Origin: a virus
DNA: 64,000 nucleotides
Direction: 5' to 3' (one strand)
IMG/VR virus record: IMGVR_UViG_3300029922_000038
Location: 1-64,000 of that record
Part shown: positions 1 through 64,000 of the stretch, in pieces
How the letters are laid out: each line of letters starts with the position of its first letter
Position numbering within the stretch: the stretch's first letter is position 1
Program-made: the position numbers and the translations under genes
The notes under the pieces: generated by a model
Told to the model about the DNA's origin: nothing
Seen by the model: the letters and a program-made list of their open reading frames with translations, nothing else
Database searches by the model: none

Positions 1-320
1 TTGAATTAAAATTGTGAAAGTCTATAACTAATTGAGAGTTAGGGAAAGAGAGTTGATTATCTAAAGATTTACATTAACTTTTAGTATGTAAGTGATTGAT
101 GAACAGCTTCATTACCTAACTCTTACTTAGTTTTCTTATCCTACTAAAAGCACTCTCTTACTATTAATAATAACACTTTCATATTGCAAGTGTTATTTTA
201 CCAAGCTATTTCTAATACAATTTACTTGTATTATTAACATAAAACCAATAGTTTTTGCACATTCTATACAAAAATGGTGCATTCTACTCATTTTATTTAC
301 TCGTTTAATTAAACAATTTT

Positions 321-863
321 ATGAAAAACACTGAATCATCAGTAGTTTGTGCTTCTGTAGGTGAAAATACTACAAAGCCTGAATTTGACCAAGCACAACT
401 TCGTCAAACAACCACTACTTCTTATCCAACTAAGAAAGTAGGCTCTACAGTATTTGCAGAAGAAGACTTTGGTCTTCCAACCAATGATTTCGTTGGTACT
501 AAAGTAGCCTGGATTAACATTCCAAAAGGTAGTACCATTGAACAAGTTGCAGAAAATCTGGCAAAATATCCTAAGGCAAGACTTCAGAAACAACTATCCT
601 TTGAACCCATCCTAACAGATGATGACAAATGGGCTATCTCAAACATAGCAAATGTAACTGAAGAAACTTTTGCTGCTCGACAACTTGTTAAAAACAAAGA
701 CGGTGTTATCATGCTTGTTAATGGCAAGAAACAGTACAGGAAAATTGTATTCAGTGCTACTGGAGAACCAGATCTTGACTTACGTCATGCTGATGCATCT
801 ATTGCACATGTACAAGTTGCTGAACCTGCAATGGTTGAAACTACTGAAGAAGTAGTTGCTTAA
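321..863 (+). CDS. hypothetical phage protein
   Basis: 180-aa ORF, A-rich leader, followed by a strong terminator. Confidence 0.85.
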   Translation: MKNTESSVVCASVGENTTKPEFDQAQLRQTTTTSYPTKKVGSTVFAEEDFGLPTNDFVGTKVAWINIPKGSTIEQVAENLAKYPKARLQKQLSFEPILTDDDKWAISNIANVTEETFAARQLVKNKDGVIMLVNGKKQYRKIVFSATGEPDLDLRHADASIAHVQVAEPAMVETTEEVVA

Positions 864-870
864 CTAAATT

Positions 871-911
871 AGAAGTTGACTGGTAGAAATACTGGTCAAC
901 TTCTTTTTTTT
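871..911 (+). terminator. intrinsic terminator
   Basis: AGAAGTTGACTGGTA-GAAA-TACTGGTCAACTTCT hairpin plus T-tract. Confidence 0.9.
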
Positions 912-1140
912 AATTTAACCTGATAATAGATCATTATTTATTATATGTTTAAAGAGTTTGCATATCAAATCTTTTCTGTAGATAGATCAGTTAAATCTAT
1001 CAAATTTTAACTATTCTATGTATAAAATAATTATACCTCACTATATTTGGGCTAATCATACATTTAATATAGCTATAATTAGGTTGATACCTGCATAGAA
1101 TAGTTTTTTTATTACTTTAAACAAATAATACATCATTATA

Positions 1141-1305
1141 ATGAATACAATTATAAGAATACTCATATTATTAATTATTGTTTTCTCTTTTGATAATTGT
1201 TCTACTACTCATAAATGTAATAAAATACCTAAACATGGTAAATCATTACATGGAGTATGTAAACAAAATAAGAAATATGATTGGAATAATTATAACAAAT
1301 TTTAG
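1141..1305 (+). CDS. small putative lipoprotein/secreted peptide (54 aa)
   Basis: Read by hand, below track cut-off: MNTIIRILILLIIVFSFDNCSTTHKC..., hydrophobic N-terminus then Cys. Confidence 0.55.
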   Translation: MNTIIRILILLIIVFSFDNCSTTHKCNKIPKHGKSLHGVCKQNKKYDWNNYNKF

Positions 1306-1467
1306 TTAACTACAAAAATAAGTAAATAGGGGCTGATCATACCACATGTAATCGAAAAACATAGTACTTATTTTATACTATTAAGAGAAGGAAGCATGTT
1401 ATACTTCAAGTAGCATATACTTTAATGCGCTTAATAGTTTTTTATTAACATTTAAACAACAAACAAA

Positions 1468-2037
1468 ATGCATATGAAAGCAAAAGACAAAAGTAAAAGG
1501 CTACATGGAACAGTTAAGCTCATTACTATAAAAGAAGAAGATTTGAAAGAAGGTAATGATTATATTTATTATACTTTACTATCTATTAAAATAGTCAAAT
1601 TATTAGCTATATTAGAACACGAGTATGTGCAAATAGTAGATAATAAGAGTAATTCAAGTATTGAAGCTATAAGTATTTTAAAAACTCTTGTAGTTGTACC
1701 TTTACATGAAGTAGCTACTAATAGTATTCCTATCAAACAATCTCAATGGAAATATGCTATTAATGAAATAGGTAAAGAAGTTGAGTTTGTAATACAAGAT
1801 AAATTTCCAACTAAAGAAGAATGGAATAAATTACCCGATGATGGTAAATCTTATTTAAAATCTTATAAACAAGCTAAAATCATTTCTTCAAAAGTTAATA
1901 AAGCTCAAGAAAGATATGAAAAAGCTATTAAAGAATTTAATGAAATACTTGATTATATAGAAGATGAAAATCCTCTTGAAGTAATAAGTAGAAATATAGT
2001 TAATATTCTTAAAATAGCAGCAGGAATAGAAGAATGA
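1468..2037 (+). CDS. hypothetical protein
   Basis: 189-aa ORF with TTTAAACAACAAACAAA leader. Confidence 0.8.
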   Translation: MHMKAKDKSKRLHGTVKLITIKEEDLKEGNDYIYYTLLSIKIVKLLAILEHEYVQIVDNKSNSSIEAISILKTLVVVPLHEVATNSIPIKQSQWKYAINEIGKEVEFVIQDKFPTKEEWNKLPDDGKSYLKSYKQAKIISSKVNKAQERYEKAIKEFNEILDYIEDENPLEVISRNIVNILKIAAGIEE

Positions 2038-2222
2038 AGACTTTTTTATTAGTGTTTTATAGGGATTGTGAGATAGGAAATATATTGAATACCTATTAAA
2101 CTAAGCTTGTCTTAGCGTCACCTATAACTCTAACTAATATAAATACGCCCAAATTTGTATATTTATTAGGCTATAAATATTAGAAATATACATTTTTTAA
2201 CAATTTTAAACAAACAAAAACA

Positions 2223-2456
2223 ATGATAACAACAATAATTTTATGTATTTGTATTATACTATCAGTAAATACATTTAGATTTTTATTAACTTATTTACTT
2301 CAATCTTATTTTTATTATATATGTTTACCAGATTTATCTAAATTACATAATAGAGACAAGTTTGAAGAAATATATAAAAGTAACTTCAATGCTTTTATAA
2401 TATGGTTATTTATAGTTTCTATTCTTTGGTCAATATTCTATTATTTAACTCATTAA
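2223..2456 (+). CDS. small membrane protein
   Basis: Two hydrophobic segments; A-rich leader. Confidence 0.7.
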   Translation: MITTIILCICIILSVNTFRFLLTYLLQSYFYYICLPDLSKLHNRDKFEEIYKSNFNAFIIWLFIVSILWSIFYYLTH

Positions 2457-2481
2457 TTATAACTTTTAAATAAACAAAAAC

Positions 2482-2706
2482 ATGGAAATATATAAAGAAG
2501 TAGTTACAGTAAGATTTTTATCTAAAGTAGTTAATGCAAACACAAAATTTACAAGAACTTATTGGGTAGAAGAAAAAGCTATAAATTGGTCTATTGGGAG
2601 AGTAGCTACAACACATAATAAGAATGGAAAATATGTAACTCCTGAATTATTTAAAGAACTTGAAGATAATTATCAACTTACAATTAAAAAAACAATAATT
2701 ATATGA
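2482..2706 (+). CDS. hypothetical protein
   Basis: A-rich leader; ATGA overlap with next gene. Confidence 0.75.
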   Translation: MEIYKEVVTVRFLSKVVNANTKFTRTYWVEEKAINWSIGRVATTHNKNGKYVTPELFKELEDNYQLTIKKTIII

Positions 2707-3212
2707 ATTTTGCTGAATATTTTTGTGAATTGAGTGTATTAGAACAACTAAGATTTGGAAGCTCTATGCTTGGTAAAACAAAAGAAGAGATAAAAGAAAT
2801 ACATAATAATATGGAGACTAAAAGATTAATTCTTAATTCTATACAATGTAAACATTGTTTAGATATAATAACTTCACATTCTGTTCATGATTATGTTACA
2901 TGTAAATGTGGTAAAGTATCAACAGATGGAGGGTTAGAATATCAACATATATCCTTTACTTCTAAGCTTGATTTTAAGAATTTAGCTGTATATTCAACTG
3001 ATACATTTGATAAAATAAGAGAATCATTTTCTTGGGGATCATATGGTAAATCAGGTAAAGAAGAAAAACATTGGATAATACTTAAAGATATGTCTGATAA
3101 TCATATTAAAGCTATCTTAATTACTCAAAAACAAATATCTGATTTTATTAGAAATTTGTTTATTAAAGAACAACAATATAGAAAAGATAATAATATAACA
3201 ATTAAAGAATAA
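2703..3212 (+). CDS. putative zinc-binding phage protein
   Basis: CKHC...HDYVTCKCG..STDGG motif. Confidence 0.75.
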   Translation: MNFAEYFCELSVLEQLRFGSSMLGKTKEEIKEIHNNMETKRLILNSIQCKHCLDIITSHSVHDYVTCKCGKVSTDGGLEYQHISFTSKLDFKNLAVYSTDTFDKIRESFSWGSYGKSGKEEKHWIILKDMSDNHIKAILITQKQISDFIRNLFIKEQQYRKDNNITIKE

Positions 3213-3216
3213 CTAT

Positions 3217-3348
3217 ATGAAAGTAAAAAATACATATAAACAAGTACCAAAGAATTACAAACCTTCTCAAACAGAAGAAAAAGTAATGAAAATATTAGTA
3301 TGTATGGCTATCCTAATGATATTGGGTAGTATTCTATCTAATATATAA
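3217..3348 (+). CDS. small membrane peptide (43 aa)
   Basis: Read by hand: MKVKNTYKQ...ILVCMAILMILGSILSNI. Confidence 0.55.
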   Translation: MKVKNTYKQVPKNYKPSQTEEKVMKILVCMAILMILGSILSNI

Positions 3349-3457
3349 GAAATATCTCTTTAAGGGAGTTATAACTGTTTTCATAAAACAATTGCTTTGT
3401 AAATTTACATAGAAATCTACATTTTTAACTTTAAATAACAATAAACAAAATAAACAA

Positions 3458-3775
3458 ATGAAACAAATTAAATTCTTAATACTACTATTTGTAGTAATGA
3501 TTGGATTATCTTCATGTGGTGAAGGACAAAATTCAAAAGCAATGTATATGGATAATAATAAGATTGTGATTATACATCATGCAAGAATAGACTCTATTAA
3601 AGCTCCATACAATATAGAGAAACTTGATAGTTTAGATATTACGCAAAGTAATTATAAAACTTTAAAAAGTGATTATCAATACTATTATGATGGGGATGCT
3701 GTTTTTCCAATAGTGTTAGGATGGATATTAGTAATAATTCTAATTATTGTATTGTTAGCAGTAGATGTAGAATGA
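3458..3775 (+). CDS. putative lipoprotein with C-terminal TM helix
   Basis: Signal peptide with LSSC lipobox; hydrophobic C-terminus. Confidence 0.75.
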   Translation: MKQIKFLILLFVVMIGLSSCGEGQNSKAMYMDNNKIVIIHHARIDSIKAPYNIEKLDSLDITQSNYKTLKSDYQYYYDGDAVFPIVLGWILVIILIIVLLAVDVE

Positions 3776-4144
3776 AGACATTAATTATAAGACTTGGAAG
3801 TAGAACTTATCAAGTAAAATTATAAAAGGATAGATATTAGAGTAATAATTGACAAGTAATACGTGGTTAGTTCTACTTGTACCATGAGTAATTAAGCCTT
3901 TAAGATGCTATCTGAATCCATTTAAGGTTCTGTATTATTAAACACAAAGTACAAGTGGTAATTTAAGTGTAAAACTAAGCCATGTATAATAATTATCTAC
4001 TAAGTAGATGTATGTTATAAGACAATCTAAAGACTATATTATATGTACATATCAATATAGGTGAGTCAACATCTTGCAAAGACTTAAATTATATAATACA
4101 GAACCTATGAATGGTTATTTTTAAACTTTAAACAATAAAAACAA

Positions 4145-4438
4145 ATGAATACAGAAGATACTAATAAAATCCTTAATTGGATTAAAGAAGAAAGAGAAAA
4201 AATAACATCTCTTGAAAATATGGTTACTAAAGAAGTAGAATCAATATGTAAAAATTGTAAATATTGGTCATATAATAAAAATATAAATAAGAAACAATTT
4301 TCAGATTGTGATGGATTTAATTCCTCTGTGTCAGATGGTAAAGTTGATATAGAACTTCATGCTCTTGATGATTCTGGATTATATTCTGTAGTATATACAC
4401 ATGAATCATTTGGTTGTAATTTATTTCAATCTGAATAA
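4145..4438 (+). CDS. hypothetical Cys-rich protein
   Basis: CKNCKYW...FGCNLF. Confidence 0.75.
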   Translation: MNTEDTNKILNWIKEEREKITSLENMVTKEVESICKNCKYWSYNKNINKKQFSDCDGFNSSVSDGKVDIELHALDDSGLYSVVYTHESFGCNLFQSE

Positions 4439-4440
4439 TT

Positions 4441-4677
4441 ATGGAAGAATTATTTAAAATAGGAGATATAGTAATTATAACTGAATTTCATGGTGGAGAT
4501 AAAGTAGGTACTACAACTGAAATATTAGAATGTGGAGGCTATTGCCCTTCTGCTAATGAAAATCAAATGACAGGTTCTTATGGATATTGGTTAAAACCAA
4601 TAGAAGAAGAATTTGATGAAAAAGGTGTACCTGTTAAGGCATATTATCAAACACAAGAAACTATTCAAAAAATATAA
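4441..4677 (+). CDS. hypothetical protein
   Basis: FKIGDIVII SH3/KOW-like start; tight gene packing. Confidence 0.75.
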   Translation: MEELFKIGDIVIITEFHGGDKVGTTTEILECGGYCPSANENQMTGSYGYWLKPIEEEFDEKGVPVKAYYQTQETIQKI

Positions 4678-4682
4678 GATGT

Positions 4683-5480
4683 ATGAAAACTATTAAAAGT
4701 ATGCAAAAGGTTAGCACTGGAGAAATATTTTCAGTACTAATAACTGGTAATAACTGTAATTGGAACAATAACCACAATTGGGAAGTTGATAAAATGTTTA
4801 CTTTACCTTCTTCCTGGAAAGTTATCTATGAGGATGGTATACAAATTCCTGAAGGATGGAGATTATTAAAAATAGGAGAGATTAAATCTAAAGGGGATAG
4901 ATATGTACAAGATAGTGAAATAAAAGGTAGTAAAAATTTAGATTATTGGAATATTACTAATGATATAGGTATGAGTATAGAAAAAAGACATAAATATATC
5001 AGAAAAATAGAAACTACTGACTATCCTGTACTTACTAAAGAAACTGCTATTAACCCAAGAAGAGTTACAATAGATAATTGTAAAGTAGGAGATAAAGTAA
5101 TTCCAGGTAAAGATTTAACTTTAGATAATGTTTATAAAGAAACATTAGAAATATTTAAATATGAAACAAGAATTACTAAAATGAATTATGATACAGTTTG
5201 GATAGAAAATCTATATGGACAGTCTTGTATTTTAATGATTGGTAGAAACCAACATATTGATAAAGAACTTCTTTTATTCTTAGAAGATAAACAAGAATTA
5301 CAAACAAGTCACAATTTTAAAAACAATAATAATATTAAAAATGGAAACAAAGCTATCGTATATCCAGTTGTTGCAACTATCAGACAAGGAAAAAGAATTA
5401 CAGGACATCCAATATCTGGCAGCACAAGGAAATCTTCAATTACAAGCAGACATATTAGCTACAAACCAAGAACTTATTGA
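4683..5480 (+). CDS. hypothetical protein with one PEG(W/Y) repeat module
   Basis: 265-aa ORF; IPEGWRLLKIGE...GD...W...YIRKIE. Confidence 0.8.
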   Translation: MKTIKSMQKVSTGEIFSVLITGNNCNWNNNHNWEVDKMFTLPSSWKVIYEDGIQIPEGWRLLKIGEIKSKGDRYVQDSEIKGSKNLDYWNITNDIGMSIEKRHKYIRKIETTDYPVLTKETAINPRRVTIDNCKVGDKVIPGKDLTLDNVYKETLEIFKYETRITKMNYDTVWIENLYGQSCILMIGRNQHIDKELLLFLEDKQELQTSHNFKNNNNIKNGNKAIVYPVVATIRQGKRITGHPISGSTRKSSITSRHISYKPRTY

Positions 5481-5643
5481 AGCTAATCAAAGGTTATCAA
5501 ATTCAAAAGGAGCATTTCCTTTTAATTCTCAAAATATTCTAAATGCACAAGCAGATGTAGAATCAGCAACCAATGGTTTAGCTGCACTTAATGCTTTGCA
5601 AACAGAATTATTTCCAACTGTTACTACTGATGTAGCAGCTTAA
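5341..5643 (+). CDS. hypothetical helical protein
   Basis: 100 aa, overlaps upstream gene by 140 nt, followed by hairpin. Confidence 0.75.
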   Translation: METKLSYIQLLQLSDKEKELQDIQYLAAQGNLQLQADILATNQELIEANQRLSNSKGAFPFNSQNILNAQADVESATNGLAALNALQTELFPTVTTDVAA

Positions 5644-5662
5644 ATCAATCAATTATAATGAA

Positions 5663-5692
5663 GGTAGGGTATATAGTAAAATATATACTCTA
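5663..5692 (+). terminator. stem-loop (possible terminator or processing site)
   Basis: GTAGGGTATATA / TATATACTCTAC inverted repeat, no clear T-tract. Confidence 0.5.
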
Positions 5693-5720
5693 CCAAAGTT
5701 ATAATATAAATAATATAATT

Positions 5721-6149
5721 ATGAAATTAGATAAAAATCAAGTATCTGCAATTGCTAATAAAGTATTTACAGAACTTAATAAACCATATAAAGATAAATA
5801 TGGAGAATTGTATAATAAAAATGGATATGTAAAAAATCCAATTATTGTAAAATTGACTTTAGAAGATAAGAAATTAATAGAAGAGTATAGAAAAGTAAGT
5901 CTTAAAATAAATGCTAAATATCAAAAACCAGGTTTAGCAGATATAATTCAAGCTTCTACTATTCAACTTGAAAATAATATTAAAGGTAGAGTATCTCAAG
6001 AAATTACTAAAAAACAAAATGAGTTATTAAATAATCTATTACCTAAAGTAACAAGAGATCAAATAGAAGATGAAATATTTTTATCAATTATTGAAGGCGA
6101 TATTAAAGTAGAAAATTTAATAGCAAAACTTGTAAAACAATTTAAATAA
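5721..6149 (+). CDS. hypothetical protein
   Basis: Track ORF 5658..6149; start moved to ATG 5721, downstream of the hairpin. Confidence 0.75.
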   Translation: MKLDKNQVSAIANKVFTELNKPYKDKYGELYNKNGYVKNPIIVKLTLEDKKLIEEYRKVSLKINAKYQKPGLADIIQASTIQLENNIKGRVSQEITKKQNELLNNLLPKVTRDQIEDEIFLSIIEGDIKVENLIAKLVKQFK

Positions 6150-6157
6150 TATATTAT

Positions 6158-6325
6158 ATGGAAACTATAAAAGCTCTTATACAAGGAACTACTAATGATT
6201 ATGGTTTCTATAAAGTATATTATAACAAACAAAATGAAGTAAGATTTATTACTACTAAAGGAAAGATTGTAGTAGTAAATTCTTTACTTCATAAATATTT
6301 ATTTAAACAATTAAACAACAAATAA
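6158..6325 (+). CDS. small hypothetical protein (55 aa)
   Basis: Read by hand: METIKALIQGTTNDYGFY...; fills gap exactly. Confidence 0.65.
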   Translation: METIKALIQGTTNDYGFYKVYYNKQNEVRFITTKGKIVVVNSLLHKYLFKQLNNK

Positions 6326-6517
6326 ATGAGTAGACAACATAGAACTGCAAGAAATATAAATGGAGCTATATTAGATAATTATATATATGCACAAACACAA
6401 TGTCATATAGATAATAGAATATGTAATAAGTCTACATTTTTACAAAAGAAACTTATTACTAATATTAATAAAGGTATTAGGGATAAAAACTGGAAATTAA
6501 AACATTCAATTAATTAA
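6326..6517 (+). CDS. hypothetical protein
   Basis: Abuts upstream stop; A-rich leader. Confidence 0.65.
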   Translation: MSRQHRTARNINGAILDNYIYAQTQCHIDNRICNKSTFLQKKLITNINKGIRDKNWKLKHSIN

Positions 6518-6536
6518 CTTTTAAATAAACAACAAA

Positions 6537-6779
6537 ATGGAAGAAATTAAAAAGGTCTATTATGACCAAGCAGTAACTGAATATAAATGGAATAATCAGT
6601 CAAGAACTGAAACTCCAACCTTTATATCTGTTAGTCCTAAGAAACATCTTAGGGAAACTGAATTAGGATATGTAAATACTTCTGATAGAAGGTTTTTCAG
6701 AGATAGAAAGAATAATATTCTTTTTCATCCAATGATTAGTACAGTAATTAAACAAACACTTCATCAAATTAAGCATTAA
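6537..6779 (+). CDS. hypothetical protein
   Basis: A-rich leader. Confidence 0.7.
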   Translation: MEEIKKVYYDQAVTEYKWNNQSRTETPTFISVSPKKHLRETELGYVNTSDRRFFRDRKNNILFHPMISTVIKQTLHQIKH

Positions 6780-6801
6780 ACAATATTAAATACTTTAAAC
6801 A

Positions 6802-6924
6802 ATGAATGAATTAGAAGAACAAATTAGAACTATGTCAACTGAAGAATTACTTGAATTACATACTTTTGTAACTGAAGAACTTCAGTCAAGAAAGGATTAT
6901 CTTGCAGATGAAGATGATGATTAA
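6802..6924 (+). CDS. small acidic protein (40 aa)
   Basis: Read by hand: MNELEEQIRTMSTEELLELHTFVTEELQSRKDYLADEDDD. Confidence 0.65.
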   Translation: MNELEEQIRTMSTEELLELHTFVTEELQSRKDYLADEDDD

Positions 6925-6940
6925 ATAAATTTAGGGATAG

Positions 6941-6971
6941 TTGGTAATTTCATCAACTATCTCTATCTTTG
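6941..6971 (+). promoter_or_regulatory. Bacteroidota primary-sigma promoter for tmRNA/tRNA
   Basis: TTG-N20-TATCTTTG fits TTTG-N19/21-TAnnTTTG; overlaps a hairpin. Confidence 0.7.
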
Positions 6972-6985
6972 TAAACTAAAATAAT

Positions 6986-7334
6986 GGGGATGATATTGGA
7001 TTTGACAGTATTCAAAGGATAAATTTTGATATGCGTAGTTTAATAAATACTACTAAAACAGTATTAAAAGTCTTAATTGACAAATCATTAGTAAGTAAAT
7101 TAGCTGCTGAAGCAGTTGCTAATTGCAATTCAGATTCCAGAATCTATAAAACTGGCACTGTTGTAGAAACAGAAGCTTTTGAATTAGTAGCTTAAACTAA
7201 TTTAATCCTCTACTATACAGAGTAAGGTATAGATAGGTTTTGTAAATTTCTTAGCTTAAAAATTTATAAGAAGCATATTAATCCAAAATTAAAGTATGTT
7301 TATCTGGACCTGGGGTCGCAGCCCAGCATCTCCA
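6986..7334 (+). ncRNA. ssrA: tmRNA
   Basis: 5' GGGGATGATATTGGATTTGAC; acceptor stem GGGGATG/CATCTCC with G3.U Ala determinant and A discriminator; T arm CTGGG/CCCAG; P2 helix; pseudoknots; tag frame ending ...AFELVA-stop at 7195. Confidence 0.93.
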
Positions 7335-7371
7335 CTACAATTTATTGATAATTAATATATTATCAATAAAC

Positions 7372-7443
7372 AGTCTATTAGTTTAATGGTTAGAATAGGG
7401 GATTGTCTATCCCTTGATGAGAGTTCGATTCTCTCATAGACTG
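7372..7443 (+). tRNA. tRNA-Asp(GTC)
   Basis: Acceptor AGTCTAT/ATAGACT, D arm, anticodon loop TTGTCTA, T arm GAGAG-TTCGATT-CTCTC, G discriminator; CCA not encoded. Confidence 0.93.
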
Positions 7444-7581
7444 CAAAATTAGTCATTTGCGTAAGAATAAATAACTAAACAAAATAGGATGCTTGTGAAT
7501 ATTAACAATAAACAAGCGTAAAACAATTGCGATATGACATCCTATTTTTTAACTTTTAAACAATTTTAAATAACAAATATT

Positions 7582-7866
7582 ATGACAAAGAAAACTAAAG
7601 TAAAACCACAAGAAGGAGTAAATCTAACTCCTCAAAGATTAGATGATGAATCTTTTGAAGACTATCAAAAGAGAAGAGCCTATAATACTAAATGGACTAA
7701 ATGGAAATTAAGAGGTAACATTGTATGGATTTCTAAAAGATTAATCTTTAAGAAACATGAAGATGGAACTGTTGATAAAATTCCTGTAGGTTTCCAATTA
7801 GTACAAGGGCAGTTTATTACTAAAAGAGATGCTAAATATAGTGATTATGGACAGCTCCTTAATTAA
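7582..7866 (+). CDS. hypothetical protein
   Basis: PQRLDDESFEDYQKRR motif; A-rich leader. Confidence 0.8.
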   Translation: MTKKTKVKPQEGVNLTPQRLDDESFEDYQKRRAYNTKWTKWKLRGNIVWISKRLIFKKHEDGTVDKIPVGFQLVQGQFITKRDAKYSDYGQLLN

Positions 7867-8101
7867 TGAAGTAAATCTTAAAATAATGAATAGCTCTTCT
7901 GGTAAAACAAAAGAGCTATTTATTCCTATTATTTTTTATGATAATAAAAATATGGCAAGAAACTTACCTTCTAAATATGGCAGAGTAGAGACATTAGACA
8001 AAAATGGTGTTATGGAAATACAAATATTTAATAATTCTTGGTTTTCAAAAGATTATGATAAGAAAGTAATAGCTTGGAGATATATAAATAATAATTTATG
8101 A
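7847..8101 (+). CDS. hypothetical protein
   Basis: Track ORF 7829..8101, ATG 7847; ends VIAWRY. Confidence 0.65.
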   Translation: MDSSLINEVNLKIMNSSSGKTKELFIPIIFYDNKNMARNLPSKYGRVETLDKNGVMEIQIFNNSWFSKDYDKKVIAWRYINNNL

Positions 8102-8373
8102 AAGCATTTCAATTAGGACATTATTATATTAATGAAACTGTACCAGATACTGTTTATAAAACTACTAATAGTAAAATATCAAATAGGGTATCTGTAATCT
8201 GGGAAGTAACAAAAGATCAATTAGGTTTAACTAAAGGAGAAATTGGTCAATTATTACAGTCTTTAAAAATTAAAACTGATTTTAGAGAAGCTACTAAAGA
8301 AGAAATAGAACAATGTTCTATTAAATTTAAACAAATAACATCAGTATTGGAATTAGAAAATATAAATAAATAA
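8098..8373 (+). CDS. hypothetical protein
   Basis: FREATKEEI motif; ATGA overlap. Confidence 0.75.
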   Translation: MKAFQLGHYYINETVPDTVYKTTNSKISNRVSVIWEVTKDQLGLTKGEIGQLLQSLKIKTDFREATKEEIEQCSIKFKQITSVLELENINK

Positions 8374-8378
8374 AAATT

Positions 8379-9227
8379 ATGAAAATAGAAATTAATATAG
8401 ATAATATACCAGAAGATATTCAAGATTTTGCTAATATCTTTTGTAAATCTTTTGAAAAAGAATTAGATAAACAAAAAAAAGAAATCCCTTCTGGAATAAA
8501 ATTAGTACATAAAGACAATATAATTTCAAATCCTGGTTATGGATATTACTTTCTTAAAACTGGAGACAAGATAGAGAATAATGATTCTTTTTATTTTCAT
8601 AAAAATTGGGAACCTTGTTCTAATAGTAATATTACAAAAATATACCATCCTGATATTTACCTATTACATAGAAGAGCTATTCCTATTCCAACTGATTATA
8701 TATTAGTACCAGAAGGAGATGAAATACATTCTGATTATATGTGTATTAATCCTACAATAGATAATATTTGGACTAAATTAGATAAAGATTGTTGTAGAAG
8801 AATGTTATCTGGATATACTTATTGTAAACCAATTAAAAAAATATTTGATAGAACATGGTTTTTAAATGGTTGTCGTAAAACAAATATTTTAATTAATACA
8901 GATACTCCAGAAGAAGCTAATAAATTTAATAAATGGTTCTATAAAAACGAAGGTAAATTAAGGGCACTTCAAATATTAGAAGATAAAATAGCAGAAAAAA
9001 ATGGACATTGGAAACCTATTTTTGATAGAAATAATATGCCAGCTAAGTATTTATTTTCTTATGAGTATTTAAATAGTGAATCTACTTATGCTACTATTAA
9101 AATAAATTTAGTAAATTATTTACATGACTGCTCTAATTCTTTATATTTTAAATCTAAAGAAGTAGGATTAGAACTAATTGAAGAACTTGGAGAAGAATTT
9201 ATCAGGCAAGCTCTTGGGTTTGAATAA
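8379..9227 (+). CDS. hypothetical protein with two repeat modules
   Basis: 282-aa ORF. Confidence 0.8.
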   Translation: MKIEINIDNIPEDIQDFANIFCKSFEKELDKQKKEIPSGIKLVHKDNIISNPGYGYYFLKTGDKIENNDSFYFHKNWEPCSNSNITKIYHPDIYLLHRRAIPIPTDYILVPEGDEIHSDYMCINPTIDNIWTKLDKDCCRRMLSGYTYCKPIKKIFDRTWFLNGCRKTNILINTDTPEEANKFNKWFYKNEGKLRALQILEDKIAEKNGHWKPIFDRNNMPAKYLFSYEYLNSESTYATIKINLVNYLHDCSNSLYFKSKEVGLELIEELGEEFIRQALGFE

Positions 9228-9295
9228 TTTAATACAGTTTTATACCTTTCTGTATAAAAAAAAGGGTATTTTCGTAAACCTGTTGTTTAAAGTTG

Positions 9296-9334
9296 AGTTA
9301 CACCTATCTATAATAGGGTAGGTGTAACTTTTTT
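9296..9334 (+). terminator. intrinsic terminator
   Basis: AGTTACACCTATCT / GGGTAGGTGTAACT stem plus T-tract. Confidence 0.85.
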
Positions 9335-9362
9335 AAACTAATAATATGATAAATAACAATTT

Positions 9363-9447
9363 AATATGGTGTAGTTATGCAGCTTCGAATGCTGTAACTA
9401 AGTGCGCAAAGAGGTTTAGTTTAATGCTAAAACAGCTATACTATATT
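9363..9447 (+). ncRNA. candidate permuted tRNA-like (Y-RNA-like) element
   Basis: T arm with TTCGAAT loop precedes a D-arm-like hairpin inside a long closing stem. Confidence 0.4.
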
Positions 9448-9464
9448 TTTAATAAATAATAAAA

Positions 9465-9656
9465 ATGGAAGATAGAGAATTCTTTAAATGGATATATAGA
9501 TTTATATTAATGGTATTTATGATGTATAGTGGTATTGCTTGGTGTAATGGTACTATTAATGCCTATTATTGGTCTCAAGGAAGTTTATTTTTAACTTTTA
9601 TAGGTACTGTTTTAATTGGAATATTCGCAAGATTATCTTTAATAGGAGATTTTTAA
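9465..9656 (+). CDS. small 2-TM membrane protein
   Basis: Two hydrophobic helices. Confidence 0.7.
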   Translation: MEDREFFKWIYRFILMVFMMYSGIAWCNGTINAYYWSQGSLFLTFIGTVLIGIFARLSLIGDF

Positions 9657-9667
9657 AATACAATAAT

Positions 9668-9937
9668 ATGATAGTTTATTTAGGAGTAGATGAAAACGAA
9701 GATGAAGTAATGTTTTTTAGAAAAGCTAAAAGAAGTATTTCTACCTTTTGTGGTAAAACTTGTGGATATTGGAATATAGATTTTAATCAAGGTCTCTTAT
9801 TAGAAAAAGGAACTATTAAAGAAATATTAGGTTATCCAATTAATTGGGATGATGTTTTACATAGAACTCATATTGGGTTACAACAATTAAAAACTGTATT
9901 ACATGAAGCAACATGTAATAAAAGAGGTAAATTTTAA
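9668..9937 (+). CDS. hypothetical protein
   Basis: Track ORF 9569..9937; likely ATG 9668. Confidence 0.7.
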   Translation: MIVYLGVDENEDEVMFFRKAKRSISTFCGKTCGYWNIDFNQGLLLEKGTIKEILGYPINWDDVLHRTHIGLQQLKTVLHEATCNKRGKF

Positions 9938-9958
9938 TTATGAAAATATTAATAACAT

Positions 9959-10222
9959 ATGAATTTTATAGAAATAATTACAGGAAAAAGATATAAAAGA
10001 AATAAATATATTAAAGAGAAAATGAAAGAATTTTCTGCTAATATATTAGATTTTAAAAATGGGGATGATTTAATTGATACAAAAGGATATGAATGTTGTA
10101 TTTCTGAAATATTAATAAATTCTATTGGAGTAATTATTACTCCAAAAACTGGAAGTGGTAGTTCTTCTTTACAATACTTTTCTATGAATGATTTTAATAA
10201 AAGATTTAAAAAGAAACTATGA
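9959..10222 (+). CDS. hypothetical protein
   Basis: ORF in packed operon. Confidence 0.7.
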   Translation: MNFIEIITGKRYKRNKYIKEKMKEFSANILDFKNGDDLIDTKGYECCISEILINSIGVIITPKTGSGSSSLQYFSMNDFNKRFKKKL

Positions 10223-10494
10223 AAATATTAATTACAACTTTAGAAACTTCTAAAAAGTTATCTAAACAAAATATAGGATTTACTAATTCTTATAATTGGT
10301 ATAAAATATGTCCTTCTATCCAAGGAACAGGATTAAGAAGAAACTATTATGTATTAGGATCTTTAACTTATATTCATACAATAACAGGAGAAAGAGTAAT
10401 AGAAATTATTTCTGCTTGGGATGAAAAAGATTTAAGACAATATCAAAATAGTAAGGAAATAAAATATAGGTGGTTTGAATTAACAAGTAACTAA
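10219..10494 (+). CDS. hypothetical protein
   Basis: ATGA overlap. Confidence 0.7.
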   Translation: MKILITTLETSKKLSKQNIGFTNSYNWYKICPSIQGTGLRRNYYVLGSLTYIHTITGERVIEIISAWDEKDLRQYQNSKEIKYRWFELTSN

Positions 10495-10495
10495 T

Positions 10496-11095
10496 ATGGA
10501 TAAAATTATATTTCTTGATATAGATGGGGTAATGAATTCTGAAAAAGCTTATAAAACAGATAATGAATGTAAATATAAAGAATTTAAAGAAGAAGGATTT
10601 AAAGAAGAAGGATTTAAAATACATCATTATCAAACTTTTGCAAGCTGGAGTAAAGAATATTTAAACGAACTTATTCAAATAACAAATGCTAAAGTTGTAA
10701 TTAGTTCTACTTGGAGGCATAGTGGAATAAATTATATGAAAGAAGTTTGGAAACTTGAAAATATGAAAGGTGATATTATAGGTATTACTCCATCTTTTAG
10801 AAGTGAAATAGATAAATATTCTATTCCAAGAGGTTGTGAAATAGAGGCTTTTTTAGATAATACTTTAAATTTTAGTCATATTAATTGGAGTAAAGAAAAG
10901 CAATTAGAATCTATGATTAAATCAAATATAGATAACTATATAATTCTCGATGATGATTCTGATATGTTATATAATCAAAGAAATCATTTTGTACATATTT
11001 TACCATCTCCAAGAAATAAAGAGGGTTTTAATGAAGAATATTATAAAGAAGCATTAAATAAACTTTCAAAAACAGTTATAGAACTTAATTATTAA
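10496..11095 (+). CDS. HAD-superfamily phosphatase (Swiss-Army-knife RNA-repair type)
   Basis: IIFLDIDGVMN, VVISSTWR, IIGITP, RGxEI, YIILDDDSDM. Confidence 0.88.
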   Translation: MDKIIFLDIDGVMNSEKAYKTDNECKYKEFKEEGFKEEGFKIHHYQTFASWSKEYLNELIQITNAKVVISSTWRHSGINYMKEVWKLENMKGDIIGITPSFRSEIDKYSIPRGCEIEAFLDNTLNFSHINWSKEKQLESMIKSNIDNYIILDDDSDMLYNQRNHFVHILPSPRNKEGFNEEYYKEALNKLSKTVIELNY

Positions 11096-11117
11096 ACAAT
11101 TTTAAACAATAATAACA

Positions 11118-11447
11118 ATGGAAAACACAACAGTAGAAAACACAGTAGAAAGAGTACAAGTAGCAGAACCTATTAATTTAGTAGATAAACTTAAAGATAA
11201 GTTTATGCCTGGGTATTGGAAAACTAAAGAAATAAATGGAGAATCATCTATTATCAAAATGGATGATATGGAATTAGCTGATAAAATTAAAGCATTGAAA
11301 CATACTGAAAAACAAGCAGCTAAATATGCTAAATTACAAGAAATTCATATGAATAAATATGAAGAACTATTAATTAGTTTAAATAGTATAGATGGAATGG
11401 ATGAAGAACAAGTACTTGAAGCTATTAAAGTAGTAGTTACACAATAA
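11118..11447 (+). CDS. hypothetical protein
   Basis: A-rich leader; followed by hairpin. Confidence 0.75.
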   Translation: MENTTVENTVERVQVAEPINLVDKLKDKFMPGYWKTKEINGESSIIKMDDMELADKIKALKHTEKQAAKYAKLQEIHMNKYEELLISLNSIDGMDEEQVLEAIKVVVTQ

Positions 11448-11456
11448 TTATATAAT

Positions 11457-11483
11457 AAGGAGAGATAGAAATATCTCTCCTTT
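11457..11483 (+). terminator. stem-loop terminator
   Basis: AAGGAGAGATA-GAAA-TATCTCTCCTT. Confidence 0.75.
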
Positions 11484-11496
11484 AAATTTTAATACA

Positions 11497-12663
11497 ATGA
11501 ATTATTTAAAAGAAATAGAAAAGAGTATAGAAAGAGCAAAGAAATTATTAGAAAATGCTCAATCTAAATTAGTAGAAGAAAAAGGTAAAGGAAAACCTAC
11601 ACCATTAGAAGGATATAAAATGAAATATTCTGGTGTAATTGAAGGAGGAGATTATTTATGGTATTCTAATAGGTGGGATCCTGCACGAAGAGCAATTGGG
11701 GAGCAAGTAGGATGGAGTAATTATGATATAGTTTGTACTCCTATTAATAAATCTATTCCAATTCCAGAAGGATATGAAGAAATATTTAAAGGATTTTGGA
11801 AACCTGAGGATATGTGGACAGAAAAGAATAATCAATATTCTTGGAGACATATTAATTTTGTATCACTTTCAGATATTAAAGAACATACTTCTAAAAGATT
11901 TATTAGACCTATTGCTAAAAAAGAAGATATTAAAGCTGGATATGGTTACTATTTATTAAAGAATGGAGATTTAATTATATCAGGAGATGAATTAATAATT
12001 AAAGATTTAAAATGGTATAATTCAAATAATATCACTTATGTAGATTTAAAAAATGGTATTAAAGCTTATAGAAGAAAAGTTTTTATACCTGAAGGATGGG
12101 AACTTGTATCTGAAAATGAATATGTTAAAAGATGGGATAAATGTTTTAATATACGCTCAAAAACTTTTGTTAATTGTGATCCTTTTCCTAATACTGAGGC
12201 TAATAAATATATGTATGCGGTTATTCGTAAAATAGAACCTAAAATAGTAGTTCCAGAAGGATATTATATAGAAAATGATCCTGAATATATTATTCAAGAG
12301 AATGATTTAGTAGTTAGCAAGATTACATCACTTTCTAATATATATCGGGAGAAACCACATATTTCATTGGGGAAATCTATTAGAAACTGTAAAAAATATT
12401 GGGATGGTTATTATTATATTGAGATAGCAAGACCTATTAAACATGAACCTACTATTGAAGAAATGAATAGGGAGGTTAGTTCATTTTTAAATACACTTTC
12501 TGGATATGGTTCTCCTAATTATTATCTTAATTGGGGGAGTTTAATAACTGCCTTACAAAAAGTATATCTTGATACTTGGCAGTATCATATAATAGAAGGT
12601 GATATTACTAAAACATTTAAGCATTTATATAACTTTGTTATAATAATTAATAAATCTAAATGA
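11497..12663 (+). CDS. hypothetical protein with five tandem ~50-aa repeat modules
   Basis: Repeated PEG(Y/W)...D...W...(R/T)(P/K)I units. Confidence 0.85.
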   Translation: MNYLKEIEKSIERAKKLLENAQSKLVEEKGKGKPTPLEGYKMKYSGVIEGGDYLWYSNRWDPARRAIGEQVGWSNYDIVCTPINKSIPIPEGYEEIFKGFWKPEDMWTEKNNQYSWRHINFVSLSDIKEHTSKRFIRPIAKKEDIKAGYGYYLLKNGDLIISGDELIIKDLKWYNSNNITYVDLKNGIKAYRRKVFIPEGWELVSENEYVKRWDKCFNIRSKTFVNCDPFPNTEANKYMYAVIRKIEPKIVVPEGYYIENDPEYIIQENDLVVSKITSLSNIYREKPHISLGKSIRNCKKYWDGYYYIEIARPIKHEPTIEEMNREVSSFLNTLSGYGSPNYYLNWGSLITALQKVYLDTWQYHIIEGDITKTFKHLYNFVIIINKSK

Positions 12664-13790
12664 CTTATTGTTATGATATAGAATGTTACCCAAATTTATT
12701 TTGTGTAACTTTTATAGATATAAAAAATACAGATAATATCTTTCAATTTACAATATTTGAAGATATTAATGAATTGGAAGAATTATCTGTATTTATGAGT
12801 TCTGTTAAATGTTTAATAGGATATAATAGTCTTTATTATGATGATCTTATTCTAAAGTATTTACTTCAGAAAATAGATAAATTTGAAATGGATACTGATG
12901 GTCTTACCAAGAGACTATATAATTTATCACAAGAAGTTATATCTTTTCAAGGTTTTGGAAGACCTGATTCTGTTAAATATTTAAAGAATACTTATTTATC
13001 AATAGATTTAATGTCTATACTTGCATTTAACAAGTTAAAAATAGGGTTAAAACAAGTAGCTATTAATCTTAGATGGCCAAGAATACAAGATTTACCTATT
13101 CATTGGTCTTCTTATATTAAAGATAGAGAAGAAGCAAGAATAGTTCTTGATTATAATAAAAATGATACTGAAATAACTATTGCTTTATTCAATAAACTTG
13201 AGCCTGAAATAAGATTAAGAAATCAAATTGGCAATATTTATGAAGTTAAGATACTAAATAGTTCTAATGCTGATATTGGTCATAGATTACTTAATAAACT
13301 TTATAGTCAAGCTACTGGTTTAGATTTATCTGAATTTAAAGATTTAAGAACTGAAAGATATATTATTCCATTTAAGAATATTATATCTGATAAAATTAAA
13401 TTTATAACTCCTAATTATCAAAAATTATATGACTTCTTATATAATTATGTATTAGAAGTAGGACAATCAGATAATAAAACCCAAGATAAAGGTATATATA
13501 AACTCATTAGTAAAGGTAAAAGATATATTATTGGTACTGGAGGATTACATTCAGATAATCCACCTAAAATATATAATTCTACTGAAAACAGTAAGATAAT
13601 TTCAGCGGACGTAAATTCTTTTTACCCAAATATAGTTATAGAAGAGAAAGTTGTTCCAGAACATTTAGATAATAGATTCTTTAAATTATATAAAGAAATT
13701 ATAGATAGGAGAATAACTGCTAAAAAAGAGAAGGGTAGTAAAAGTGTTGAAGCTGAAACTTTAAAAATTGTGTTGAACAGTGTGTTTGGT
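12660..13790 (+). CDS. polB: family B DNA polymerase, exon 1
   Basis: Exonuclease motifs YDIE, GYNSxxYDD, YNxND; motif A SADVNSFYP; motif B KIVLNSVFG. Confidence 0.93.
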
Positions 13791-13833
13791 TTGAAAATTT
13801 AAAAATAAATTAGGTTTATATTGAATTAAATAT

Positions 13834-13841
13834 TATCTTTG
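13834..13841 (+). promoter_or_regulatory. -7 promoter element for intron endonuclease
   Basis: TATCTTTG 17 nt upstream of ATG. Confidence 0.6.
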
Positions 13842-13858
13842 TAATATATAATTATATT

Positions 13859-14641
13859 ATGGAATACAAAGATTTAGATAAAAGTGGAGTTTATACAATT
13901 ACAAATATTGTGAATGATAAAAAATATGTAGGTAGTACAATAATGAGTTTTCAGAAAAGGTTTGCTCATCATTTATCTATGTTAAGAAATAATAATCATA
14001 AAAATAGATATTTACAAAATTCTTGGAATAAGTATGGAGAACAAAATTTTAAATTTGAAATTTTAGATATTTGTGAAAAAGAATTTTGTTTATCTACAGA
14101 ACAATATTGGCTAAATATATTAAACTCTACAAATAAGTCTATAGGATTTAATATAAATCCATTAGCAACTGGGCCAGATAAAAGTCCAGAAACTATTGAA
14201 AAAAGAAGACAATCTATATTAGAAAATTATAGAACTGGTAAAATGGTTTCTTTTTTTAAAAAAGGTTTTACTCCCTGGAATAAAGGACAAAAAATGTCAC
14301 AGGAACATTGTGACAAATTAAAATCCTCCGCAAAAGGAAGAACTATGTCAATAGAAGCTAAAGAGAATTTAATAAAAAATTATAGAAAAGATATGAATCA
14401 CATTCTTGTATATGCTCAAAATAATGAGATTATAGGAGAATGGAATAATATTTATGAGCTTAGTGAATATTCAGTTAATAATAATATATTAACTGAATTT
14501 ACTGGAAGATTTAAAAATGGAAGAAAAGGGAAGCCTATTCATTATTTAAGTGCATTTCATATACATAGAGCAGCTATAGGAAAAATTGATTCTTACAAAG
14601 GTCTTATTTTTAAATATAAAACAAGCCCCCTAATAGAGTAA
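13859..14641 (+). CDS. GIY-YIG homing endonuclease with NUMOD3-like motifs
   Basis: GVY-N9-YVGS, R..H, E..W, FN; PWNKGQKMSQEH. Confidence 0.93.
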   Translation: MEYKDLDKSGVYTITNIVNDKKYVGSTIMSFQKRFAHHLSMLRNNNHKNRYLQNSWNKYGEQNFKFEILDICEKEFCLSTEQYWLNILNSTNKSIGFNINPLATGPDKSPETIEKRRQSILENYRTGKMVSFFKKGFTPWNKGQKMSQEHCDKLKSSAKGRTMSIEAKENLIKNYRKDMNHILVYAQNNEIIGEWNNIYELSEYSVNNNILTEFTGRFKNGRKGKPIHYLSAFHIHRAAIGKIDSYKGLIFKYKTSPLIE

Positions 14642-14877
14642 TCTATTAAGGGAATTGGGTGAATTGCTGGAAAGCTAAGTAGAAATATAAGCTAATCAGC
14701 AGCCAAGCTAAATTTAAGTTAAAAGAATTTAGAAGGTTCAGAGACTACAGGGGTGAGCTTAACAATAATCTCCTGCACGAGTGCCCAACATCCTAAATTT
14801 AGGATGATGATATAGTCCGAGCTATATAGAAATATATAGAATATAGAGATAAAGAACTCTATAGATAACAAATACTG

Positions 14878-15660
14878 AAACTGGGGTTCGCACATTTTTG
14901 GCTATATGATCTTAATGCTCTTTATAAAATAACTATTAATGGACAATTGTTTCTATTAATGTTAATAGAACAATTAGAAGAAAATGGATTTGAGATAATA
15001 GGAACAAATACAGATGGACTGGAAGTAATAGTACCAAATAATAAAAGAGGATTATATGATTTTATTTGTAATCTATGGGAACATGATACTGGATTTGTAT
15101 TAGAATATGATATATATAGCAAAATAGTTATCAAAGATTGTAATAATTATATATCTATAACTGAAGAAGGTAAAATAAAAGAGAAAGGTAGTTTTCTCAC
15201 TAATAGGAGTAAAATATCACTTGTAGATGAACTAAAGAGAGCCTTTGATATGCCTATAATAGCAGAAGCATTATTTTTATATTTTATAGAACAAATACCT
15301 ATTTCAGAAACTATTAAAAATAATAAAGATATATATAACTTTTGTACTTCTCAAAAAGCAGGTAGTGAATTTGAAATAGAATACCATTATATAAAAAATG
15401 ATGATAATAATATTCCTACTAAGTTTATAGAGAAGATGCAAAAAACAAATAGATATTATATATCTACTAAAGGAGGGGCACTACTAAAAAAAAAGAATAA
15501 TAAATATACTTCAATGGCAGCAGGACTTACAATAGAGATATTTAATAACTATATAGAAAAAGATATGAAAGATTATAATATAGATTATAATTATTATATA
15601 TCTGAATGTAATAAAGTAATAAATGTAATAATGAATAATTTTCAACAAAGTTTATTTTAA
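14878..15660 (+). CDS. polB: family B DNA polymerase, exon 2
   Basis: ITINGQLFLLML, motif C NTDG, NNYI, KEKG; spliced protein 637 aa. Confidence 0.93.
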   Translation, partial: KLGFAHFWLYDLNALYKITINGQLFLLMLIEQLEENGFEIIGTNTDGLEVIVPNNKRGLYDFICNLWEHDTGFVLEYDIYSKIVIKDCNNYISITEEGKIKEKGSFLTNRSKISLVDELKRAFDMPIIAEALFLYFIEQIPISETIKNNKDIYNFCTSQKAGSEFEIEYHYIKNDDNNIPTKFIEKMQKTNRYYISTKGGALLKKKNNKYTSMAAGLTIEIFNNYIEKDMKDYNIDYNYYISECNKVINVIMNNFQQSLF

Positions 15661-15661
15661 A

Positions 15662-15868
15662 ATGGAATATTTTTTAATAGAGTTTAAACATGATTCTAAT
15701 TTTTTAGGATATGATGGGATTGGACAATTACTTATAAGGGCCAATTCTTTTAAAGAAGCTTGTGATAGAGTAGATGAATTTAGAAAACCAATGGAAAATA
15801 CAGCTATTGGATTCAAATGGGATGAATGGTTTAGAAATGCAAGAGATTTTGTAAACTTAACGATGTAA
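15662..15868 (+). CDS. hypothetical protein
   Basis: Packed ORF. Confidence 0.7.
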   Translation: MEYFLIEFKHDSNFLGYDGIGQLLIRANSFKEACDRVDEFRKPMENTAIGFKWDEWFRNARDFVNLTM

Positions 15869-15880
15869 AATATAAATAAA

Positions 15881-16267
15881 ATGAAAAATACTTGTACAGA
15901 TGAATTAGAAATTAATGGTACTATCTATATTAAGAAAGATAAACAATTACCATTAGCAAAAGAATTAAACGGAATGAAATATGTTCTTGTAGTTTCTCAA
16001 GGTGGGGGAATACATATAGGATATATGGAAAAAGAAGATTACAGACCTTCTGGTAAATTTGTAACTCTTAGAAATACCAGAAGGATTAAATATTGGGAAG
16101 GTGCGGCATCTGTATCTCAATTAGCATTACTTGGAACATCAAAACCAGCATCATGCCAAATTTCAGTAGAATTAGACTCAAATGAAATTGGCAATATCTT
16201 AGAAACTATTATTGTATCAGAAGAAGCAAAAAATATTTTAAATTCAGTAGCTATATGGAAGAGATAG
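15881..16267 (+). CDS. conserved phage protein (DUF6948-like)
   Basis: GIHIG, VTLRNTRRIKYWEGAASVSQLALLG. Confidence 0.75.
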   Translation: MKNTCTDELEINGTIYIKKDKQLPLAKELNGMKYVLVVSQGGGIHIGYMEKEDYRPSGKFVTLRNTRRIKYWEGAASVSQLALLGTSKPASCQISVELDSNEIGNILETIIVSEEAKNILNSVAIWKR

Positions 16268-16542
16268 TATATGGAAATGGGAATGGATATGAATATGGAT
16301 ATGGAAATGGAAATGGATATGGAAATGGAAATGGAGATGGAAATGGAAATGGAGATGGAGATGGAAATGGATATGGAGATGGAAATGGATATGGAAATGG
16401 ATATGGAAATGGATATGGATATGGAGATGGAGATGGATATGGATATGGAGATGGAAATGGATATGGAAATGGATATGGAAATGGATATGGATATGGATAT
16501 GGATATGGATATGGAGATGGAAATGGTGGGAATAAATATTAA
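16255..16542 (+). CDS. Gly-rich G-(N/Y/D) dipeptide repeat protein
   Basis: GNGYGDG... frame overlapping upstream stop. Confidence 0.6.
   Translation: MEEIVYGNGNGYEYGYGNGNGYGNGNGDGNGNGDGDGNGYGDGNGYGNGYGNGYGYGDGDGYGYGDGNGYGNGYGNGYGYGYGYGYGDGNGGNKY
16270..16530. repeat. hexanucleotide tandem repeat GGA(A/G/T)AT
   Basis: Roughly 40 units visible. Confidence 0.95.
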
Positions 16543-16560
16543 CAATTAAAAAAATAAATA

Positions 16561-17154
16561 ATGGAAAATATAAATCAAACAAAAACTCCTGTACAACAAC
16601 CAGCAGTAACTAATGTAGATGTTAAACCAACATCTAAATATTTAGCTGCATGGGGCTTACTAATACCTATAATTATAGGATTCTGTCTAATTTTCTTTAC
16701 TTCTTTAGGGGCATGGAAAGATGCAGGTATAACAATTGTTCTTTTATTGGGGTCAGGTATTTTAATTTATCATAAATATATAACAGAAGAATTTGATAAA
16801 ATGAGAAATGCTTATCTAACAGAAATTCATAATGCCCATACTGCAATATTTGAAATGGAGACAAGGCTAAGAGATGACTTATCAAAAGTAATTAATGATA
16901 TGTTAACTCAAGCTAATGAACATTTTACTGATATTCTTACAAAGATACATGAAGATATTCATGGTAAAGAAGAGAAAGTAGGAGAATTAGTAAATACTAT
17001 TGGGGAAGAAGTTAAAACTAAAGAAGAAGGAGTAGTAGGAGATATTACTAAAGAAGCTACAACTACTTTAACTGATGCGAATACTGTAGTTACTAATGCT
17101 AAAGAAGTAGTAGATAATACAGTATTACAAGAAGTAGAGCCAAGTAAAGACTAA
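16561..17154 (+). CDS. 2-TM membrane protein with acidic helical tail
   Basis: Two hydrophobic segments at aa ~28-70. Confidence 0.8.
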   Translation: MENINQTKTPVQQPAVTNVDVKPTSKYLAAWGLLIPIIIGFCLIFFTSLGAWKDAGITIVLLLGSGILIYHKYITEEFDKMRNAYLTEIHNAHTAIFEMETRLRDDLSKVINDMLTQANEHFTDILTKIHEDIHGKEEKVGELVNTIGEEVKTKEEGVVGDITKEATTTLTDANTVVTNAKEVVDNTVLQEVEPSKD

Positions 17155-18581
17155 TGACAAGAGATGATAGGCAAGAAGTAGGTATTCAAGCTTGGCTAAA
17201 AAATAAAGGAAAGGGTAGTTTTATCTATGCAACGGGTGTAGGTAAAACTATCTCTGCTTTAAAGATAATTAAGAGAAGTCAAATAAAAAGTAAAACTTTT
17301 AAAGTAATTGTTATTGTACCTAAGGTTAATCTTAAATCTCAATGGGAAGAAGAAGCTATTAAATTTGGGGTAAGCATAGAGGTATATGTAGTAAATACTA
17401 TTGTATTAAAGAAACAACATTTAGTATGTGATTTACTAATTCTCGATGAGGCTCATAGATTTGGTAATGATATAATTACAGCAGATATAAATACTTTTGT
17501 ACAAATATTTAATCTAATTTCTTATAGCTTTATTCTAAATCTTACTGCAACTATTGAAAGATTAGATGGGTTACATCAAATATTAATAGAACATGCTCCA
17601 GTAGTAGATACTATTACTATGGAAGAGGCAAGATCTAATGGATGGGTATCTGATTATGTTGAATTTAATTTAAGAATACAATTATTACCAATAGATAAGC
17701 ATAAGTATAAAGAAATCAATGATAGATTTAATAAAGCAAATGCTTGGATGTGTCATGATTTTGAAATAGCTAAAAAGGTATTATATGGTAATTGTGTATT
17801 CTTAAATGGAGAAGATAGAAATAAAGTAATTTCTCTAAATCAACCACCAATAGGTGTAGATGTTTCTGAAATAACTAAAGATAAAGAAACTAAAAATTAT
17901 ATTAGGATAGCTTCTAATGGTGCTTATTATTATAAACAAAACTTTGCTAAAGTCTATGCTAAACAAATGGGATTTGATGAAAAAGAAACACTTGCTCAAG
18001 CTGCTATTTTTCATAAATCTATTAGGGATAGAAAGAAGTTTTTATATGAATGTAAGGCTAAATTAATAGCAGCTAAACAAATTATAGAATCTTGTAATTT
18101 TAAAACTATATCTTTTTCTGAATCTACTAAATTTGCTACTGAATTAAAGAATTTACTTCCTGATATTTGTGTAGATTATCATACTAAAATAGAAAGTGAG
18201 AAAAGAGAAATCAATGGTAAATTAAAGAAAGTATCTGGTGCTAAAATAGCTAATCAAAATCTATATAATTTTAAAGAGAATGTAGGTAATATTAGAGTAT
18301 TATCAGCAGCAAAGGCACTTGATGAAGGGGCAAATATTCACGATGTTGAACTTGGGTTAATATGTAGTTATACTTCTTCTACTATACAAAGCACACAAAG
18401 GACAGGTAGGGTGGTTAGACTTCTTAAATCTGGAGCTAATAAGACAGCTATTATCATTAATATGTATGTGGAGAACTCACAAGAAGAAAAATGGTTAAGA
18501 AAAGCACAAGTAGGTAAACAAGGTATTAGAATGGCTAATAATGTAAATGATATTATACAATATATAAATAGTGTAAAATAA
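17154..18581 (+). CDS. superfamily 2 helicase
   Basis: ATGVGKT, DEAH, TAT, LDEG, QRTGRVVR. Confidence 0.93.
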   Translation: MTRDDRQEVGIQAWLKNKGKGSFIYATGVGKTISALKIIKRSQIKSKTFKVIVIVPKVNLKSQWEEEAIKFGVSIEVYVVNTIVLKKQHLVCDLLILDEAHRFGNDIITADINTFVQIFNLISYSFILNLTATIERLDGLHQILIEHAPVVDTITMEEARSNGWVSDYVEFNLRIQLLPIDKHKYKEINDRFNKANAWMCHDFEIAKKVLYGNCVFLNGEDRNKVISLNQPPIGVDVSEITKDKETKNYIRIASNGAYYYKQNFAKVYAKQMGFDEKETLAQAAIFHKSIRDRKKFLYECKAKLIAAKQIIESCNFKTISFSESTKFATELKNLLPDICVDYHTKIESEKREINGKLKKVSGAKIANQNLYNFKENVGNIRVLSAAKALDEGANIHDVELGLICSYTSSTIQSTQRTGRVVRLLKSGANKTAIIINMYVENSQEEKWLRKAQVGKQGIRMANNVNDIIQYINSVK

Positions 18582-19678
18582 TGGAATTACCTGGTAAATT
18601 AATATTTAAAGCTATTGTAGGAAGTCAATCCTATGGTACCAATATAGCAACTTCAGATACTGATTATAAAGGAGTATATATTCAAAATGAAGATGATTTA
18701 CTATCATTTGGGTACAAGGAACAAATAGATTTTGGAAAAGATGAATATTATTATGAAGTAAGAAGATTTCTACAATTATTACAATCTGCTAATCCTACAG
18801 TCCTTGAATTATTATATTCTCCTAAAGAATGTATAATAGAAACCTCTGATATATTTAATTTAATAGTTGAAAACAGAAACAAATTTTTAACTAAAAAATG
18901 TAAATTATCTTTTGGTGGTTATGCTATTGCTCAAATTAAGAAAGCCAAAGGTTTAGATAAAAAGTTAAATTGGGATAAAGAAAGAATAGAGAGAAAAACT
19001 CCAATTGATTTTGTTTATTTATATGATAATGGAAAAACTATTTCTTTGGAATCTTGGCTAAAAATAGATAATAAAAAACAAGAATATTGTGGATTAGTAG
19101 GACTTGAACATTTTCCAAATTGCTTTGCTTTATATTATGATTATCATGCCCACTTTATCCATATAGATAAAGAAGTTAAAAGTAGAATATATAAAGAATT
19201 GTTCTTTAAGGGAATACAATTAGATGATAGCAATTCTATAAGAACATCTTCTGTACCAAAAGGTATGAACCCTCAAGCAATAGTATGTTTTAATAAAGAT
19301 GCTTATTCTATTCATTGTAAAGATTATAATGAATATATTAAATGGTTAGAAAATAGAAATACTCAAAGATATGTAGATACTTCTAAACATGGCCAACAAA
19401 TAGATGGTAAAAATCTACTTCATTGTAGGAGATTACTTGACATGGCTATTGAAATAGCTACTTTAAAAACTTTGAATGTTAAAAGACCAAATAGTGATTA
19501 TCTTTTAAAAATCAGAAAAGGAGAATTAAAATTAGAAGATATTATTAGTAAAGCTGAAGAGGATATTATAAATTTAGATACTATTTATTTTAATTCTGGA
19601 TTGCCAGAAGAAGTAAATAAAGAATTTATTAATAATTTATTAATAGAAATTAGACATAAATATAAAGATGTCAAATAA
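18581..19678 (+). CDS. nucleotidyltransferase (Pol beta superfamily, YcgL/RlaP-like)
   Basis: GSQSYG, SDTDYKG, NPTVLE, KNLLHCRRLL, LLKIRKG. Confidence 0.9.
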   Translation: MELPGKLIFKAIVGSQSYGTNIATSDTDYKGVYIQNEDDLLSFGYKEQIDFGKDEYYYEVRRFLQLLQSANPTVLELLYSPKECIIETSDIFNLIVENRNKFLTKKCKLSFGGYAIAQIKKAKGLDKKLNWDKERIERKTPIDFVYLYDNGKTISLESWLKIDNKKQEYCGLVGLEHFPNCFALYYDYHAHFIHIDKEVKSRIYKELFFKGIQLDDSNSIRTSSVPKGMNPQAIVCFNKDAYSIHCKDYNEYIKWLENRNTQRYVDTSKHGQQIDGKNLLHCRRLLDMAIEIATLKTLNVKRPNSDYLLKIRKGELKLEDIISKAEEDIINLDTIYFNSGLPEEVNKEFINNLLIEIRHKYKDVK

Positions 19679-19934
19679 AATTACTAAAACTAACTTCTAT
19701 GTCTACTATCTTTTAACAACTTTTGGCAATAAGATTAGAATTAGAAGTTGTTATACTAAAGGATTTACTATGAAAAGAGTATTAGAAGATTATATTTCTA
19801 TAAATGAATATGCAGAACTCAATAATACATCTGAATTATATGTACATATAGCTTTAGAGAATGGTAAATTTGATGCTTTAAGATTTAAAAATAAATGGTA
19901 TATTAAAAAAATAATTATATGGAAGACCAATTAA
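19668..19934 (+). CDS. putative HTH DNA-binding protein
   Basis: YISINEYAE...GKFDA...KWYI excisionase-like pattern; start uncertain. Confidence 0.6.
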   Translation: MSNKITKTNFYVYYLLTTFGNKIRIRSCYTKGFTMKRVLEDYISINEYAELNNTSELYVHIALENGKFDALRFKNKWYIKKIIIWKTN

Positions 19935-20314
19935 TTTTATTCCCTTTAGCCACTCTTGCAAAAGAGATAGGGTTTGAGGAACCTTGTGACCATTATTTTA
20001 CTGCAAGTAAAACTTTATGGAGTTGCTATGAAATGAAAAACTCAAATTCCCCGAATATTATTTCTGCCCCTACCCAATCCTTACTGGCAAGATGGTTTAG
20101 AGAGAAACATGGGGTGGTGGTATTACCTCTTATTGACGAAAGGCAATCAATCAACTTAATATGGAAGTATGTTATATATGACAATTCACCAGATATTATG
20201 AAGTTTGTTATACTTAGAAGCATTGATACATTTGAAACCTTTGAACTTGCGTATGAAGCAGGACTTTATGCTGCGGGGGAATATATTAAAGAACAACAAT
20301 TAAAAATAAAATAA
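19919..20314 (+). CDS. conserved phage protein
   Basis: LAKEIGF, SAPTQSLLARWFREKH, FETFELAYEAGL. Confidence 0.8.
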   Translation: MEDQLILFPLATLAKEIGFEEPCDHYFTASKTLWSCYEMKNSNSPNIISAPTQSLLARWFREKHGVVVLPLIDERQSINLIWKYVIYDNSPDIMKFVILRSIDTFETFELAYEAGLYAAGEYIKEQQLKIK

Positions 20315-20514
20315 TGATAAGTAACGAAGGTAAAAACGCCTATAACCCACTTGGTTTAAAGGTTGGTGATAAAGTTGTATCTTATAAAGGTACACCAAAA
20401 GAACGCAAAGTTTTCATCAATAGGTTTTCTAAAAATCGAATATTCGCAATAGTTAGTAATTCGCTTACTGATAGTGAGGAATATTCTGTACCAATGGATA
20501 AGCTATCACAATAA
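20314..20514 (+). CDS. hypothetical protein
   Basis: LKVGDKV SH3-like start. Confidence 0.7.
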   Translation: MISNEGKNAYNPLGLKVGDKVVSYKGTPKERKVFINRFSKNRIFAIVSNSLTDSEEYSVPMDKLSQ

Positions 20515-20519
20515 ACACA

Positions 20520-20849
20520 ATGAGTAGTAAATTAAATTCAGACGAAGAACAGGAAAGATTGACTAATCTATGGATACCTAAAGAATCCATAATGGATAAC
20601 AGAATATTGTCAGCAAAAGAATGGAGAGATTTAAACTATACTAATTATGATTGGGTATATTCAGAGCCTCTTGAATTAATGCAAGAATATGGCAAATATT
20701 GTTTTGTAGAAGGCGTTAAAGACGCTCTGAAACTGGCAGCTGAGAAAGCTAAAACTACTTATTTCTCTAAATTTTCAAGAGGCACAGCAGTAGTTGACAA
20801 ATCTTCCATCCTAAATTTAAAAGATTCACCTGAACTTAAAATTGACTGA
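20520..20849 (+). CDS. hypothetical protein
   Basis: ALKLAAEKA...VDKSSIL. Confidence 0.75.
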   Translation: MSSKLNSDEEQERLTNLWIPKESIMDNRILSAKEWRDLNYTNYDWVYSEPLELMQEYGKYCFVEGVKDALKLAAEKAKTTYFSKFSRGTAVVDKSSILNLKDSPELKID

Positions 20850-20850
20850 A

Positions 20851-21075
20851 ATGGAAGATAAAATTAATGATCTTATTGCTTTATTAGGAATTTTTCATGC
20901 AAAAACAAATTTATTTTTGTTATCTGAAAAAGAAATCCTACCTTTGTTACAGGAATTAGTACATTATGAAGTTACTTTAATTATGGTTCAAGAAGTATTA
21001 GAAAGAATTGAACTATTTGATTATGAAGAACTTCAACCAGTAGAAATAGAAGAGAGCTTCTACGAAGGTTACTAA
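20851..21075 (+). CDS. hypothetical acidic protein
   Basis: Track ORF 20842..21075; ATG 20851. Confidence 0.7.
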   Translation: MEDKINDLIALLGIFHAKTNLFLLSEKEILPLLQELVHYEVTLIMVQEVLERIELFDYEELQPVEIEESFYEGY

Positions 21076-21116
21076 GAACAACTATTTTGGATAGTTGGTT
21101 CACTAAAAACTAATGA

Positions 21117-21689
21117 ATGTTTTATAACGTAGAAAAGTTTGCAATGCTCTTAGTAAAGCATAAACTGACTCCAAATCAGTTTTTCTTTGCCTATCTTTTA
21201 CATGAAGGCAGGTATGATTTACTAAAGAAGTATTGTAACACAGAAACTGGAGTTGGTCTCTTTAAAGCTGAAGATATAAAAGTTTTAGAAGAAAGAGGAT
21301 ATATAGTAAATATCAATCAGATAGAGAATGGGTATCAACCTGCTTATATTGATTGTTTTATTTGTACCTCTACTTTTAAAGAACTTGCATTTTTAGAATA
21401 TGAAGAACCACTCCAGGAATTAATGGCAGTATACCCACATATATTGTCTATAGATGGTAGAAATTTTCCAGCTAAAAGTATTGACCCTGCTATACTTGGC
21501 CCTATTTATTTAAAGAATATCAAAGCAGATGTTTATAAGCATAATGAAGTTATAGAGTTAACTAAATATGCAGTAAAAAATAATCTTATTATGACAGGAA
21601 TAGATAAATATGTAAAATCAAGTATGTGGGAAGGTATTAAAGAAGCAAAAGAAAAGAATGTAGAATTTAATGGAATAATAGATATTTAA
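21117..21689 (+). CDS. putative replication initiator / helicase-loader-like protein
   Basis: wHTH-like N-terminus, YP motif, position upstream of helicase (function inferred). Confidence 0.6.
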   Translation: MFYNVEKFAMLLVKHKLTPNQFFFAYLLHEGRYDLLKKYCNTETGVGLFKAEDIKVLEERGYIVNINQIENGYQPAYIDCFICTSTFKELAFLEYEEPLQELMAVYPHILSIDGRNFPAKSIDPAILGPIYLKNIKADVYKHNEVIELTKYAVKNNLIMTGIDKYVKSSMWEGIKEAKEKNVEFNGIIDI

Positions 21690-21690
21690 A

Positions 21691-21933
21691 ATGAGTAAAA
21701 ATGTAAGAATAACAATTAATGATGAAAATGAAGAATATTTCACTAAATCTTTAACAGAAGAAGGATATGAGTGGACTAATTCTCAACTAATTAATCATTT
21801 TTTAACAGCTTTAAGAAAAATAGAAGAATCATCTAAAATGCAAATAGGAGCATTTGCTATTGCTTTAGCTAATCCAGATTATAAAGATGCTTTAAAATAT
21901 TTCTTAAATTCATCATATGAAAAAGCAGGATAA
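21691..21933 (+). CDS. hypothetical protein (possible ribbon-helix-helix)
   Basis: NVRITI strand then two helices. Confidence 0.65.
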   Translation: MSKNVRITINDENEEYFTKSLTEEGYEWTNSQLINHFLTALRKIEESSKMQIGAFAIALANPDYKDALKYFLNSSYEKAG

Positions 21934-21936
21934 TAA

Positions 21937-22995
21937 ATGTCATATCAAGAATTAAGAAAGAAAATAGATGAAGGAATAGAAGGTAAGAATACTGGAATAC
22001 CTTTATGTCTTCCTAAAACTTCTAAATTTATAACAGGTATTCAAAAACAGATATATTTATTATTAGGTGCAACTACGGGAGTTGGGAAAACCGCCCTCAT
22101 AGATTATTTATATGTATTAAAGCCTTATGAATGGTGGTATGAAAATAAAGATAAAACTGATATTAAACTTCATTGGATTTATAATTCAATGGAGAGAAAT
22201 AAAGTTTATAAGTTAGCTAAATGGACTTGTGTAAGGCTCTATGAGAAGTATGGAATACTTATGGATGTCTCTGAACTTTTAGGCTGGGAGAAGACAGATA
22301 GAGTAGTAGAAATCAAAGATGCTCTTGATGAGTGTGAAGTCTATTTTACAGAGATGTTAAAACATATAGATATTTATGAAAATGCTGAAAATCCTACAGG
22401 TATTTGGAATAAACTTATTGCTTATGCTCTTAATAATGGACATGTAGAACAAGTATCAGAATTTAAAAAAGAATATAGAGAGAATGACCCTAATCTTATT
22501 ACTTTTATAGTTAATGACCACATTGGTAAACTTAAAAGAGAAAGAGGTTTTACAGTTAAAGAAACTATAGATAAGCATTCTGAATATATGGGATTAGCAA
22601 GGGATTTTTATAAATTTAATCCAATAGACATATCTCAATTTAATAGAGGGATTGCCGATAGTGAAAGATTTAAACAAGGAGATTTATCTCCAAGATTGGA
22701 AGATTTTAAAGAATCTGGGGCTCCGAGTGAGAATTCGGACATTATTTTAGCTTTATTTGATCCTGTTAGATATAAAGTTTTTGATTATAAAGGATATGAT
22801 ATTAGAAAATTTATGGATCAAAAAACAGCTTCAAGTAGGTACAGAGCCCTTTTTGTGCTAAAAAACACTTATGGGGAAGCTGATGTGAGTGTTTCTCTTA
22901 ATTTCATTGGAGAATGTGGAATATTCAAAGAAATTAAAAAAGCAGAAGAACTTAATAAAAATCCTGAAATGTACAAGGAATACACAATGGTATGA
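21937..22995 (+). CDS. DnaB-like replicative helicase
   Basis: GATTGVGKT, SME, DHIG, SQFNR, DFKESG, LKN. Confidence 0.9.
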   Translation: MSYQELRKKIDEGIEGKNTGIPLCLPKTSKFITGIQKQIYLLLGATTGVGKTALIDYLYVLKPYEWWYENKDKTDIKLHWIYNSMERNKVYKLAKWTCVRLYEKYGILMDVSELLGWEKTDRVVEIKDALDECEVYFTEMLKHIDIYENAENPTGIWNKLIAYALNNGHVEQVSEFKKEYRENDPNLITFIVNDHIGKLKRERGFTVKETIDKHSEYMGLARDFYKFNPIDISQFNRGIADSERFKQGDLSPRLEDFKESGAPSENSDIILALFDPVRYKVFDYKGYDIRKFMDQKTASSRYRALFVLKNTYGEADVSVSLNFIGECGIFKEIKKAEELNKNPEMYKEYTMV

Positions 22996-23243
22996 AACAG
23001 TTGACAAAAGAATTATTTGATAATATAGAAAAGATAATTGATAATTCTTCTCTATGTGTAAATACAGAATTACCATATGAAGGAATGATGATTAATGAAG
23101 ATGAAACAATATTTGAAAAAGAGAAATTATTTAACAAATTAAAAGAAGCAATTAATCAACATCAATTTAAACAAAAACAATTTTTTGAAGAAAAATCAAA
23201 TAAAATAAAAGACATATTGGCAAAATCACACAACGAATTATAA
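22992..23243 (+). CDS. hypothetical protein
   Basis: ATGA overlap. Confidence 0.65.
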   Translation: MKQLTKELFDNIEKIIDNSSLCVNTELPYEGMMINEDETIFEKEKLFNKLKEAINQHQFKQKQFFEEKSNKIKDILAKSHNEL

Positions 23244-23381
23244 TTATGGCAAAACATAGAGATAATAAACCAAGAATACATAGATATAAGGTAAGTGCAT
23301 ATAAGAAACTTATTAACAATAGAAGGTTAGAATGGTGCATAGATCAATTAAAAGAATATATAGAACGTAATAAAAATAAAA

Positions 23382-24032
23382 ATGAGTGAAATAAAAAGAG
23401 ACTATTATAAAGTCTTAGAGTTAGGGCAATCTGGTAAAGGAAAAACCTATTCTTTTGTTAATATGAATAGAGATACAACAGGCTTTTTGAATATTGAAAA
23501 TAAGCCTCTTCCTTTTAAGGGGACTTTTAAATATCATGATAGACCATTAAAATTCCAAGATGCTTTTGCCACTTTAATAGAATATGGTAAAAATCCTGAA
23601 ATAGATGCTATAGTAGTAGATTCTCAATCTGCATATTTTGATATGGTATTAAAAGAAGCAAGATTAACAAAAAAGAATTTTGATATTTGGAATATGTATA
23701 ATGATGAAATTGCAAAATTTCAAGATATGATTAAAAGAATACCAAAAGAAATATTTGTAACTGGACACTACGAACTTTTAAATATAGAAAGTTCTTGGGA
23801 AAAAAGAGCTAAAGTCCAAGGAAAAGCACTTGAAGGAATGGTGGAAAAAGATTATACTATGGTTGTATATGCAGATAATAAACTTGTAGATAAGAAATTT
23901 CAATACTTCTTTAATCTTGCAATGGAGGGAGGTTCTGCTAAATGCCCGCCAGATATATTTGGAGAAGGAATATATCAAATACCAAATGATTCTAAATATA
24001 TCTTAGAAAAGATAATTGAATTTACAAAGTAA
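23382..24032 (+). CDS. AAA-family ATPase (AAA_24/Sak4-like)
   Basis: GQSGKGKT, IENKPLPF, IVVDS, SAKCP. Confidence 0.88.
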   Translation: MSEIKRDYYKVLELGQSGKGKTYSFVNMNRDTTGFLNIENKPLPFKGTFKYHDRPLKFQDAFATLIEYGKNPEIDAIVVDSQSAYFDMVLKEARLTKKNFDIWNMYNDEIAKFQDMIKRIPKEIFVTGHYELLNIESSWEKRAKVQGKALEGMVEKDYTMVVYADNKLVDKKFQYFFNLAMEGGSAKCPPDIFGEGIYQIPNDSKYILEKIIEFTK

Positions 24033-24046
24033 TTAATTAATTAAAA

Positions 24047-24631
24047 ATGAATAGTGGAGCAAAGCCATTTAGTATGGCAAATTATACTATTGCTAAGAAA
24101 ACAAATAGCAAAGTAAGTACAACAAGTACTAAAAAACTAAAACCTTATCAACTAAGGGCAAATATTGAGAAATCAATGTTTCAATTTTCTGATAGTTCAT
24201 ATGAAACTCTAAATTTAGAGCACAATGGGCTCACAATAGCATATGATAGTGAGACTGTATGTTTATGTATAGCATCAGAAAAAGATTCTAAATTCTACAA
24301 ACATAAAGGTACTTCTAATAAAGGCAGGTATTTTAAGAGCACTGCTTTAACAGACCTACTTAAAGAAAGAGGGCTTATAGTTGCAGATAAAAAAATCAAC
24401 TATTTCTCTTTAAGTAATGAAGGAATTGATGGTAATTTTGTTATCTATGAAATGTCAAATGTAGATATAGAAAAAGATAGTAATAAAACTATTGGGTATG
24501 TAGCTGCTGCTGAAGTAGAGAATACAGAATTAACAGAAGCAGAACTTGAAGCAAGACAAGATATGGAAGAAGCCTATGCTATGGAAGAAAGGGAAGATGA
24601 AGAAGATGAGTTTGAAGAAGAAATTGCATAA
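24047..24631 (+). CDS. hypothetical protein with acidic tail
   Basis: 194 aa; E/D-rich C-terminus. Confidence 0.8.
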   Translation: MNSGAKPFSMANYTIAKKTNSKVSTTSTKKLKPYQLRANIEKSMFQFSDSSYETLNLEHNGLTIAYDSETVCLCIASEKDSKFYKHKGTSNKGRYFKSTALTDLLKERGLIVADKKINYFSLSNEGIDGNFVIYEMSNVDIEKDSNKTIGYVAAAEVENTELTEAELEARQDMEEAYAMEEREDEEDEFEEEIA

Positions 24632-24651
24632 TTTTAATAAATAATATATAA

Positions 24652-25311
24652 ATGTTTCAAGTAAATAAAGATACTGCTGGTGCAACTGGCGGAAATTTTC
24701 TACACGGTGGTATTAATGATAATATTGAATTTATTGGCTTTAGTAGGGCTAATACAAAAGAGGATGGTAGTGGAGTAGAATATACTGGTCTTACATTTAA
24801 TAATGGGGATCAAACTTATACTGCAAAATTATGGGATATTGATGAAGATAAAGTAAAAGCTAATCTTGTTAATTATCCAAGGGTTCATACAAGAGAAATT
24901 AAAAATCCTGATGGTACAGTTAAGTATGCTAAAGGAATAGATGTAACCCCTGATGCAGCAGTTGACCTTGCCAATAGGGAATATTCTTCTACTTTAGTAG
25001 CTATTCTTGATAAATTTATGCCAGCAGAGGATATAATTATTAATCCTACAAGCTATGAAGATCTTGTAAATCAAGCTAATACCCTTCTTGGTAAGAAAGC
25101 AATAGGGGTTAAACTTAGATTGAAGCTTGTATATAAGAATAATTACTTAACTTTGCCAAGGTTTGGATTTATAGAACTTATGAGTGTTAATCCACCTAAA
25201 GTAGTAGTAAATCCTCAATATGATGTAATTACTAAAAGTGTAGCAGAACCTACTACTGGTCATCCAGCAGATGCTGTCCCAGTTGCTCAAAATTCAGATC
25301 TTCCTTTTTAA
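24652..25311 (+). CDS. putative single-stranded DNA-binding protein
   Basis: C-terminal DLPF tail; between ATPase and primase. Confidence 0.7.
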   Translation: MFQVNKDTAGATGGNFLHGGINDNIEFIGFSRANTKEDGSGVEYTGLTFNNGDQTYTAKLWDIDEDKVKANLVNYPRVHTREIKNPDGTVKYAKGIDVTPDAAVDLANREYSSTLVAILDKFMPAEDIIINPTSYEDLVNQANTLLGKKAIGVKLRLKLVYKNNYLTLPRFGFIELMSVNPPKVVVNPQYDVITKSVAEPTTGHPADAVPVAQNSDLPF

Positions 25312-25321
25312 ATAATAAACC

Positions 25322-26317
25322 ATGATAAATGTCTTTCCTAAGATAACAAAGTCTTTTATTCTTAATAGAATTACAGAAATAGAAATAATGGAGAGATATT
25401 TAGGTTTAAAAGTAGATACTAATAAACTATATAAATCTCCACTTAGAGTTGATAAACACCCCACATGTAAATATACATATTGGAATGGTAGACTTTATTT
25501 TAAAGATTTTAATGGTAGTTTTAATGGTGATTGTTTTAATGTTGTACAAAAAATACATAGTACTAATTTCTTAGATTCTTTATATATTATAGCAAACGAC
25601 TTTAATATATTAAAGAAACCTAAGAAAGAATTAGTAGAATATATATTTGATAAACCACCTGTTCAGGAAAAACTATCAATAGGTATTAAATCACAACCAT
25701 TTACAGATATAGATAAACAATACTGGGATTCTTATTTTATATCAGAACAATCATTAGAGAAATATTTTGTATATAGTTGTAAACAAGTATTCATTGGAGA
25801 GAATATTATTTATAATTATAGCAAGAAAGACCCAGCTTATGCTTATTACTTTGGTAATGGCAACTATAAAATTTATTTTCCATTTAGAAAGAAAGAAGAA
25901 AAAAGATTTATTAATAACTGTAATAATACTATTATTCAAGGGTATTGGCAATTGCCAAAGGAGAATAACTTATTAATTATTACTAAGTCTTATAAAGATG
26001 TTATATGTTTAAGTGAATTTAATATTCATTCAATTGCTCCTCAAAGTGAAACATGTGGGCTAACACATGGATTAATACGAGAGTTATCTCAAAGATTTAA
26101 AACTATTATAAGTTTATATGACTTTGATTTAACAGGAATAAGAGGGGCAAATAAATTATATAAAGAAGAAAATATAAAACCTATCTTTTTTACCAATGGG
26201 AGATTTAATTCTATAGATTATCAGGCAAAAGACTTTTCAGATTATTTGCATGATAATGGATTTTTAAAAACAAAAGAGTTAGTAGATGGTCTACTAACAC
26301 AAAAACTAATTAATTAA
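25322..26317 (+). CDS. DNA primase (crAss DnaG-like, TOPRIM)
   Basis: SPLRxDxxP, FKDF, GDCF, ITKSYKDV, YDFDxxG, KDFSD. Confidence 0.9.
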   Translation: MINVFPKITKSFILNRITEIEIMERYLGLKVDTNKLYKSPLRVDKHPTCKYTYWNGRLYFKDFNGSFNGDCFNVVQKIHSTNFLDSLYIIANDFNILKKPKKELVEYIFDKPPVQEKLSIGIKSQPFTDIDKQYWDSYFISEQSLEKYFVYSCKQVFIGENIIYNYSKKDPAYAYYFGNGNYKIYFPFRKKEEKRFINNCNNTIIQGYWQLPKENNLLIITKSYKDVICLSEFNIHSIAPQSETCGLTHGLIRELSQRFKTIISLYDFDLTGIRGANKLYKEENIKPIFFTNGRFNSIDYQAKDFSDYLHDNGFLKTKELVDGLLTQKLIN

Positions 26318-26323
26318 TTTTTT

Positions 26324-26884
26324 ATGAGTTCTCGTAAAATTACTGTGTACTCTACACAGACTAATAAAAAGAGTGAAGTAAATACAGATGTAGCAACATG
26401 GGCAGAACTGCAAGCAGTAATGACAGATGCTGGTATTACCCATGAAGGTCTAACTGCAACAGAAAACAGGACAAAAACTAATTTGTCTTTAGGAGCAGCA
26501 GTTCTGCCAGAAGGAGAATTTGTTCTATTTCTTTCGCCAAGTACTAAAATTAAGAGTGGTACTTCTTGGAGAGATATGTCTTATAATGACATCAGGAAAC
26601 ACGCTACTTCAATTGGTGTATCTGGTTTAGGTACAACCGCAGAAATTGGTCAAAGGATTGAAAACTGGGAGAAAACTAACAAGAATACATCATCTTCAAA
26701 TGATATTCTTAATACTAAATTTCCTACAGTAGCTGCTAAACTTGATGCTTTTATTAAGCATACAGATAAACAATTTGCAGAAGTATCAGAAGCTGTTAAT
26801 AATAGTGATTATTTTGATAATACTCCTTTTGGAGAAGATGACAATTCTAATCTTGCAAATGAAGCTGCAAGTCTTGGATTGTAA
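26324..26884 (+). CDS. ubiquitin-like protein precursor (Ubl-Gly79 plus SAP/HeH-like extension)
   Basis: Beta-grasp-like pattern ending LPEGEFVLFLSPSTKIKSG; adjacent to E2/JAB/E1 genes. Confidence 0.72.
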   Translation: MSSRKITVYSTQTNKKSEVNTDVATWAELQAVMTDAGITHEGLTATENRTKTNLSLGAAVLPEGEFVLFLSPSTKIKSGTSWRDMSYNDIRKHATSIGVSGLGTTAEIGQRIENWEKTNKNTSSSNDILNTKFPTVAAKLDAFIKHTDKQFAEVSEAVNNSDYFDNTPFGEDDNSNLANEAASLGL

Positions 26885-26905
26885 TAAGTTTCATATTTTT
26901 AATAG

Positions 26906-26940
26906 TAAAATAGGGGTAGAAATGCCCCTATTTTATTTTA
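26906..26940 (+). terminator. intrinsic terminator after Ubl gene
   Basis: TAAAATAGGGGTA-GAAA-TGCCCCTATTTTA plus T-rich tail. Confidence 0.85.
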
Positions 26941-26951
26941 ATATTTAATAT

Positions 26952-28496
26952 ATGTATGAATATAAAGCAGGAGATATAGTAAAAATAATAAATGGGAAAG
27001 GAAGTGATTTAGGTAGTATGCTAAATGGTAAAGAGGTTATATTAGATACTCAACCAGATGATGGCTATAGATTAGGTACAGATAGTAAATATAATCAAAA
27101 ATTAGTATTTTCTTATTTTGATAGGGATGGAGATTTAGTAGATTCATTATATTTTAGAGATGAAGATATAGAACTTGTAGGTTGGACATATATACCAGAT
27201 TATGAATTAATAAAAGATAAAAGGTTTAAATTAATAGAAACTGATTTAAATGAACAATTTGTTAATCCTAATTATATAAATAGTGAAGAAGTTTATAAGC
27301 ATGGACTTATAGAGTTAGATTCAAGAGGATATTTTTGTAGTTTTGGAGGATCTATGATTGATTTACAAATTAGAGTATCTTCAAATTCAGATAGCCCGAA
27401 TTATAATATTTTTAATGAACTTCAATATAAAGTAGAAATAAGATTAGATAATACTATTAAGATATTTTATAAAGAGCCTCAAGTAATATTTGATATTTCT
27501 ATTATAGAAGAATATAAAACTATATTTAATGATTATTTTAAAGAAGATTGTGAAATTAGAAAAATAAATAATATAGAATATGAATTTGTAATTCATTTTC
27601 CTGATATAATTATAAAAAATGAGTTAGATAAAACTCATCCAATTAAAGACTTATATGTATTTTTTAATCTTAAGGTATTACAAAATAATAGATTTGTCTT
27701 TATGAGAGAAAATCAATCAGATTATTATTTAAGTGGTTGTAGAGGAACAGTAACAGATAGAGAATATGCTGTAAAATATCAACATTCTCATTTATCTTCT
27801 GGTTATCATAATTCTAAATTTTGTTTAGGGACTGGCCCCATTTTAACTAATATTGCTGCATTTAATATGCGGAATGATAGTTTATTATTTGAAAAAATAA
27901 TGTTGGATATTATAGATTATATAAGTGTTGAAAGTATAGAAGGTACTCCATATATTGAATTTAAATGTGTTTATACCCCAAGAAATCAACAAAGAATTAA
28001 TATAAGTGATTTACAATTACGACAAGAATATCTAAATTTCTTATCTTATTATGATAATTTACCTGTATCTATTAGTAATTTAGAAATAAAAGTAGATGAA
28101 AATAATCCTGAATTTATTAAACAGGTATCTGCTATTACTAATTTTATAAATGGTCAGGAATCAGAAATACAAATTAGTAATAGCGATAAGAATAAATTAA
28201 TGTTAATATTTAAAAATGAAGAAGTTAGACTTAAAATTATTAAAGAAGAAAAAACAGATGAGCAAAATAAAGAGCAGCTACAAAGAGTTGCAAATACAAG
28301 AGTCCTCCAATATATCGCAAAAAAACTTAGTGAAGACTTATCAGACAAAGCCATTAGTGGAATTACCAGGAAGAGCGAAGCTGGTTATTTCACAGGAACT
28401 TTGGTTGAAGATACATCAACTTCACTTGAATGTAGGGAAAATAGAGTGGTCAGGAGTATTGTTTCTAAAAGTGGAAGGAAACTTACTAAATTATAA
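26952..28496 (+). CDS. prokaryotic E2/UBC-like protein
   Basis: YQHSHL-x8-FCLG (Cys291) resembles the HPN...CL E2 active site; gene context. Confidence 0.68.
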   Translation: MYEYKAGDIVKIINGKGSDLGSMLNGKEVILDTQPDDGYRLGTDSKYNQKLVFSYFDRDGDLVDSLYFRDEDIELVGWTYIPDYELIKDKRFKLIETDLNEQFVNPNYINSEEVYKHGLIELDSRGYFCSFGGSMIDLQIRVSSNSDSPNYNIFNELQYKVEIRLDNTIKIFYKEPQVIFDISIIEEYKTIFNDYFKEDCEIRKINNIEYEFVIHFPDIIIKNELDKTHPIKDLYVFFNLKVLQNNRFVFMRENQSDYYLSGCRGTVTDREYAVKYQHSHLSSGYHNSKFCLGTGPILTNIAAFNMRNDSLLFEKIMLDIIDYISVESIEGTPYIEFKCVYTPRNQQRINISDLQLRQEYLNFLSYYDNLPVSISNLEIKVDENNPEFIKQVSAITNFINGQESEIQISNSDKNKLMLIFKNEEVRLKIIKEEKTDEQNKEQLQRVANTRVLQYIAKKLSEDLSDKAISGITRKSEAGYFTGTLVEDTSTSLECRENRVVRSIVSKSGRKLTKL

Positions 28497-28659
28497 AGAT
28501 ATGGAGTTTACTGCTGTAGATATGTATCTTATGGATATAGGAGATGCGACAAGTACAGAGTTTGATTTCCAAGATACAGCTTGGCTAAATGCTTTTGATG
28601 AAAACCCAGATTTAATGGGATTAAAAATGGGATTATGTCACAGTCATCATTCAATGGCT
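28258..28659 (+). CDS. JAB/MPN metalloprotease, exon 1
   Basis: EWSGVLF catalytic Glu; GLCHSHHSMA; start ATG 28258 (28216 possible). Confidence 0.88.
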
Positions 28660-28688
28660 AAATATTAGTTATTTCAATAAATATTGTT

Positions 28689-28696
28689 TATATTTG
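28689..28696 (+). promoter_or_regulatory. -7 promoter element for intron endonuclease
   Basis: TATATTTG upstream of ATG 28718. Confidence 0.55.
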
Positions 28697-28717
28697 TACA
28701 TAATAAAATGTATAAAT

Positions 28718-29545
28718 ATGAAATTACTTTCAAAACAAGAAAAAGAAAAAATTGCAGAATTATATGATTCTGGATTAAATGCAGTAGAGATTAAAAGAGA
28801 GATGGGTTTAAAAAATCATCAACAAGTATATAATGTATTAAAATATTTACCTCAATATCAAGCATATAAATATGGTAGAGGGGATAATAGAAAATATACA
28901 CTAAATGAAGATTATTTTAAAATTATTAATTCAGAAGAAAAAGCATATATATTTGGTTTTATATGTGCAGATGGACATGTAGCTTTTAATAGACTAAGAA
29001 TATTAGTAGCAACAAAAGATAAAGATATACTTGAAAAAATTAGAGTATGTTTAGAGTCTTCTGATGAAGTAGAAGATGTAATTAGAGAATCCAGATTTTC
29101 TTATGGAAAAAGATTATTCTATCATTCGCAAATAGCATTTAATTCAATTAAACTTGCAAAAGATTTGTTAAATTTAGGATTAGATAGTAGAAAAACTTAT
29201 TCTTTATCATCAAAAATATTAGAAAATATTCCTCTTAATTATATGAAGGATTTTTTAAGAGGATATTTTGATGGAGATGGGAATGTTATGTATGGGAATA
29301 AATATAGTTCTGGTAAGAAATATCTTATTCAGATAGCTGGGAATAAAGAGTTTTTAGAAAATTCTTTTGGAAAATATTTTCCAACAACTAATAAGTATTA
29401 TTTTTTCCCTAAATCTATACAAACTTGGTGTTATAAACTATCATCTAAAGAAAATGTGAATAAATTTTTAGAATATATTTACAAAGATTCTACAATTTTT
29501 CTTAATAGAAAGTATAATATTTATAAAAATAATGTGGCCATTTAA
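28718..29545 (+). CDS. LAGLIDADG homing endonuclease (two motifs, N-terminal HTH)
   Basis: AYIFGFICADG and FLRGYFDGDG. Confidence 0.93.
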   Translation: MKLLSKQEKEKIAELYDSGLNAVEIKREMGLKNHQQVYNVLKYLPQYQAYKYGRGDNRKYTLNEDYFKIINSEEKAYIFGFICADGHVAFNRLRILVATKDKDILEKIRVCLESSDEVEDVIRESRFSYGKRLFYHSQIAFNSIKLAKDLLNLGLDSRKTYSLSSKILENIPLNYMKDFLRGYFDGDGNVMYGNKYSSGKKYLIQIAGNKEFLENSFGKYFPTTNKYYFFPKSIQTWCYKLSSKENVNKFLEYIYKDSTIFLNRKYNIYKNNVAI

Positions 29546-29805
29546 AACACATTGAATTGCTGGAAACCTAAGTCTATTTATAGATATGGCAATCAGCAGC
29601 TAAGATTAATCTTATGATTAATAAAGTTCAGAGACTATCGAAAACACAGTTTAAAAACTGGAAGTTAGTAGAGTACATCCAAGTGGATGGAAGCGGTGTG
29701 ACTTTACACTTAGTAAAGTATGATATAGTCCGATACCACGTAACTACTGAAGTTACTATACCGAAAGGGTGGAAGTTGTCTAACGAACAACAGGTAAATT
29801 TATTG

Positions 29806-30603
29806 ACATTTTTTTCAGGTACAGATATAGGGCATTTACATTCTCAATCTCCAGATCATAATTACTTTCTATCTTTAATTGTTAATTTTGCGTGTGAACC
29901 AATTGCTAAAGTAGCTTTTGCTTCTACGCGAAAATTAGCTTCATCATCTTCTTTTAGTTTTAGAGATGATGAAGGGAATATACAATTTCAAGAAGATAAT
30001 AGTAATAAAGAAGAAGATATTACAGTAGTATTTAATTGTGATGTATTTGTAGAAATAGAACCTAAACTTCTTGATAGAATAGATGAATTAAAAGAAGCTA
30101 AGAAAAATAGGTATAAACAATTTACAAATAATTGGAATACTAAAAAACAAAATTATATTCATACTGATTTTGATTGGGAAAAATGGAAAGCTGAACAAAA
30201 TGGAGAAGGAATAGCTACTGTTTGGGATACTGAAGGTAAGAGATTAAATGCTACTGATATTCAAACGGAGTTTGATTTTAGTAATCATGAAAAACTTATT
30301 GCAGATTCACAAATAGAATATTTTACTAAATGTTTACTTGCTGATACTTATAATGATTATGAGAAAACAGTAGAATTATTAGTAGAAGATAGAAATGCTT
30401 GTGTAGATACAAATGCTGAAGCAAGACAATGTTGTATGGCCATGCACATGATGTATGATTCTGTTTTTCATGATGATACTTATTTTACTGAAGTCATGAC
30501 TAAAGTTATAGCTCTATTAGGTAAATATAAAAGTGATTTTACAACAAAGATGATTTCTATCATTAAACAAGAATTAAAAGAATATGTCAGCACAGAATTA
30601 TGA
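29806..30603 (+). CDS. JAB/MPN metalloprotease, exon 2
   Basis: TFFSGTD completes HxH-x7-S-x2-D; FLSLIVN; spliced protein about 399 aa. Confidence 0.88.
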   Translation, partial: TFFSGTDIGHLHSQSPDHNYFLSLIVNFACEPIAKVAFASTRKLASSSSFSFRDDEGNIQFQEDNSNKEEDITVVFNCDVFVEIEPKLLDRIDELKEAKKNRYKQFTNNWNTKKQNYIHTDFDWEKWKAEQNGEGIATVWDTEGKRLNATDIQTEFDFSNHEKLIADSQIEYFTKCLLADTYNDYEKTVELLVEDRNACVDTNAEARQCCMAMHMMYDSVFHDDTYFTEVMTKVIALLGKYKSDFTTKMISIIKQELKEYVSTEL

Positions 30604-31291
30604 TAGATTTAAAGATGCTCCTTGGTTCAAACCCCTTAAAGTAATTGTAGGGGGTGCTGGAGGTATAGGTTCCAATCTTATTTATCTCTTAGCTAAAATG
30701 CCATATCGAATTTATATATATGATTTTGATGTAGTAGAAGCACATAATAGTTGTCAAATGCTTGGAGGTTTTACTAATATAGGTAAGTTAAAAACAAGAG
30801 CAGTAAGAGAACTTGCACAAAAATTATCAGATAATTATGGTATTAGAGAGTTTGGAGAATATACTTCAGAAGGAATGGTAGACGATATTATGTTTGCTGG
30901 ATTTGATAATATGAAAGCAAGGAAGTTAATGTATGATAACTGGAAACAATATCAATTAACTAAAGTAGAAGAACCTGCTATAGAAGAACCTAAGAAAGAG
31001 GTTAATTTATTTGTAGATATGAGATTAGCAGCAGAAACAGGTATTATATATTTTATAGACTCTAAAGAAAGAATGGAAAGATATGAAGCTGAATTATTTG
31101 ATGATTCAGAAGTTCCAGATGAACCATGTACTTTTAGAGCTACTGCTCATGCTTCTATGTTAATAGCTTCTTATGCTGTTGCAGGGTTAGTTAATAAGGT
31201 AACTAATGTTGAATGGGGAATAGAGGCAAGAGAAGTACCATTTAAACTTAATTTTGAATTACCATTATTTAATATGAAAACAATTGTATGA
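30584..31291 (+). CDS. ThiF/MoeB/E1-family adenylyltransferase
   Basis: GAGGIGS, YDFDVVEAHN, K, FDNMKAR, DMR, candidate catalytic Cys182. Confidence 0.92.
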   Translation: MSAQNYDRFKDAPWFKPLKVIVGGAGGIGSNLIYLLAKMPYRIYIYDFDVVEAHNSCQMLGGFTNIGKLKTRAVRELAQKLSDNYGIREFGEYTSEGMVDDIMFAGFDNMKARKLMYDNWKQYQLTKVEEPAIEEPKKEVNLFVDMRLAAETGIIYFIDSKERMERYEAELFDDSEVPDEPCTFRATAHASMLIASYAVAGLVNKVTNVEWGIEAREVPFKLNFELPLFNMKTIV

Positions 31292-32316
31292 TAGAGCAAT
31301 TACATATAGAAAATAATTTTGGATTTATATTACAAAATCATGGCATTAAAGAAAGTAATTCTTATTGTGAATATGTTCCTTTTTATATATTAAAGCAGAA
31401 TACAGATTCTTTAATAAAATTAGAACAAGAGAATAGGCAAGGTATAGAAGAAATATATAATAATTTATATCATGAGTTTCAATTATGTCAAGATCAAACT
31501 TTTTCTCAATATTATACTATTGCTGAATTACCTGCTTTATTTCAAGAAAATGATATTATTAGTCATAGATTTAGATTAAGAAATTATGAAGAAGGAATAT
31601 ATTCTCCTTTTAATTTAGAAATAGAAGAAAATATAATTAGGCAATATGAAGATACTAAAAAATTTATATCTTTATTTTCATTAGTAATTCCTATTAAATA
31701 TGTACCTTATGTACAAATATGTTTAATGTTAGAAGAACCTATTGATTTAAGAGTATATGAATTTTGGATTAAAGAAGATTTTGATATTAAAGATTCTATT
31801 TATACTAATTATAGAAAACTATATAGAAAGTATTTATTACCTGATTTAAAAGAGAATAATGTTCCTATTGTAGTTAAAAAAGATATAGATAAAGAACTTT
31901 ATTTCTTTCCTGAAATGCCTAAATTTAAAAGAACTTCTGATTATGATAAATATGTAGAAGAACTTGTTAAAGATAGTATTATTAAATTAAGGATAGATAA
32001 TGGTATACAAGGTATTAATAATGATTTTCGTGTAACTTTTGAAAGTAATGATTATATATTAGAAGAAGGTACATTAAATGTTAATGGTACTACTTGGAGA
32101 ACTTTTAATAATTCTGGAGATAATTTAGTATCACAAATAATGAGTACTGATACTTATCAACCGTTAACTGCTGCAAGATTAGATTCATTTATATCAAATT
32201 TAACTTTTAATTCAAATAGTTCATTAGGTAGTAATATGCCCCCTGAAGAAAATCTAAATCATATTAATAATGAATTATATCAAGAAGCATTAAGGAGTAT
32301 GGAAACTTCTGAATAA
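31288..32316 (+). CDS. hypothetical protein coupled to E1 gene
   Basis: ATGA overlap, 342 aa. Confidence 0.8.
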   Translation: MIEQLHIENNFGFILQNHGIKESNSYCEYVPFYILKQNTDSLIKLEQENRQGIEEIYNNLYHEFQLCQDQTFSQYYTIAELPALFQENDIISHRFRLRNYEEGIYSPFNLEIEENIIRQYEDTKKFISLFSLVIPIKYVPYVQICLMLEEPIDLRVYEFWIKEDFDIKDSIYTNYRKLYRKYLLPDLKENNVPIVVKKDIDKELYFFPEMPKFKRTSDYDKYVEELVKDSIIKLRIDNGIQGINNDFRVTFESNDYILEEGTLNVNGTTWRTFNNSGDNLVSQIMSTDTYQPLTAARLDSFISNLTFNSNSSLGSNMPPEENLNHINNELYQEALRSMETSE

Positions 32317-32541
32317 GAAGAACAAGAAATAGAAAATGGTGCTCTTGAAGAAGAATGGTATGGAATAGGATTTGAATTAGGAGATGAATTTTAAAAATTA
32401 AATATTATGAGAATTATAAAATATTTTAGTCATAGTTTTAAAAGTTCTATAAAACATAGAATTGGGTCTAATAAAACTAATACTGAACATCAGTATTATA
32501 ATATTTGGACTAATAAAACATGGCTTGAAAAACAATAACAG

Positions 32542-33159
32542 ATGGAATTAATAACAAGTATTGTTATTCCTAAATACATAAGACAAATACAAGTATCTAA
32601 ACATAGAAGAGCTACTTATTATAAAGTAGGAGAAAAGAAAATACCTAAAAAGTATGATACTTTCCCATTTGAAAAGTTTGGTAATACTTTGTTTTTATGT
32701 AATCCAGGAACTAAAACAAGAGTAATTAAAAATAGTAAATCTGTTGGTACTCCAAGATATTTAGCTATAAATGGTCAAAAATTCTATAGTGGTTTTGCTT
32801 CTGAACATGAAAGAATGGCAATTGTATATGGTCTAAAAGATTATTATGAAGAAATAATAACAGCTTTAGCACCAATAACTGTATTTCCAATATATATTAA
32901 ATATATATATTTTGCTAAAACTGAAATAGGTGATAGTATAGCAGATTTAGATAATTTATCTTACTGCTATACTAAAACCTTTCAAGATTGGTTAACTTTA
33001 ACTAAGAAGATACCAGAAGATAATACAAGATATATCAGAAGTTTTCAACCAGAAGTATTTCCAGTAGAAACTGATGAAGAAAGGAGATTAATTATATTAA
33101 TATATAAGTATAATCCTAATATTACAATTAAAGAATTAAAGAAATTAAATTTATATTAA
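32542..33159 (+). CDS. RusA-like Holliday junction resolvase
   Basis: DLDNL...K..QD......IPEDN. Confidence 0.75.
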   Translation: MELITSIVIPKYIRQIQVSKHRRATYYKVGEKKIPKKYDTFPFEKFGNTLFLCNPGTKTRVIKNSKSVGTPRYLAINGQKFYSGFASEHERMAIVYGLKDYYEEIITALAPITVFPIYIKYIYFAKTEIGDSIADLDNLSYCYTKTFQDWLTLTKKIPEDNTRYIRSFQPEVFPVETDEERRLIILIYKYNPNITIKELKKLNLY

Positions 33160-33378
33160 ATGAAAAGAGAAACATTAATAAGAGCTAATGAAGTAGATAA
33201 TAAACTTAGAAGATGGGAAGCCATATTAGAAGGATGCACAAGAAAAGGTAGTCTTTCAGTAAATGACATTCATATTAATAATGTAACTTTAAATTCAATT
33301 GAATTATTTGCTATAGCAGATTTAGCTAAAGATAAAATTGCTCAACTTGAAATATTATTAACTGCTATAAAAGATTAA
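33160..33378 (+). CDS. hypothetical protein
   Basis: Packed ORF. Confidence 0.7.
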   Translation: MKRETLIRANEVDNKLRRWEAILEGCTRKGSLSVNDIHINNVTLNSIELFAIADLAKDKIAQLEILLTAIKD

Positions 33379-33381
33379 CAT

Positions 33382-34335
33382 ATGAATTATTTTGAAGTAA
33401 AAGCAATTAGCAATAGTGCTTTAAATGCACTTGACCCAGAGATGGGTGGAAGTCCTGCTAAATTTAAAAAATATATGGATGGAGTATATGAAAGTAAAGA
33501 ATCCCTTTCTTTGGAGAGGGGTTCTTTATTACATTCATGGTTAGAACATCAGGATAATTTTATAGTAGCAGACTTAGATAAACCTACTGGGCAAATGGGG
33601 GCTTATGTAGAGAGTTATTATAAGAATTTGATAGCTGGATATGATTCTGTATCTGCAAGTGAAATAGCATATGCAGAAGTAGGATTTAAGAGAGATAAAA
33701 TAGAAACAGTATTAAAGAAATTTACTGAACCTGAAAATGCTGAATATTTTCATTTTTTAGAAGAAGCTACTGGTAAAAATGTATTAACAAAAGCTACTAA
33801 AGAAATATTAGAGGCTTGTAAACAGTCTATACAAAATAATAAGATAGCTTGGGAATTAATTTGTAAACCTTGGCCACATAAAGAGAAAGAATTATATTGG
33901 TGTGATAATTTAGAATTACAGAGAAAAGTTAAAATAGATCATTTAACTATAGATAATAATAAAGGTATTATATGGCTTACTGATTATAAAACTACTTCTA
34001 AATCAGCTTATAATTTTAAAGATACTTTAGATTATTGGAGATATTATAGACAATTAGAATATTATAAAGAGGCCATACTGTCAGTTGATTCTCATACATA
34101 TTTTGTAGAAGATGATATTAAAGATTATACAGTTATTTGCAATATAATAGTTTGTGAGACATTTGGAGATTTTAATACAGTTGTATATAATATAAATCAA
34201 TCTTACTTGGATAAAGGTAGAGAAGAATTAGATTCTCTATTACAAAGAGCTAAATGGCATATAGATAATGATATTTGGAATCAATCTAAAGAAGAATATC
34301 CTCAAGGTTATATTAGCCTTTCTTTCACTAAATAA
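33382..34335 (+). CDS. PD-(D/E)XK exonuclease (RecE/ExoVIII-like)
   Basis: AISNSAL, GSLLH, E, KIDHL, DYKTT, YYRQLEYY. Confidence 0.88.
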   Translation: MNYFEVKAISNSALNALDPEMGGSPAKFKKYMDGVYESKESLSLERGSLLHSWLEHQDNFIVADLDKPTGQMGAYVESYYKNLIAGYDSVSASEIAYAEVGFKRDKIETVLKKFTEPENAEYFHFLEEATGKNVLTKATKEILEACKQSIQNNKIAWELICKPWPHKEKELYWCDNLELQRKVKIDHLTIDNNKGIIWLTDYKTTSKSAYNFKDTLDYWRYYRQLEYYKEAILSVDSHTYFVEDDIKDYTVICNIIVCETFGDFNTVVYNINQSYLDKGREELDSLLQRAKWHIDNDIWNQSKEEYPQGYISLSFTK

Positions 34336-34342
34336 TTAAATT

Positions 34343-34816
34343 ATGAATTCTTTAAAACCTGTTTTATTTTTATTTATTAGTATTAGTATTATATTAGGTT
34401 TTTTATTATACCCCTATCATTTAAGTTATATTAAAGATAAACCTATTATAATTAATAATACCGATACTTTCTTTGTTATGAATGTTACTTGTTATAGAAT
34501 AACTAATTCTAAATGTTGGAATAATAAAAGTGCTTGTAATAAACCTATTAATAGAATTAACCCTATAGATAGTAAAGTTATAGCTTTACCAAGAGAAATG
34601 ATTAAGAAATATAATAAGAATGCTTATTTCTCTTATGGGGATAGCGTAGAACTAATAGGTAAAGACTTTATATATGCTGGAAAGTATATAGTAGGAGAAA
34701 CTACAGCTACTAATATACATAATAGTATAGATATAGAAGTAGGTAAAAGTAATAAAATAGGAGTTTGGAAAGGTATTTTCATTAAAAAGATTAAAAATAA
34801 TTTGATGGTTAACTAA
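34343..34816 (+). CDS. 3D-domain-like protein with N-terminal TM (possible cell-wall enzyme)
   Basis: VTCY, VIAL, YGDSV, YIVGET, IDI pattern. Confidence 0.6.
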   Translation: MNSLKPVLFLFISISIILGFLLYPYHLSYIKDKPIIINNTDTFFVMNVTCYRITNSKCWNNKSACNKPINRINPIDSKVIALPREMIKKYNKNAYFSYGDSVELIGKDFIYAGKYIVGETTATNIHNSIDIEVGKSNKIGVWKGIFIKKIKNNLMVN

Positions 34817-34831
34817 AAAGAGTTAACTTTG
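34801..34831 (+). promoter_or_regulatory. Bacteroidota primary-sigma promoter
   Basis: TTTG-N19-TAACTTTG upstream of GroES-like gene. Confidence 0.75.
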
Positions 34832-34846
34832 AACAAAATATAAAAA

Positions 34847-35326
34847 ATGAGTACAAATAAGAAAGTAAATCCAAAAGTAGTGCAAGTAGCACAACCACAA
34901 AAAGAACAACCTTTGAATGGAGATCATAATCCAAATGGTATTAAAAAAGTAGATTTTAAACCTAATGATGGTATGATTATGTTTGATTATATTAAACCAC
35001 CAAAAGAAGGTGTAACTAAAGGGGGAATTGTTATACCTGAAAGTTTACAAAAAAGTTCTATATTAAAAGCTATAGTAGTAGCAGTAGGGGATGATGTAAA
35101 ATATGAAGTAGGAGATTTAATTGCCCTTATGCCAGCCCCTGACCACTGGGTATTATTTGAACATAGAAATTATAAATTCTTTCTTTGTTATAATAATATG
35201 ATATTTGGTAAATATACAGATGTCAAATATACTGAAGAAGAAGAATACCCAGTAGAATCTTCTATTTTGCAATTAGAAACTCCAGGTCTTATTCTACCAT
35301 TCTCTAATATACAAGGAGAAGCATAA
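34847..35326 (+). CDS. groES: co-chaperonin GroES-like protein
   Basis: TKGGIVIP mobile loop; VVAVG; VGD. Confidence 0.82.
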   Translation: MSTNKKVNPKVVQVAQPQKEQPLNGDHNPNGIKKVDFKPNDGMIMFDYIKPPKEGVTKGGIVIPESLQKSSILKAIVVAVGDDVKYEVGDLIALMPAPDHWVLFEHRNYKFFLCYNNMIFGKYTDVKYTEEEEYPVESSILQLETPGLILPFSNIQGEA

Positions 35327-35877
35327 TGGAACAAGGGGAGATTGCCCACTTGGTCATTGAAAGTACAAGAATAGCTAAAGAAAAAGGGTTTCATGAAAAT
35401 TTTAACCTTAAAGAAAAGCTATTCTTACTAATTTCAGAATTAAGTGAAGCTATGGAAGCAGATAGAAATAGTGAACATGCTATGTTGGATGAATATAAAG
35501 AGGCAAATGAGGATCCTCTTTTAGATTTTAATTCTGAATCATATGTTTACTATATTAAAGACACATTTGAGGCAGAATTAGCGGGTACATTTATAAGATT
35601 AGGACATATTTGTGGTTATCTTAATCAAATGCCTGTTATAATAGACAAATTCTATTTAGAAAATAAGAGAACATTTGCTGAAGCTTGCTTTGATTTATGC
35701 CCAGCTATACTTATGATTCATGTAGATAGGGTTAATCTAAATACTAATCTTAGTGTTATACTTACTTCACTTATACAAACATGTAATCAATTTGGAGTAG
35801 CTAATATACAAGAGTATATAGATTTAGAATTAAAATTCTTTGAAAGTAGACCTTTTAAACATAATAAAAAATACTAA
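35326..35877 (+). CDS. MazG-like nucleotide pyrophosphohydrolase
   Basis: KGF, LISELSEAMEADR, ELA, RPFKH. Confidence 0.8.
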   Translation: MEQGEIAHLVIESTRIAKEKGFHENFNLKEKLFLLISELSEAMEADRNSEHAMLDEYKEANEDPLLDFNSESYVYYIKDTFEAELAGTFIRLGHICGYLNQMPVIIDKFYLENKRTFAEACFDLCPAILMIHVDRVNLNTNLSVILTSLIQTCNQFGVANIQEYIDLELKFFESRPFKHNKKY

Positions 35878-35878
35878 A

Positions 35879-36127
35879 ATGAAATTTGAAGATATTGGAA
35901 GTGGTTGGTTAAAAGATGCCGCTTATAGAAATTCTAAATTAACTAAAGATGAAATGAGAAGATCTATTCTAAAATTATCTTCTTTTAAAGATAAATTAGC
36001 AAGTGATTATGTAGAATTTGATCTTAGGGAAGAAGATGGGGATGAAATGATTGCCCATAAAAAAGTACAAGCAGTATTTGTAGAAGGGGTATTTTATATA
36101 CCTACAATAAATTATAATAAATGTTAA
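35879..36127 (+). CDS. hypothetical protein
   Basis: Track ORF 35840..36127; ATG 35879. Confidence 0.7.
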   Translation: MKFEDIGSGWLKDAAYRNSKLTKDEMRRSILKLSSFKDKLASDYVEFDLREEDGDEMIAHKKVQAVFVEGVFYIPTINYNKC

Positions 36128-36128
36128 T

Positions 36129-36389
36129 ATGAGTATATACATACAAAAAGAACCAGGACAAGTAGAAGCTATTCAGTTCACTGGATTAAATTTTAATGAG
36201 TGTGAAGAGTTTGCAGAAGGTATTATATTTCATATAGTAAGAACTCCTGGTGGAGAGAGATATGGTATTATTGATAATAAAAGAGTGAACCCTACAGATT
36301 ATATTGAAAGATTTGAATATGAAGGGGAAATGGAATATACTGTTTCAGATAAAGAAGATTTTGAACAATATTATAAATTATTAAAATAA
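36129..36389 (+). CDS. conserved phage protein
   Basis: VEAIQFTG...DYI...FEQYY. Confidence 0.8.
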   Translation: MSIYIQKEPGQVEAIQFTGLNFNECEEFAEGIIFHIVRTPGGERYGIIDNKRVNPTDYIERFEYEGEMEYTVSDKEDFEQYYKLLK

Positions 36390-36393
36390 AATT

Positions 36394-36603
36394 GTGTTTC
36401 AAATAAGAGGCAAGGATTTTATAAGTGAAGAAGATAGTAATTCAGTAGTAGAAGTGAGTAAAATAGACATAACTAATATGGAATGGAAAAAAATTGCTGA
36501 ATTGCTTAATTTGAAACTTATAGATCCTTGTCTTTCTTTATATGAGAATATAGATGGAATATTTGTATTAGGTAAATATGGTTTTGTTAAACAAATAAAA
36601 TAA
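36394..36603 (+). CDS. hypothetical protein
   Basis: Non-ATG start; fills gap. Confidence 0.55.
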   Translation: MFQIRGKDFISEEDSNSVVEVSKIDITNMEWKKIAELLNLKLIDPCLSLYENIDGIFVLGKYGFVKQIK

Positions 36604-36911
36604 TGACAAGAGAAGAATTTCTCCAAAGCGCAGATACTCTTTGGAGTGAAATAATGGTAGTTAATAAAGAAAAAGGTAGAGATTATACTGTAAATAGTGA
36701 AGATGCTCTTGCTAACTTTAAAGTTAGTGGAGAAGATTTTAACATAGAACCTATGAAAGTATTGGGTATATTAATGTCTAAACATGATAAAGCTATATAT
36801 TCATATATTAAATCAGGAGGACAGAATGAATCAGAACCCATAAGAGGAAGACTTCACGATAGTATTCTTTATAAATTTCTATTAAACGCTTTAATAGAAG
36901 AACAAATATAA
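36603..36911 (+). CDS. putative nucleotide-modification-associated helical protein
   Basis: KGRDY...DALANF...KH...E.I.GR..D. Confidence 0.7.
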   Translation: MTREEFLQSADTLWSEIMVVNKEKGRDYTVNSEDALANFKVSGEDFNIEPMKVLGILMSKHDKAIYSYIKSGGQNESEPIRGRLHDSILYKFLLNALIEEQI

Positions 36912-36918
36912 TAATAAA

Positions 36919-37161
36919 ATGAGAGGAGTAATAGAGGTTTTTATGCAACCAAAAAAGAAGAAATTAACTTGTGATGGATATTATATGATACAAGATAGAA
37001 TGGGAGATTTTACACCTGATTGGTGTGATGGAACTATAAAACATAATCAATCTTATATATCTATATCTATAAATGATGGAGAATATAAAACAAATTGGCA
37101 TGATTGTAAAACATGTCATGAATATATAAAAGTATATGAACTTGATTTAGTAGAAGCATGA
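36919..37161 (+). CDS. hypothetical protein
   Basis: Cys-containing ORF. Confidence 0.65.
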   Translation: MRGVIEVFMQPKKKKLTCDGYYMIQDRMGDFTPDWCDGTIKHNQSYISISINDGEYKTNWHDCKTCHEYIKVYELDLVEA

Positions 37162-37367
37162 ATAATAAACAAATAGAAGATATATTATCTCTGAAAACAG
37201 AGAAGGATAGATTAGAAGATTTTTTATCTAAAAAACCAAATACTAATAAGTTAGATTGGGATTATGGTTCTCTATACCTAAACGAATTTCCAGTATTTAG
37301 AGATAGAATAAATACTCTTGTAAAATTTAGGATAGGTGAAATTAAAAATATATTAACCAAATTATGA
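37158..37367 (+). CDS. hypothetical protein
   Basis: ATGA overlaps on both sides. Confidence 0.7.
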   Translation: MNNKQIEDILSLKTEKDRLEDFLSKKPNTNKLDWDYGSLYLNEFPVFRDRINTLVKFRIGEIKNILTKL

Positions 37368-37990
37368 GAAATATATTAACATTAATTGGATGGGGATTGG
37401 CTATTCTATTTTGTACATTATTTTTACTTAAATGTAATAACAATGTTACTACAAAATTAGAATATAAAAATCCTAAAGATTCTACTAAAATAACTATAGT
37501 GGATACTACTCATAAAAAACCTATTCTTATATATAAAGATAGTTTTATTAAAGGGGATACAAAATACATAAAAGGAGAAACTATATATCAAAAAGGGGAT
37601 ACAGTTTATATTCCCGTTAAGTCTATGTATTTGACTACTGGAGATACTTTAGCAATAGTAAATGATTATTATCTTAAAAAGATATTTAAAGGCACTTTTT
37701 CTGTAGATTCAGTAAATGTAACTTGGTATGATAGTGTATCTCAAAATAGAAGTTTAGGACATAAATTTGTTATACAAAACCTAAGACCTACTTTACAAAT
37801 ACCTACTGTTAATACTCACAAAAGAGTATTATATTTTGGTGGAAGTTTAGGTTGGTCTTTAAATAGTAGATTACCCTCATTGGCTCCTACTATGGTTTAT
37901 ACAGATAAACAAGAAAGAGGATTTGTATTATCTTATGATTTAATTAATAGAACTACTCAAATAGGAATAGTTGCAAAATTACATTTTTAG
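37364..37990 (+). CDS. membrane-anchored protein, possible spanin-like
   Basis: N-terminal TM, DT-rich linker, C-terminal beta strands ending in F. Confidence 0.65.
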   Translation: MRNILTLIGWGLAILFCTLFLLKCNNNVTTKLEYKNPKDSTKITIVDTTHKKPILIYKDSFIKGDTKYIKGETIYQKGDTVYIPVKSMYLTTGDTLAIVNDYYLKKIFKGTFSVDSVNVTWYDSVSQNRSLGHKFVIQNLRPTLQIPTVNTHKRVLYFGGSLGWSLNSRLPSLAPTMVYTDKQERGFVLSYDLINRTTQIGIVAKLHF

Positions 37991-38245
37991 ATGAGTAAGG
38001 CAGAATATGATTATAATAAATACTTTGAAGGGAGACCAGTAAATATATATTGGTATGAGACAGATGAATTATTTATGGAATGTCATTCTATTAATAAAGC
38101 AGCTTCTATATTAGGATGTAGTTCAGGTCAAGTTACAAAATGTTTAAACAATAAACCTAAAACAGAAGGTAAGAAAGCATTAAGTATAACTTCATCAAGA
38201 GGTACATTTTATGTAAAAGATAAGAAAGTAGAGAAAAATGGGTAA
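37991..38245 (+). CDS. NUMOD1-like HTH protein
   Basis: SINKAASILGCSSGQVTKCL. Confidence 0.7.
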   Translation: MSKAEYDYNKYFEGRPVNIYWYETDELFMECHSINKAASILGCSSGQVTKCLNNKPKTEGKKALSITSSRGTFYVKDKKVEKNG

Positions 38246-38531
38246 TATTAAAACTTCTAAAGTTACTTTTTTAAAAGGTGCAGTTGGTAATACTGAATGG
38301 TGGACTGAACATGATTGGGAAGAACATAGAAAGAATGTAATGGAGCTAAAAGCTATTGGGGAATATTTAAAACCAGTAGAAATAACTGTTTCTTGGACAG
38401 ATTTTCCAGAATCATTTAATATTACTAAAGAAGATCCTTCATTAGTATCTTATGGATATGGTCTTATAGATACTTCTGATTATTACCCAAGTAGAATGAT
38501 ATATTCAAATAAAAAAGAAGATGGAGAATGA
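38238..38531 (+). CDS. hypothetical protein
   Basis: Packed ORF. Confidence 0.7.
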   Translation: MGNIKTSKVTFLKGAVGNTEWWTEHDWEEHRKNVMELKAIGEYLKPVEITVSWTDFPESFNITKEDPSLVSYGYGLIDTSDYYPSRMIYSNKKEDGE

Positions 38532-38730
38532 AGATTTAAAAATTAGTAGTCTAAATAGTGAAATGTTACAATACAAAATAATTGGATATTTAAAAATATT
38601 AAAAAGTGAAAGAGTAAAAGCTATGTTTAAAGCCAACAATGTAAATTTAGGTATATTAGAAGAATTTATATATAGTTATAAAAAACATTTTGATATTAAA
38701 GAAGAAACTAATGGAAAAGCTAATATATAA
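38521..38730 (+). CDS. hypothetical protein
   Basis: Packed ORF. Confidence 0.65.
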   Translation: MENEDLKISSLNSEMLQYKIIGYLKILKSERVKAMFKANNVNLGILEEFIYSYKKHFDIKEETNGKANI

Positions 38731-38914
38731 AGATAAAGAATACTCTGATTGTATTTATACTAAACAAGATATTAAATTACCTTTTAGATTTAAACTAAAA
38801 ATACTATTTAGTGATTTATTACAAGTAGATATAAAAATATATACAGAAAAAGAAGTAGGGGAAGCTAAATCAGAGATAAACCTACATACATTTAAAAAAG
38901 ATAAAAAGAAATGA
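38711..38914 (+). CDS. hypothetical protein
   Basis: Track ORF 38690..38914; ATG 38711. Confidence 0.65.
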   Translation: MEKLIYKDKEYSDCIYTKQDIKLPFRFKLKILFSDLLQVDIKIYTEKEVGEAKSEINLHTFKKDKKK

Positions 38915-39336
38915 TTAACTATATAATATTTTGGGTATTGGCATTATTTACAATACTTGCAAATGCCCTATTTGATAAAAATGATGATATAAATAAGAAT
39001 ATTTATGTTAATCATTTAGAAGAAGGAATATTTAGTGGATTTATAATAGCTGTAATATGTTTTGCATGTTTTAGTTATGATATAGTAAATTTCCATAATT
39101 GGTATCCTTTTATATTTAATCTAAGTTTATATCTTCCTGTAAGGTGGATAGTATTTGACTTATTCTTAAATGATATAAGAAATAAGCCCCTTTTATATAT
39201 TGGGGAATTGAAACCTACAAGTTCAATAACTGATAAATTCTTACATTGGGTAGGAAAAGATTTTCAAATACCTATGAAACTATTACTATTAATAATAGTA
39301 ATTGTTGTAAATTTGTTAATAATTAAAAAAATATAA
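38911..39336 (+). CDS. multi-TM membrane protein
   Basis: 3-4 hydrophobic segments; RWIVFD..LN..R. Confidence 0.8.
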   Translation: MINYIIFWVLALFTILANALFDKNDDINKNIYVNHLEEGIFSGFIIAVICFACFSYDIVNFHNWYPFIFNLSLYLPVRWIVFDLFLNDIRNKPLLYIGELKPTSSITDKFLHWVGKDFQIPMKLLLLIIVIVVNLLIIKKI

Positions 39337-39337
39337 A

Positions 39338-39517
39338 ATGACATTAAGTAAAGTAAGTACAGGAGTTGTACTATTTTTAATAGCTTTAGCTATTATACCA
39401 GCAGCAGTAAATTTTATGGATTACCCTAAAAATACATATGGGGGTTGGTGGACTGCTCCAGTATTAGCAGTAGTAATCTATTTTGCTTTTGCTATATTTG
39501 GTAAAGGAAAAGAATAA
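39338..39517 (+). CDS. small 2-TM protein (59 aa), holin-like topology
   Basis: Read by hand: MTLSKVSTGVVLFLIALAIIPAAV...WWTAPVLAVVIYFAFAIFGKGKE. Confidence 0.7.
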   Translation: MTLSKVSTGVVLFLIALAIIPAAVNFMDYPKNTYGGWWTAPVLAVVIYFAFAIFGKGKE

Positions 39518-39687
39518 TTAGCTATGCCCCATCAGGTATAAAACCTTCAGAATAGATTGATTTATACCCTATAGGGTATAAAATTTGTCGCAAATATTTA
39601 CTACTTTTGCAACAAAATATAAAGAAATCTGCCTTCAGTGAGAAGAATTGTTCGTAATTTAAGTGTGTTAAAAGTGGTAAAAGTGGT

Positions 39688-39719
39688 AAAAGGGGTTAGA
39701 AATAACCCCTTTTATTTTT
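39688..39719. terminator. bidirectional terminator at convergence of gene blocks
   Basis: AAAAGGGGTTA-GAAA-TAACCCCTTTT. Confidence 0.85.
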
Positions 39720-42700
39720 AATATGTTTTAGTAAGTGATTCCTCTGTAGAAAGAACTTGGTCAGTAAGAGGTAAAGCCTTCTTCACAGCCCTTCCAATTC
39801 TTGATTGACCACTATACTCACCACCAGTTATTTTATCCTTACCAGTAGAAGCATATTGCCCTACAGCATGAAATATTTTACCAAAGTTAGTTACTGTTTG
39901 TACAGCAGGTATTACGTTCTTACTCATATCTACAAATGAACCTGGATTATAGTAAAATGAAAGTTCATCTAAATTCCTATGTAAGATATTAGACATATAA
40001 GTAAGCATCTTAGGATGATTTTTATCTTTATCTTTTTTAATAGCCATAAATGCAATCAGCATAGTTGACATTAACATCATCTCTTTAATATTAGCTCTCA
40101 TATTAGCAATATCAACAGGAGATAAACCATCTATTTCAGTATCTCTATTTAATAACTGATTTTTAGCTATTTTAAAAAATGATTGCATAGATTTAGTAAT
40201 GCTATTATTATTTGCCCTATACATATCTCTAATAGATAACCATCTTCCTTTAAATTCTCTACCTAAGTCTTCATCATAATAAGATTCTGCTAACCTATTA
40301 TTGAATGTATTAGGTATCCAGTTTCTAAATGTGAAAGCTAATCTACCAATTGCATTCTTTTTAGCTAATACTGCATAAGCATTATGGTAGTTACCGTGTA
40401 TAATTTCAGATAACTTTTTAACCCGTAAAGCAGCATCCTTCATTATCCTACTATCTTCTAAGTGTGAGAACTCTGGTTTAAATCCAGTACTTGTTCTTGC
40501 ATCCCATAAATTATAGAATTGTTGTTTACCTTTAGCATCAATATAATAAGTTTCTCCTTTATCATTAGATACAGGCATATGTAGAAGTGCAGCAACCATC
40601 ATTCTACCCTGACCTATAATTTCCTGATTCTTCATCATGAACATAAGCTTGTTCATAACTCCTTTTGCTTTAGATTGCCCTATTTCTTCAAATTCTCCAA
40701 TAGTGCCCATCTTTTGCATCATATCATTAAATTTGGCTCTTGTTTCTTTATTTACTGAATTAGTAATTAAACCAGCTTTCCTATATTCTTTAGTACTAAA
40801 ATCAGTACCATAAGAAGCATGTATTCTATTAGTAATACCAAGTAGCGTATGCCTTGTAATAGCCGCAAGTGGGTTCATTGCAAGTCTTGTAAATACAGTT
40901 GTATGAAGAAGTGCATCTATTGCTTTAGCTCCTGAAAATACTTTACCATTTTCATCAGGTTTACCTTCCATTTCTTCTGCTTTTCTATTACCATAGAAAG
41001 CATCTACACTATATTCTGCTCTTTCAATAGTATGTTTGAGGTCTTTATTACCTTTAATATTCTCTTGATTTCTAATAACATCTAAGCCATTAAGGATAGC
41101 ATCTTCAACTTCAGTTTTAACCTTAACTGCTGCTCCCATTTCTACATATTTCTTAAATATAGTAGGAATATCATCTAATCTATCCTCTTGTGAAAGCTTG
41201 TCTCCCATCATACCATTTCTTAATCTTGCAATGGGTTTATTAGTAGCAGGGTCAATAGCATCATTTGTATGGTCAACAGCATCTTTATAAAGAGTATCTT
41301 GAGCTTCTTTTTTTAATCTACCAAATACTCCATCTACATCAAATAAGTTTTTCATAAGAGGTCTTGCAAGTTCAGGTAAATCCGACTTCTTCATAGATTT
41401 ACCCATATCAAGATAAGGATCATATTTCTCTCTAAGTGAAAAAAGATATTTATAATATTCTTGTAATTTTGGATTACTCTCAAGTGCATTATATTTAGAT
41501 TCTACCCATTCATCATTTACTTTCTCTGGGATAAGATACTTTTGCCCCCCTTTTTTCCATAAGGCTTTTGTATTAGCTTCCCCATTCCTAATGTCATTTT
41601 CAGTAGAATATCTTATAAATGGACTATTTTCATGTTCCCATTCTTTTAATCTATCTGTTTTAGCTTTTAAGTAAACAGCTTCATTTTCAGATTTAGTTTC
41701 TCCAAATTCAATATCTAAAGTATTATCAAGATGTTTAATATAATTAGTTCTATCTTCTTCATACTTATCTAATAATTCTTTCTGTCTTGCATGAGAATCT
41801 TCACTAAATCTATCATCAGTTTCTCCATTTTTAACCTTATTAATATCTATCCTATATTTATTATTTAGTCTAAATAGACTCAATTCCCCTATTTTAGATT
41901 TATCTCCTTTATTAATTTCATCTTGAATTTCTTTTTCTTTAATATAATATTCAAGTCCAGTTCTTGTAATAAGTTCTTTCTTATTATCTAAGCCAGTTCT
42001 TGTAATCCTATCATGAAAATCTTTACCTAATGATTTAGTAAGGTCTTTATTATATTCTTCTAATTTCTTTTTAATATCATGACTTTCATTTTCTCCATCT
42101 TGTGTAGATTCAGATATATATCTTTGTACAAGTCTTTCATTTGCATTATGGGATAAACTACTATTTACAAATCTTGAACCTGCCCATCCAGTATCCTTAT
42201 CTGCATTAAACATATCTTCTTTATAGATATTACCAAAGGTATTATTACCTTCTTTAAGGGCAACTATTCTTTGAGCACTTAATAATCTTTTTTCTGCATC
42301 TGAAAACTTAACTAAGAATTTACCAACAGCTTCTGATTCAGGATTATCTTCACTATGGTCAAAACTCTTTAATAGTGAATCATATCCCCCCATATAAATC
42401 TTAGCTATTTTAAGATTATGAGAAGTAGGATTACCATTTATTAATTGATTAGCTTTAGTAAGATTATCATTAGACAAGGAGAGAACAGATTGTAAATCCT
42501 GTTTAGCTACTAATTTCTTAATTTGAACATTAATATTCTGCAAAGCTTCATCTTTAGCTGTTACTTCATTAGAAGTAATTACTTTTTGATTTTCCCAGGT
42601 TCTCTTTTGATTTTCTAATTGCATAAGTACTTTTCTAATACCAGGATCAGTAATAGAATCATATTTATCTTTCTTATTTTCATCTTTAAAAGAAGGACTT

Positions 42701-45700
42701 TCGGCAGTTAGATTTACATCTTCTAACTTTTTATTAAGAACTTCTTTTAATTTATTCCAATTCTCTTGAAAATCAGTCTTTCTACCTTCTAAATTATCTT
42801 CTACCCAATTTGCAATAGCTATTTTAGCCTTTTCTCCAGGAGTTGCATTTGGATTATCTAATACTGTTTGTTTATATTGTTCAGTTTTATTAATCTTACC
42901 ATATAAATTACTGATAATAGGATTTTTATCCCCTAATAGTTCTATAACTTTATTACCAGAACCCCTATCTACTTCTGATGGATTAGAAAGAGCATATTTA
43001 ATTTGAGATAGTCCAGTATCTATTTTTTCAGGTTCTACTATATTTTGTTTTTCTTTTTCCCCATCTAAAGAAGTAAGTTTTAATACATTAGATACTAATT
43101 CTGATAAAGCAGAGCCTTCTTTAAGATTAGGAAATACAATAGTTTTAATAAGGTCAACTATTCTTTGAAGAATAGATTTACCACCATATTCTAAATTATT
43201 AAGCTCTCTTTGTAATCTTGGATCAGATAAACCATAAGATATAAGTTCTCCTATACCATATTGCTTATTATCAGAACCTTTATCATGAGCATTATTAAAT
43301 ATATGGTCTAATAGAGCCTTAGTATTATCCTCTCCACCTACTTCAGTACCTCTATGTAACTGTATTTTATCTTGATTCTTATCTACAAATTCATATAATT
43401 TCTCTAATGATTTAATCGCAGTTACTTTTTTAATATCTGTAATTTTACCATCATAATAATCATGTAAATCTTTTAGAGTTAATCCATGTAAAGCTTCATG
43501 GAAGATGGTTTCTTGTTGCCTACCTTCATTTTCTTCTTCTAAAGGATTAAATTTAAGTGTAGTATCTCCACTTTCCTGACCTACATGAGCACTACCTTTA
43601 ACTTTGAGTGTAGTAAATTCATTTTTCATATCTCCTATTTTTGGTAAAATAAGAGAAGCTAATTCTTTATAAGCAGGAGTAGCAGGGTCTTCTATAATAG
43701 CCCTAAGTGTATCTTCTGTTTTACCTCCATCTAAATGATATTTTTGACCTAATTGATAAGCAGTAGGTAATTCTTTAAAATTAGTAGGTTGTTTTTCAGG
43801 AATATCTGCTCCAGGTAAAGTATTATTTTCTACTTTTTGATAGCTATCTATATTATTCTCTTTATATAAAGAATGATTTACATCTTTATCAAAACTATAT
43901 TCATACATATTACCAGTGCCAAGAGTATTTATCTTTTGATATACACCATCTTCTCTATCTTCATATAATCTATATTTATTAGATGTTTTAGAATATCTTG
44001 AAAGATACTTAGGTGCTTGCCATACATCATTAACTTTATCCCTTCTAAAAGATACCATATCATTAGAATCCAAATTCTTTAATTTAAAAGAATCTATATC
44101 CCCATCTTTACCTTTAACATCAGTAATTTGAGTAACATCTTGTTTAACCCTCGTTGCTTGAGTAGGATTATGTTGAAATACTTGTCTTTGTACTCTATTA
44201 AAAGCTAAAGAATCATTGAAATCTATTTTACCTTTTTCAGAAATAAGATTTTCTTTAGCCCAATCAATAGGAATATATTTAACAAAAGAACTTCTTGATT
44301 GTACTCCACCATTAAGATAGGAATAAGTAATTAAATCTTTTGCTATTTCTCTAACTTCAGGGTCTTTAGAATGAATAGCATTATACCATTTTAAACTATT
44401 ATCAAATGAAGTATTATCATCCTCTGCTTTTGCAGCATCATAATTAATTTCATCAGGATTACCATAAGATTTAGATAATTTAATACCAGAAGCTAATCTA
44501 TCTAACCAAGGATCTTTAGTTCTTGCTTCCATAACTCTGATGGCAAGGGATTTATTAGAATAAATTTTATTACCGTTTTCATCAAGAGTATATTCACTTA
44601 CATTTAATCTTTTTCTATCCCCCTCTATATCATTAGATATAAAACCTTCTTTAGTAAAAGAAGAAGCCTTCATATTAGTGTGCATGAGGTCATACACTTT
44701 AGAAGTAAGAAAGTTAGATTTACCCACTTCTTTTAGAAAACTATTTTCAAATCCCTCATAGGATTTAGTATAATAAGGAAATAATGTGCCTAATGTTTCT
44801 GCTGCATCTAATCCTGTTTTAATAATATTACCCTCTCTTGTCCTCTGCCCATCTTTAGCAAAAAATTCATTTCCACCATTAATATGAGGAAGGCCATCTT
44901 GAAGAATACTACTTATTTTTTCATTAGCTAATTTAACATCAGATATAGATTTACCTAACCCTTGTGAAGCAGGAGTCATAGCAGACTTTAAAGTTGTCAT
45001 ATCTCCAGCTATTTTATCATAAGCAATAAAGTTATAAAGTGCTTGATTTTGTACTTTAGTATCCCCATTAGTGAGAGAATCATTCATCTCCTGCCTTGAA
45101 AGAGCTTTTACTTCAGTAACTCCTCTACTTTTTAAATCAGCTAAAGTTTTATCTGTAAGCTGTCTTTTAGTAAGTTTATCTTCAAAAGATAATGTAGGAT
45201 CATTAAGAGATTCTAATTTAGATATATAATTTTCAATAGAAGGTTGTCTTAGAAAAGGTACAGTAAAAGTTTCATCAAATCCTGTTTTATTAAGTAATTC
45301 ATTAACTCCAAAAGTAAAAGTATTAATACCAGCTTTTGCAAGTATTTGAGCTTTAGCTTGGTCAACTGCTGATTGAAGTATTTCCCCTATATAAGAGGAT
45401 ATTGGTTTTCCATTAAACCCTTGTGTTTTATTAAGAATATATGCACCTTTTCTAATTTCACTATTATCATGATATATAGAACCATTATCTTGTTTAAATA
45501 AGACTGCATCATCATGGGTATTACCATTTTTATCTTCTAATCCTTGTGCAATATGTAGAGAAGTTTCTTGAGATAAAGTATGATTTCTAAGTGAAGAAGC
45601 TGCCATTGCAGTAATATCTTTACCTGCTTTATTATCTTTAAATACTTTATCTGTAGTACCCCAATAGAGAATGGAACCCTGTTTAGTATCTTTATTAATA

Positions 45701-48700
45701 AGGGCATCTATTCTATCAGATTCTGTTTTAAGATTACTAAAATCAGCAGGAGACATAGTTTTATTAAGTAACTCTTCAGAACCTGCTATTTTATGATTAA
45801 TATCTATAATCTTATTTTGTTTAGATTCTACTGTATCCTGATTAGAGTCTACTTTTGATAATTTACCATCTTCTTCTAAATCATAATTATAAGTAAGATT
45901 ATAAAGTTTATCAATATCAAAGTCAGACCCCATCTGTTTAACAATTTCATGGGGTACTAAAGCCATATCCTGATGACGTGGATCTAAATATCTAACTACT
46001 TTAAATCTCATTGTAGAATTATGTGGAAGGTGTGGTATCCTCATTCCTATATGAAAATGAAGTTCATCATCCATCATACCTTCTTTTGGAGTACCATCTT
46101 TATTTATATACTTAGTATAATCAAGTAAATTACCTTCTTTATCTTTAAATCTCCAAGGAAGTGCTATTTCAGAATATCTTGAATTATCTTTAGGGTCTAT
46201 TAATTGATAACCTAATCTTTTATATCCTACGGAAGAAGTCTGAATATATGAATGTCCTGGAAGTTGAATATCCATCAAATTATTACTTATAAGGGAAGTA
46301 ATCATAGGTTCAATCTTCTCTGCTTTAGTAGAATATGCCATATCAATAGCAAATTTACCAGTTGCAGAATTAATTTTAAGTGCAGCAAGTTCATTAGGAT
46401 TCCAGCCTAATGATTCTCCTTGTTTAATAAGATAGTTGCTTAGTTTAGTAAGATCTTTTAACTGACCATCTTTTACACCCCATTCTTCATTAAGTTTAGT
46501 ATGGGCATTATTAATTAACCATGAGTGAGCTTCATTATAAGGAGTTCTTAATTCTCCAATAGTAGTATCCCCAATTTTAAAATCATCTGATAAATCAGCA
46601 AATAAGTTTACCCTTTCTTGTGTAGGTTGAGCAATAGTATTATCATCATGATGAGGCATATCTTGCTGAATACCCCATCCCTCTCTTGGGATAGTTACAC
46701 TATTATTAGCAATTAAATCTTCTAAATTATCTACTATATTACCATCTTCATCCCATATAGAAATAGGAGATTGCATGCCTAATTTAGCACCAGATTCATA
46801 AATAGCAGAAGCTATATCATACTTCTCCATCATCTTTCTCAAAGCATCCATTGAATGACCTTCTGTAATATCTTGTGATAATACTGCTTGTGAAGTCTTG
46901 TTATAGATAGCTTTATTAATACCATTATCAATATCAGAAGAAGTATCAACTGGCTTATTAGGTTGTAAATGTATATCTTCTTCTGGGCTAAGTTCTATGT
47001 GATGACTACCATCTTCTACTGACTTATCTATCTTTGATATAATAGAGTTATAAATAGAAGGTTCTATTTTACCCATTTTATATTGCCCATATAAATATTC
47101 TTTTCTTGTAGAAAGTTCTTGAGCATCAGTAGCATTAATAGCATTCTTTTCTTTATATTGATCAAGGGTTTCATTAAGAACTTTACCATCTAAATCATCT
47201 GATATAAATTTAGGATAGAAATCTTTAAGATAAATAACTTTTCTTGTTTCTCCTTTACCAAAGTTAGGTACTTCTCTTGGTGCTATTTGCATAGCTGCTC
47301 TTTTATGAAAATTATCAAGGGTTTCTTGAATAGACTTTTTACCAAATTGAGCAGGATCATTAAATAAGGTAGCTAATAAATTAGCTTTATTTATAGCATC
47401 ATTTACTAAGAAATCAACTGCTGAATGTTTAATAACATCTTGTAATTTATCAGCTATATTTGTAGATGCGCTATTTTTAATAACATCTTGTTTATATGAT
47501 TTATCCCCAAGTATATCTTCTATCCCAGATTTATTATTAGATATAATGCCAGATTTCCTCCAATCTTCAATAGTCTGTTTAACCATTCCATCAAGTTCAG
47601 TTCTGATTATATCTTTTACATGATTCATAATATCATGTGCAAATGGTACTTGTGTCTCCTGTTTACCACTTATTTTATCAAATGCTTCAGGACTAACTTT
47701 AAATACTTCAGGATTTATTTTACCATTCTTTAAATATAATCCTATATCTCCAGGTTTTTCACTGATAGAATCATTCATTGAAGGGAATAAGAAGAATTTT
47801 AATCCTGCTTTTGCCCCAGTGTGATAGTTTTGTAGATATTGTTTTTTAGTAAAAGTTTTATCTTCTTCTTTAGTAGTAGTATCCTCTGCTTGTTCTATTT
47901 GTTTAGCTGTTTGCCTAACCCTATACATTTCTCCAGCAACAGCATTATAGAAATTATCTATAACATGTTCAGGGAAATTATATTTACCATCCTGAAAGTT
48001 CCAACCATCTATATTAACTTTAGCGTCATTAATACTTTGAGTCATAGATTTATCAGATAAAGTATATCCAGTAAATTTACCATAATTAGTACCTTGATTC
48101 TGAAATAAAACTAATTGTGTAAGTTGTCTTACTTTATCATTCATATCACCTTTAGTAATAGGATCTTCTTTAGACCCCCACATATCAGTAGTATCAAATA
48201 ATTTAATGACAAAGTTTTTAGCTCTTTCAGTATCCCTTACAAATGATTTAATAAGAGGATTGTTAGTAGCAAAAGCTGTTTGTTCAAGTTCTGCTGCCCT
48301 ACCAGTAGATTGTAAATTATTAAGAGTATCACTTTGATAAGTAGTCTTATTTATTAAGAATACACTATTCCCTTCTCCATTTCTATAAGAAGCCCCCCAA
48401 TTGTCACTTTCTTCTTTAGCTGCTGCTCTTGCAAGCATATTTAAAGATGAAGTTTCAGTAGAAAAAGGATTATTCTTATCAAATAAATCATCTGTATTCT
48501 TTTCATCACTCTTTAATCCAGCAAGTCTTTGAAAAATATAAATAAGTTTACCACTAAATATTTCTTTATCTGTTAAAGGTCTTTTAGTATCATCATTAGG
48601 ATTATATTTAATATTCTCCTTATCTCCACTTACATTTCTAAGCATTTTGGGGGTAACATCTATGCCTACTTCATTAAAATGTTTGGCAATATCTGCCATT

Positions 48701-51700
48701 TGTTCATCTGAATAATACCCATTTGGGGTAGCAGAATTAACTAATTTAGTATAACTATTAAGCAATTCTTTAGCTTTATCAGTATTTATTTGATAACCCC
48801 CTCTATTTTCTCCTGTTTCAGAAGATTTTATATATTCACTACCTAATAATTGATTTTTCCATCTTTCACTAATCCTATTAGTAAGACCACTTTTGCTTGC
48901 ATTTTGTATGTAAGCTGCCATTTCCCCCTTCTTATTATCTAAAAGTACAGAATCATAATCAGATAATTTCTTTCTAAAGTTAGTGTTAAACTCATTTATA
49001 AGTTGAATATCTGCTTTTTGAATATCCCCACCACCTGTTAATTTGTCATATAATGCTTTTAAGTTAGGATTTTTAGCTGCCAATTCTTGTAATTTGCCTA
49101 ATATATTATAAGAAGGTGTATCTACAAGGTGCATAAGTACCCTATTATAGAGTGCTGTATAATCCTGAAACTTTTGAGTACCTAAAATAGATTCTACAGG
49201 TTTACCTTCTTTATCCATTTCTGGTATAAAGTACATAAACTTTCTCATATTAGCAGAAGCACTATCTTTAGGATTAATCTTTAAAGATGCCCCATCGCTA
49301 TAATTAATTCCGGCAACTCTTTCTTCTTCAGATAGGGTTTCTCCTTTAATAGAAGTTTTAAAATTATTAAGATTTTGTTCTATTAAACTTTTAAACCCTA
49401 TAAAACCATCTTCTTTTGCATCCCAATGAGCAAGGGCAAGAGTTATAAAAGGTTTAGCAGAATCATTGGTAGTTTTAGAATTTAAACTATTTAAAAATAT
49501 ATCATATACATTATCAAAGGCATCTGCTACACTTTCTCCTTTATTATTAACCTGATCTAAGAAATGATAAGTAAGTTCATCTACTATCTGGCTTTGTTGG
49601 GATAGGGATACATTTTCTAACTTATAATCTTTTATATTTAAAGAAGGTACTGGGCTTTCAGCAGACAGAGTCTTATTAAGGGTAGTAATTACTTCATTGG
49701 TTTTACCCCTCTTTGGAGTAAATTGATGAGTAGTTTCTTCTACCTTAGTTGGTTCTACCCCTGCTACATGAGTAGTTATAGGTTCTTCAATAGGTTTAAT
49801 TTCAGATGGTAATATATCAGTATCAAAAGTAACAGTAGGTTGTACAAAGTAAGACCTACTACCATCTTTTTGTATAATAGGAGATAGATCTGTACTAAGT
49901 ATATTATTCTTTAATAAGAAATCCATATAATTAGGATAATTCTTAACTATATGTGAACCATTTTCATCTACTTGAGAATGGTTATATTCATCCTTAGAAT
50001 CAATAAGATCAGCTTTTACAGTATGGGTTTTACTATCAAGTACAGTAGTTATAGAAGTATTATGTTGGTCTAAATTATATTTAGATTCATCATAAGATTC
50101 TCCTTCTACAAACTTACCAGAAGTACCATAATTAATAATAAGTTTATCATTAACCAATGATATATTAAATGTTTGACTATTAAGTTTTAGGTTCTTAAAG
50201 TCATCACTTACATAAGTAAATTGTTTAATAAAATCTTGTAGCCCTTTTAAAGAACCTACATTATAACCATTAATAATAGTATTACCCTGATGCTTTAAGT
50301 ATGTATTAATAGCTCCAAGAATTAAACTTTTATCATTATTAGATATTTTTGCAATATCTAAAATATGCCCAAAATTAACATCTTGTACAGGAGTTTTAGT
50401 AACCATAACTACAGTACCAGCTATTGCTTGGTTAGTTATAGTTTTATCACTGCCTTGCAGTAACCCATTTGCTTTTACAATAGCTAATTCCCCATCTTCA
50501 AATCTATTAAGATTATTTTTACCAAATGCTTCAGTAGGGGTATTAGTAGTACCTTCTTCTAATATATTCCTATAACCAATACTTTTATCATTTATAACTG
50601 ATTTAAGCGTTTTACCTGGATTTTTTATTAACCAATCCCTTATTAAAGCATGTTCTTTAAATATACTTTCATTTCTATCTTTTAATTCATCACTTGTTCC
50701 AAGATTTTTATTTAGCCAATCTTTTGTATGGAGATATAAATCAGGTTTCCCCTCTTGTGTTATTTTAATAGGTACATTATATATATCTTCTTTATTGGCT
50801 TCATAATCTTCATGTTTAGTATCTAATGATAATTCTATTTCAGAACCCATTTCATAAGAACCAGGAGCAGACATTTGAATATATTTTTGTTCTATTTTAG
50901 GAGTTCCATCTTCATTAAAACTTCTTACTATTGTGTAATGTTCATTTCCTTTAGTATCTATAATAGTATCAACATGAAAATCTGCACTATGAAATGCCGC
51001 TTGTGCTCCTACATTAACTTGTTTACCTTCTTCATCAGTAAGAGGTTTACCAGTTATAGGATTAGTTATTTGACTTTTTTCTCCAACAGTAACATTTTTA
51101 TTAGTTACTTTTTCTTCCTCAATATTAGGATTTTTAACATCCCCTTTAATTATTTTATCTTCTGATACAGGGGATTTTATAAATCCACTATCTCCAAGAA
51201 ATCCTTCTGGATTACCTACCTGATTATCAGCTTCTGTAATTCCCTCTTCACTTGTTGGAGTTCCTTTTCCAATTGTTCCTTCAGTTTCATTAACTCCTGT
51301 ATTTTTTGTATCATCTTCTATTTCTGATTGTTTATTTGTTTTTTTAGTATTATCTTTTCTATCTAATTCTTCTACTCTATCTGTAATTACTTTTTTAACC
51401 TCTGGCTTTTCATCAGAAATTTCATTTGACAAATCTACTAATTTAGTTTTATTAGTTTCATTTTTAACTTCTTTTTTTAAATCTTTAACTCCTTGCTTAT
51501 TCTTTTCAACAATTGCTTGTTTAGTATCTTCAATATTTTTTTTAATAGTTTCAGGATCAGTTGCATCTCTAAACTTATCTCTTGAAATCTTTAATGAGTT
51601 TTCAAGTTCTGCCTTTAGGCCAGCTTTTTGTTTGGTAAAATGTTCAGCTAATGGGTCATCTACTTTAAATGTTCCATCAGTATTCTTTTCTAAATCAGGA

Positions 51701-53910
51701 TTCTTAGTTTCAATATCAGAAACAGATTGTGTTTTACTATCTATAAGTTCTTGAGTAGATTTTATTTGTTTTTCTAAAGAGTTTTTTATATTAAAATTAA
51801 GAGGATGGTTAGAATGACTATTATCAAACTTATCTTGTAATTCAGTTAATGTTTTATTAAGTTCTTCAATTCCACCTAAGTGTACATTTGCTTTAATGGC
51901 ATCAGGATTACCACCACTATATTTAAGTATATCCGTATTAACTTCAGAGAGTTTATCTCTTAATATCTTTTGCCTAAGAGCTTCTGTAAGGGCAATATCA
52001 TTATTAGGGAAAGCAGTTTTAACAGTATTATAAACAGCTTCTAAGTCTTTAGCTTTCTGTTTATATTCATCTGCTATTTCTTGTGGAGACATAGGATCTC
52101 CTGTTTGCTGATTTGTTTTAAAATCAGTAATACCTGCTTGTAAAAATTCATCTGGTTTCTTTTGCCCTTCTAAAGTAAGCTTATCTTGTAGAGACCTACC
52201 TAATCCAGCATCAAAATGAGCTTTTGCAAAATCAGCAAATTGTAATTTAGAATATATATCATAAGCATCATAATCTGGAGAAGATACTAATTCTCCAGTT
52301 TCAGGATGTACACTTTTTTGATTTAATGCTTCATTCTTTAGATTCTCCCACATATAATGGGTAGTAGCATCTTTTAATACTTTCTTACCTTGTTCATCTG
52401 TAACAGTAGTACCATCTTCATTTTTCTTATATATGTCTTCTCCAAAGAATTTCCCTACTTTATCTTTATAAGTATCTATTATTGCTTGATGATCAGTAGG
52501 TTCTTCATGTTCAAATGCTGCAAAAGGTAATCCTAATAAAAAACCTTGCAGCATTGTACTTGCATATTTAGGGTCTGAAAAATGTGAAAGAAGTTGTTGA
52601 AATACTTGAGCAGTAGCACCAAGGACATCAGTTCTTTCTTCTGACCTTTCTTCAGATACATCATTAATAGCTTGTTGTACACCCATTTTAGGGACTTGTA
52701 CAAGAGCATTTTTAAATAATTTACCTGTTTTAAGTGCCCCCTGTTCAAACTTATTTACACTTTGATTAGCTACATCTTCTTCTACATCTGAACCAAGTTT
52801 TCCTTCAAGTTCAGATAATATTTGACTACTTAATTTAGGACTTTTAAATAGAGAGCCATATTGAAATTCTGCTAATGGCAGCATAGCCATATTAAGTACA
52901 AAAGACTCTTTACCCGCAGCTAATGCTTTTTCTTGTATTTGGTCATTAGATAACTTTTGTTCATCTGGTAAACTATCATTTTTTTGTTTAAGTTGTTGTA
53001 GAACATCTATATATTCCCCTCTACCCATAAAACCAGCCATTGTATAAGCATTTATAGTAGAGGCTACATGTTTAGGTAATTGATTTAAGAATTGGGCTAC
53101 ACCTCTTGTAACAGGGTTTACACTTTCAGCAGAACCTTCAACAGATGATTTTAAAAGGGTAGAACCTAAATCAGAAATAGCAGATTTAGCTACCCCTGTT
53201 GACCAAACATTTACTCCTCCAGTTTCAGCGGCTTCACTTAATCCTTCTATAGCTTTTGTACCTTGTAAAGCTTTACTGCCTAAGCCTACCATACCTAATT
53301 TAGATACTAAAGCACCTGCCCCTAAACCTGTTAGCCAAGCAGAACCTATAAAAGAACCACCTTCCCCAAGTAAATCCCCAAATATAAATTTATTAGATAT
53401 AAGATTATCTAAAGACATAGAGGATTCTTGTTGAGTAGTAGTAGTTTGATAAATAGGAGTAGCATTTTCAGTTGCCTTATTTATACTTTCCCCCCATTGA
53501 ACTAATGGATTATCAATTACCTTACTAAAATCCATAGTAAGTAATCCTGGAATAGCTCCTGCAATATACCCAGCAGATTGTACTAAATTACCTGCCGTTT
53601 TACCTAATGCTCTCCCAAGACCATTTAGAGCTGCTTCTGGTGTAGTTTGATTATTAGCTCTTGCATCATTTAAACCAGAGTTTACAAATACTCCACCAGG
53701 AAGTTTTTTAGAATAATCATTTACATCTAAATTATAAACACCTTGTTTATCAGAAACATTTGGACTTTGATTAAATAAGTCAGTTGACTTTAACAAACTT
53801 GTTAATGGTGTACCATTAGAAGTATCAGTATTTTCAGGATTTGGTTTTTCAGGATCAGTAGTTACAGGAGTTGTATCTACTGGTTTCAATAGTGAATTTA
53901 TATCTGCCAT
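39718..53910 (-). CDS. giant virion RNA polymerase polyprotein with zincin-like domain
   Basis: RIP and GSDFDIDK (aa ~2663, nt 45910-45924), AVDxAK, HEALH (aa 3471); crAss-type virion RNAP signature. Confidence 0.9.
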   Translation of the reverse strand: MADINSLLKPVDTTPVTTDPEKPNPENTDTSNGTPLTSLLKSTDLFNQSPNVSDKQGVYNLDVNDYSKKLPGGVFVNSGLNDARANNQTTPEAALNGLGRALGKTAGNLVQSAGYIAGAIPGLLTMDFSKVIDNPLVQWGESINKATENATPIYQTTTTQQESSMSLDNLISNKFIFGDLLGEGGSFIGSAWLTGLGAGALVSKLGMVGLGSKALQGTKAIEGLSEAAETGGVNVWSTGVAKSAISDLGSTLLKSSVEGSAESVNPVTRGVAQFLNQLPKHVASTINAYTMAGFMGRGEYIDVLQQLKQKNDSLPDEQKLSNDQIQEKALAAGKESFVLNMAMLPLAEFQYGSLFKSPKLSSQILSELEGKLGSDVEEDVANQSVNKFEQGALKTGKLFKNALVQVPKMGVQQAINDVSEERSEERTDVLGATAQVFQQLLSHFSDPKYASTMLQGFLLGLPFAAFEHEEPTDHQAIIDTYKDKVGKFFGEDIYKKNEDGTTVTDEQGKKVLKDATTHYMWENLKNEALNQKSVHPETGELVSSPDYDAYDIYSKLQFADFAKAHFDAGLGRSLQDKLTLEGQKKPDEFLQAGITDFKTNQQTGDPMSPQEIADEYKQKAKDLEAVYNTVKTAFPNNDIALTEALRQKILRDKLSEVNTDILKYSGGNPDAIKANVHLGGIEELNKTLTELQDKFDNSHSNHPLNFNIKNSLEKQIKSTQELIDSKTQSVSDIETKNPDLEKNTDGTFKVDDPLAEHFTKQKAGLKAELENSLKISRDKFRDATDPETIKKNIEDTKQAIVEKNKQGVKDLKKEVKNETNKTKLVDLSNEISDEKPEVKKVITDRVEELDRKDNTKKTNKQSEIEDDTKNTGVNETEGTIGKGTPTSEEGITEADNQVGNPEGFLGDSGFIKSPVSEDKIIKGDVKNPNIEEEKVTNKNVTVGEKSQITNPITGKPLTDEEGKQVNVGAQAAFHSADFHVDTIIDTKGNEHYTIVRSFNEDGTPKIEQKYIQMSAPGSYEMGSEIELSLDTKHEDYEANKEDIYNVPIKITQEGKPDLYLHTKDWLNKNLGTSDELKDRNESIFKEHALIRDWLIKNPGKTLKSVINDKSIGYRNILEEGTTNTPTEAFGKNNLNRFEDGELAIVKANGLLQGSDKTITNQAIAGTVVMVTKTPVQDVNFGHILDIAKISNNDKSLILGAINTYLKHQGNTIINGYNVGSLKGLQDFIKQFTYVSDDFKNLKLNSQTFNISLVNDKLIINYGTSGKFVEGESYDESKYNLDQHNTSITTVLDSKTHTVKADLIDSKDEYNHSQVDENGSHIVKNYPNYMDFLLKNNILSTDLSPIIQKDGSRSYFVQPTVTFDTDILPSEIKPIEEPITTHVAGVEPTKVEETTHQFTPKRGKTNEVITTLNKTLSAESPVPSLNIKDYKLENVSLSQQSQIVDELTYHFLDQVNNKGESVADAFDNVYDIFLNSLNSKTTNDSAKPFITLALAHWDAKEDGFIGFKSLIEQNLNNFKTSIKGETLSEEERVAGINYSDGASLKINPKDSASANMRKFMYFIPEMDKEGKPVESILGTQKFQDYTALYNRVLMHLVDTPSYNILGKLQELAAKNPNLKALYDKLTGGGDIQKADIQLINEFNTNFRKKLSDYDSVLLDNKKGEMAAYIQNASKSGLTNRISERWKNQLLGSEYIKSSETGENRGGYQINTDKAKELLNSYTKLVNSATPNGYYSDEQMADIAKHFNEVGIDVTPKMLRNVSGDKENIKYNPNDDTKRPLTDKEIFSGKLIYIFQRLAGLKSDEKNTDDLFDKNNPFSTETSSLNMLARAAAKEESDNWGASYRNGEGNSVFLINKTTYQSDTLNNLQSTGRAAELEQTAFATNNPLIKSFVRDTERAKNFVIKLFDTTDMWGSKEDPITKGDMNDKVRQLTQLVLFQNQGTNYGKFTGYTLSDKSMTQSINDAKVNIDGWNFQDGKYNFPEHVIDNFYNAVAGEMYRVRQTAKQIEQAEDTTTKEEDKTFTKKQYLQNYHTGAKAGLKFFLFPSMNDSISEKPGDIGLYLKNGKINPEVFKVSPEAFDKISGKQETQVPFAHDIMNHVKDIIRTELDGMVKQTIEDWRKSGIISNNKSGIEDILGDKSYKQDVIKNSASTNIADKLQDVIKHSAVDFLVNDAINKANLLATLFNDPAQFGKKSIQETLDNFHKRAAMQIAPREVPNFGKGETRKVIYLKDFYPKFISDDLDGKVLNETLDQYKEKNAINATDAQELSTRKEYLYGQYKMGKIEPSIYNSIISKIDKSVEDGSHHIELSPEEDIHLQPNKPVDTSSDIDNGINKAIYNKTSQAVLSQDITEGHSMDALRKMMEKYDIASAIYESGAKLGMQSPISIWDEDGNIVDNLEDLIANNSVTIPREGWGIQQDMPHHDDNTIAQPTQERVNLFADLSDDFKIGDTTIGELRTPYNEAHSWLINNAHTKLNEEWGVKDGQLKDLTKLSNYLIKQGESLGWNPNELAALKINSATGKFAIDMAYSTKAEKIEPMITSLISNNLMDIQLPGHSYIQTSSVGYKRLGYQLIDPKDNSRYSEIALPWRFKDKEGNLLDYTKYINKDGTPKEGMMDDELHFHIGMRIPHLPHNSTMRFKVVRYLDPRHQDMALVPHEIVKQMGSDFDIDKLYNLTYNYDLEEDGKLSKVDSNQDTVESKQNKIIDINHKIAGSEELLNKTMSPADFSNLKTESDRIDALINKDTKQGSILYWGTTDKVFKDNKAGKDITAMAASSLRNHTLSQETSLHIAQGLEDKNGNTHDDAVLFKQDNGSIYHDNSEIRKGAYILNKTQGFNGKPISSYIGEILQSAVDQAKAQILAKAGINTFTFGVNELLNKTGFDETFTVPFLRQPSIENYISKLESLNDPTLSFEDKLTKRQLTDKTLADLKSRGVTEVKALSRQEMNDSLTNGDTKVQNQALYNFIAYDKIAGDMTTLKSAMTPASQGLGKSISDVKLANEKISSILQDGLPHINGGNEFFAKDGQRTREGNIIKTGLDAAETLGTLFPYYTKSYEGFENSFLKEVGKSNFLTSKVYDLMHTNMKASSFTKEGFISNDIEGDRKRLNVSEYTLDENGNKIYSNKSLAIRVMEARTKDPWLDRLASGIKLSKSYGNPDEINYDAAKAEDDNTSFDNSLKWYNAIHSKDPEVREIAKDLITYSYLNGGVQSRSSFVKYIPIDWAKENLISEKGKIDFNDSLAFNRVQRQVFQHNPTQATRVKQDVTQITDVKGKDGDIDSFKLKNLDSNDMVSFRRDKVNDVWQAPKYLSRYSKTSNKYRLYEDREDGVYQKINTLGTGNMYEYSFDKDVNHSLYKENNIDSYQKVENNTLPGADIPEKQPTNFKELPTAYQLGQKYHLDGGKTEDTLRAIIEDPATPAYKELASLILPKIGDMKNEFTTLKVKGSAHVGQESGDTTLKFNPLEEENEGRQQETIFHEALHGLTLKDLHDYYDGKITDIKKVTAIKSLEKLYEFVDKNQDKIQLHRGTEVGGEDNTKALLDHIFNNAHDKGSDNKQYGIGELISYGLSDPRLQRELNNLEYGGKSILQRIVDLIKTIVFPNLKEGSALSELVSNVLKLTSLDGEKEKQNIVEPEKIDTGLSQIKYALSNPSEVDRGSGNKVIELLGDKNPIISNLYGKINKTEQYKQTVLDNPNATPGEKAKIAIANWVEDNLEGRKTDFQENWNKLKEVLNKKLEDVNLTAESPSFKDENKKDKYDSITDPGIRKVLMQLENQKRTWENQKVITSNEVTAKDEALQNINVQIKKLVAKQDLQSVLSLSNDNLTKANQLINGNPTSHNLKIAKIYMGGYDSLLKSFDHSEDNPESEAVGKFLVKFSDAEKRLLSAQRIVALKEGNNTFGNIYKEDMFNADKDTGWAGSRFVNSSLSHNANERLVQRYISESTQDGENESHDIKKKLEEYNKDLTKSLGKDFHDRITRTGLDNKKELITRTGLEYYIKEKEIQDEINKGDKSKIGELSLFRLNNKYRIDINKVKNGETDDRFSEDSHARQKELLDKYEEDRTNYIKHLDNTLDIEFGETKSENEAVYLKAKTDRLKEWEHENSPFIRYSTENDIRNGEANTKALWKKGGQKYLIPEKVNDEWVESKYNALESNPKLQEYYKYLFSLREKYDPYLDMGKSMKKSDLPELARPLMKNLFDVDGVFGRLKKEAQDTLYKDAVDHTNDAIDPATNKPIARLRNGMMGDKLSQEDRLDDIPTIFKKYVEMGAAVKVKTEVEDAILNGLDVIRNQENIKGNKDLKHTIERAEYSVDAFYGNRKAEEMEGKPDENGKVFSGAKAIDALLHTTVFTRLAMNPLAAITRHTLLGITNRIHASYGTDFSTKEYRKAGLITNSVNKETRAKFNDMMQKMGTIGEFEEIGQSKAKGVMNKLMFMMKNQEIIGQGRMMVAALLHMPVSNDKGETYYIDAKGKQQFYNLWDARTSTGFKPEFSHLEDSRIMKDAALRVKKLSEIIHGNYHNAYAVLAKKNAIGRLAFTFRNWIPNTFNNRLAESYYDEDLGREFKGRWLSIRDMYRANNNSITKSMQSFFKIAKNQLLNRDTEIDGLSPVDIANMRANIKEMMLMSTMLIAFMAIKKDKDKNHPKMLTYMSNILHRNLDELSFYYNPGSFVDMSKNVIPAVQTVTNFGKIFHAVGQYASTGKDKITGGEYSGQSRIGRAVKKALPLTDQVLSTEESLTKTY

Positions 53911-53912
53911 TT

Positions 53913-56081
53913 TTATTGATTTGTGGTTAAGTACAGTTTATTTCTTACATCTGTTTGACTTAATCCATTATAAGGTACATATTTTCCATCTGAATCTTTA
54001 TAAGTAACTGGTTTTCCATCACTGCCATAAAGAGTATATACTTCTTGAGTTTTTCCAGTAGGATTTTTAATCTTTGACTTATTCATATAAAATCCTTCTC
54101 CAGACATTCCATTAATATTTAGATCAAATTTTCTACTATCCCCATAGCCACCTTGACCCTGATAATCATCTTCTAATTTATCATTAATGACATTACCAAA
54201 AGCAGCATGGGAACTCATATTTAACCCTCTTTGATAATTTGCTCTTTGAGAAACATCATCTTGCTTATAATATTTTTTCATTAAATAATTACCTACTGTT
54301 GCTTCATCTTCTGTATTCTTAGGATAAATAGGTACAGTGGCTACTGTTCTTTCATTCTTATCTTTTATAGTAAGTTGATGGGCATAGATACCATCAATAG
54401 GTTGATCTAATGCGGATACATGTAATGTACCACCTTCTTTTGGCATTTTATCATTAACAAATTGGTCTAATTGAGTACCATCAGGAAGTATATAATTAGT
54501 AGAATTTTCAGTTACCCTTTTAGTAAGTGGTTCATTTACATCTTTATCAAAAGTAGTTCCTGTTAATACATTTGCAGTATATGCTTTTGGATTACTATTT
54601 TGTACTTCCATACCACCCTTAGATAAATAATCTTTTGTCTGTTGAACAGTTTGATTATAAAATCCAAGTAAATTAGGATTACTTTTAAATCTATCTGTCC
54701 AATTATATCCTTTATTTACAGCAGCTTCAAATTCTCCATATGTAGGTTGATTAGGATTATTACCAAAATCTCCATTTTTACTAAGAGTAAGCATAGTTTG
54801 ATATGCTTTTTGTAAAGCATTTTTACCATCTGAACTGTTTGCATATTGATTGGCTGCATTTTTTAATGTAGAATTTTGAATATCTACAATATTTTGAAGT
54901 TCTTGTCTTCTTTGTCTATCTTGGGGATTACCAGATTGTCCATTATTAGTAAGAGTATTAAGATTTTTAAGCTCTTCCTGATTAGCTTTTACTCCTGCTT
55001 GAATTTGATCTCCTGTTTGAATAGAACCAGCAGTAGCTGCATTTTCATTAGGAAATATTAGATCTGGATTATCTTTTTTATCTTGTTTATTTTTTTGTGC
55101 TTCTTCCCAAGCAGGATCAAATCTCCAACTTCTTTCTACATTAGTAAATCCATATTTATTGGATGCAAAATTAGCACCTTCATTCATTCTTCTTTGTGGG
55201 TCTAAATAATTAATAAATTGATTATCTGAAAGATTTGGATGTTTAGCTCTTAATTCATTTGCATAATCTTCTGGTTTTTCTTTACCTGAAAGACCATTAG
55301 TAGCAATATATGATTCTAAATTAGGATATTTAGAACCTGGATTATTTAATCTTGTATCTTGATTAAGGTATGAGTTTACTTCAGGGTCAGCATTTAATGC
55401 TTTTAAAGCGGCATCTCTAATTTCAGAAGGGCTTGCAGATTCTACTGTTTTTTGAGTATATACTTGTGCCCCACTTGGAAGAGTACTTAATACTGGAATA
55501 CTTTGATTTTTATCTGATTTCCAACCTTCAATTAATTTAGCTGCTTTCTCATCAATATTAACTTCTTTTGTTGGAAGAATACCACTATATCTATTATATA
55601 CACCATTAGCACCACCATCCCCAATACCTTGATAATTATGTTCTGCTTCTGCTTTTAATTTACTTCCTGTTTCTGGACTAATGTTTCCCTTAGTAACTGC
55701 ATCATCAACTTCTTTATAATAAGCACTTGTAGAGGCTACATTACCTTGCATAGCTGCAAGTCTACCCATAGTCATATCTTTATGTATTCTATTGGTAATC
55801 ATTGATACTTGTGGGCCTATCTTCTCATATGCTCCATTATTATCTTTAACTGTTTGTGCTAATTGGTCAGTATATCCACCTAAAATTTTATTTCTTTCAG
55901 GTATATCCTGATCTTTTGCATCTACATGTAATAGATTATCTTCATCATATAATGCCTTATTGGCACTATATTTATCATCTAATGTTTTACCTAATACAGC
56001 AAGTTCATCAATAGGGGCAGGTATATAATTACTTTTATATTGGTTATATGTAAAATCATCAAAATTTATAGGTTGCTCCAT
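53913..56081 (-). CDS. putative virion cargo (ejected) protein
   Basis: 722 aa between cargo and RNAP genes; function from gene order. Confidence 0.7.
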   Translation of the reverse strand: MEQPINFDDFTYNQYKSNYIPAPIDELAVLGKTLDDKYSANKALYDEDNLLHVDAKDQDIPERNKILGGYTDQLAQTVKDNNGAYEKIGPQVSMITNRIHKDMTMGRLAAMQGNVASTSAYYKEVDDAVTKGNISPETGSKLKAEAEHNYQGIGDGGANGVYNRYSGILPTKEVNIDEKAAKLIEGWKSDKNQSIPVLSTLPSGAQVYTQKTVESASPSEIRDAALKALNADPEVNSYLNQDTRLNNPGSKYPNLESYIATNGLSGKEKPEDYANELRAKHPNLSDNQFINYLDPQRRMNEGANFASNKYGFTNVERSWRFDPAWEEAQKNKQDKKDNPDLIFPNENAATAGSIQTGDQIQAGVKANQEELKNLNTLTNNGQSGNPQDRQRRQELQNIVDIQNSTLKNAANQYANSSDGKNALQKAYQTMLTLSKNGDFGNNPNQPTYGEFEAAVNKGYNWTDRFKSNPNLLGFYNQTVQQTKDYLSKGGMEVQNSNPKAYTANVLTGTTFDKDVNEPLTKRVTENSTNYILPDGTQLDQFVNDKMPKEGGTLHVSALDQPIDGIYAHQLTIKDKNERTVATVPIYPKNTEDEATVGNYLMKKYYKQDDVSQRANYQRGLNMSSHAAFGNVINDKLEDDYQGQGGYGDSRKFDLNINGMSGEGFYMNKSKIKNPTGKTQEVYTLYGSDGKPVTYKDSDGKYVPYNGLSQTDVRNKLYLTTNQ

Positions 56082-56082
56082 A

Positions 56083-58452
56083 TTAATTCAAATTTTGCGT
56101 TTGGTTAGGGTAAGCAATTTTCATTTTAGCTTTTAAAGCTGCTGATAAAGTAGGCCAAGATTTTTCAAGTCCTGTCCTATCTAATTCTCCTTCATTGTTA
56201 AATATACCAGCTACAATTAATGCTTTTTTACTATCGGCATCTATTAAATCTTGGTCATGATTTTGATTATAATATTTAGTAGCAGCGTCATCAACATTAT
56301 TAGAAAGTGATTTGTTAATAGACATTAATCTTGCTGTTTTTAAATAATTATAATCATTAGTAGTTTTATTATTACCTTGGTCTATCCCACTATTTTCAAG
56401 TACTTGTTGGTTATCTATACCATTTTTATAATTAGCAGCATTTGCATATACTTTATTCTTTTCATCTTGTGATTTAGAATATAAATCTCCAGCAGTTGCC
56501 CTATATACACTTCCTGAATTAGTTCTACCAGCAATAGCATTAAGAGTACCTCTTGCACTATTGTTAATATCATCTAATTGAGGTTGTATTTCTAATCTAT
56601 TATTAAGAGCAATATGATTATTTAATACTGGATTTGCGTATTTAGGAGTATTTGCAGTTAGTATAGCATTTGTGATATTAGAAGCATAAGGAATTAATTT
56701 CTTAGCATCAAATCCATTATTAGTAGTATTTGGATTAGAAATTCCTACTGGGCCTACCATAGCAGGAGTTAATCCAGCTAAAGAGGGATTTTGATTTCCA
56801 AGAGGATTAGTATCTACAGGTCTTACAGGAGACCAACTATTATATCTATTCTGTGTATCAATTGGATTAACTTCTGGATATATATTACCATTAGTTATAT
56901 TATTTGCATATATAGAGGGAGTATCAGCATTAATAGGTTGACCAGTTCTTGTATCTAAAGTATTACTATTAGTACTAATTGTTTGAGCAGGGCCAACATA
57001 CCCATTCATTGATAAATCTGTTAAATCTGGTTGGCTGTTAGGTAATACTGGAGACCAAGTAGTTCCACCATCATCAAATTTACCTACATACCCACCTTCA
57101 GCAAATTTTCTATTTGCAAATTGTTGTCTTTTATTCTGATCAGATTTAAGATTAGATTCTATCTCTTTTCTTTTAATAAGGTCAGCACCTATATATTTAC
57201 TTCTCATATGGGCAGGTATAATAGTATTACCTTTTTGAGCAATAGTATTACCTTGTGGGTTCATAGAACCATCATTAGGATGTTTAGGTTTATTACTAAA
57301 ATCAGTTATCATTCTACCACCTTTAGTTTCAAGTTCATTCTTTTCTACATTAATAGTAGTATTTGGGGATACTTGCCCCCCATTAGCAAATTTATTGCCA
57401 TATGCAGGAGGAGGAAGATTTTGAAGAGTATTTTGAGGTTGCATAGCTTTTAATTTCTCTTGCTGAACATCATAATCATTTTTACCTTTAAAAAAGCCAC
57501 CTATACCACCTACAAGAGCACCACCAATAGCACCTATGGGGACAGATAATCCAGCAGTTAATGGAGCAAGTGCTAATCCAGCAGTAACCCCTGTAGCAGC
57601 ACCTGAAAGTGCTCCAGTAGCTGCATCTGCTCCTTCTATACTACCACCATCATCAAATTTATAAACCTTACCTCCTTGAGCAAATAAAGGGTTAGTTTGA
57701 GGTAATCTATATGCCATAGCTGCTTGAGGAGACATTACACCAGCTTTTTTTAATCTATTAGCTCCTTGTTCAGCTATTACATTCATAGAATTACCTATTT
57801 GAATAGGGGTATTAGGAAGATAAGGTTTAGATAGAGAAATATTAGACATTGGTTGTACATTACCACCATCTGCCCTAATCATATTTTCTTCAGGGTTAGG
57901 GAAAGTTATAGATGGCCCATTTAATCTATTATTTTCATACCAAGGAGCTTGTTTACCAAAAGATCCTGGATTAGAAGACATTGGTATAGGAGTACTTGCA
58001 TTATAGTCAGGAGTATATTTAACAAAATTATCACCATCCCAATGACCTTTTGGTAAATCCTTAACCATATTTGCATATTGGCTTTCGTTACTAAAAGTTT
58101 CATGGTTAGGCTTCTTAAAAGTATCTGGAAAATGTCCATTTCCACCATCCCTATTAATACCTGCTAAGAAAGCACCTTTATAATCATAATCATAACCATT
58201 ACCCTCTTTATCAAAATCACTAACTCCATTTTTATTTAACCAATTCTGATAAGTATCATGATATTTTTCGTCTAATGGGGTATCAAATGTTTGAGTAGGA
58301 AGGTTTTTTAAATCTTTTAATGATGTAATAACACCACCATCTGCAAATAGTCTTTGTTTCTTAGGTTTACCAGCAGCAAAAGGTTGATTACCAAAGAAGT
58401 TCTGGTCTACTACTCCACCAGCATCATATTTTTTTAGTTTTTTTAGTTTCAT
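56083..58452 (-). CDS. putative virion cargo protein with glycine-zipper TM and repeated xxGG motifs
   Basis: GAATGVTAG...GAIGGALVGGIGG; EKNE; eight FxxGG-like motifs. Confidence 0.75.
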   Translation of the reverse strand: MKLKKLKKYDAGGVVDQNFFGNQPFAAGKPKKQRLFADGGVITSLKDLKNLPTQTFDTPLDEKYHDTYQNWLNKNGVSDFDKEGNGYDYDYKGAFLAGINRDGGNGHFPDTFKKPNHETFSNESQYANMVKDLPKGHWDGDNFVKYTPDYNASTPIPMSSNPGSFGKQAPWYENNRLNGPSITFPNPEENMIRADGGNVQPMSNISLSKPYLPNTPIQIGNSMNVIAEQGANRLKKAGVMSPQAAMAYRLPQTNPLFAQGGKVYKFDDGGSIEGADAATGALSGAATGVTAGLALAPLTAGLSVPIGAIGGALVGGIGGFFKGKNDYDVQQEKLKAMQPQNTLQNLPPPAYGNKFANGGQVSPNTTINVEKNELETKGGRMITDFSNKPKHPNDGSMNPQGNTIAQKGNTIIPAHMRSKYIGADLIKRKEIESNLKSDQNKRQQFANRKFAEGGYVGKFDDGGTTWSPVLPNSQPDLTDLSMNGYVGPAQTISTNSNTLDTRTGQPINADTPSIYANNITNGNIYPEVNPIDTQNRYNSWSPVRPVDTNPLGNQNPSLAGLTPAMVGPVGISNPNTTNNGFDAKKLIPYASNITNAILTANTPKYANPVLNNHIALNNRLEIQPQLDDINNSARGTLNAIAGRTNSGSVYRATAGDLYSKSQDEKNKVYANAANYKNGIDNQQVLENSGIDQGNNKTTNDYNYLKTARLMSINKSLSNNVDDAATKYYNQNHDQDLIDADSKKALIVAGIFNNEGELDRTGLEKSWPTLSAALKAKMKIAYPNQTQNLN

Positions 58453-58456
58453 AAGA

Positions 58457-61400
58457 TTATCTTAATACCTTTCTAAATATATGGGTAATATCATACAAAG
58501 ATAGTTTAAAATTGTTAGTATTATTAAATATAAAGCGAGTTACTATATAATTATCTGTAAATCTTTTCTTTAGATTATAGTTTTTAGAAGAACTCACGTT
58601 AATAGGATTTTTATTAGAATCAAAGAAAGGAAGAGCATAATTAACTACTAAATCTCTAAACTTATTAATATTCCAAATCCCCCTTACATAAGAAGAAGTA
58701 CCTCTATTTGTAATAGGTACTAATCCAGAAGATTGATAACTGTTATAAATAATTACATCATCAAAAGTAGCTATTTGTAAAACACCATTGTTATCTATGC
58801 ACTTAGTATCTAATAGAATAGATTGAGTTTGTTTATGTCCTTGTGTAGAATCAGTAAGAAGTGCATTTTCCACATATGGGGAACCCCCAGACTTATTATT
58901 CATTTGACCATAATTACCCATTCTATTAAGGGTAGCTTCTACTATAAAAGGGTAAACAGTACCAAAACTACCATATGGAGCACTATGGTGGAGTACTACA
59001 TGATTAGCATTTCCAGGAGTTACATAAGGTACAGAATAAAAATTGAGTGAATTATACATAAACATAGGACTATAATCATGAAAAGATGTCCATGATTTAG
59101 TATCTAATGAATATGAAAGGGTAAAACTATTATTTACAAAATAAGAAGTATTATCTAATGAAAGTAGATTAGCATAGATAGTAACTAACCCTAAAAATGG
59201 ATCCATGTAAGTAGTAGACCATGAATCTGGGCCTTGAGTACCTTCAGTTTCTGACCATACATAGAAATAACCATTTGTATAATAAAATTGATTAGGGGAA
59301 GGATTAGTAGAAGAGTTATATAATCCAGGATTTACAAGTGTGTAATCTTTCTTATAAACAAGTATTCTTCTATATTTAGCATCATAAGCACATGAATAAC
59401 CTATACCATTAGGAACCCACCCATTTTCAGGAATTAATTTAGCAAGTGAATCTAAACCATTTATTTGCTGGGCAATAGAAAAATAAGCGTTATTTAGAAA
59501 GAAAGATCTCATACCAACTTCTGATATTCTTTCATCTTCTCCAGTAAATAAAAAAGCTTCACATCTACGAGTATCTATTGAAAAATAACCTTTTGGTGTT
59601 AATATATTAGCATATGCAGTAGGTAATCCTAAATAACCATCTTCAGATGATTTAAGTTCAATGGGAGTTTGTTCTAAGAAAGCCCCTGTACCTACATTAA
59701 CAGTACCTTCAGTAGTACCAAACTTTAATTCATCTGTTGATATTACATAAAGCGTATTTTCAAGATGTATATAAACCCTATTATGATCTACCCATATATC
59801 TTTAATATTACCTTTCTCTCTTGGCATATCCTTATAATTATTTATAAGAAATTGTCTATAAGCATTAAATACATCTTCATCTCCTCTCATAACAGAATAA
59901 GCTATTCTATTAAGAAGTTGATTTTCTTCACTTATATTAAGTGGTTTTGGTATATATTGAGTTACTGTATTTTCAGCAGAATAATCTATATTATAAGCAT
60001 AAAAATTATCTACTGTTACAGGTAATTCTAATATTGTACCACTTGGAGAACCAGAATAAATTCCTGTCTTTGGGTAATATGATTTAGCCATAGAATTATC
60101 TACGGGGTTCATATCTGCCCCACCATTTCTAAGAGATACATTAACTGTAGATTCAATAGGTACATAGTTAATAGCTGCAATAAAAGTTTTTGTACCGTTT
60201 ACAAGACCTGATTCAACAGTAGAAGATGCAAAAGTAGTAGCATCTCCTTGTACACTTCTTCTAAAATAGAAATTTGATATAAAAGTATCTCCTTGACTAT
60301 TTAAAACAGTATATGAATTAATACCTCCTGAAGTAAGTGCAGCATAAGTAGCGATAGATGCTGGTGTAGGTAAAAATACTGTTGCTCCAGCATACATATA
60401 ACTAAGCTGGTCTAATGTATTATATTGGGCACTATATTCTTTCTTTAAATTAGTAATATAATAAGCTGCCCAATTTCCAGTATTTACGGTTGAGGTAATA
60501 ACACCTTGGCCAGAAGCAAATGGGTTTCCTGTAATATCATAAGCATGAGAAGGAACAGCAGTTAATCCAAATTGAGGAGTAGTTGCTGATGCAACGCCAT
60601 CTCCACTTAATACTTCATCTGGATAATTTAATTGATTATATGGAGTTCCTGCACCAGAAGTATCAATAGACATAAAAGAAGGCCCACCATCATTATTAAT
60701 AAAAACTCCACTTGGAGAACTTAGTACTTCAACAGAACTATTTGCTTGTATTTGTTTAACTGTATTTATTAATCTCTTTTGTTGAGCATGGCCATTTGAT
60801 AGGGGATATATATTAATTCCTGTAATTGGCCCAGTAACTTGGGCAAGACCTACTTGAAGTGGCCTATTTACTACACCTGGATCTGTTAAAAAATGAGATG
60901 TATTAGCTATTAGCCCACTATATAGATGAACATCTGCATTATTAAATGCTGGATCATTCTGTGTAGCATAAGCAATATACTCATTAGATAAATAATCAGG
61001 AATTACTTGAGAAACAGTATTAAATCTATCTTCTGGGCTAAAAAAAGAAAATTGATTTTTAATATCACCAAAATAAGAACCAAGATAAGTATTTACGCAT
61101 TGTGTTCTACCAGAATAAGGAAAACTATTAATTACATGTCCTCCAGAGGCTCTTTCAGTAAAATTAAATAATGCCCCCTGCATAAGAATACTTTTATTGG
61201 AGGAATTTCTTTGAACTCTTACAATAGAGTATCCTGTTATTTTATTAAGTAAAACAGTAGGAAGATTAATATTTGTAATATTTAATCTAAGTATCCTTCC
61301 TATTCTTTCAGTAACATTATTAGAACCATCTCTTGTAACCCTATAATGAGGACTTTTAGCAATAGATGGCATTCTATGATGTCTAACAGGAGTACCCGCA

Positions 61401-62785
61401 AGTGATCCCCATTCTGCTGTATTTGGATATAATTCTGTTGATTGCCAATAAGCAAGTAGATTAGTATTACCTGAAACTTCTGTATCTGCTGTATTATAAG
61501 CTTTCCAAGTAGGACATCCAGCACCATAAATAGTATCTGTTACAGTACCATCATCTCTTCCAGGAATTAATGCTCTACCTGGAATATGATAAGCATAACT
61601 ACTTGTAGCATCATCAAAATGCCAAACAATAGCAAGAGCATATACTTCATCCTTCATATAAGAACGAGAATCATTATTTATGGATTCTCCATCCATTGCT
61701 CCTGGATTATTATAAGCACTTTTATAATTAACCGTATCACTATCAAGATTAAATTCTTCAGTATAATAATATACTTTTATTTGATTAGCTATTTGCTGAT
61801 ATTCAATATCTGTAGTTTGAGTTAAGCCACCAAGTATGAGTGTATTATTTAATTGAGATATAGTATTAGCTGTACCATAAGTAGAATAAGTTTGAGTAAC
61901 TGCACTTACTGTGGTAGGTATTAAAGTAGCAGTATTAGTAACTTGATAGGTCGTATTAAATAAAGAAGAAGATACTGGTATATTAGGTGTTTGATAGTAA
62001 GTTTTAACACCGTTTATACTTTGTATAATAATAAGATTATAATAAGCTATATCCCCACCTAAATTAGATATAGCAAAAGTAATAGCTTTCTCAGTAGCCA
62101 AACCACTTTCAGCACCATCATAATCATAGTTATCTAATGAATTAAGATTAATATCAGAGGTTGGCTTATTAGTAATAGAAATAGGGTCACACACAAACAT
62201 ATAGTTTGATGGTTGAAAGTCACTATTTAAAACCTGAATAGTTGCTTGGTAAGAACCTGCTTCTAATTGTCCACTACCATCCTGAACAGAATCTAAGGAT
62301 ACTTGAGGCCATACACTTAAATAAAATAAAGATAAATCTTCTTGCGTAATTGTAGAAGCATCAAAATTATCTATATTTAGATATGATGGTGGATTAAAAC
62401 CATCTGTCCAATAAATTTCTCTTTCATTATAGTCATTTATATAAAATGTACCTCTTATTTGATGAAGTGGAGAGAAGTTTAATAAGTCAGATGAAAAAAT
62501 GATAGATAAATTACCATAATTATCTACTAACGCTATCTTAGAAGCAGGAGTTACCGTAGAATATCCTATATAGGATAAAAAAAGTATTGTATTTCCATCC
62601 CCAAAGTTTATCTTACCTATTGGGGTAAAATCAGCAGGTAAATTGGCAAAATTAGAATAACCTTTCTCATTTGTAAGGTTATAATTGCCTTGTTCATCAT
62701 AAATTACTGCATTTCTGGCATCACTCCAAAACCCAGGTGGTACAAATCTACTATCTCCATCTACCCACAGTCCTTTATTAAGCAT
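58457..62785 (-). CDS. tail stabilization/muzzle protein (P22 gp10-like)
   Basis: YWTDGFNPP, RSYMKDEVY, VRHHRMP, GDTFI, FTLSYS...WTSFHDY. Confidence 0.85.
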   Translation of the reverse strand: MLNKGLWVDGDSRFVPPGFWSDARNAVIYDEQGNYNLTNEKGYSNFANLPADFTPIGKINFGDGNTILFLSYIGYSTVTPASKIALVDNYGNLSIIFSSDLLNFSPLHQIRGTFYINDYNEREIYWTDGFNPPSYLNIDNFDASTITQEDLSLFYLSVWPQVSLDSVQDGSGQLEAGSYQATIQVLNSDFQPSNYMFVCDPISITNKPTSDINLNSLDNYDYDGAESGLATEKAITFAISNLGGDIAYYNLIIIQSINGVKTYYQTPNIPVSSSLFNTTYQVTNTATLIPTTVSAVTQTYSTYGTANTISQLNNTLILGGLTQTTDIEYQQIANQIKVYYYTEEFNLDSDTVNYKSAYNNPGAMDGESINNDSRSYMKDEVYALAIVWHFDDATSSYAYHIPGRALIPGRDDGTVTDTIYGAGCPTWKAYNTADTEVSGNTNLLAYWQSTELYPNTAEWGSLAGTPVRHHRMPSIAKSPHYRVTRDGSNNVTERIGRILRLNITNINLPTVLLNKITGYSIVRVQRNSSNKSILMQGALFNFTERASGGHVINSFPYSGRTQCVNTYLGSYFGDIKNQFSFFSPEDRFNTVSQVIPDYLSNEYIAYATQNDPAFNNADVHLYSGLIANTSHFLTDPGVVNRPLQVGLAQVTGPITGINIYPLSNGHAQQKRLINTVKQIQANSSVEVLSSPSGVFINNDGGPSFMSIDTSGAGTPYNQLNYPDEVLSGDGVASATTPQFGLTAVPSHAYDITGNPFASGQGVITSTVNTGNWAAYYITNLKKEYSAQYNTLDQLSYMYAGATVFLPTPASIATYAALTSGGINSYTVLNSQGDTFISNFYFRRSVQGDATTFASSTVESGLVNGTKTFIAAINYVPIESTVNVSLRNGGADMNPVDNSMAKSYYPKTGIYSGSPSGTILELPVTVDNFYAYNIDYSAENTVTQYIPKPLNISEENQLLNRIAYSVMRGDEDVFNAYRQFLINNYKDMPREKGNIKDIWVDHNRVYIHLENTLYVISTDELKFGTTEGTVNVGTGAFLEQTPIELKSSEDGYLGLPTAYANILTPKGYFSIDTRRCEAFLFTGEDERISEVGMRSFFLNNAYFSIAQQINGLDSLAKLIPENGWVPNGIGYSCAYDAKYRRILVYKKDYTLVNPGLYNSSTNPSPNQFYYTNGYFYVWSETEGTQGPDSWSTTYMDPFLGLVTIYANLLSLDNTSYFVNNSFTLSYSLDTKSWTSFHDYSPMFMYNSLNFYSVPYVTPGNANHVVLHHSAPYGSFGTVYPFIVEATLNRMGNYGQMNNKSGGSPYVENALLTDSTQGHKQTQSILLDTKCIDNNGVLQIATFDDVIIYNSYQSSGLVPITNRGTSSYVRGIWNINKFRDLVVNYALPFFDSNKNPINVSSSKNYNLKKRFTDNYIVTRFIFNNTNNFKLSLYDITHIFRKVLR

Positions 62786-62807
62786 CTATAATTAGAAAAT
62801 ATAACTA

Positions 62808-62815
62808 CAAATATA
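62808..62815 (-). promoter_or_regulatory. -7 promoter element
   Basis: TATATTTG on minus strand in intergenic gap upstream of 62785. Confidence 0.55.
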
Positions 62816-62850
62816 ATGAAAATATAATTATGAGATATAAATATTATTTA

Positions 62851-63552
62851 TTAAAAAAGCCCACCATGAAAATCTATATGTTCTCTTTCTTCAAGACCTT
62901 TACCAAAGTTATGGTTAGGATGAGTTAGAGGTACTAATCTTTTCCAGCTATTTATAAAAGCTATCATTTTAGGCTTATCTGGTAAAGATCCTTTAAACAT
63001 AGCTTTTCTTACATATGAGTCATACATTTCCTTTGCCTCTTTAAAGTTAAGTGCTGGATGTTTATAACCTAACCCTATTAATTTTAATATACAATAATAT
63101 AAACAAGCTTCATTAAAAAGATACATATCTGGTATCATAAGATAACCATTTTCATCTAATTCATGTGCTTCATATGATATTTGAAAAGTTACACATTCCT
63201 CATCTGTTTTAATCCAACCAGGTTCTATAGTAAATCCTTTAGGAGAGTGATTATACATATCATCTTCTGATTGTATATCTCTTTGATTGGTAAAATCACC
63301 AGTAGAATAGTTCATTGGCCTATGATGATGCCCTAAGTTATTAATTTTAATACAATTAATAGGGATTTCAACTCTATGATCATGGGAAGTAAATGTTTCT
63401 TCTATTGTAATAGTTTGCCCACATATGCCAACATCTTCCATAACTTCTCCAATCCACTCAATAGCAGGAAGTATAAGCCCATCATCAAATTGTTTAAAAT
63501 CTCTAAATAATTTAGCTATTACTGTATAAGAGGATACTAATTGATAAATCAT
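62851..63552 (-). CDS. tail ring / tubular protein
   Basis: IEWIGE..EDVG, ISYEA..LDENGY.MIPD, EA..YY; gene order. Confidence 0.78.
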   Translation of the reverse strand: MIYQLVSSYTVIAKLFRDFKQFDDGLILPAIEWIGEVMEDVGICGQTITIEETFTSHDHRVEIPINCIKINNLGHHHRPMNYSTGDFTNQRDIQSEDDMYNHSPKGFTIEPGWIKTDEECVTFQISYEAHELDENGYLMIPDMYLFNEACLYYCILKLIGLGYKHPALNFKEAKEMYDSYVRKAMFKGSLPDKPKMIAFINSWKRLVPLTHPNHNFGKGLEEREHIDFHGGLF

Positions 63553-63998
63553 ACTATTTCTTTTTTAACTTTTGGTATTCTAATTATTCTTTTTTGCAAT
63601 TCAAATCTTTCATTAATCATAGTAACCTTATTAAATATCTCTCTCATTCTTGGCATAGAGCCCTTAGTACCTCTTACCATTCTTAATCTATATAGTTTAC
63701 CATGTTTGATATTGGTTTTCTTTTTATTCCAATATAATAAAGGAAACCATTTATCAGTATAATAAATAATTATAGGTTTTCCTTCTTCATCTCTTGGTAC
63801 TTCCCCATTTATCCTTGTTTTATTAGTAGTTGGCCAATCAGGTTTAGGTTTAGCTGGATTTCTTTCTATTCTTTTTATTTGAAGAAAAGTAAGATTGTTC
63901 CCCATATAAAACTTTTTACCAGTAAATAGAACCTCATCCATTATTTTATCAGAGAAATCCATACATAGTTTTTTATAGGTATAAAAATCTATAGTAAT
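63549..63998 (-). CDS. conserved crAss-like protein (IHF/HU-like), 5' truncated
   Basis: Frame open to window edge; PDW..T, IYYT, YW motifs. Confidence 0.65.
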   Translation of the reverse strand: MTIDFYTYKKLCMDFSDKIMDEVLFTGKKFYMGNNLTFLQIKRIERNPAKPKPDWPTTNKTRINGEVPRDEEGKPIIIYYTDKWFPLLYWNKKKTNIKHGKLYRLRMVRGTKGSMPRMREIFNKVTMINERFELQKRIIRIPKVKKEIV

Positions 63999-64000
63999 AG

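Follow-up and report, generated by a model that had tools for sequence, protein, structure and literature searches.

Organization and conservation of the gene block

The gene block described here comes from a crAss-like phage relative from peat soil (IMGVR_UViG_3300029922_000038), and the window is the 64,000-nt stretch of that record that was analyzed. A sequence-only reading had placed five co-oriented genes directly after a primase gene, and both their open reading frames (ORFs) and their coordinates were confirmed, as were KIKSG in gene 1 (g1), Cys291 in gene 2 (g2), and Cys182 in gene 4 (g4). Gene 1 spans 26324-26884 (186 aa) and carries KIKSG at residues 75-79, and gene 3 (g3) encodes a JAB peptidase. 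The features of the block are as follows.

25322-26317, + strand: primase gene, DnaG-type; upstream neighbor and conserved anchor of the block
26324-26560, + strand: g1 residues 1-79, ubiquitin-like (Ubl) beta-grasp domain ending KIKSG
26561-26884, + strand: g1 residues 80-186 and stop, variable helical tail with an acidic end; cap or cargo behind the Gly
26904-26937, + strand: terminator-like hairpin between g1 and g2; 15-bp stem, GAAA loop, U-rich run after it
26952-28496, + strand: g2, candidate E2-like carrier; 514 aa, core at approximately residues 195-345
28258-28659, + strand: JAB/JAMM peptidase exon 1; start ATG 28258 or GTG 28330, ends ...HSHHSMA
28660-29805, + strand: group I intron, 1146 nt; Rfam RF00028, 54.5 bits (gathering score, 50)
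28694-29545, + strand: LAGLIDADG homing endonuclease ORF in the P1 loop; PF14528, E 3.9e-10; phrog_4645 endonuclease, 3.9e-45
29806-30603, + strand: JAB exon 2, TFFSGTD..., C-terminal helical region; alignment A7; phrog_16107, 5.8e-12
30584-31291, + strand: g4, minimal E1-like adenylation enzyme (ThiF family); 235 aa, GGAGGIGS, Cys182
31288-32316, + strand: g5, translationally coupled orphan gene; 342 aa, its ATG overlapping the g4 stop as ATGA

In tblastn, the region at 25322-26317 showed homology at E 1e-22 to 7e-25 with genes annotated as primase in FpV4, crAss001, and DAC15; its own Pfam matches, to Toprim and a zinc ribbon, fall below the cutoff. Viral contigs with the gene set beside primase number at least 262. 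Of the 75 related loci whose sequence reaches 4.6 kb or more upstream of E1, 74 keep the order g1-g2-g3-g4, a count that includes many close kin of one another. The clustering of g1 to g4 is nonrandom, and the set of Ubl, E2 candidate, JAB, and E1 that the earlier reading had noted is borne out. JAB exon 1 runs over the g2 end in the +1 frame, an overlap that is constant in 78 of 80 loci. A programmed frameshift from g2 into JAB was considered, but the constant overlap is the only sign of a fusion product; g1, g2, JAB, and g4 are four separate ORFs.

The proposed cluster of five genes stands for the first four, whose order is kept across relatives, but g5 has no homologue. Among 5.8 billion proteins it matches only itself, and comparison with the genes behind E1 in relatives gave hhalign values of at most 2.3%. 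No family or fold lead was obtained, and the low-quality Atlas prediction (pLDDT 0.31) yielded no usable match. Residues 169-258 of g5 contain a weak shared stretch found by two methods at nonsignificant levels.

The ubiquitin-like protein and the interrupted JAB gene

The Ubl domain of g1 has a beta-grasp fold; its profile gave no matches among PDB sequences. The residues S78-G79 are invariant in 14 diverse g1 sequences and are present in 120 of 120 database relatives. Gly79 is internal in g1, so its exposure as a C terminus would need a predicted cut. Likeness between g1 and its relatives stops at approximately residue 91, and the tail, modeled at pLDDT <62, differs among relatives in both length and content. 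In one relative, a ribosomal L7/L12 C-terminal domain occupies the tail position; among 14 g1 homologues scanned with Pfam, none had a SAP/HeH family there. An 81-residue ORF between primase and g2 in locus L010, ending ...TKAGN, resembled a free-standing Ubl with a one-residue cap; with a Ubl-domain HMM score of about 0, it serves as a lead only.

The spacer between g1 and g2 folds into a stable hairpin (MFE -20 kcal/mol, z -4.7), and a hairpin followed by a U-rich run occurs in this spacer in all eight genomes folded, with unrelated sequences. Because a terminator-like hairpin sits behind g1, its product is probably made in excess.

Exon 1 of the JAB gene has an open frame that runs through to ...HSHHSMAKY* at 28668, and its homology to uninterrupted JAB genes begins at approximately residue 43 of the frame. 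Besides scoring above the Rfam gathering threshold, the intron has the anatomy expected of group I. In P1, AAUGGCU at the exon end (28653-28659) is matched by GGCCAUU (29536-29542), and a U-G pair lies at the 5' splice site; in P10, ACAUU (29806-29810) pairs with AAUGU (29531-29535); and the terminal base of the intron (29805) is G. The last codons of the LAGLIDADG ORF overlap the intron guide sequence. As the earlier reading had claimed for JAB after splicing, the two exon pieces fit 14 uninterrupted homologues with neither gap nor overlap. Both exon-intron borders are bridged by DNA contigs from two further peat samples; the spliced joint did not appear in two metatranscriptome runs, in which cover amounted to a few contigs and was zero over part of the stretch. 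Judged from these features of the DNA, the group I intron in the JAB gene is real.

The JAMM motif E...H-x-H-x7-S-x2-D is present, with E48, H112, S113, H114, S122, and D125 nearly invariant in alignment A7, and the motif residues of this phage come from both exons. In the PDB, CSN5 was matched at E 0.0046. The Pfam Prok-JAB model (PF14464) hit eight of eight uninterrupted homologues at 15.6-20.6 bits, below its cutoff of 25, and did not match the exon pieces of the window. The intron splits the metal-binding motif of JAB, so that the peptidase would need splicing and the pathway would be gated by RNA self-splicing.

The E1-like enzyme and the candidate E2-like carrier

The earlier call of g4 as a ThiF/E1 protein held, with a Pfam ThiF (PF00899) match of 41.6 bits against a cutoff of 28.1. 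The g4 family profile matched UBA5 (7.6e-11), MccB, UBA3, Cap2, ThiF, and MoeB in the PDB. A glycine-rich loop and the Arg/Asp pair are present, with G24, G26, G27, R113, and D145 invariant in 18 g4 sequences. C182 is the sole invariant Cys of the family, and the PDB alignments end before it. Cofolding of E1 with Ubl residues 1-79 gave a score of 0.13 against a mark of 0.32, which counts neither for nor against binding.

An E1 of this kind could also belong to sulfur metabolism, with the Ubl adenylated and thiocarboxylated like ThiS, MoaD, or CysO, the carrier trimmed by JAB, and the sulfur going to a nucleotide, cofactor, or DNA modification. In keeping with this, the best NCBIfam matches of g4 are ThiF/MoeB-type enzymes, all of them far below cutoff, and database annotators have named the E1 gene "thiamine biosynthesis protein." Sulfur carriers end in Gly-Gly, however, and the present modifier ends in Ser-Gly; moreover, there is no rhodanese, desulfurase, or sulfur-acceptor enzyme among the five genes, and the block is located among replication genes in phages. 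Although Ubl-E1-JAB trios are known in sulfur metabolism, according to Iyer et al. (2006; PMC1779556), we regard a sulfur carrier role as very unlikely, and an E1 acting in protein conjugation is our preferred reading of g4.

The assignment of g2 is the weakest link in such a pathway. Apart from an N-terminal stretch of approximately 125 aa that is peculiar to this phage, g2 belongs to a family of 3311 representative clusters. It carries H278-S279-H280, then nine residues, then F290-C291-L292-G293, and N223, H278, S279, H280, C291, G293, E327, S328, G331, and P333 are invariant in 147 family sequences, placing an invariant Cys after a His/Asn-bearing motif. The core is modeled with high confidence (AF2 pLDDT 85-96), and its structural neighbors are E2, UEV, and kinetochore-domain proteins, all weak matches. 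By language model, PF14460 (Prok-E2_D) occurs in 28 of its 30 neighbors, which serves as a lead only.

Searches by sequence were negative. None of 97 g2-family members matched the Pfam E2 families at E <= 1, the g2 profile had no matches among PDB sequences at E <= 10, and Pfam, NCBIfam, PHROGs, and PADLOC supplied no family name. Alignment of the family to 10 verified Bacteroidota PRTRC_B proteins gave an hhalign probability of 0.5%, and the BFVD matches for g2 were uncharacterized crAss-like homologues only. The previously proposed ubiquitination-like pathway of the phage's own is partly supported, by the Ubl, JAB, and E1 motifs and by co-conservation, but not by any sequence match of g2 to E2.

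Ubl, JAB, and E1 might accordingly act as proposed while g2 is a substrate, an adaptor, or an unrelated cysteine/histidine enzyme, and E1 would hand the activated Ubl straight to its target, as in some minimal E1-like systems. The failure of every sequence-based test of E2 membership speaks for this, as do the weakness of the structural matches, a length approximately three times that of a UBC domain, and a conserved C-terminal half with no fold name. Against it stand the E2/UEV structural neighbors and the PF14460 neighbors, which come from two different methods, and the position of g2, which is that of E2 in Ubl-E2-JAB-E1 sets. The invariant His...Cys-x-Gly order, which we take to be the layout of an E2 active site, counts in the same direction. 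Weighing these points, we find a non-E2 role for g2 unlikely and treat g2 as a candidate for a very diverged E2-like protein.

Relation to known systems and the proposed cascade

PRTRC cassettes resemble the block in encoding a small single-domain ThiF/E1 (approximately 245 to 270 aa) right after a Prok-E2_D protein, the family carried by the nearest language-model neighbors of the g2 core, and in residing, like it, on mobile genetic elements. The PRTRC cassette also has a JAB and a Ubl. In Bacteroidota loci, PRTRC_B scores 129-132 bits, with PRTRC_ThiF directly after it at 242-247 bits. In the block, PRTRC_ThiF (TIGR03736) reached 16.7 bits on g4 against a cutoff of 144.75, other PRTRC models did not match the other genes, and g2 has no PRTRC_B or Prok-E2_D match in NCBIfam or Pfam. 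Unlike in PRTRC, the JAB gene here lies between the E2 candidate and E1, the Ubl has a long tail, g2 is 514 aa long, and the setting is a phage replication module instead of a plasmid or ICE.

Bil operons (BilA-BilB-BilC-BilD) are anti-phage ubiquitination operons (PMC11601596) that share with the block the four roles of Ubl, E2, JAB, and E1 without an E3; lacking an E3, the E2 would choose its targets itself. The PADLOC BilD model matches g4 at 3.5e-6 over positions 214-318 of 453 only, and the PADLOC models, Bil included, did not match g1, g2, or the JAB pieces. A BilD-type E1 combines inactive and active adenylation domains with a cysteine domain, whereas g4 is one 235-aa domain. Type I Bub (BubAB, BubCD, BubE; formerly 6E.1; Ye et al. 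2024, PMC11601596) consists of Ubl-E2 and JAB-E1 fusions together with a serine protease of the DUF6527 family, and its chemistry runs through serine/tyrosine oxyesters, a serine standing where an E2 has its cysteine. It is a bacterial operon with defense-type regulators, in contrast to a phage gene set of four separate genes with an invariant Cys (Cys291) in the E2 candidate and no DUF6527 match in Pfam.

CBASS, too, combines an E1-like adenylation domain with an E2 and a JAB, all acting on a glycine-type C-terminal end. The PADLOC E1-E2 model matches g4 at 1.6e-6, a CBASS JAB model matches a JAB homologue at 4.6e-6, and Cap2 is among the PDB matches given above. However, Cap2 is a fusion for which the CD-NTase itself is the protein conjugated, in place of a separate Ubl, whereas E1 and the E2 candidate are separate here, and the PADLOC models found no CD-NTase or effector among the five genes.

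The lambda/T1 tail assembly proteins I (Ubl) and K (JAB plus NlpC/P60) are the one phage-borne Ubl-JAB pair that we found in print (Iyer et al. 2006, PMC1779556). As described there, a beta-grasp domain with a conserved C-terminal Gly is joined to a second domain, with a predicted JAB cut, as in g1. On this model, JAB might simply cut the g1 precursor and free the tail, or the Ubl, as a replication-phase protein with no conjugation. Tail clusters are known to contain phage Ubl and JAB pairs with neither E1 nor E2 (PMC1779556), and the g1 tail is partly conserved, with its acidic end and the L7/L12 domain of one relative. However, the lambda/T1 pair belongs to tail-assembly clusters and has no E1 and E2 (PMC1779556); both are present here among replication genes, and processing alone would not account for the retention, in 74 of 75 loci, of a Cys-bearing g2 and of an E1 whose nucleotide-binding residues are intact. 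We consider it quite unlikely.

Our preferred reading, which we hold to be rather probable, is that the phage carries a ubiquitin-like conjugation cascade of a type of its own. From the motifs, intron anatomy, co-conservation, and folds (the UBC-like neighbors of g2 being weak), we infer successive steps of cleavage, adenylation, thioester formation, and conjugation. The g1 product would be made as a precursor, probably in excess. JAB, makeable only once the group I intron is spliced out, would cut it behind Gly79, releasing the beta-grasp modifier of 79 residues and, apart from it, a tail fragment. E1, with its 235 residues, would adenylate Gly79, and the activated modifier would move to Cys291 of g2 and from there to lysines of phage or host proteins in the replication phase; JAB may also remove the tag again.

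Prokaryotic ubiquitin-like conjugation has, to our knowledge, been demonstrated in cellular systems only, mostly anti-phage ones (Bil, CBASS Cap2/3, Bub). Our literature search, with subscription journals and supplements outside its range, found no papers that connect crAss-like phages with Ubl, E1, E2, or JAB. Public records name two of the genes "thiamine biosynthesis protein" and "metalloprotease domain" and leave the others "hypothetical"; these annotations would need correcting. Culturable relatives make the gene set open to direct tests: crAss001 grows on Bacteroides intestinalis, DAC15 on B. thetaiotaomicron, and FpV4 on Flavobacterium psychrophilum. The crAss001 counterparts are gp79, gp78, gp77, and gp76, of which gp79 corresponds to g1 and gp77 is the JAB, free of an intron. 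Since the modifier ends in K-x-K/R-S-G, tagged lysines should carry a Ser-Gly remnant after trypsin, with a computed mass of +144.05 Da.

The broader claim is that a virulent-type phage lineage of thousands of crAss-like genomes, the culturable crAss001, DAC15, and FpV4 included, runs a complete cascade of precursor Ubl, E1, highly diverged E2, and JAB in replication, with the peat-phage version gated by self-splicing; in our judgment, it could equally well prove right or wrong. If it is true, protein "ubiquitination" would be a tool of bacterial viruses, besides cells and their defenses, and with a Ubl-E2-JAB-E1 set in the hands of a phage, the known anti-phage biology would be turned around.

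A conserved gene block behind the primase

The source virus record comprises 89,352 bases and was found repeatedly in peat metagenomes. As the sequence-only reading had claimed, five genes lie in the same orientation directly 3' of a primase homolog (26324-32316), and the ORF listing locates every motif quoted in that reading at its stated position. Gene borders within the block overlap, except that between g1 and g2. The genes and their surroundings are as follows:

25322-26317, primase homolog (tblastn against the annotated primases of FpV4, crAss001, and DAC15, E values of 1e-22 to 7e-25)
26324-26884, + strand, g1, ubiquitin-like (Ubl) precursor, 186 residues
26952-28496, + strand, g2, candidate E2-like carrier, 514 residues
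28258-28659 and 29806-30603, + strand, g3, JAB/JAMM peptidase, two exons
28694-29545, LAGLIDADG endonuclease ORF in the P1 loop of the g3 intron, its last codons overlapping the guide sequence
30584-31291, + strand, g4, E1-like ThiF enzyme, 235 residues
31288-32316, + strand, g5, orphan gene, 342 residues
32542-33159, gene after the block, matching RusA-like Holliday junction resolvase families (phrog_1682, 1e-07)

An exonuclease-type gene adjoins the resolvase gene, and both complete the replication/recombination setting of the block. In FpV4, primase and block are separated by an inserted gene for uracil-DNA glycosylase; the two adjoin directly in crAss001, bajarodcaudo virus 1, and DAC15.

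A tblastn search with the E1 gene retrieved 81 phage records, every one below 60% identity, including 29 Flavobacterium phages, 29 Bacteroides crAss-type phages, crAss001, DAC15, and DAC17. A relative is also encoded in 262 of 280 candidate stretches from IMG/VR, and 80 loci were kept. Family HMMs run over 84 loci detected g1 in 78, g2 in 80, g3 in 82, and g4 in all 84. In the synteny check proposed from sequence alone, 74 of the 75 loci that extend 4.6 kb or more upstream keep the order g1-g2-g3-g4; these counts are not independent because many loci are close kin. The exception, related locus L010, is the sole locus without a recognizable g1. Between its primase and g2 lies an 81-residue ORF (L010:4945-5199) ending in TRTKAGN. 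The Ubl HMM does not detect this ORF, which might encode a separate Ubl capped by a single residue. Further E1 relatives (L085-L093) occur on contigs filed under Puia, Promethearchaeia, Bacilli, Acholeplasmatales, Spirochaetia, and Clostridium MAGs. Several of these contigs are of phage-genome length (approximately 90 to 110 kb) and are therefore probably binned phage contigs; two, of 374 kb and 640 kb, could be integrated or misassembled.

The fifth gene, suggested in the sequence-only reading as one that may select targets, is coupled to the E1 gene through an ATGA overlap, in agreement with the coupling first proposed. Protein searches with g5 found only g5 itself, family and fold searches gave no lead, and its profile showed no similarity to the genes 3' of E1 in the relatives. 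Those genes belong mostly to one large family of the crAss001 gp75 type (70 of 81 distinct sequences); the remainder comprise a second family, whose link to the first has a probability of 93.7%, a group of the FpV4 type, and two singletons. None of these genes received a Pfam name. As the post-E1 genes differ in family and g5 has no relatives, the fifth position is a variable slot.

A JAB peptidase gene split by a group I intron

A group I intron runs through the JAMM motif of the JAB gene (RF00028, scoring 54.5 bits against a gathering score of 50). Exon 1 closes with the codons CAC AGT CAT CAT TCA ATG GCT at 28659. Read from the sequence, AAUGGCU (28653-28659) pairs with GGCCAUU (29536-29542), with a U-G pair at the 5' splice site, and the 3' exon start ACAUU (29806-29810) pairs with AAUGU (29531-29535); the final intron base is G (29805). 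These guide-sequence pairings place the LAGLIDADG ORF in the P1 loop. DNA contigs of two more peat samples bridge both exon-intron borders, and the intron therefore belongs to the genome there too. Among the few contigs of two RNA libraries, none held a spliced exon joint, and one continues unspliced across the 3' splice site.

The two exons together encode the JAB protease that the sequence-only reading proposed: aligned as separate rows, the two exon products tile 14 uninterrupted homologs with no gap or overlap (HSHHSMA over HSHNTMA and TFFSGTD over VFFSGTD at the junction), and the JAMM residues E, HxH, S, and D are nearly invariant. Recognition of the JAB family is weak but consistent. 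The Prok-JAB model matches all eight homologs searched, each below cutoff, and a CBASS JAB model matches one of two (4.6e-6). A PDB profile search reached CSN5 at an E value of 0.0046, with CSN5 or Rpn11-like chains in 11 of 15 rows; the two top rows are designed helical repeats, which we judged spurious in appearance.

The JAB gene overlaps g2 by 167 nt (GTG start at 28330) or 239 nt (ATG start at 28258), and the overlapped g2 end (28258-28496) is predicted to be disordered. In 78 of 80 loci, the JAB start falls inside the end of g2 and uses the +1 frame; counted from stop to stop, the median overlap is 71 nt. The two exceptions are L008, whose g2 is frameshifted, and L046, whose JAB is split. 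The latter, on an IMG/VR contig (L046:5418-7726), also carries a group I intron (RF00028, 69.8 bits at 5711-5930), inserted a few codons upstream of the site in the window, within the H-S-H codons (exon 1 ending in GLMH, exon 2 SHDQMSTFFSGTD). No intact endonuclease ORF was seen on that strand. This intron seems to have entered the same conserved motif independently. The intron core in the window (29553-29678) has matches in 125 records. Over approximately 125 nt, it shares 83 to 84% identity with stretches of Flavobacterium psychrophilum phages that carry no annotation, and many of the records come from Salmonella and Escherichia phages. Related group I introns thus circulate among distant phages.

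The E1-like enzyme, the modifier, and the candidate E2

The ThiF/E1 assignment of g4 is confirmed by a Pfam ThiF score above cutoff and by PDB matches to adenylation domains: its family profile finds those of UBA5 (7.6e-11), MccB, TcdA, UBA3, Cap2, ThiF, UBA6, UBA1, MoeB, and SAE2, all covering the N-terminal half only. G24, G26, G27, R113, D145, and C182 are invariant. C182, a candidate catalytic cysteine, sits in a Pro-Cys-Thr context that is more like a structural motif known from E1 adenylation domains than like a catalytic loop. At 235 residues, g4 is a bare adenylation domain. E1 proteins of gut relatives have N-terminal additions of up to approximately 170 residues; genes of gut crAss-type phages (related locus L002:6542-7000 and others) encode 300 to 400 residues owing to an N-terminal extension that is missing here and in FpV4-type phages.

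UFM1 and ATG8 have single-Gly ends, comparable to the Ser-Gly end of the Ubl. Both this end and UBA5 as the top PDB match of the E1 suit conjugation better than a sulfur carrier pathway, which we consider very unlikely. In a g1 homolog (L084:2022-2984), the tail behind Ser-Gly contains the C-terminal domain of ribosomal protein L7/L12 (Pfam E value of 2.9e-14), so the g1 tail is able to hold different cargo domains.

The tests of the proposed E2 role of g2 are divided. The g2 family forms 3311 clusters at 50% identity (1659 at an E value of ≤1e-30), and across 147 sequences ten residues never vary: N223, H278, S279, H280, C291, G293, E327, S328, G331, and P333. AlphaFold2 models residues ~200-345 at a pLDDT of 85 to 96 as a helix, four strands, the HSH loop, Cys291, and two helices. 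An ESM Atlas feature search with residues 195-345 placed PF14460 (Prok-E2_D) on 28 of 30 named neighbors, mostly viral clusters, with scores of 0.93, 0.92, and 0.91. However, Foldseek returned no match to the model at an E value of ≤0.001, E2 HMMs matched none of 97 family members, and hhalign gave 0.5% against ten Bacteroidota Prok-E2_D proteins, two of which were verified as PRTRC_B, each directly followed by PRTRC_ThiF. Taken without context, the g2-specific evidence is insufficient to carry the E2 reading; weighed with genomic context, we regard g2 as a likely E2, and the same pathway without g2 as its E2 as unlikely. The first ~125 residues of g2 (26952-27330) have no counterpart in relatives and a low-confidence model, and form a lineage-specific N-terminal extension.

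Relation to known systems and a proposed cascade

None of these genes reaches the threshold of a defining HMM of PRTRC, Bil, Bub, or CBASS, and the gene set therefore lies outside every named system. It resembles these systems in parts of its working; PRTRC is nearest in makeup and type I Bub in logic. The Bub system described in PMC11601596 is a solved precedent in which a Ubl precursor is matured by a JAB-E1 protein and the E1 lacks a cysteine domain. Searches of openly accessible article texts turned up no account of crAss-like phages having a Ubl pathway. Only two of the genes bear names in public records: the E1 is a "thiamine biosynthesis protein" (in one record an "E1 enzyme family protein"), and the JAB is a "metalloprotease domain."

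A working Ubl conjugation cascade is the best reading of the block and, in our view, a moderately likely one. The g1 protein would be made as a precursor and cut by the JAB behind Gly79. That the genes serve processing only, as PMC1779556 proposes for lambda tail proteins I and K, seems to us distinctly improbable. In the conjugation cascade, the E1 would then adenylate the cut modifier, which would be transferred to Cys291 of g2, with conjugation as the final step.

RNA folding of the 67-nt spacer between g1 and g2 predicts a hairpin (15-bp stem, GAAA loop) with a U-rich run behind it (26904-26937, z = -4.7). A strong hairpin with a downstream U-rich run occupies the same spacer, in unrelated sequences, in all eight genomes folded (this phage, FpV4, crAss001, bajarodcaudo virus 1, DAC15, and three IMG/VR contigs), with weak z-scores in two (-1.7 and -2.2). 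Such a terminator-like hairpin after g1 fits a Ubl modifier that would be produced in excess over its enzymes.

What the first reader, a model, noticed from the sequence alone, without database searches (positions are those of the whole stretch)
26324..26940. Ubl made as a precursor fused to a SAP/HeH-like domain and separated from its enzymes by a terminator
Gly79 (26558-26560) is internal. It is followed by MSYNDIRKHATSIGVSGLGTTAEIGQRI, a SAP/HeH-like helix-loop-helix pattern, and an acidic tail. Inference: JAB cleavage is needed to expose the glycine and also frees a second, possibly nucleic-acid-binding, product. The terminator at 26906-26940 would give a molar excess of Ubl over enzymes.
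Basis: partly seen in the sequence, partly recalled or inferred. Interest (0 to 1): 0.7.

Follow-up and report, generated by a model that had tools for sequence, protein, structure and literature searches.

The report
Ubiquitin-like precursor in crAss-like phage
A crAss-like phage makes its own ubiquitin-like tag as the front part of a longer protein that almost certainly has to be cut at one invariant glycine, and the gene carries its own conserved transcription stop signal; the cut itself has not been shown.

Summary
ORF 26324-26884 (186 aa) has a confident ubiquitin-fold domain (residues 1-72), a flexible tail ending KIKSG79, then a helix-loop-helix, an acidic helical tail and a conserved C-terminal motif. 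A strong hairpin plus T-run lies at 26904-26937.

The family is large: 1491 cluster representatives at E<=0.001. It always lies in the order primase, Ubl, E2-like gene, JAMM protease, E1.

New evidence for a precursor:
- The glycine is kept in 154 of 156 and in 71 of 72 relatives.
- What follows it ranges from 1 to 206 residues. In 12 of 72 proteins it is only 1-4 residues.
- In one lineage the extension is a separate gene that starts 25 nt after a one-residue-capped Ubl.

A terminator-like site follows 54 of 72 Ubl genes, against 46 of 780 other genes in the same loci.

The SAP/HeH reading has only lead-level support, and nucleic-acid binding is untested. Cleavage, conjugation and termination are inferred, not shown.

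This scan has noted the same operon before in other crAss-like phage genomes. My literature searches found no paper describing it.

Verdict: a real feature, a new variant of a known kind (Ubl precursor processed by a JAMM protease).

The parts
26324..26884 (+). Whole ORF, 186 aa plus stop; a second in-frame TAA follows at 26885-26887. Member of phrog_15560 (function unknown).
26324..26560 (+). Ubiquitin-like beta-grasp domain with its flexible tail, residues 1-79. It ends in the near-invariant K77-S78-G79; the Gly79 codon is 26558-26560.
   Evidence: AF2 pLDDT is 95-98 over residues 1-70. VIA-align gives Z 9.4, rmsd 1.9 A, 70 residues aligned to ubiquitin-like chains. Foldseek top rows are ubiquitin, SUMO and ISG15, best E 1.3e-3.
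26561..26683 (+). Residues 80-120: a short variable linker (TSWRD), then a helix, an extended loop and a helix (SAP/HeH-like).
   Evidence: AF2 gives H87-96 and H105 onward.
26684..26881 (+). Residues 121-186: acidic helical tail (pI 4.1). It ends in the family's C-terminal motif L..EA..L.G-hydrophobic; here this is LANEAASLGL, residues 177-186, nt 26852-26881.
26904..26937 (+). Terminator-like hairpin (15 pairs, loop of 4) running into a T-rich stretch. It lies in the 67-nt gap before the next gene.
   Evidence: conservation in relatives
26952..28496 (+). Context: 514-aa protein. Its middle part (about residues 160-366) is conserved in relatives and has lead-level likeness to prokaryotic E2 family D.
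28258..28668 (+). Context: first part of the JAMM/JAB protease (EWSG ... HSH). It is cut off by an inserted LAGLIDADG gene (28694-29545). The second part lies within 29614-30603. The start at 28258 is my reading of the ORF that opens at 28216.
30584..31291 (+). Context: minimal ThiF-type E1, 235 aa, with a GxGxxGS loop and Cys182, which is invariant in 68 of 68 distinct relatives.

Best explanation
The gene encodes a two-part precursor. Residues 1-79 are a ubiquitin-like modifier. Its reactive end, Gly79, is blocked by 107 further residues.

Inferred mechanism:
1. The phage's own JAMM protease, encoded two genes downstream, cuts after Gly79.
2. The minimal E1 (Cys182) then adenylates the freed glycine and passes the Ubl on, probably through the E2-like 514-aa protein, to unknown targets.
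3. The cut also releases a 107-residue helical protein. It has a SAP/HeH-like helix-loop-helix, an acidic linker and a conserved C-terminal docking-type motif. It acts separately and is made 1:1 with the Ubl.
4. The hairpin plus T-run after the gene is a conserved transcription stop or attenuator. It uncouples expression of the Ubl gene from the enzyme genes.

Shown here: the fold, the conservation, the gene order, the natural short and split forms, and conservation of the hairpin. Inferred: the cut, who makes it, activation, conjugation, the role of the second product, and termination.
For: Fold:
- AF2 with 150 relatives gives pLDDT 87.2.
- All 50 listed VIA-align rows are ubiquitin-fold chains aligned to model residues 1 to about 78. 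The best is Z 9.4, rmsd 1.9 A, 70 residues, and 21 chains reach Z>=8.

Invariant glycine:
- 154 of 156 sequences keep it.
- In loci found through the JAB gene, not through the Ubl, 71 of 72 distinct Ubl proteins have G at the tail position. The 72nd reads SKG one place on.

Variable cap:
- The extension after the glycine is 1-4 aa in 12 of 72 proteins, 21-23 aa in 3, 31-80 aa in 18, and over 80 aa in 39.
- All short forms that I read end at TAA except L037, which ends at TAG.
- A further 77-aa form ending KSG-W came from the protein database.

Natural split at the glycine:
- A profile of 18 extensions was searched against all 5136 ORFs of 30 aa or more in 89 loci. Apart from Ubl ORFs it hit only the 82-aa ORF that starts 25-26 nt after the one-residue-capped Ubl of L024, L025 and L027. 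E was 3.8e-7, covering profile positions 6-59 of 59.
- phmmer gave 7e-7.
- A profile of extension starts aligned residue 3 of that ORF to profile position 3, E 0.0032.

Enzymes:
- An E1 lies downstream of JAB in 75 of 75 loci with room for it. Primase lies upstream in 76 of 82, and a relative of the 514-aa protein is found in 71 of 82.
- The JAMM residues E, HxH, S and D are invariant in 56 of 56 sequences.
- E1 Cys182 is invariant in 68 of 68.

Complex prediction, made on relative L008's JAB residues 25-215 and Ubl residues 1-105, not on the window's proteins:
- Verdict: weak support.
- Score 0.51 (runs 0.51, 0.67, 0.51); best of 3 controls 0.02.
- The mark was reached by 58 of 80 solved complexes and 2 of 110 mismatched pairs. 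At 0.60 or under it was reached by only 7 of those 80, and by both mismatches that passed.
- The runs agree in at least 42% of contacts, and the partner's pLDDT is at least 69.
- My own alignments were used. JAMM-ubiquitin complexes are solved, so the pass may come from memory.

Terminator:
- A terminator-like site lies within 110 nt of the stop in 45 of 72 Ubl genes with a perfect stem, or 54 of 72 with one mismatch allowed.
- The figures for other + strand genes of the same loci are 42 of 780 and 46 of 780.
- The hairpin sequences are unrelated to each other.

Precedent: BilA Gly97 is capped by Ala98 and is thought to need its JAB partner BilC (PMC10557695, passages read).
Against: - No experiment or read-level data show a cut, a conjugate or a transcript end.
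- The extension is conserved, with a helix-loop-helix in the window's subfamily and a C-terminal motif in 103 of 153 members. AF2 models it confidently. An uncleaved multi-domain protein would look the same.
- Statistical support for a split gene comes from one lineage only: 3 loci with 2 distinct Ubl sequences. The small ORFs after the other short-capped Ubl genes show no detectable likeness to extensions.
- Only 2 of the 12 short-capped Ubl genes have a terminator-like site directly after them.
- No sequence model of a Ubl family matches. Pfam, NCBIfam and PADLOC give nothing for the ORF.
- Foldseek E-values do not pass 0.001.
- The intact JAB proteins of relatives reach Pfam Prok-JAB only below its cut-off (E 0.0065 and 0.01).
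- The window's own JAB gene is interrupted, so it needs splicing to work.
- Whether this hairpin stops the polymerase that reads these genes is unknown.
Confidence: 0.6

Rival explanations
1. It is a precursor, but the extension is only a removable lock. It keeps the Ubl inert until the JAB protease is made, and here also spliced. It is then degraded and has no function of its own, and the helix-loop-helix does not bind nucleic acid.
For: Extensions range from 1 to 206 residues, and 12 of 72 proteins do without one. The helix-loop-helix motif is found in only 11 of 72 JAB-anchored proteins. Residues 80-120 are near neutral. SAP likeness is sub-threshold.
Against: A C-terminal motif is kept in 103 of 153 members, against 7.4% of interior windows. 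One lineage keeps the extension as a gene of its own. In 8 short-capped lineages (10 of the 12 proteins) a small ORF was read right behind the Ubl gene. A mere lock would not be kept in this way.
Confidence: 0.17
2. It is never cut. It is a multi-domain adaptor with an N-terminal ubiquitin-like domain, as in UBL-UBA shuttle proteins. K-S-G is a hinge or a recognition loop.
For: Most members (57 of 72) have extensions longer than 30 residues. AF2 models the window's whole protein with confidence. No cut has been shown.
Against: The glycine is invariant while the part behind it varies from 1 to 206 residues. Forms exist that end one residue after the glycine. There is a split gene that breaks exactly there. 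The gene is strictly linked to an E1, which needs a free carboxyl end, and to a JAMM protease.
Confidence: 0.08
3. It is cut, but the Ubl is a sulfur carrier of the ThiS/MoaD type. The E1 makes a thiocarboxylate for a small-molecule or nucleic-acid thio-modification, and no protein is tagged.
For: The E1 is minimal (235 aa). Its best named matches are ThiF and MoeB models, all far below their cut-offs. MoaD chains are among the fold matches. JAMM enzymes are known to free MoaD from MoaD-MoaE fusions (PMC4443979 and PMC8832034; I saw only the abstracts in search listings).
Against: An E2-like domain is suggested for the neighbouring 514-aa protein. Prok-E2_D is carried by 82% of one structure-neighbour cluster and 14% of one feature-neighbour cluster (lead only). 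The Pfam scans of the module's proteins returned no rhodanese, cysteine desulfurase or ThiG/MoaE family. The tail ends in a single Gly rather than the Gly-Gly that I recall for ThiS and MoaD.
Confidence: 0.1
4. This rival concerns the hairpin only. It is not a terminator that sets stoichiometry. It is a 3' stabilising or processing structure, or simply the border between two timing classes of genes.
For: Only sequence patterns were tested. The stem is A/U-rich outside its G-C core. The polymerase that reads these genes is not known to me.
Against: It has the classic form of a G-C-rich stem followed by a T-run. That form is kept after 54 of 72 Ubl genes with unrelated sequences, against 46 of 780 other genes. 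In short-capped loci it moves behind the small downstream ORF (read by eye).
Confidence: 0.15

Closest known systems
BilA/BilC of bacterial Bil anti-phage operons (Chambers et al. preprint, PMC10557695; passages read)
   Same: A ubiquitin-fold protein whose reactive glycine is capped. A JAB protease, an E1 and an E2 are encoded beside it. Processing is proposed to expose the glycine.
   Different: BilA's cap is one residue; here it is 107 residues with conserved parts. This one is in a phage replication block, not a host defence operon. Only the E1 gives partial hits to Bil or CBASS models (BilD 3.5e-6, E1-E2 1.6e-6). The Ubl, the JAB parts and the 514-aa protein give none.
Caldiarchaeum ubiquitin precursor cut by CsRpn11 (PMC6043591; abstract seen in a search listing only)
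   Same: A JAMM protease processes a Ubl precursor encoded in the same operon.
   Different: That system is archaeal, and I recall a short cap. No second conserved polypeptide is described in what I saw.
Eukaryotic ubiquitin fused to ribosomal proteins (UBA52 and RPS27A type; recalled, not from a call)
   Same: A ubiquitin fold sits at the N-terminus and is followed directly by a second functional protein. Cutting at the glycine yields both in equal amounts.
   Different: The second product here is a helical acidic protein with no known family. The protease would be a JAMM encoded next door. There is no sequence relation.
Lambda and T1 tail assembly protein I with the JAB domain of protein K (Iyer et al. 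2006, PMC1779556; passages read)
   Same: A phage Ubl domain is joined to a small C-terminal domain, and cleavage by a JAB at the last glycine of the Ubl domain is predicted.
   Different: That system has no E1 and lies in a tail module with a glycine-rich linker. No Pfam family of that kind matched here. Cleavage is unproven there too, in the passages I read.
MoaD-MoaE fusions cut by JAMM enzymes (HvJAMM1, PMC4443979; DRJAMM, PMC8832034; abstracts in listings only)
   Same: A linear fusion of a beta-grasp protein to a partner protein is cut by a JAMM enzyme.
   Different: Those act in sulfur-carrier metabolism, and the partner is an enzyme subunit.
PRTRC cassettes of plasmids
   Same: ThiF-type E1, JAB and a small Ubl occur together on a mobile element.
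   Different: The E1 matches PRTRC_ThiF only at E 0.0034, 16.7 bits against a cut-off of 144.75. No other PRTRC model matched.

Membership tests
Ubiquitin-like modifier made as a precursor | beta-grasp (ubiquitin) fold | tested here: met
   AF2 pLDDT is 95-98 over residues 1-70. VIA-align gives Z 9.4, rmsd 1.9 A, 70 aligned, and all 50 listed rows are ubiquitin-fold chains. Foldseek top rows are Ub, SUMO and ISG15 with probability 1.00, but the best E is 1.3e-3.
Ubiquitin-like modifier made as a precursor | Flexible tail ending in a conserved glycine, followed by non-conserved residues | tested here: met
   G79 is kept in 154 of 156 and 71 of 72. The extension is 1 to 206 residues long. pLDDT dips over residues 71-80.
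Ubiquitin-like modifier made as a precursor | Cognate E1 adenylating enzyme and processing protease | tested here: met
   E1 is present in 75 of 75 loci with room. The window's E1 matches Pfam ThiF at 1.1e-10. The JAMM residues are invariant in 56 of 56. Pfam Prok-JAB is matched only below its cut-off.
Ubiquitin-like modifier made as a precursor | Cleavage after the glycine and conjugation to targets | not testable with these tools
   Only indirect evidence exists: natural short-capped and split forms, and a weak complex prediction on a relative's pair.
SAP domain (Pfam PF02037) / HeH fold | Match to the SAP model above its cut-off | tested here: not met
   The window's protein has no SAP hit, even at E up to 5. 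4 of 150 relatives match at E<=0.1, best 9.3e-4. Two checked examples (P0118, P0153) score 15 bits against a cut-off of 23.9, and their hits lie directly after KSG.
SAP domain (Pfam PF02037) / HeH fold | About 35 residues forming helix, extended loop, helix | tested here: inconclusive
   AF2 gives H87-96, a loop and H105 onward. Of 10 Atlas structure neighbours of residues 80-130, 6 carry SAP or Rho_N, with TM by query 0.67-0.77 over 42-47 residues. Feature scores are at most 0.82, which is a lead only. The PDB fold searches were filled by the Ubl domain.
SAP domain (Pfam PF02037) / HeH fold | Binds nucleic acid | not testable with these tools
   Residues 80-120 have K+R 6, D+E 5 and pI 8.1. 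This gives no indication either way.
Intrinsic terminator | G-C-containing hairpin followed by a U-run, just after a stop codon | tested here: met
   kept after 54 of 72 Ubl genes against 46 of 780 other genes
Intrinsic terminator | Transcripts end there | tested here: inconclusive
   Only assembled contigs of RNA libraries were available. These cannot show ends or levels.
Bil / CBASS-type defence conjugation systems | Proteins match the systems' sequence models | tested here: not met
   PADLOC gives partial hits for the E1 only. The Ubl, the 514-aa protein and both JAB parts give none.
ThiS/MoaD sulfur carriers | Match to ThiS or MoaD models; Gly-Gly end; sulfur-transfer partners nearby | tested here: not met
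   The ORF has no Pfam or NCBIfam hit. Its tail is K-S-G. The Pfam scans of the module's proteins returned no rhodanese or ThiG/MoaE family. MoaD does appear among the fold matches, so the fold itself does not exclude this chemistry.
Lambda-type tail assembly protein I | Match to its family model; tail-module context | tested here: not met
   No such Pfam family appears for the ORF or among the 25 most frequent families of 150 relatives. The context here is primase and replication genes.

The most novel reading that the evidence does not exclude
crAss-like phages, including the Bacteroides gut phages related to crAss001, run their own ubiquitin-like tagging system from inside the replication module. 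Its modifier is made as a two-in-one precursor. The cut at the invariant glycine releases the tag and, in equal amount, a second conserved helical protein. That protein carries a SAP-like head and a portable C-terminal docking motif, and the same motif was also seen on two small membrane-anchored proteins of the same module in relatives. The second protein would steer or regulate tagging, for instance as a substrate adaptor at the replisome or on DNA. This would be a phage counterpart of the eukaryotic ubiquitin-ribosomal protein fusions.
Probability: 0.3. Interest if true: 0.8.

Novelty: new variant of a known kind. Interest (0 to 1): 0.62.

Why it matters
Ubiquitin-like tagging in the phage world has so far been studied as a bacterial defence against phages. 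Here the phage side carries a full kit, and it does so across a very large group that includes abundant gut phages: at least 530 JAB relatives in IMG/VR and 1491 Ubl cluster representatives. Three results turn "hypothetical protein" into a testable processing model:
- The modifier is a capped precursor.
- The cap can be a conserved second protein or a separate gene.
- The gene has its own conserved stop signal.

The model gives a precise cut site and a predicted Ser-Gly remnant on target lysines after trypsin digestion. Relatives of crAss001 that grow on Bacteroides make the test feasible.

Tried and rejected
Searches that gave nothing useful:
- Pfam, NCBIfam and PADLOC gave no family for the ORF.
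- phmmer of residues 80-125 against PDB sequences gave only TniQ at E 0.43 or worse, which is chance.
- The family profile against PDB sequences gave no ubiquitin. It gave weak hits (E 0.028-0.12) of the helical tail to Legionella Lpg2149, which I take as compositional.
- The JAB profile against PDB sequences had CSN5 as best hit, at only E 0.1.
- A word-index search for proteins shorter than 102 aa with the window's protein found none. Short forms came only from the JAB-anchored loci and from a search with L007's protein.
- A C-terminal-motif profile was too weak. It hit 15 Ubl ORFs at E<=10, only 6 of them below 1e-3, and none of the small ORFs behind short-capped Ubl genes.
- A profile of extension starts matched L018's small ORF only at E 9.6, which is chance. 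Fission is therefore supported for one lineage only.
- BLASTP of L024's small ORF against L045 aligned only 19 residues, E 0.002.
- Rfam found no family in 26000-31000 apart from two chance-level rows. One was STnc400, at 26.8 bits against a gathering score of 80, lying over the hairpin.

RNA libraries:
- Four peat metatranscriptome runs, held as assembled contigs, were laid on 21000-34000.
- Contigs of X1, X2 and X3 lie on the primase gene and on the Ubl ORF. They reach 26733, 26865 and 26816.
- None of the listed pieces of X1-X3 lies on 27076-27943, and none crosses the hairpin.
- Contigs cannot show ends, strand or level. DNA may be present in such libraries, and the stops are not at one place. 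I draw nothing from this.

Literature:
- Searches for crAssphage + ubiquitin-like (3 papers), Crassvirales + ubiquitin (4), crAss-like + JAB (5), crAss-like + ThiF (0) and two wider term sets found no paper describing this module. I judged this by titles and abstracts.
- In one of these papers (PMC13011352) I checked the passage, and it was only a reference to Hor et al..
- Subscription papers and supplementary annotation tables, for example those of the crAss-like phage surveys, could not be seen. They may name these genes.
Full report
WHAT IS THERE

The window is part of an AT-rich crAss-like phage. ORF 26324-26884 (+, 186 aa) follows the primase gene by 6 nt and ends in TAATAA. Gly79 is codon GGT at 26558-26560. 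After a 67-nt gap the next gene starts at 26952.

In that gap lies a hairpin at 26904-26937: 15 pairs, 4 of them G-C, a loop of 4, running into a T-rich stretch. It folds at -20 kcal/mol, z -4.70, and none of 200 shuffles folds as well.

THE PROTEIN

No Pfam, NCBIfam or PADLOC family matches. The protein belongs to phrog_15560, function unknown (E 8e-17).

A four-sequence alignment gave a poor model (pLDDT 66). With 150 relatives the AlphaFold2 model is confident (mean pLDDT 87.2, pTM 0.64). It shows:
- strands 4-10 and 15-21, helix 26-35, strands 43-47 and 66-72, which is the beta-grasp order, at pLDDT 95-98;
- a dip to about 70 over residues 71-80;
- helices 87-96, 105-130, 134-160 and 173-183.

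The exhaustive structural search gave ubiquitin-fold chains in all 50 listed rows. They align to model residues 1 to about 78. The best is Z 9.4, rmsd 1.9 A, 70 residues, and 21 chains reach Z>=8. Foldseek also lists ubiquitin, SUMO, ISG15, NEDD8 and MoaD first, at probability 1.00, but no E-value passes 0.001.

Residues 121-186 are acidic (pI 4.1). Residues 80-120 are near neutral.

THE FAMILY

An exhaustive profile search found 1491 cluster representatives at E<=0.001 and 546 at E<=1e-10. Among the best 150 the match is always N-terminal, most often ending near profile positions 93-100. Their lengths are 73-293 aa.

In an alignment of 156 sequences, G79 is kept in 154 and K77 in 152. Position 78 is S in 125, A in 21 and G in 4. 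P62 is kept in 155 and W26 in 152.

Behind the glycine comes a gap-rich linker. Then, in the window's subfamily, come a conserved helix ([ML]-S-[FY]-K-E-L-R) and a second conserved stretch (N-W-T-Q-L-S-T..E-L-R in most; G-T-T-A-E-I-G-Q-R-I in the window).

GENE ORDER

- In three annotated phages (Flavobacterium phage FpV4, a Kehishuvirus of Bacteroides, and cr128_1) and six IMG/VR loci, the order primase, Ubl, relative of the 514-aa protein, unsplit JAB, E1 holds in 7 of 9. The other two are cut by contig ends.
- I then anchored on the JAB gene instead. At least 530 relatives exist in IMG/VR, and 80 loci were kept.
- A Ubl-core profile found a Ubl ORF on the same strand in 88 of 89 loci. The exception, L083, has only about 780 nt upstream of its JAB match.
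- An E1 lies downstream of JAB in 75 of 75 loci with room. Primase lies upstream in 76 of 82. A relative of the 514-aa protein is detected in 71 of 82.
- The JAMM residues (E, HxH, S, D) are invariant in 56 of 56 JAB sequences.
- The E1 keeps its glycine loop, and Cys182 is invariant in 68 of 68.
- The intact JAB proteins of relatives reach Pfam Prok-JAB only below its cut-off (E 0.0065 and 0.01).
- The 514-aa protein's middle part has lead-level likeness to prokaryotic E2 family D.

IS IT A PRECURSOR?

It passes, and more strongly than expected.

I dropped 3 partial hits (L059, L060, L063). The remaining 85 locus hits give 72 distinct proteins. Of these, 71 have G at the tail position: KSG 58, KAG 9, AAG 2, RSG 1, KLG 1. 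The 72nd, L005, reads SKG one place on.

The part after the glycine is 1-4 residues in 12 of 72 proteins (E, K, Y, H, NE, TSI, VNV, VNA, LINQ). It is 21-23 residues in 3, 31-80 in 18, and over 80 in 39. L007's ORF is 79 aa and ends KSG-E, then TAA, then a terminator-like hairpin. A 77-aa form ending KSG-W came from the protein collection. A one-residue cap is what the Bil preprint describes for BilA: Gly97 followed by Ala98 (PMC10557695, passage read).

A NATURAL SPLIT AT THE GLYCINE

For 8 short-capped lineages (10 of the 12 proteins) a small ORF of 32-131 aa was read at or just after the Ubl stop. In L018, L021, L023 and L073 the stop and the start overlap as TAATG.

For one lineage (L024, L025, L027) this ORF is demonstrably the extension:
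- A profile of 18 extensions of 50-80 aa was searched against all 5136 ORFs of 30 aa or more from 89 loci. It hit only Ubl ORFs and this 82-aa ORF. E was 3.8e-7, covering profile positions 6-59 of 59.
- phmmer against fused forms gave 7e-7.
- A profile of extension starts aligned the ORF's residue 3 with profile position 3, E 0.0032.
- BLASTP alone is weak (E 0.002 over 19 residues).

So the same two polypeptides exist fused in most phages and separate in some, and the break falls exactly at the glycine plus one residue. For the other short-capped lineages no likeness was detectable.

THE EXTENSION

It is not just a cap. Of 153 family members, 103 have glycine plus a hydrophobic residue within the last 8 residues, against 7.4% of interior 8-residue windows. 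Upstream of that glycine are a conserved L at -10, E at -7, A at -6 and a hydrophobic residue at -3. In 45 members the protein ends exactly one residue after that glycine. The window ends LANEAASLGL.

The simplest reading is a capped amphipathic docking helix.

The SAP/HeH idea has only lead-level support:
- The window's protein has no SAP hit, even at E up to 5.
- 4 of 150 relatives match at E<=0.1, best 9.3e-4. The two checked (P0118, P0153) match directly after KSG.
- 6 of 10 Atlas structure neighbours of residues 80-130 carry SAP or Rho_N.

The first-helix motif occurs in 95 of 145 of the representative set but in only 11 of 72 JAB-anchored proteins. It is therefore a subfamily feature.

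THE TERMINATOR

With my own pattern detector, a terminator-like site lies within 110 nt of the stop in 45 of 72 distinct Ubl genes with a perfect stem, or 54 of 72 with one mismatch allowed. For other greedily called + strand genes of the same loci the figures are 42 and 46 of 780.

The hairpin sequences are unrelated, so the feature is kept and the sequence is not. Only 2 of the 12 short-capped genes have it directly after them. By eye the hairpin lies behind the small downstream ORF in L017, L018, L023, L048, L073 and L081. This again treats Ubl plus extension as one unit. That the hairpin lowers enzyme expression is an inference.

COMPLEX PREDICTION

I used relative L008's own pair: JAB residues 25-215 (56-row alignment) and Ubl residues 1-105 (118 rows).
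- Verdict: weak support.
- Score 0.51 (runs 0.51, 0.67, 0.51); best of 3 controls 0.02.
- The mark was reached by 58 of 80 solved complexes and 2 of 110 mismatched pairs. At 0.60 or under it was reached by only 7 of those 80, and by both mismatches that passed.
- The runs agree in at least 42% of contacts, and the partner's pLDDT is at least 69.
- My own alignments were used. JAMM-ubiquitin complexes are solved, so the pass may come from memory.

MECHANISM AND ODDS

I put about 0.8 on a cut after Gly79 and about 0.65 on the phage JAB making it. I put 0.6 on the whole best explanation, which includes a separately acting second product and an attenuating terminator.

The rivals are a disposable lock peptide, an uncleaved adaptor, sulfur-carrier chemistry, and a non-terminating hairpin.

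COMPARISON AND NOVELTY

It works like known capped Ubl precursors cut by JAMM enzymes (BilA/BilC; the Caldiarchaeum ubiquitin precursor). In architecture it resembles ubiquitin-ribosomal protein fusions and the predicted lambda TAPI/TAPK pair (PMC1779556, passages read). By sequence models it is not a member of the Bil, CBASS, ThiS/MoaD or TAPI families.

My searches found no paper on this module in crAss-like phages. Supplementary tables and subscription papers were not visible.

The scan itself has noted the operon before in other crAss-like genomes: 140 notes hold my search words, in at least 94 genomes, and the 8 that were shown describe this operon.

New here are the cap-length spectrum, the split gene at the glycine, the C-terminal motif, and the controlled count for the terminator.

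Noticed in passing
L001:2790-2957 and L004:3874-4083: Two small ORFs (55 and 69 aa) lie upstream in the replication block of FpV4 and of an IMG/VR relative. Each has a hydrophobic, membrane-anchor-like stretch followed by the same C-terminal motif as the Ubl extension (L..EA.E...G/F). They were the only non-Ubl hits of the C-terminal-motif profile among 5136 ORFs (E 1.3e-5 and 0.011; sequences). The motif may be a portable docking peptide.
   Followed up: partly
window 28216-30603: The JAB gene is interrupted inside its HxH...S..D motif by a LAGLIDADG endonuclease gene (28694-29545; Pfam 3.9e-10). Rfam gave no group I intron match at E<=1 in 26000-31000. In the seven relatives that hold the JAB gene, the two parts match adjoining stretches, and a LAGLIDADG relative is detected in only 1 of 89 loci. 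Earlier notes of the scan treat this insertion.
   Followed up: partly
window 26952-28496: The middle part (residues 150-380) of the 514-aa protein between the Ubl and JAB genes has Atlas neighbours that carry Prok-E2_D: 82% of one structure-neighbour cluster and 14% of one feature-neighbour cluster scoring 0.93. RWD and E2-ntca clusters are also among the neighbours. Pfam itself finds nothing.
   Followed up: partly
L018, L021, L023, L073 (just after the Ubl stop): In phages whose Ubl has only a one-residue cap, a small ORF starts on the stop codon itself (TAATG). This suggests coupled translation of the two products.
   Followed up: partly
window 32301-32535: One contig of RNA-library run X2 skips 233 nt here and has 27 other letters in their place (tables 5 and 5c). 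It is probably a strain variant at the end of the 342-aa gene.
   Followed up: no
window 26885-26887: A second in-frame TAA directly follows the stop codon of the Ubl gene.
   Followed up: no
window 26857-26944: A weak Rfam row for the enterobacterial sRNA STnc400 (26.8 bits against a gathering score of 80, E 0.052) lies over the terminator hairpin. I take it as a hairpin-driven chance match.
   Followed up: no

Follow-up and report, generated by a model that had tools for sequence, protein, structure and literature searches.

The locus at 28258–30603 of the 64,000-nt window (the whole stretch of DNA analysed here) raises the question of why a gene of the JAB/MPN+ protease-like kind is read as two broken ORFs, and whether what divides them is a passenger or a switch. 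We consider it very probable that a mobile, IA2-like group I intron with P7.1 and P7.2 splits this JAB/MPN+ gene between an Ala and a Thr codon. Most likely this intron is a passenger of the selfish kind, constitutively spliced, rather than a device that regulates the Ubl-like module.

The intron occupies 1146 nt (28660–29805, plus strand, as are all features given below) in a crAss-like phage that carries a peat label, taken from the sequencing runs holding most of the stretch. Exon 1 (28258–28659), called from its reading frame and with an uncertain start (ATG 28258, ATG 28216 or GTG 28330), aligns to residues 11–118 of the JAB protein of Flavobacterium phage FpV4; within it lie the Glu motif (EWSG) and the H-x-H, and its C-terminal end reads ...HSHHSMA. 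Its frame is the ORF 28216–28668, in which the last exon codons (CAT CAT TCA ATG GCT) end at 28659 and a TAG stop (28666–28668) stands in frame two codons past the 5' splice site. Exon 2 (29806–30603, where its stop codon ends) opens ACA TTT TTT TCA GGT ACA GAT, encoding TFFSGTD, which supplies the motif's S-x2-D, has a C-terminal domain of ~230 aa, and matches phrog_16107 (E 1e-11); the second broken ORF (29614–30603) begins with 64 codons that are ribozyme core read in frame. Excision joins HSHHSMA|TFFSGTD and yields H-x-H-x7-S-x2-D, and since 1146 nt is 382 x 3, the reading frame is preserved on removal. With A at both 28660 and 29806, the cut can also be placed one base rightward with an identical product; 28660–29805 was chosen by the rule of a U before the intron (U28659) and a G as its last base (G29805). 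In a DNA run from another sample and another study (X2), contigs covering 28200–29612 and 29588–30261 span both intron boundaries with 0 mismatches, so the arrangement is not an assembly chimera. The coordinates proposed in the first-pass annotation thus all hold on recheck of the sequence, its two broken ORFs are real, its junction is exact and in frame, and the JAMM motif is split as it had described, with H-x-H in exon 1 and S-x2-D in exon 2.

The intron assignment draws on the Rfam RF00028 score and on the helices. The 12-nt internal guide sequence (29531–29542; AATGTRGCCATT) has a P1 half, GGCCAUU (29536–29542), that pairs at 7 of 7 positions with AAUGGCU (28653–28659), placing U28659.G29536 at the splice site, and a P10 half, AAUGU (29531–29535), contiguous with P1 on the guide, that pairs at 5 of 5 with ACAUU (29806–29810), so that both pairings put forward earlier, including the U.G pair, are borne out. 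The guide occurs once on the two strands of the 64-kb window, against 0.03 expected from 100 shuffles (a match being present in three of them), and this sole occurrence lies within the intron, immediately 5' of P3, where it doubles as the final four sense codons (N V A I) of the endonuclease ORF, followed by the stop. The ribozyme core (29548–29805), delimited by Rfam alignment, minimum free energy (MFE) folding and a manual pair check, comprises P3 (29548–54:29694–700), P4 (29558–63:29593–98), P5/P5a (29568–76:29581–89), P6/P6a (29599–611:29616–27), P7 (29633–38:29725–30), P7.1 (29647–51:29656–60), P7.2 (29676–80:29685–89), P8 (29701–07:29713–19) and P9 hairpins (29740–56, 29759–71 and 29775–91). 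The manual check found P3, P4, P6a, P7 and P8 wholly paired, and the MFE fold recovered P3–P6, P7.1, P7.2, P8 and the P9 hairpins. The Rfam alignment also shows conserved P4, P7 and J8/7 blocks (AAUUGCUGGAAA, AAUCAGCAGC, GUUCAGAGACUA and GAUAUAGUC), for which the P/Q/R/S element names are those of the available text of PMC3984707.

A covariance model had been suggested as a check on the group I assignment, and RF00028 scores 54.5 bits at 29490–29750 against a cut-off of 50, with a slightly subthreshold 48.7 bits in a 5'-truncated, 311-nt scan beginning at 29520. A 3-kb scan by E-value returned no group I match; since the shorter and whole-genome scans do match, this miss is a filter effect. 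The core folds modestly better than its shuffles (z = -1.84; 8 of 200 fold as well or better), and no P2 helix fits the 5 nt separating the guide from P3. Covariation from a MAFFT/RNAalifold treatment of four intron cores was discarded, the cores being poorly aligned (12 predicted pairs, -4.07 kcal/mol). The introns of T4 td, nrdB and sunY belong to subgroup IA2, and by the presence of P7.1/P7.2, as opposed to a subgroup model, we take the window intron to be IA2-like.

The P1 loop carries an intact ORF for a LAGLIDADG homing endonuclease (28694–29545; TTG at 28694, likely ATG at 28718), situated between the guide and the 5' splice site. Its translation has two LAGLIDADG-type motifs (ICADG and FDGDG), two stretches of it match Pfam LAGLIDADG_3 (E 3.9e-10; 40.3 bits, cut-off 22.5), and it matches phrog_4645, 'endonuclease' (E 3.9e-45), as well as the endonuclease of the FpV1 JAB intron (38% identity over 135 aa, E 1e-22). 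At none of the four IMG/VR loci with relatives of this endonuclease (L088–L091) does it adjoin a JAB homologue.

The host gene is, judged by its sequence, a member of a divergent Prok-JAB family, and motif and family together suggest a 'deubiquitinase-like' protein. The JAMM signature (an upstream Glu and H-x-H-x7-S-x2-D) is complete only with the exons joined. The intronless homologues that had been named as a check are found: P0002 (59% identical over exon 2) reads HTHHNMSTFYSGTD and P0003 reads HTHHSMRTFFSGTD across the junction, each with the same spacing, and the uninterrupted FpV4 protein also keeps the motif spacing, the exon-1 alignment stopping exactly at its HSHNTMA. In a family alignment of 43 sequences H113, H115, S123 and D126 do not vary and E49 hardly does, in keeping with the earlier expectation of a conserved site in related phages. 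Pfam Prok-JAB (PF14464) is matched by 24 of these 43 members at E <= 0.01 (best 1.2e-7); neither window exon matches it singly, and P0003, P0002 and FpV4 all fall below its 25-bit cut-off (14.3–16.6 bits). The family profile found no JAB chain among PDB sequences, its tRNA-ligase match there (E 0.12) being spurious, and PADLOC gave no match on the JAB halves. In PHROGs the halves form separate families, phrog_21448 for the first and phrog_16107 for the second.

Among IMG/VR loci, the best 80 all have the gene in one piece, in a sample biased toward uninterrupted genes. In one truncated metagenome contig the gene appears to be interrupted where it is in the window, and P0246, from a 125-kb Logan contig, starts MTFFSGTD, its IMG/VR relatives (41–42%) being uninterrupted. 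Many metagenomic ORFs begin within the JAMM motif. A query with P0222 found no match in IMG/VR, the one locus retrieved with exon 2 as query (L003) was a weak and irrelevant match, and the 58-nt intron-like stub of L095, too short for the purpose, had no Rfam match.

A second intron is present in this gene in FpV1, FpV2, FpV20, FpV21 and FPSV isolates (GenBank, e.g. NC_031914.1), where it is an unannotated group I intron of 1021 nt (43.4 bits, E 1.7e-9) inserted at GH|IHSH. It shares with the window intron the gene, the motif, a group I core and a homologous LAGLIDADG endonuclease, and it is optional in its genus, being present in FpV1 and absent from FpV4 and FpV3. It differs in lying 24 nt upstream, in a core that is placed at its 5' end and whose guide sequence is local, and in carrying its endonuclease gene downstream of the core on the opposite strand. 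Set against the intron-less FpV4, the FpV1 type is identical over 330 nt of exon 1, carries 15 differences within the first 42 nt of exon 2 and is again identical over the other 900 nt, a pattern that looks like a co-conversion tract. Introns in the JAMM motif are thus of at least two kinds, 24 nt apart, with opposite architectures and related LAGLIDADG endonucleases.

Among other known introns, those of the T4 td/nrdB/sunY type and those found in the DNA-polymerase genes of FelixO1-like and FpV phages resemble the window intron in P7.1/P7.2, in an early stop codon after the 5' splice site, in a homing endonuclease ORF and in an insertion at a highly conserved coding motif; the window core DNA is 77–83% identical to the FpV1 and FelixO1-like DNA polymerase introns over about 110–125 nt. 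The window also carries a DNA-polymerase intron. In contrast to these known introns, the host here is a JAB/MPN+ protease-like gene rather than one for DNA metabolism or the virion, the P1 loop houses the endonuclease ORF, whose 3' end encodes the guide, and no P2 can be placed. The crAss-like introns covered in the main text of Yutin et al. (2021; PMC7886860) share the phage group and LAGLIDADG endonucleases; they lie in core genes (MCP, PolB and primase, plus ATP_43b), and the words JAB, MPN, ThiF and ubiquitin are absent from that main text. For the jumbo phage PhiPA3, the available text of PMC11620839 (Science, 2024) reports experiments showing that an intron endonuclease acts in phage–phage competition, in contrast to the window intron, for which a competitive role is a possibility.

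We infer the splicing activity, the endonuclease activity and the endonuclease target from the sequence, and suggest the following course. In the pre-mRNA, exon 1 would pair through its final 7 nt with the guide, which lies 876 nt downstream; this would form P1 and place the U.G pair at the cleavage site, and free guanosine would attack 3' of U28659. The guide's neighbouring 5 nt would hold exon 2 in P10, the terminal G29805 would enter the P7 G-site, and ligation would join the exons as GCU|ACA to encode an intact JAB protein. The LAGLIDADG endonuclease may cut intron-less copies of the conserved stretch in co-infecting relatives, and repair of the cut copy would then copy the intron in (homing).

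The first-pass annotation placed the gene in a Ubl pathway. Its JAB family membership and an E1-like partner agree with this; the E2 and Ubl components rest on weak Atlas leads. A ThiF/E1-like gene (30584–31291; Pfam ThiF E 1.1e-10, 41.6 bits, cut-off 28.1) shares its first 20 nt with the JAB gene's end and has weak PADLOC matches (E1-E2 1.6e-6, BilD 3.5e-6); the JAB–ThiF/E1 pair is also found in FpV1, FpV4 and crAss001, and both crAss001 and the Fipvunavirus phages conserve the module. Upstream, a 514-aa gene (26952–28496; 25% identity to FpV4 gp52) whose end overlaps the JAB reading frame may encode an E2-like protein, with an Atlas lead to Prok-E2_D (0.79, below the reliability line; 14–15% of cluster members carry the family). 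A 186-aa protein (26324–26884) is a candidate ubiquitin-like protein through Atlas leads below the reliability line (YukD, TM 0.38/0.58; ubiquitin, TM 0.40/0.17), with a Rho_N feature match (0.76). Neither the E2 nor the Ubl assignment has a Pfam or PADLOC match. Fusion of the upstream gene to JAB at a slippery run was rejected, the JAB frame being +1 and FpV4 and crAss001 having no matching run; the window has an A7 run at 28319–28325. Promoter-like sites occur at chance level (57 found, 49.1 +/- 8.0 expected).

Given this neighbourhood, the intron might be regulatory, conditional splicing timing or gating the active JAB protein and hence the maturation or recycling of a Ubl-like protein, possibly through ribosomes on the endonuclease ORF that would cover the guide and block P1 and P10. 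Since the guide makes up the last four sense codons of that ORF, translating those codons and forming P1/P10 would be exclusive on one RNA. Further, a local 7-bp hairpin at the 5' splice site (28653–28659 with 28667–28673), which pairs the splice-site U to A and not to G, might compete with P1, and the available text of PMC3984707 associates ORFs reaching into core sequences with tightly controlled expression. Nevertheless we regard a regulatory intron as improbable. The sequence yielded no sensor, aptamer or condition-dependent element, most relatives are intron-free (including all 80 of the best IMG/VR loci, a sample biased that way), the intron of FpV1 is optional inside one genus, as FpV4 and FpV3 attest, and FpV1 has a different intron at a different site, which favours selfish insertion over a selected switch. 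The earlier proposal that splicing 'gates' Ubl maturation finds no sign of regulated splicing in the sequence, and since splicing dependence is common to every intron-bearing gene, it lends no support to gating beyond the plain need for splicing.

More unlikely still is a decayed intron with an inactive ribozyme, which would leave the phage without a functional JAB protein. An Rfam score barely above the cut-off and the lack of P2 are in its favour, as is an RNA-library contig (run X12, 29562–29855, 0 mismatches) that crosses the 3' splice site unspliced, which could be precursor RNA or carried-over DNA. Likewise no spliced joint was found in the RNA-library runs X12, X15 and X17, but their contigs scarcely cover exon 1 or the junction, so that the absence of joints is uninformative on splicing. 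Against decay, both exons are open, in frame and keep all catalytic residues; the core helices, U.G pair, terminal G, perfect 12-nt guide and endonuclease ORF are intact; and the overlap of exon 2 with the downstream E1 gene is retained, as in relatives. That a free-standing endonuclease gene divided JAB into halves that are translated separately and reassemble, as their treatment as separate proteins by ORF callers and PHROGs (phrog_21448 and phrog_16107) would have it, is scarcely credible, given the ribozyme core with its guide, the U.G pair and the terminal G, an exon 2 lacking a start codon at the junction (the only upstream start adding 64 residues of translated ribozyme), and a break inside the metal-binding motif that would leave each chain only some of the ligands.

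Returning to the constitutively spliced selfish intron, we conclude that it is an element of an ordinary kind whose host gene is unusual; no description of a JAB/JAMM gene intron was found in the main-text literature searched. It extends the list of group I host genes in phages past DNA-metabolism and virion genes. The JAB gene, here and in the FpV1-type phages in GenBank, is now annotated as separate 'hypothetical proteins' and an endonuclease, and recognition of both introns restores one conserved JAB gene, whose spliced form is the one to use when the phage Ubl-like module is to be expressed. More tentatively, crAss-like and Fipvunavirus phages may have a multi-site hot spot for homing in the ~45 nt that code for the JAMM zinc motif, the endonucleases serving as weapons between co-infecting phages; if so, they would cut an important gene of an intron-less rival. 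Two independent introns at one motif provide natural evidence of strong DNA-level conservation of JAMM in these phages, which is consistent with the JAB–E1 module mattering to them.

The base-level reading of the window (bases 1–64000 of an 89,352-base IMG/VR virus record) places the JAB gene on the plus strand as a 5' ORF of 150 aa (28216–28668, ending in GLCHSHHSMAKY before its stop codon) and a 3' ORF of 329 aa (29614–30603, reading TFFSGTD from residue 65 onwards), with an endonuclease ORF of 283 aa (28694–29545, same strand) between them. Exon 1 closes with CAT CAT TCA ATG GCT (last base 28659) and exon 2 opens with ACA TTT TTT TCA GGT ACA GAT (first base 29806), leaving an insert of 1146 nt (382 codons' worth) that starts with AAATATT, ends with TTATTG and stops the exon-1 frame at a TAG two codons inside it. 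Because an A occupies both positions, the cut could be moved one base rightward with the product unchanged; the limits 28660–29805, which the first-pass annotation had proposed, follow from the group I rule of a U before the intron and a G as its last base, and agree with the base-level reading. Joining the exons yields H-S-H-HSMATFF-S-G-T-D, that is H-x-H-x7-S-x2-D, across a predicted junction of TCAATGGCT followed directly by ACATTTTTTTCAGG.

A word-indexed protein search with exon 2 returned three matches, one being the ORF of the window itself. The other two, the homologues P0002 (59% identical; GLVHTHHNMSTFYSGTDLGHLH across the junction) and P0003 (26% identical, 365 aa and complete; GHLHTHHSMRTFFSGTD), are unbroken at the splice site and have the motif spacing of the joined exons. 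Moreover, window exon 1 aligns with residues 11–118 of the 423-aa protein of phage FpV4, ending exactly at HSHNTMA, after which the FpV4 protein continues with VFFSGTD. All three proteins thus read through the junction as it had been claimed, and confirm it. At E ≤ 0.001, 166 relatives of P0003 were recovered, and in an alignment of 43 of these H113, H115, S123 and D126 are invariant, with E49, W50, G110, M118, F121, F122 and G124 at least 90% conserved. At E ≤ 0.01, 24 members of this alignment match Pfam Prok-JAB (best E 1.2e-7); P0003, P0002 and FpV4 score only 14–17 bits (below the cut-off of 25), and the window exons taken singly give no Prok-JAB score. Since a search of the family profile against PDB sequences found no JAB chain, the assignment rests on the motif and the relatives' profile matches, from which we regard the split gene as a divergent member of the JAB family.

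The sequence of the insert identifies it as a group I intron. Against the whole record, the Rfam group I model RF00028 gave two matches above its 50-bit cut-off, one of them on the JAB insert (29490–29750, 54.5 bits), as the earlier proposal of such an intron had implied; truncating the scan at 29520 lowered the score to 48.7 bits (E 1.2e-11 in a small search space). A 3-kb E-value scan did not detect the JAB intron, so that the score, though genuine, is modest. The conserved blocks AAUUGCUGGAAA, AAUCAGCAGC, GUUCAGAGACUA and GAUAUAGUC are present in the model alignment. With pairs inspected directly and by MFE folding, the first-pass P1 (28653–59 with 29536–42) and P10 (29531–35 with 29806–10) were borne out at 7/7 pairs, including a U.G at the cleavage site, and 5/5 pairs, respectively. 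The remaining core comprises P3 (29548–54 with 29694–700), P4 (29558–63 with 29593–98), P5/P5a, P6/P6a with a 7-bp hairpin, P7 (29633–38 with 29725–30), P8 (29701–07 with 29713–19) and a P9 region of three hairpins, G29805 being the last base. The stretch from P7 to P3' holds two additional hairpins, P7.1 (29647–60) and P7.2 (29676–89); such a pair marks subgroup IA2, to which most phage introns belong and this one may belong too. Since the P10 and P1 halves are contiguous, the guide can pair with an unbroken 12-nt stretch of the joined exons, and this 12-mer occurs once in the 64-kb window with both strands counted (0.03 expected). Two points count against a group I assignment: the 5 nt separating the guide from P3 leave no room for a P2 helix, and the core folds only modestly better than shuffles (z = −1.84). 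Separately, positions 28653–28673 can form a local 7-bp hairpin (AAUGGCU with AGUUAUU) pairing the 5' splice-site U to A, which could form long before the distant guide is transcribed.

Both exons and the intron-encoded endonuclease are intact. The latter matches Pfam LAGLIDADG_3 in two stretches (E 3.9e-10) and phrog_4645 'endonuclease' (E 3.9e-45), carries two motifs with an acidic residue (ICADG and FDGDG) and probably starts at ATG 28718. Its ORF occupies the P1 loop, between the 5' splice site and the guide, and the guide itself forms its final four sense codons, AAT GTG GCC ATT. The other RF00028 match in the record marks a second, much stronger group I intron (core 14593–14839, 121.2 bits), which splits the DNA polymerase gene into 12660–13802 (phrog_1252 positions 53–412) and 14947–15660 (positions 436–655), with a GIY-YIG endonuclease ORF (13859–14641) upstream of the core. 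The two introns of the window share the layout exon, endonuclease, core, exon.

The window sequence is carried mostly by peat metagenomes. In one DNA run (X2), from an independent sample and study, a 1611-nt contig corresponds to 28200–29612 and a 674-nt contig to 29588–30261, both with 0 mismatches, and therefore both intron boundaries exist as DNA in an independent sample. Contigs from three metatranscriptome libraries cover parts of exon 2 (30236–30624), and a 315-nt contig of RNA-library run X12 matches 29562–29855 with 0 mismatches, unspliced over the 3' splice site; no spliced joint was reported in the contigs of the three libraries. Given possible DNA carry-over and the tendency of contigs to drop rare forms, these RNA-library contigs neither show nor exclude splicing. 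In run X15, another of the three RNA libraries, a contig is identical to the window over 28311–28436 but diverges from it in the next 79 nt, as a sequence variant or an assembly chimera might.

Among relatives, an intron in this gene is optional. A tblastn search with P0003 against 50,697 phage records matched 74, including all 29 records of Flavobacterium psychrophilum phages. The match falls into two pieces about 1.7 kb apart in 22 of these 29 (FpV1, 2, 20, 21 and FPSV isolates, with some RefSeq/GenBank duplicates in the count) and is in one piece in seven (FpV3 and FpV4); the non-Flavobacterium rows among the matches listed (1 + 27, including crAss001, DAC15/17 and PhiCrAssBcn phages) are all in one piece. 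The FpV4 gene is annotated as a single CDS, that of FpV1 as two hypothetical proteins with an opposite-strand 'endonuclease' between them. The FpV1 insert (1021 nt, NC_031914.1 4262–5282) has a group I core at its 5' end (43.4 bits, E 1.7e-9) and a local guide with two pairings, one of GGUCAU with GUGACC that puts a U.G at the splice site and one of GUAU with the exon-2 sequence AUAC. Since the intron ends in AATTG before ATA CAT TCA CAC, it is inserted between GH and IHSH. The FpV1-type intron thus interrupts the same JAB gene as in the window, but at another site (24 nt upstream) and with an antisense LAGLIDADG endonuclease, which is 38% identical to that of the window over 135 aa (E 1e-22). 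FpV1 and FpV4 show no difference in 330 nt of exon 1, 15 differences (one amino-acid change) within the first 42 nt of exon 2, and none in the remaining 900 nt, a co-conversion-like tract of the pattern expected for homing from a diverged donor. An intron of this type already sits unannotated in GenBank FpV genomes (FpV1 and 21 further Flavobacterium phage records).

PHROGs keeps the two halves of this JAB family apart: phrog_21448 covers residues 25–111 of P0003 and phrog_16107 begins at residue 111, apparently the outcome of protein clustering on intron-split ORFs. An exhaustive phmmer search with exon 2, run on 1.84 billion cluster representatives, yielded 515 matches at E ≤ 0.001; in a biased sample of 51 N-termini, inspected from 150 among the matches listed, 16 read M-x-x-FFSGTD or a near variant (a conserved Met within the motif), which is what an ORF caller would yield past an FpV1-type break, and 22 were merely N-terminally short, with the motif unbroken. 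P0222 and P0246 (the latter from a 125-kb contig) start M-TFFSGTD, and several others start within HSHN. A cluster mate of P0222 is encoded on a 1766-nt JGI contig (Ga0182027_10314716), where its ORF starts at base 59 with TTG ACG TTT TTC AGT GGA ACT GAT and its protein is 35% identical to window exon 2. The 58-nt leader contains in-frame stops, ends in CATTTG and starts with AGTCTGAAC, nine bases also present directly after GATAT in the P7 3' strand of the FpV1 intron; it resembles the 3' terminus of a group I intron whose insertion site is precisely that seen in the window. Because the contig is cut and the stub, which gave no Rfam match, is too short for Rfam, we treat it as a lead and not as a second proven case. 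The best 80 of 436 IMG/VR relatives are all uninterrupted across the motif (73 by pattern and seven more by tblastn), a count biased by one of two search patterns spanning the site and by retention of only the best-scoring relatives. The 4463-aa protein P0123 aligns to residues 18–77 of exon 2 at 14 separate places (E 1.4e-23); it may carry this segment as an array of repeats, or the match may be an artefact of composition.

The JAB gene lies in a conserved neighbourhood, in the order primase (25322–26317), 186-aa ORF, 514-aa ORF, JAB, ThiF/E1 (Pfam E 1.1e-10, with weak matches to BilD and Cap2-type models), 342-aa ORF, RusA-like resolvase and exonuclease VIII. This order is that of FpV1/FpV4 and of crAss001 gp80–gp70, where the JAB homologue, annotated 'metalloprotease domain containing protein', adjoins 'ThiF'. 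As leads, the 514-aa ORF may be E2-like and the 186-aa ORF a Ubl. The 514-aa gene ends at 28496 and homology of the JAB frame to FpV4 begins near 28345, so that the two genes overlap by some 150 nt or more (167–281 nt, depending on the JAB start); overlaps are also annotated in FpV4 (3932–4056, 125 nt) and crAss001 (4941–5002, 62 nt). In the window and FpV4, JAB is in the +1 frame relative to the upstream gene, and the window overlap contains an A7 run (28319–28325); no conserved slippery site was found for this overlap. The only terminator-like hairpin on the plus strand of 26000–32500, a strong one of 15 pairs followed by a T-run (26904–26937), lies directly 3' of the candidate Ubl gene and 5' of the 514-aa gene, from which a common transcript for the 514-aa gene, JAB, E1 and the gene after it is tentatively suggested.

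Following group I chemistry as described in a review (PMC3984707), guanosine would attack after U28659 in P1, G29805 would then occupy the P7 pocket with the exons aligned by P10, and exon ligation would restore the JAB reading frame. The early TAG would bar exon-1 ribosomes from the intron, and the endonuclease would cut intron-less alleles at a recognition site encoding catalytic residues, the intron being copied in by repair. The papers searched, judged by title and abstract, contained nothing relevant on a group I intron in a phage JAMM gene, introns of Flavobacterium psychrophilum phages or crAss-like ThiF, nor, among the papers listed, on FpV4 and an endonuclease; the main text of Yutin et al. 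(2021; PMC7886860) does not use the terms JAB, MPN, ThiF or ubiquitin.

Group I introns with homing endonucleases are well known from conserved phage genes, and a competitive role of such endonucleases between phages has an experimental precedent in PhiPA3 (PMC11620839). Within the papers searched, JAB as the host gene of an intron appears new in print, the kind of element being already familiar. The first-pass view that splicing makes the Ubl pathway dependent on it holds in the plain sense only; its further idea of gating is unsupported, and both the large number of relatives with an unbroken gene and the presence in FpV1 of another intron, elsewhere in the motif, lower its likelihood. Use of the guide overlap by the phage as a switch likewise finds no support in this analysis. 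Nonetheless, with the guide lying inside the final codons of the endonuclease ORF, ribosomes completing its translation would occlude P1 and P10, and a competition between endonuclease synthesis and splicing is thus plausible.
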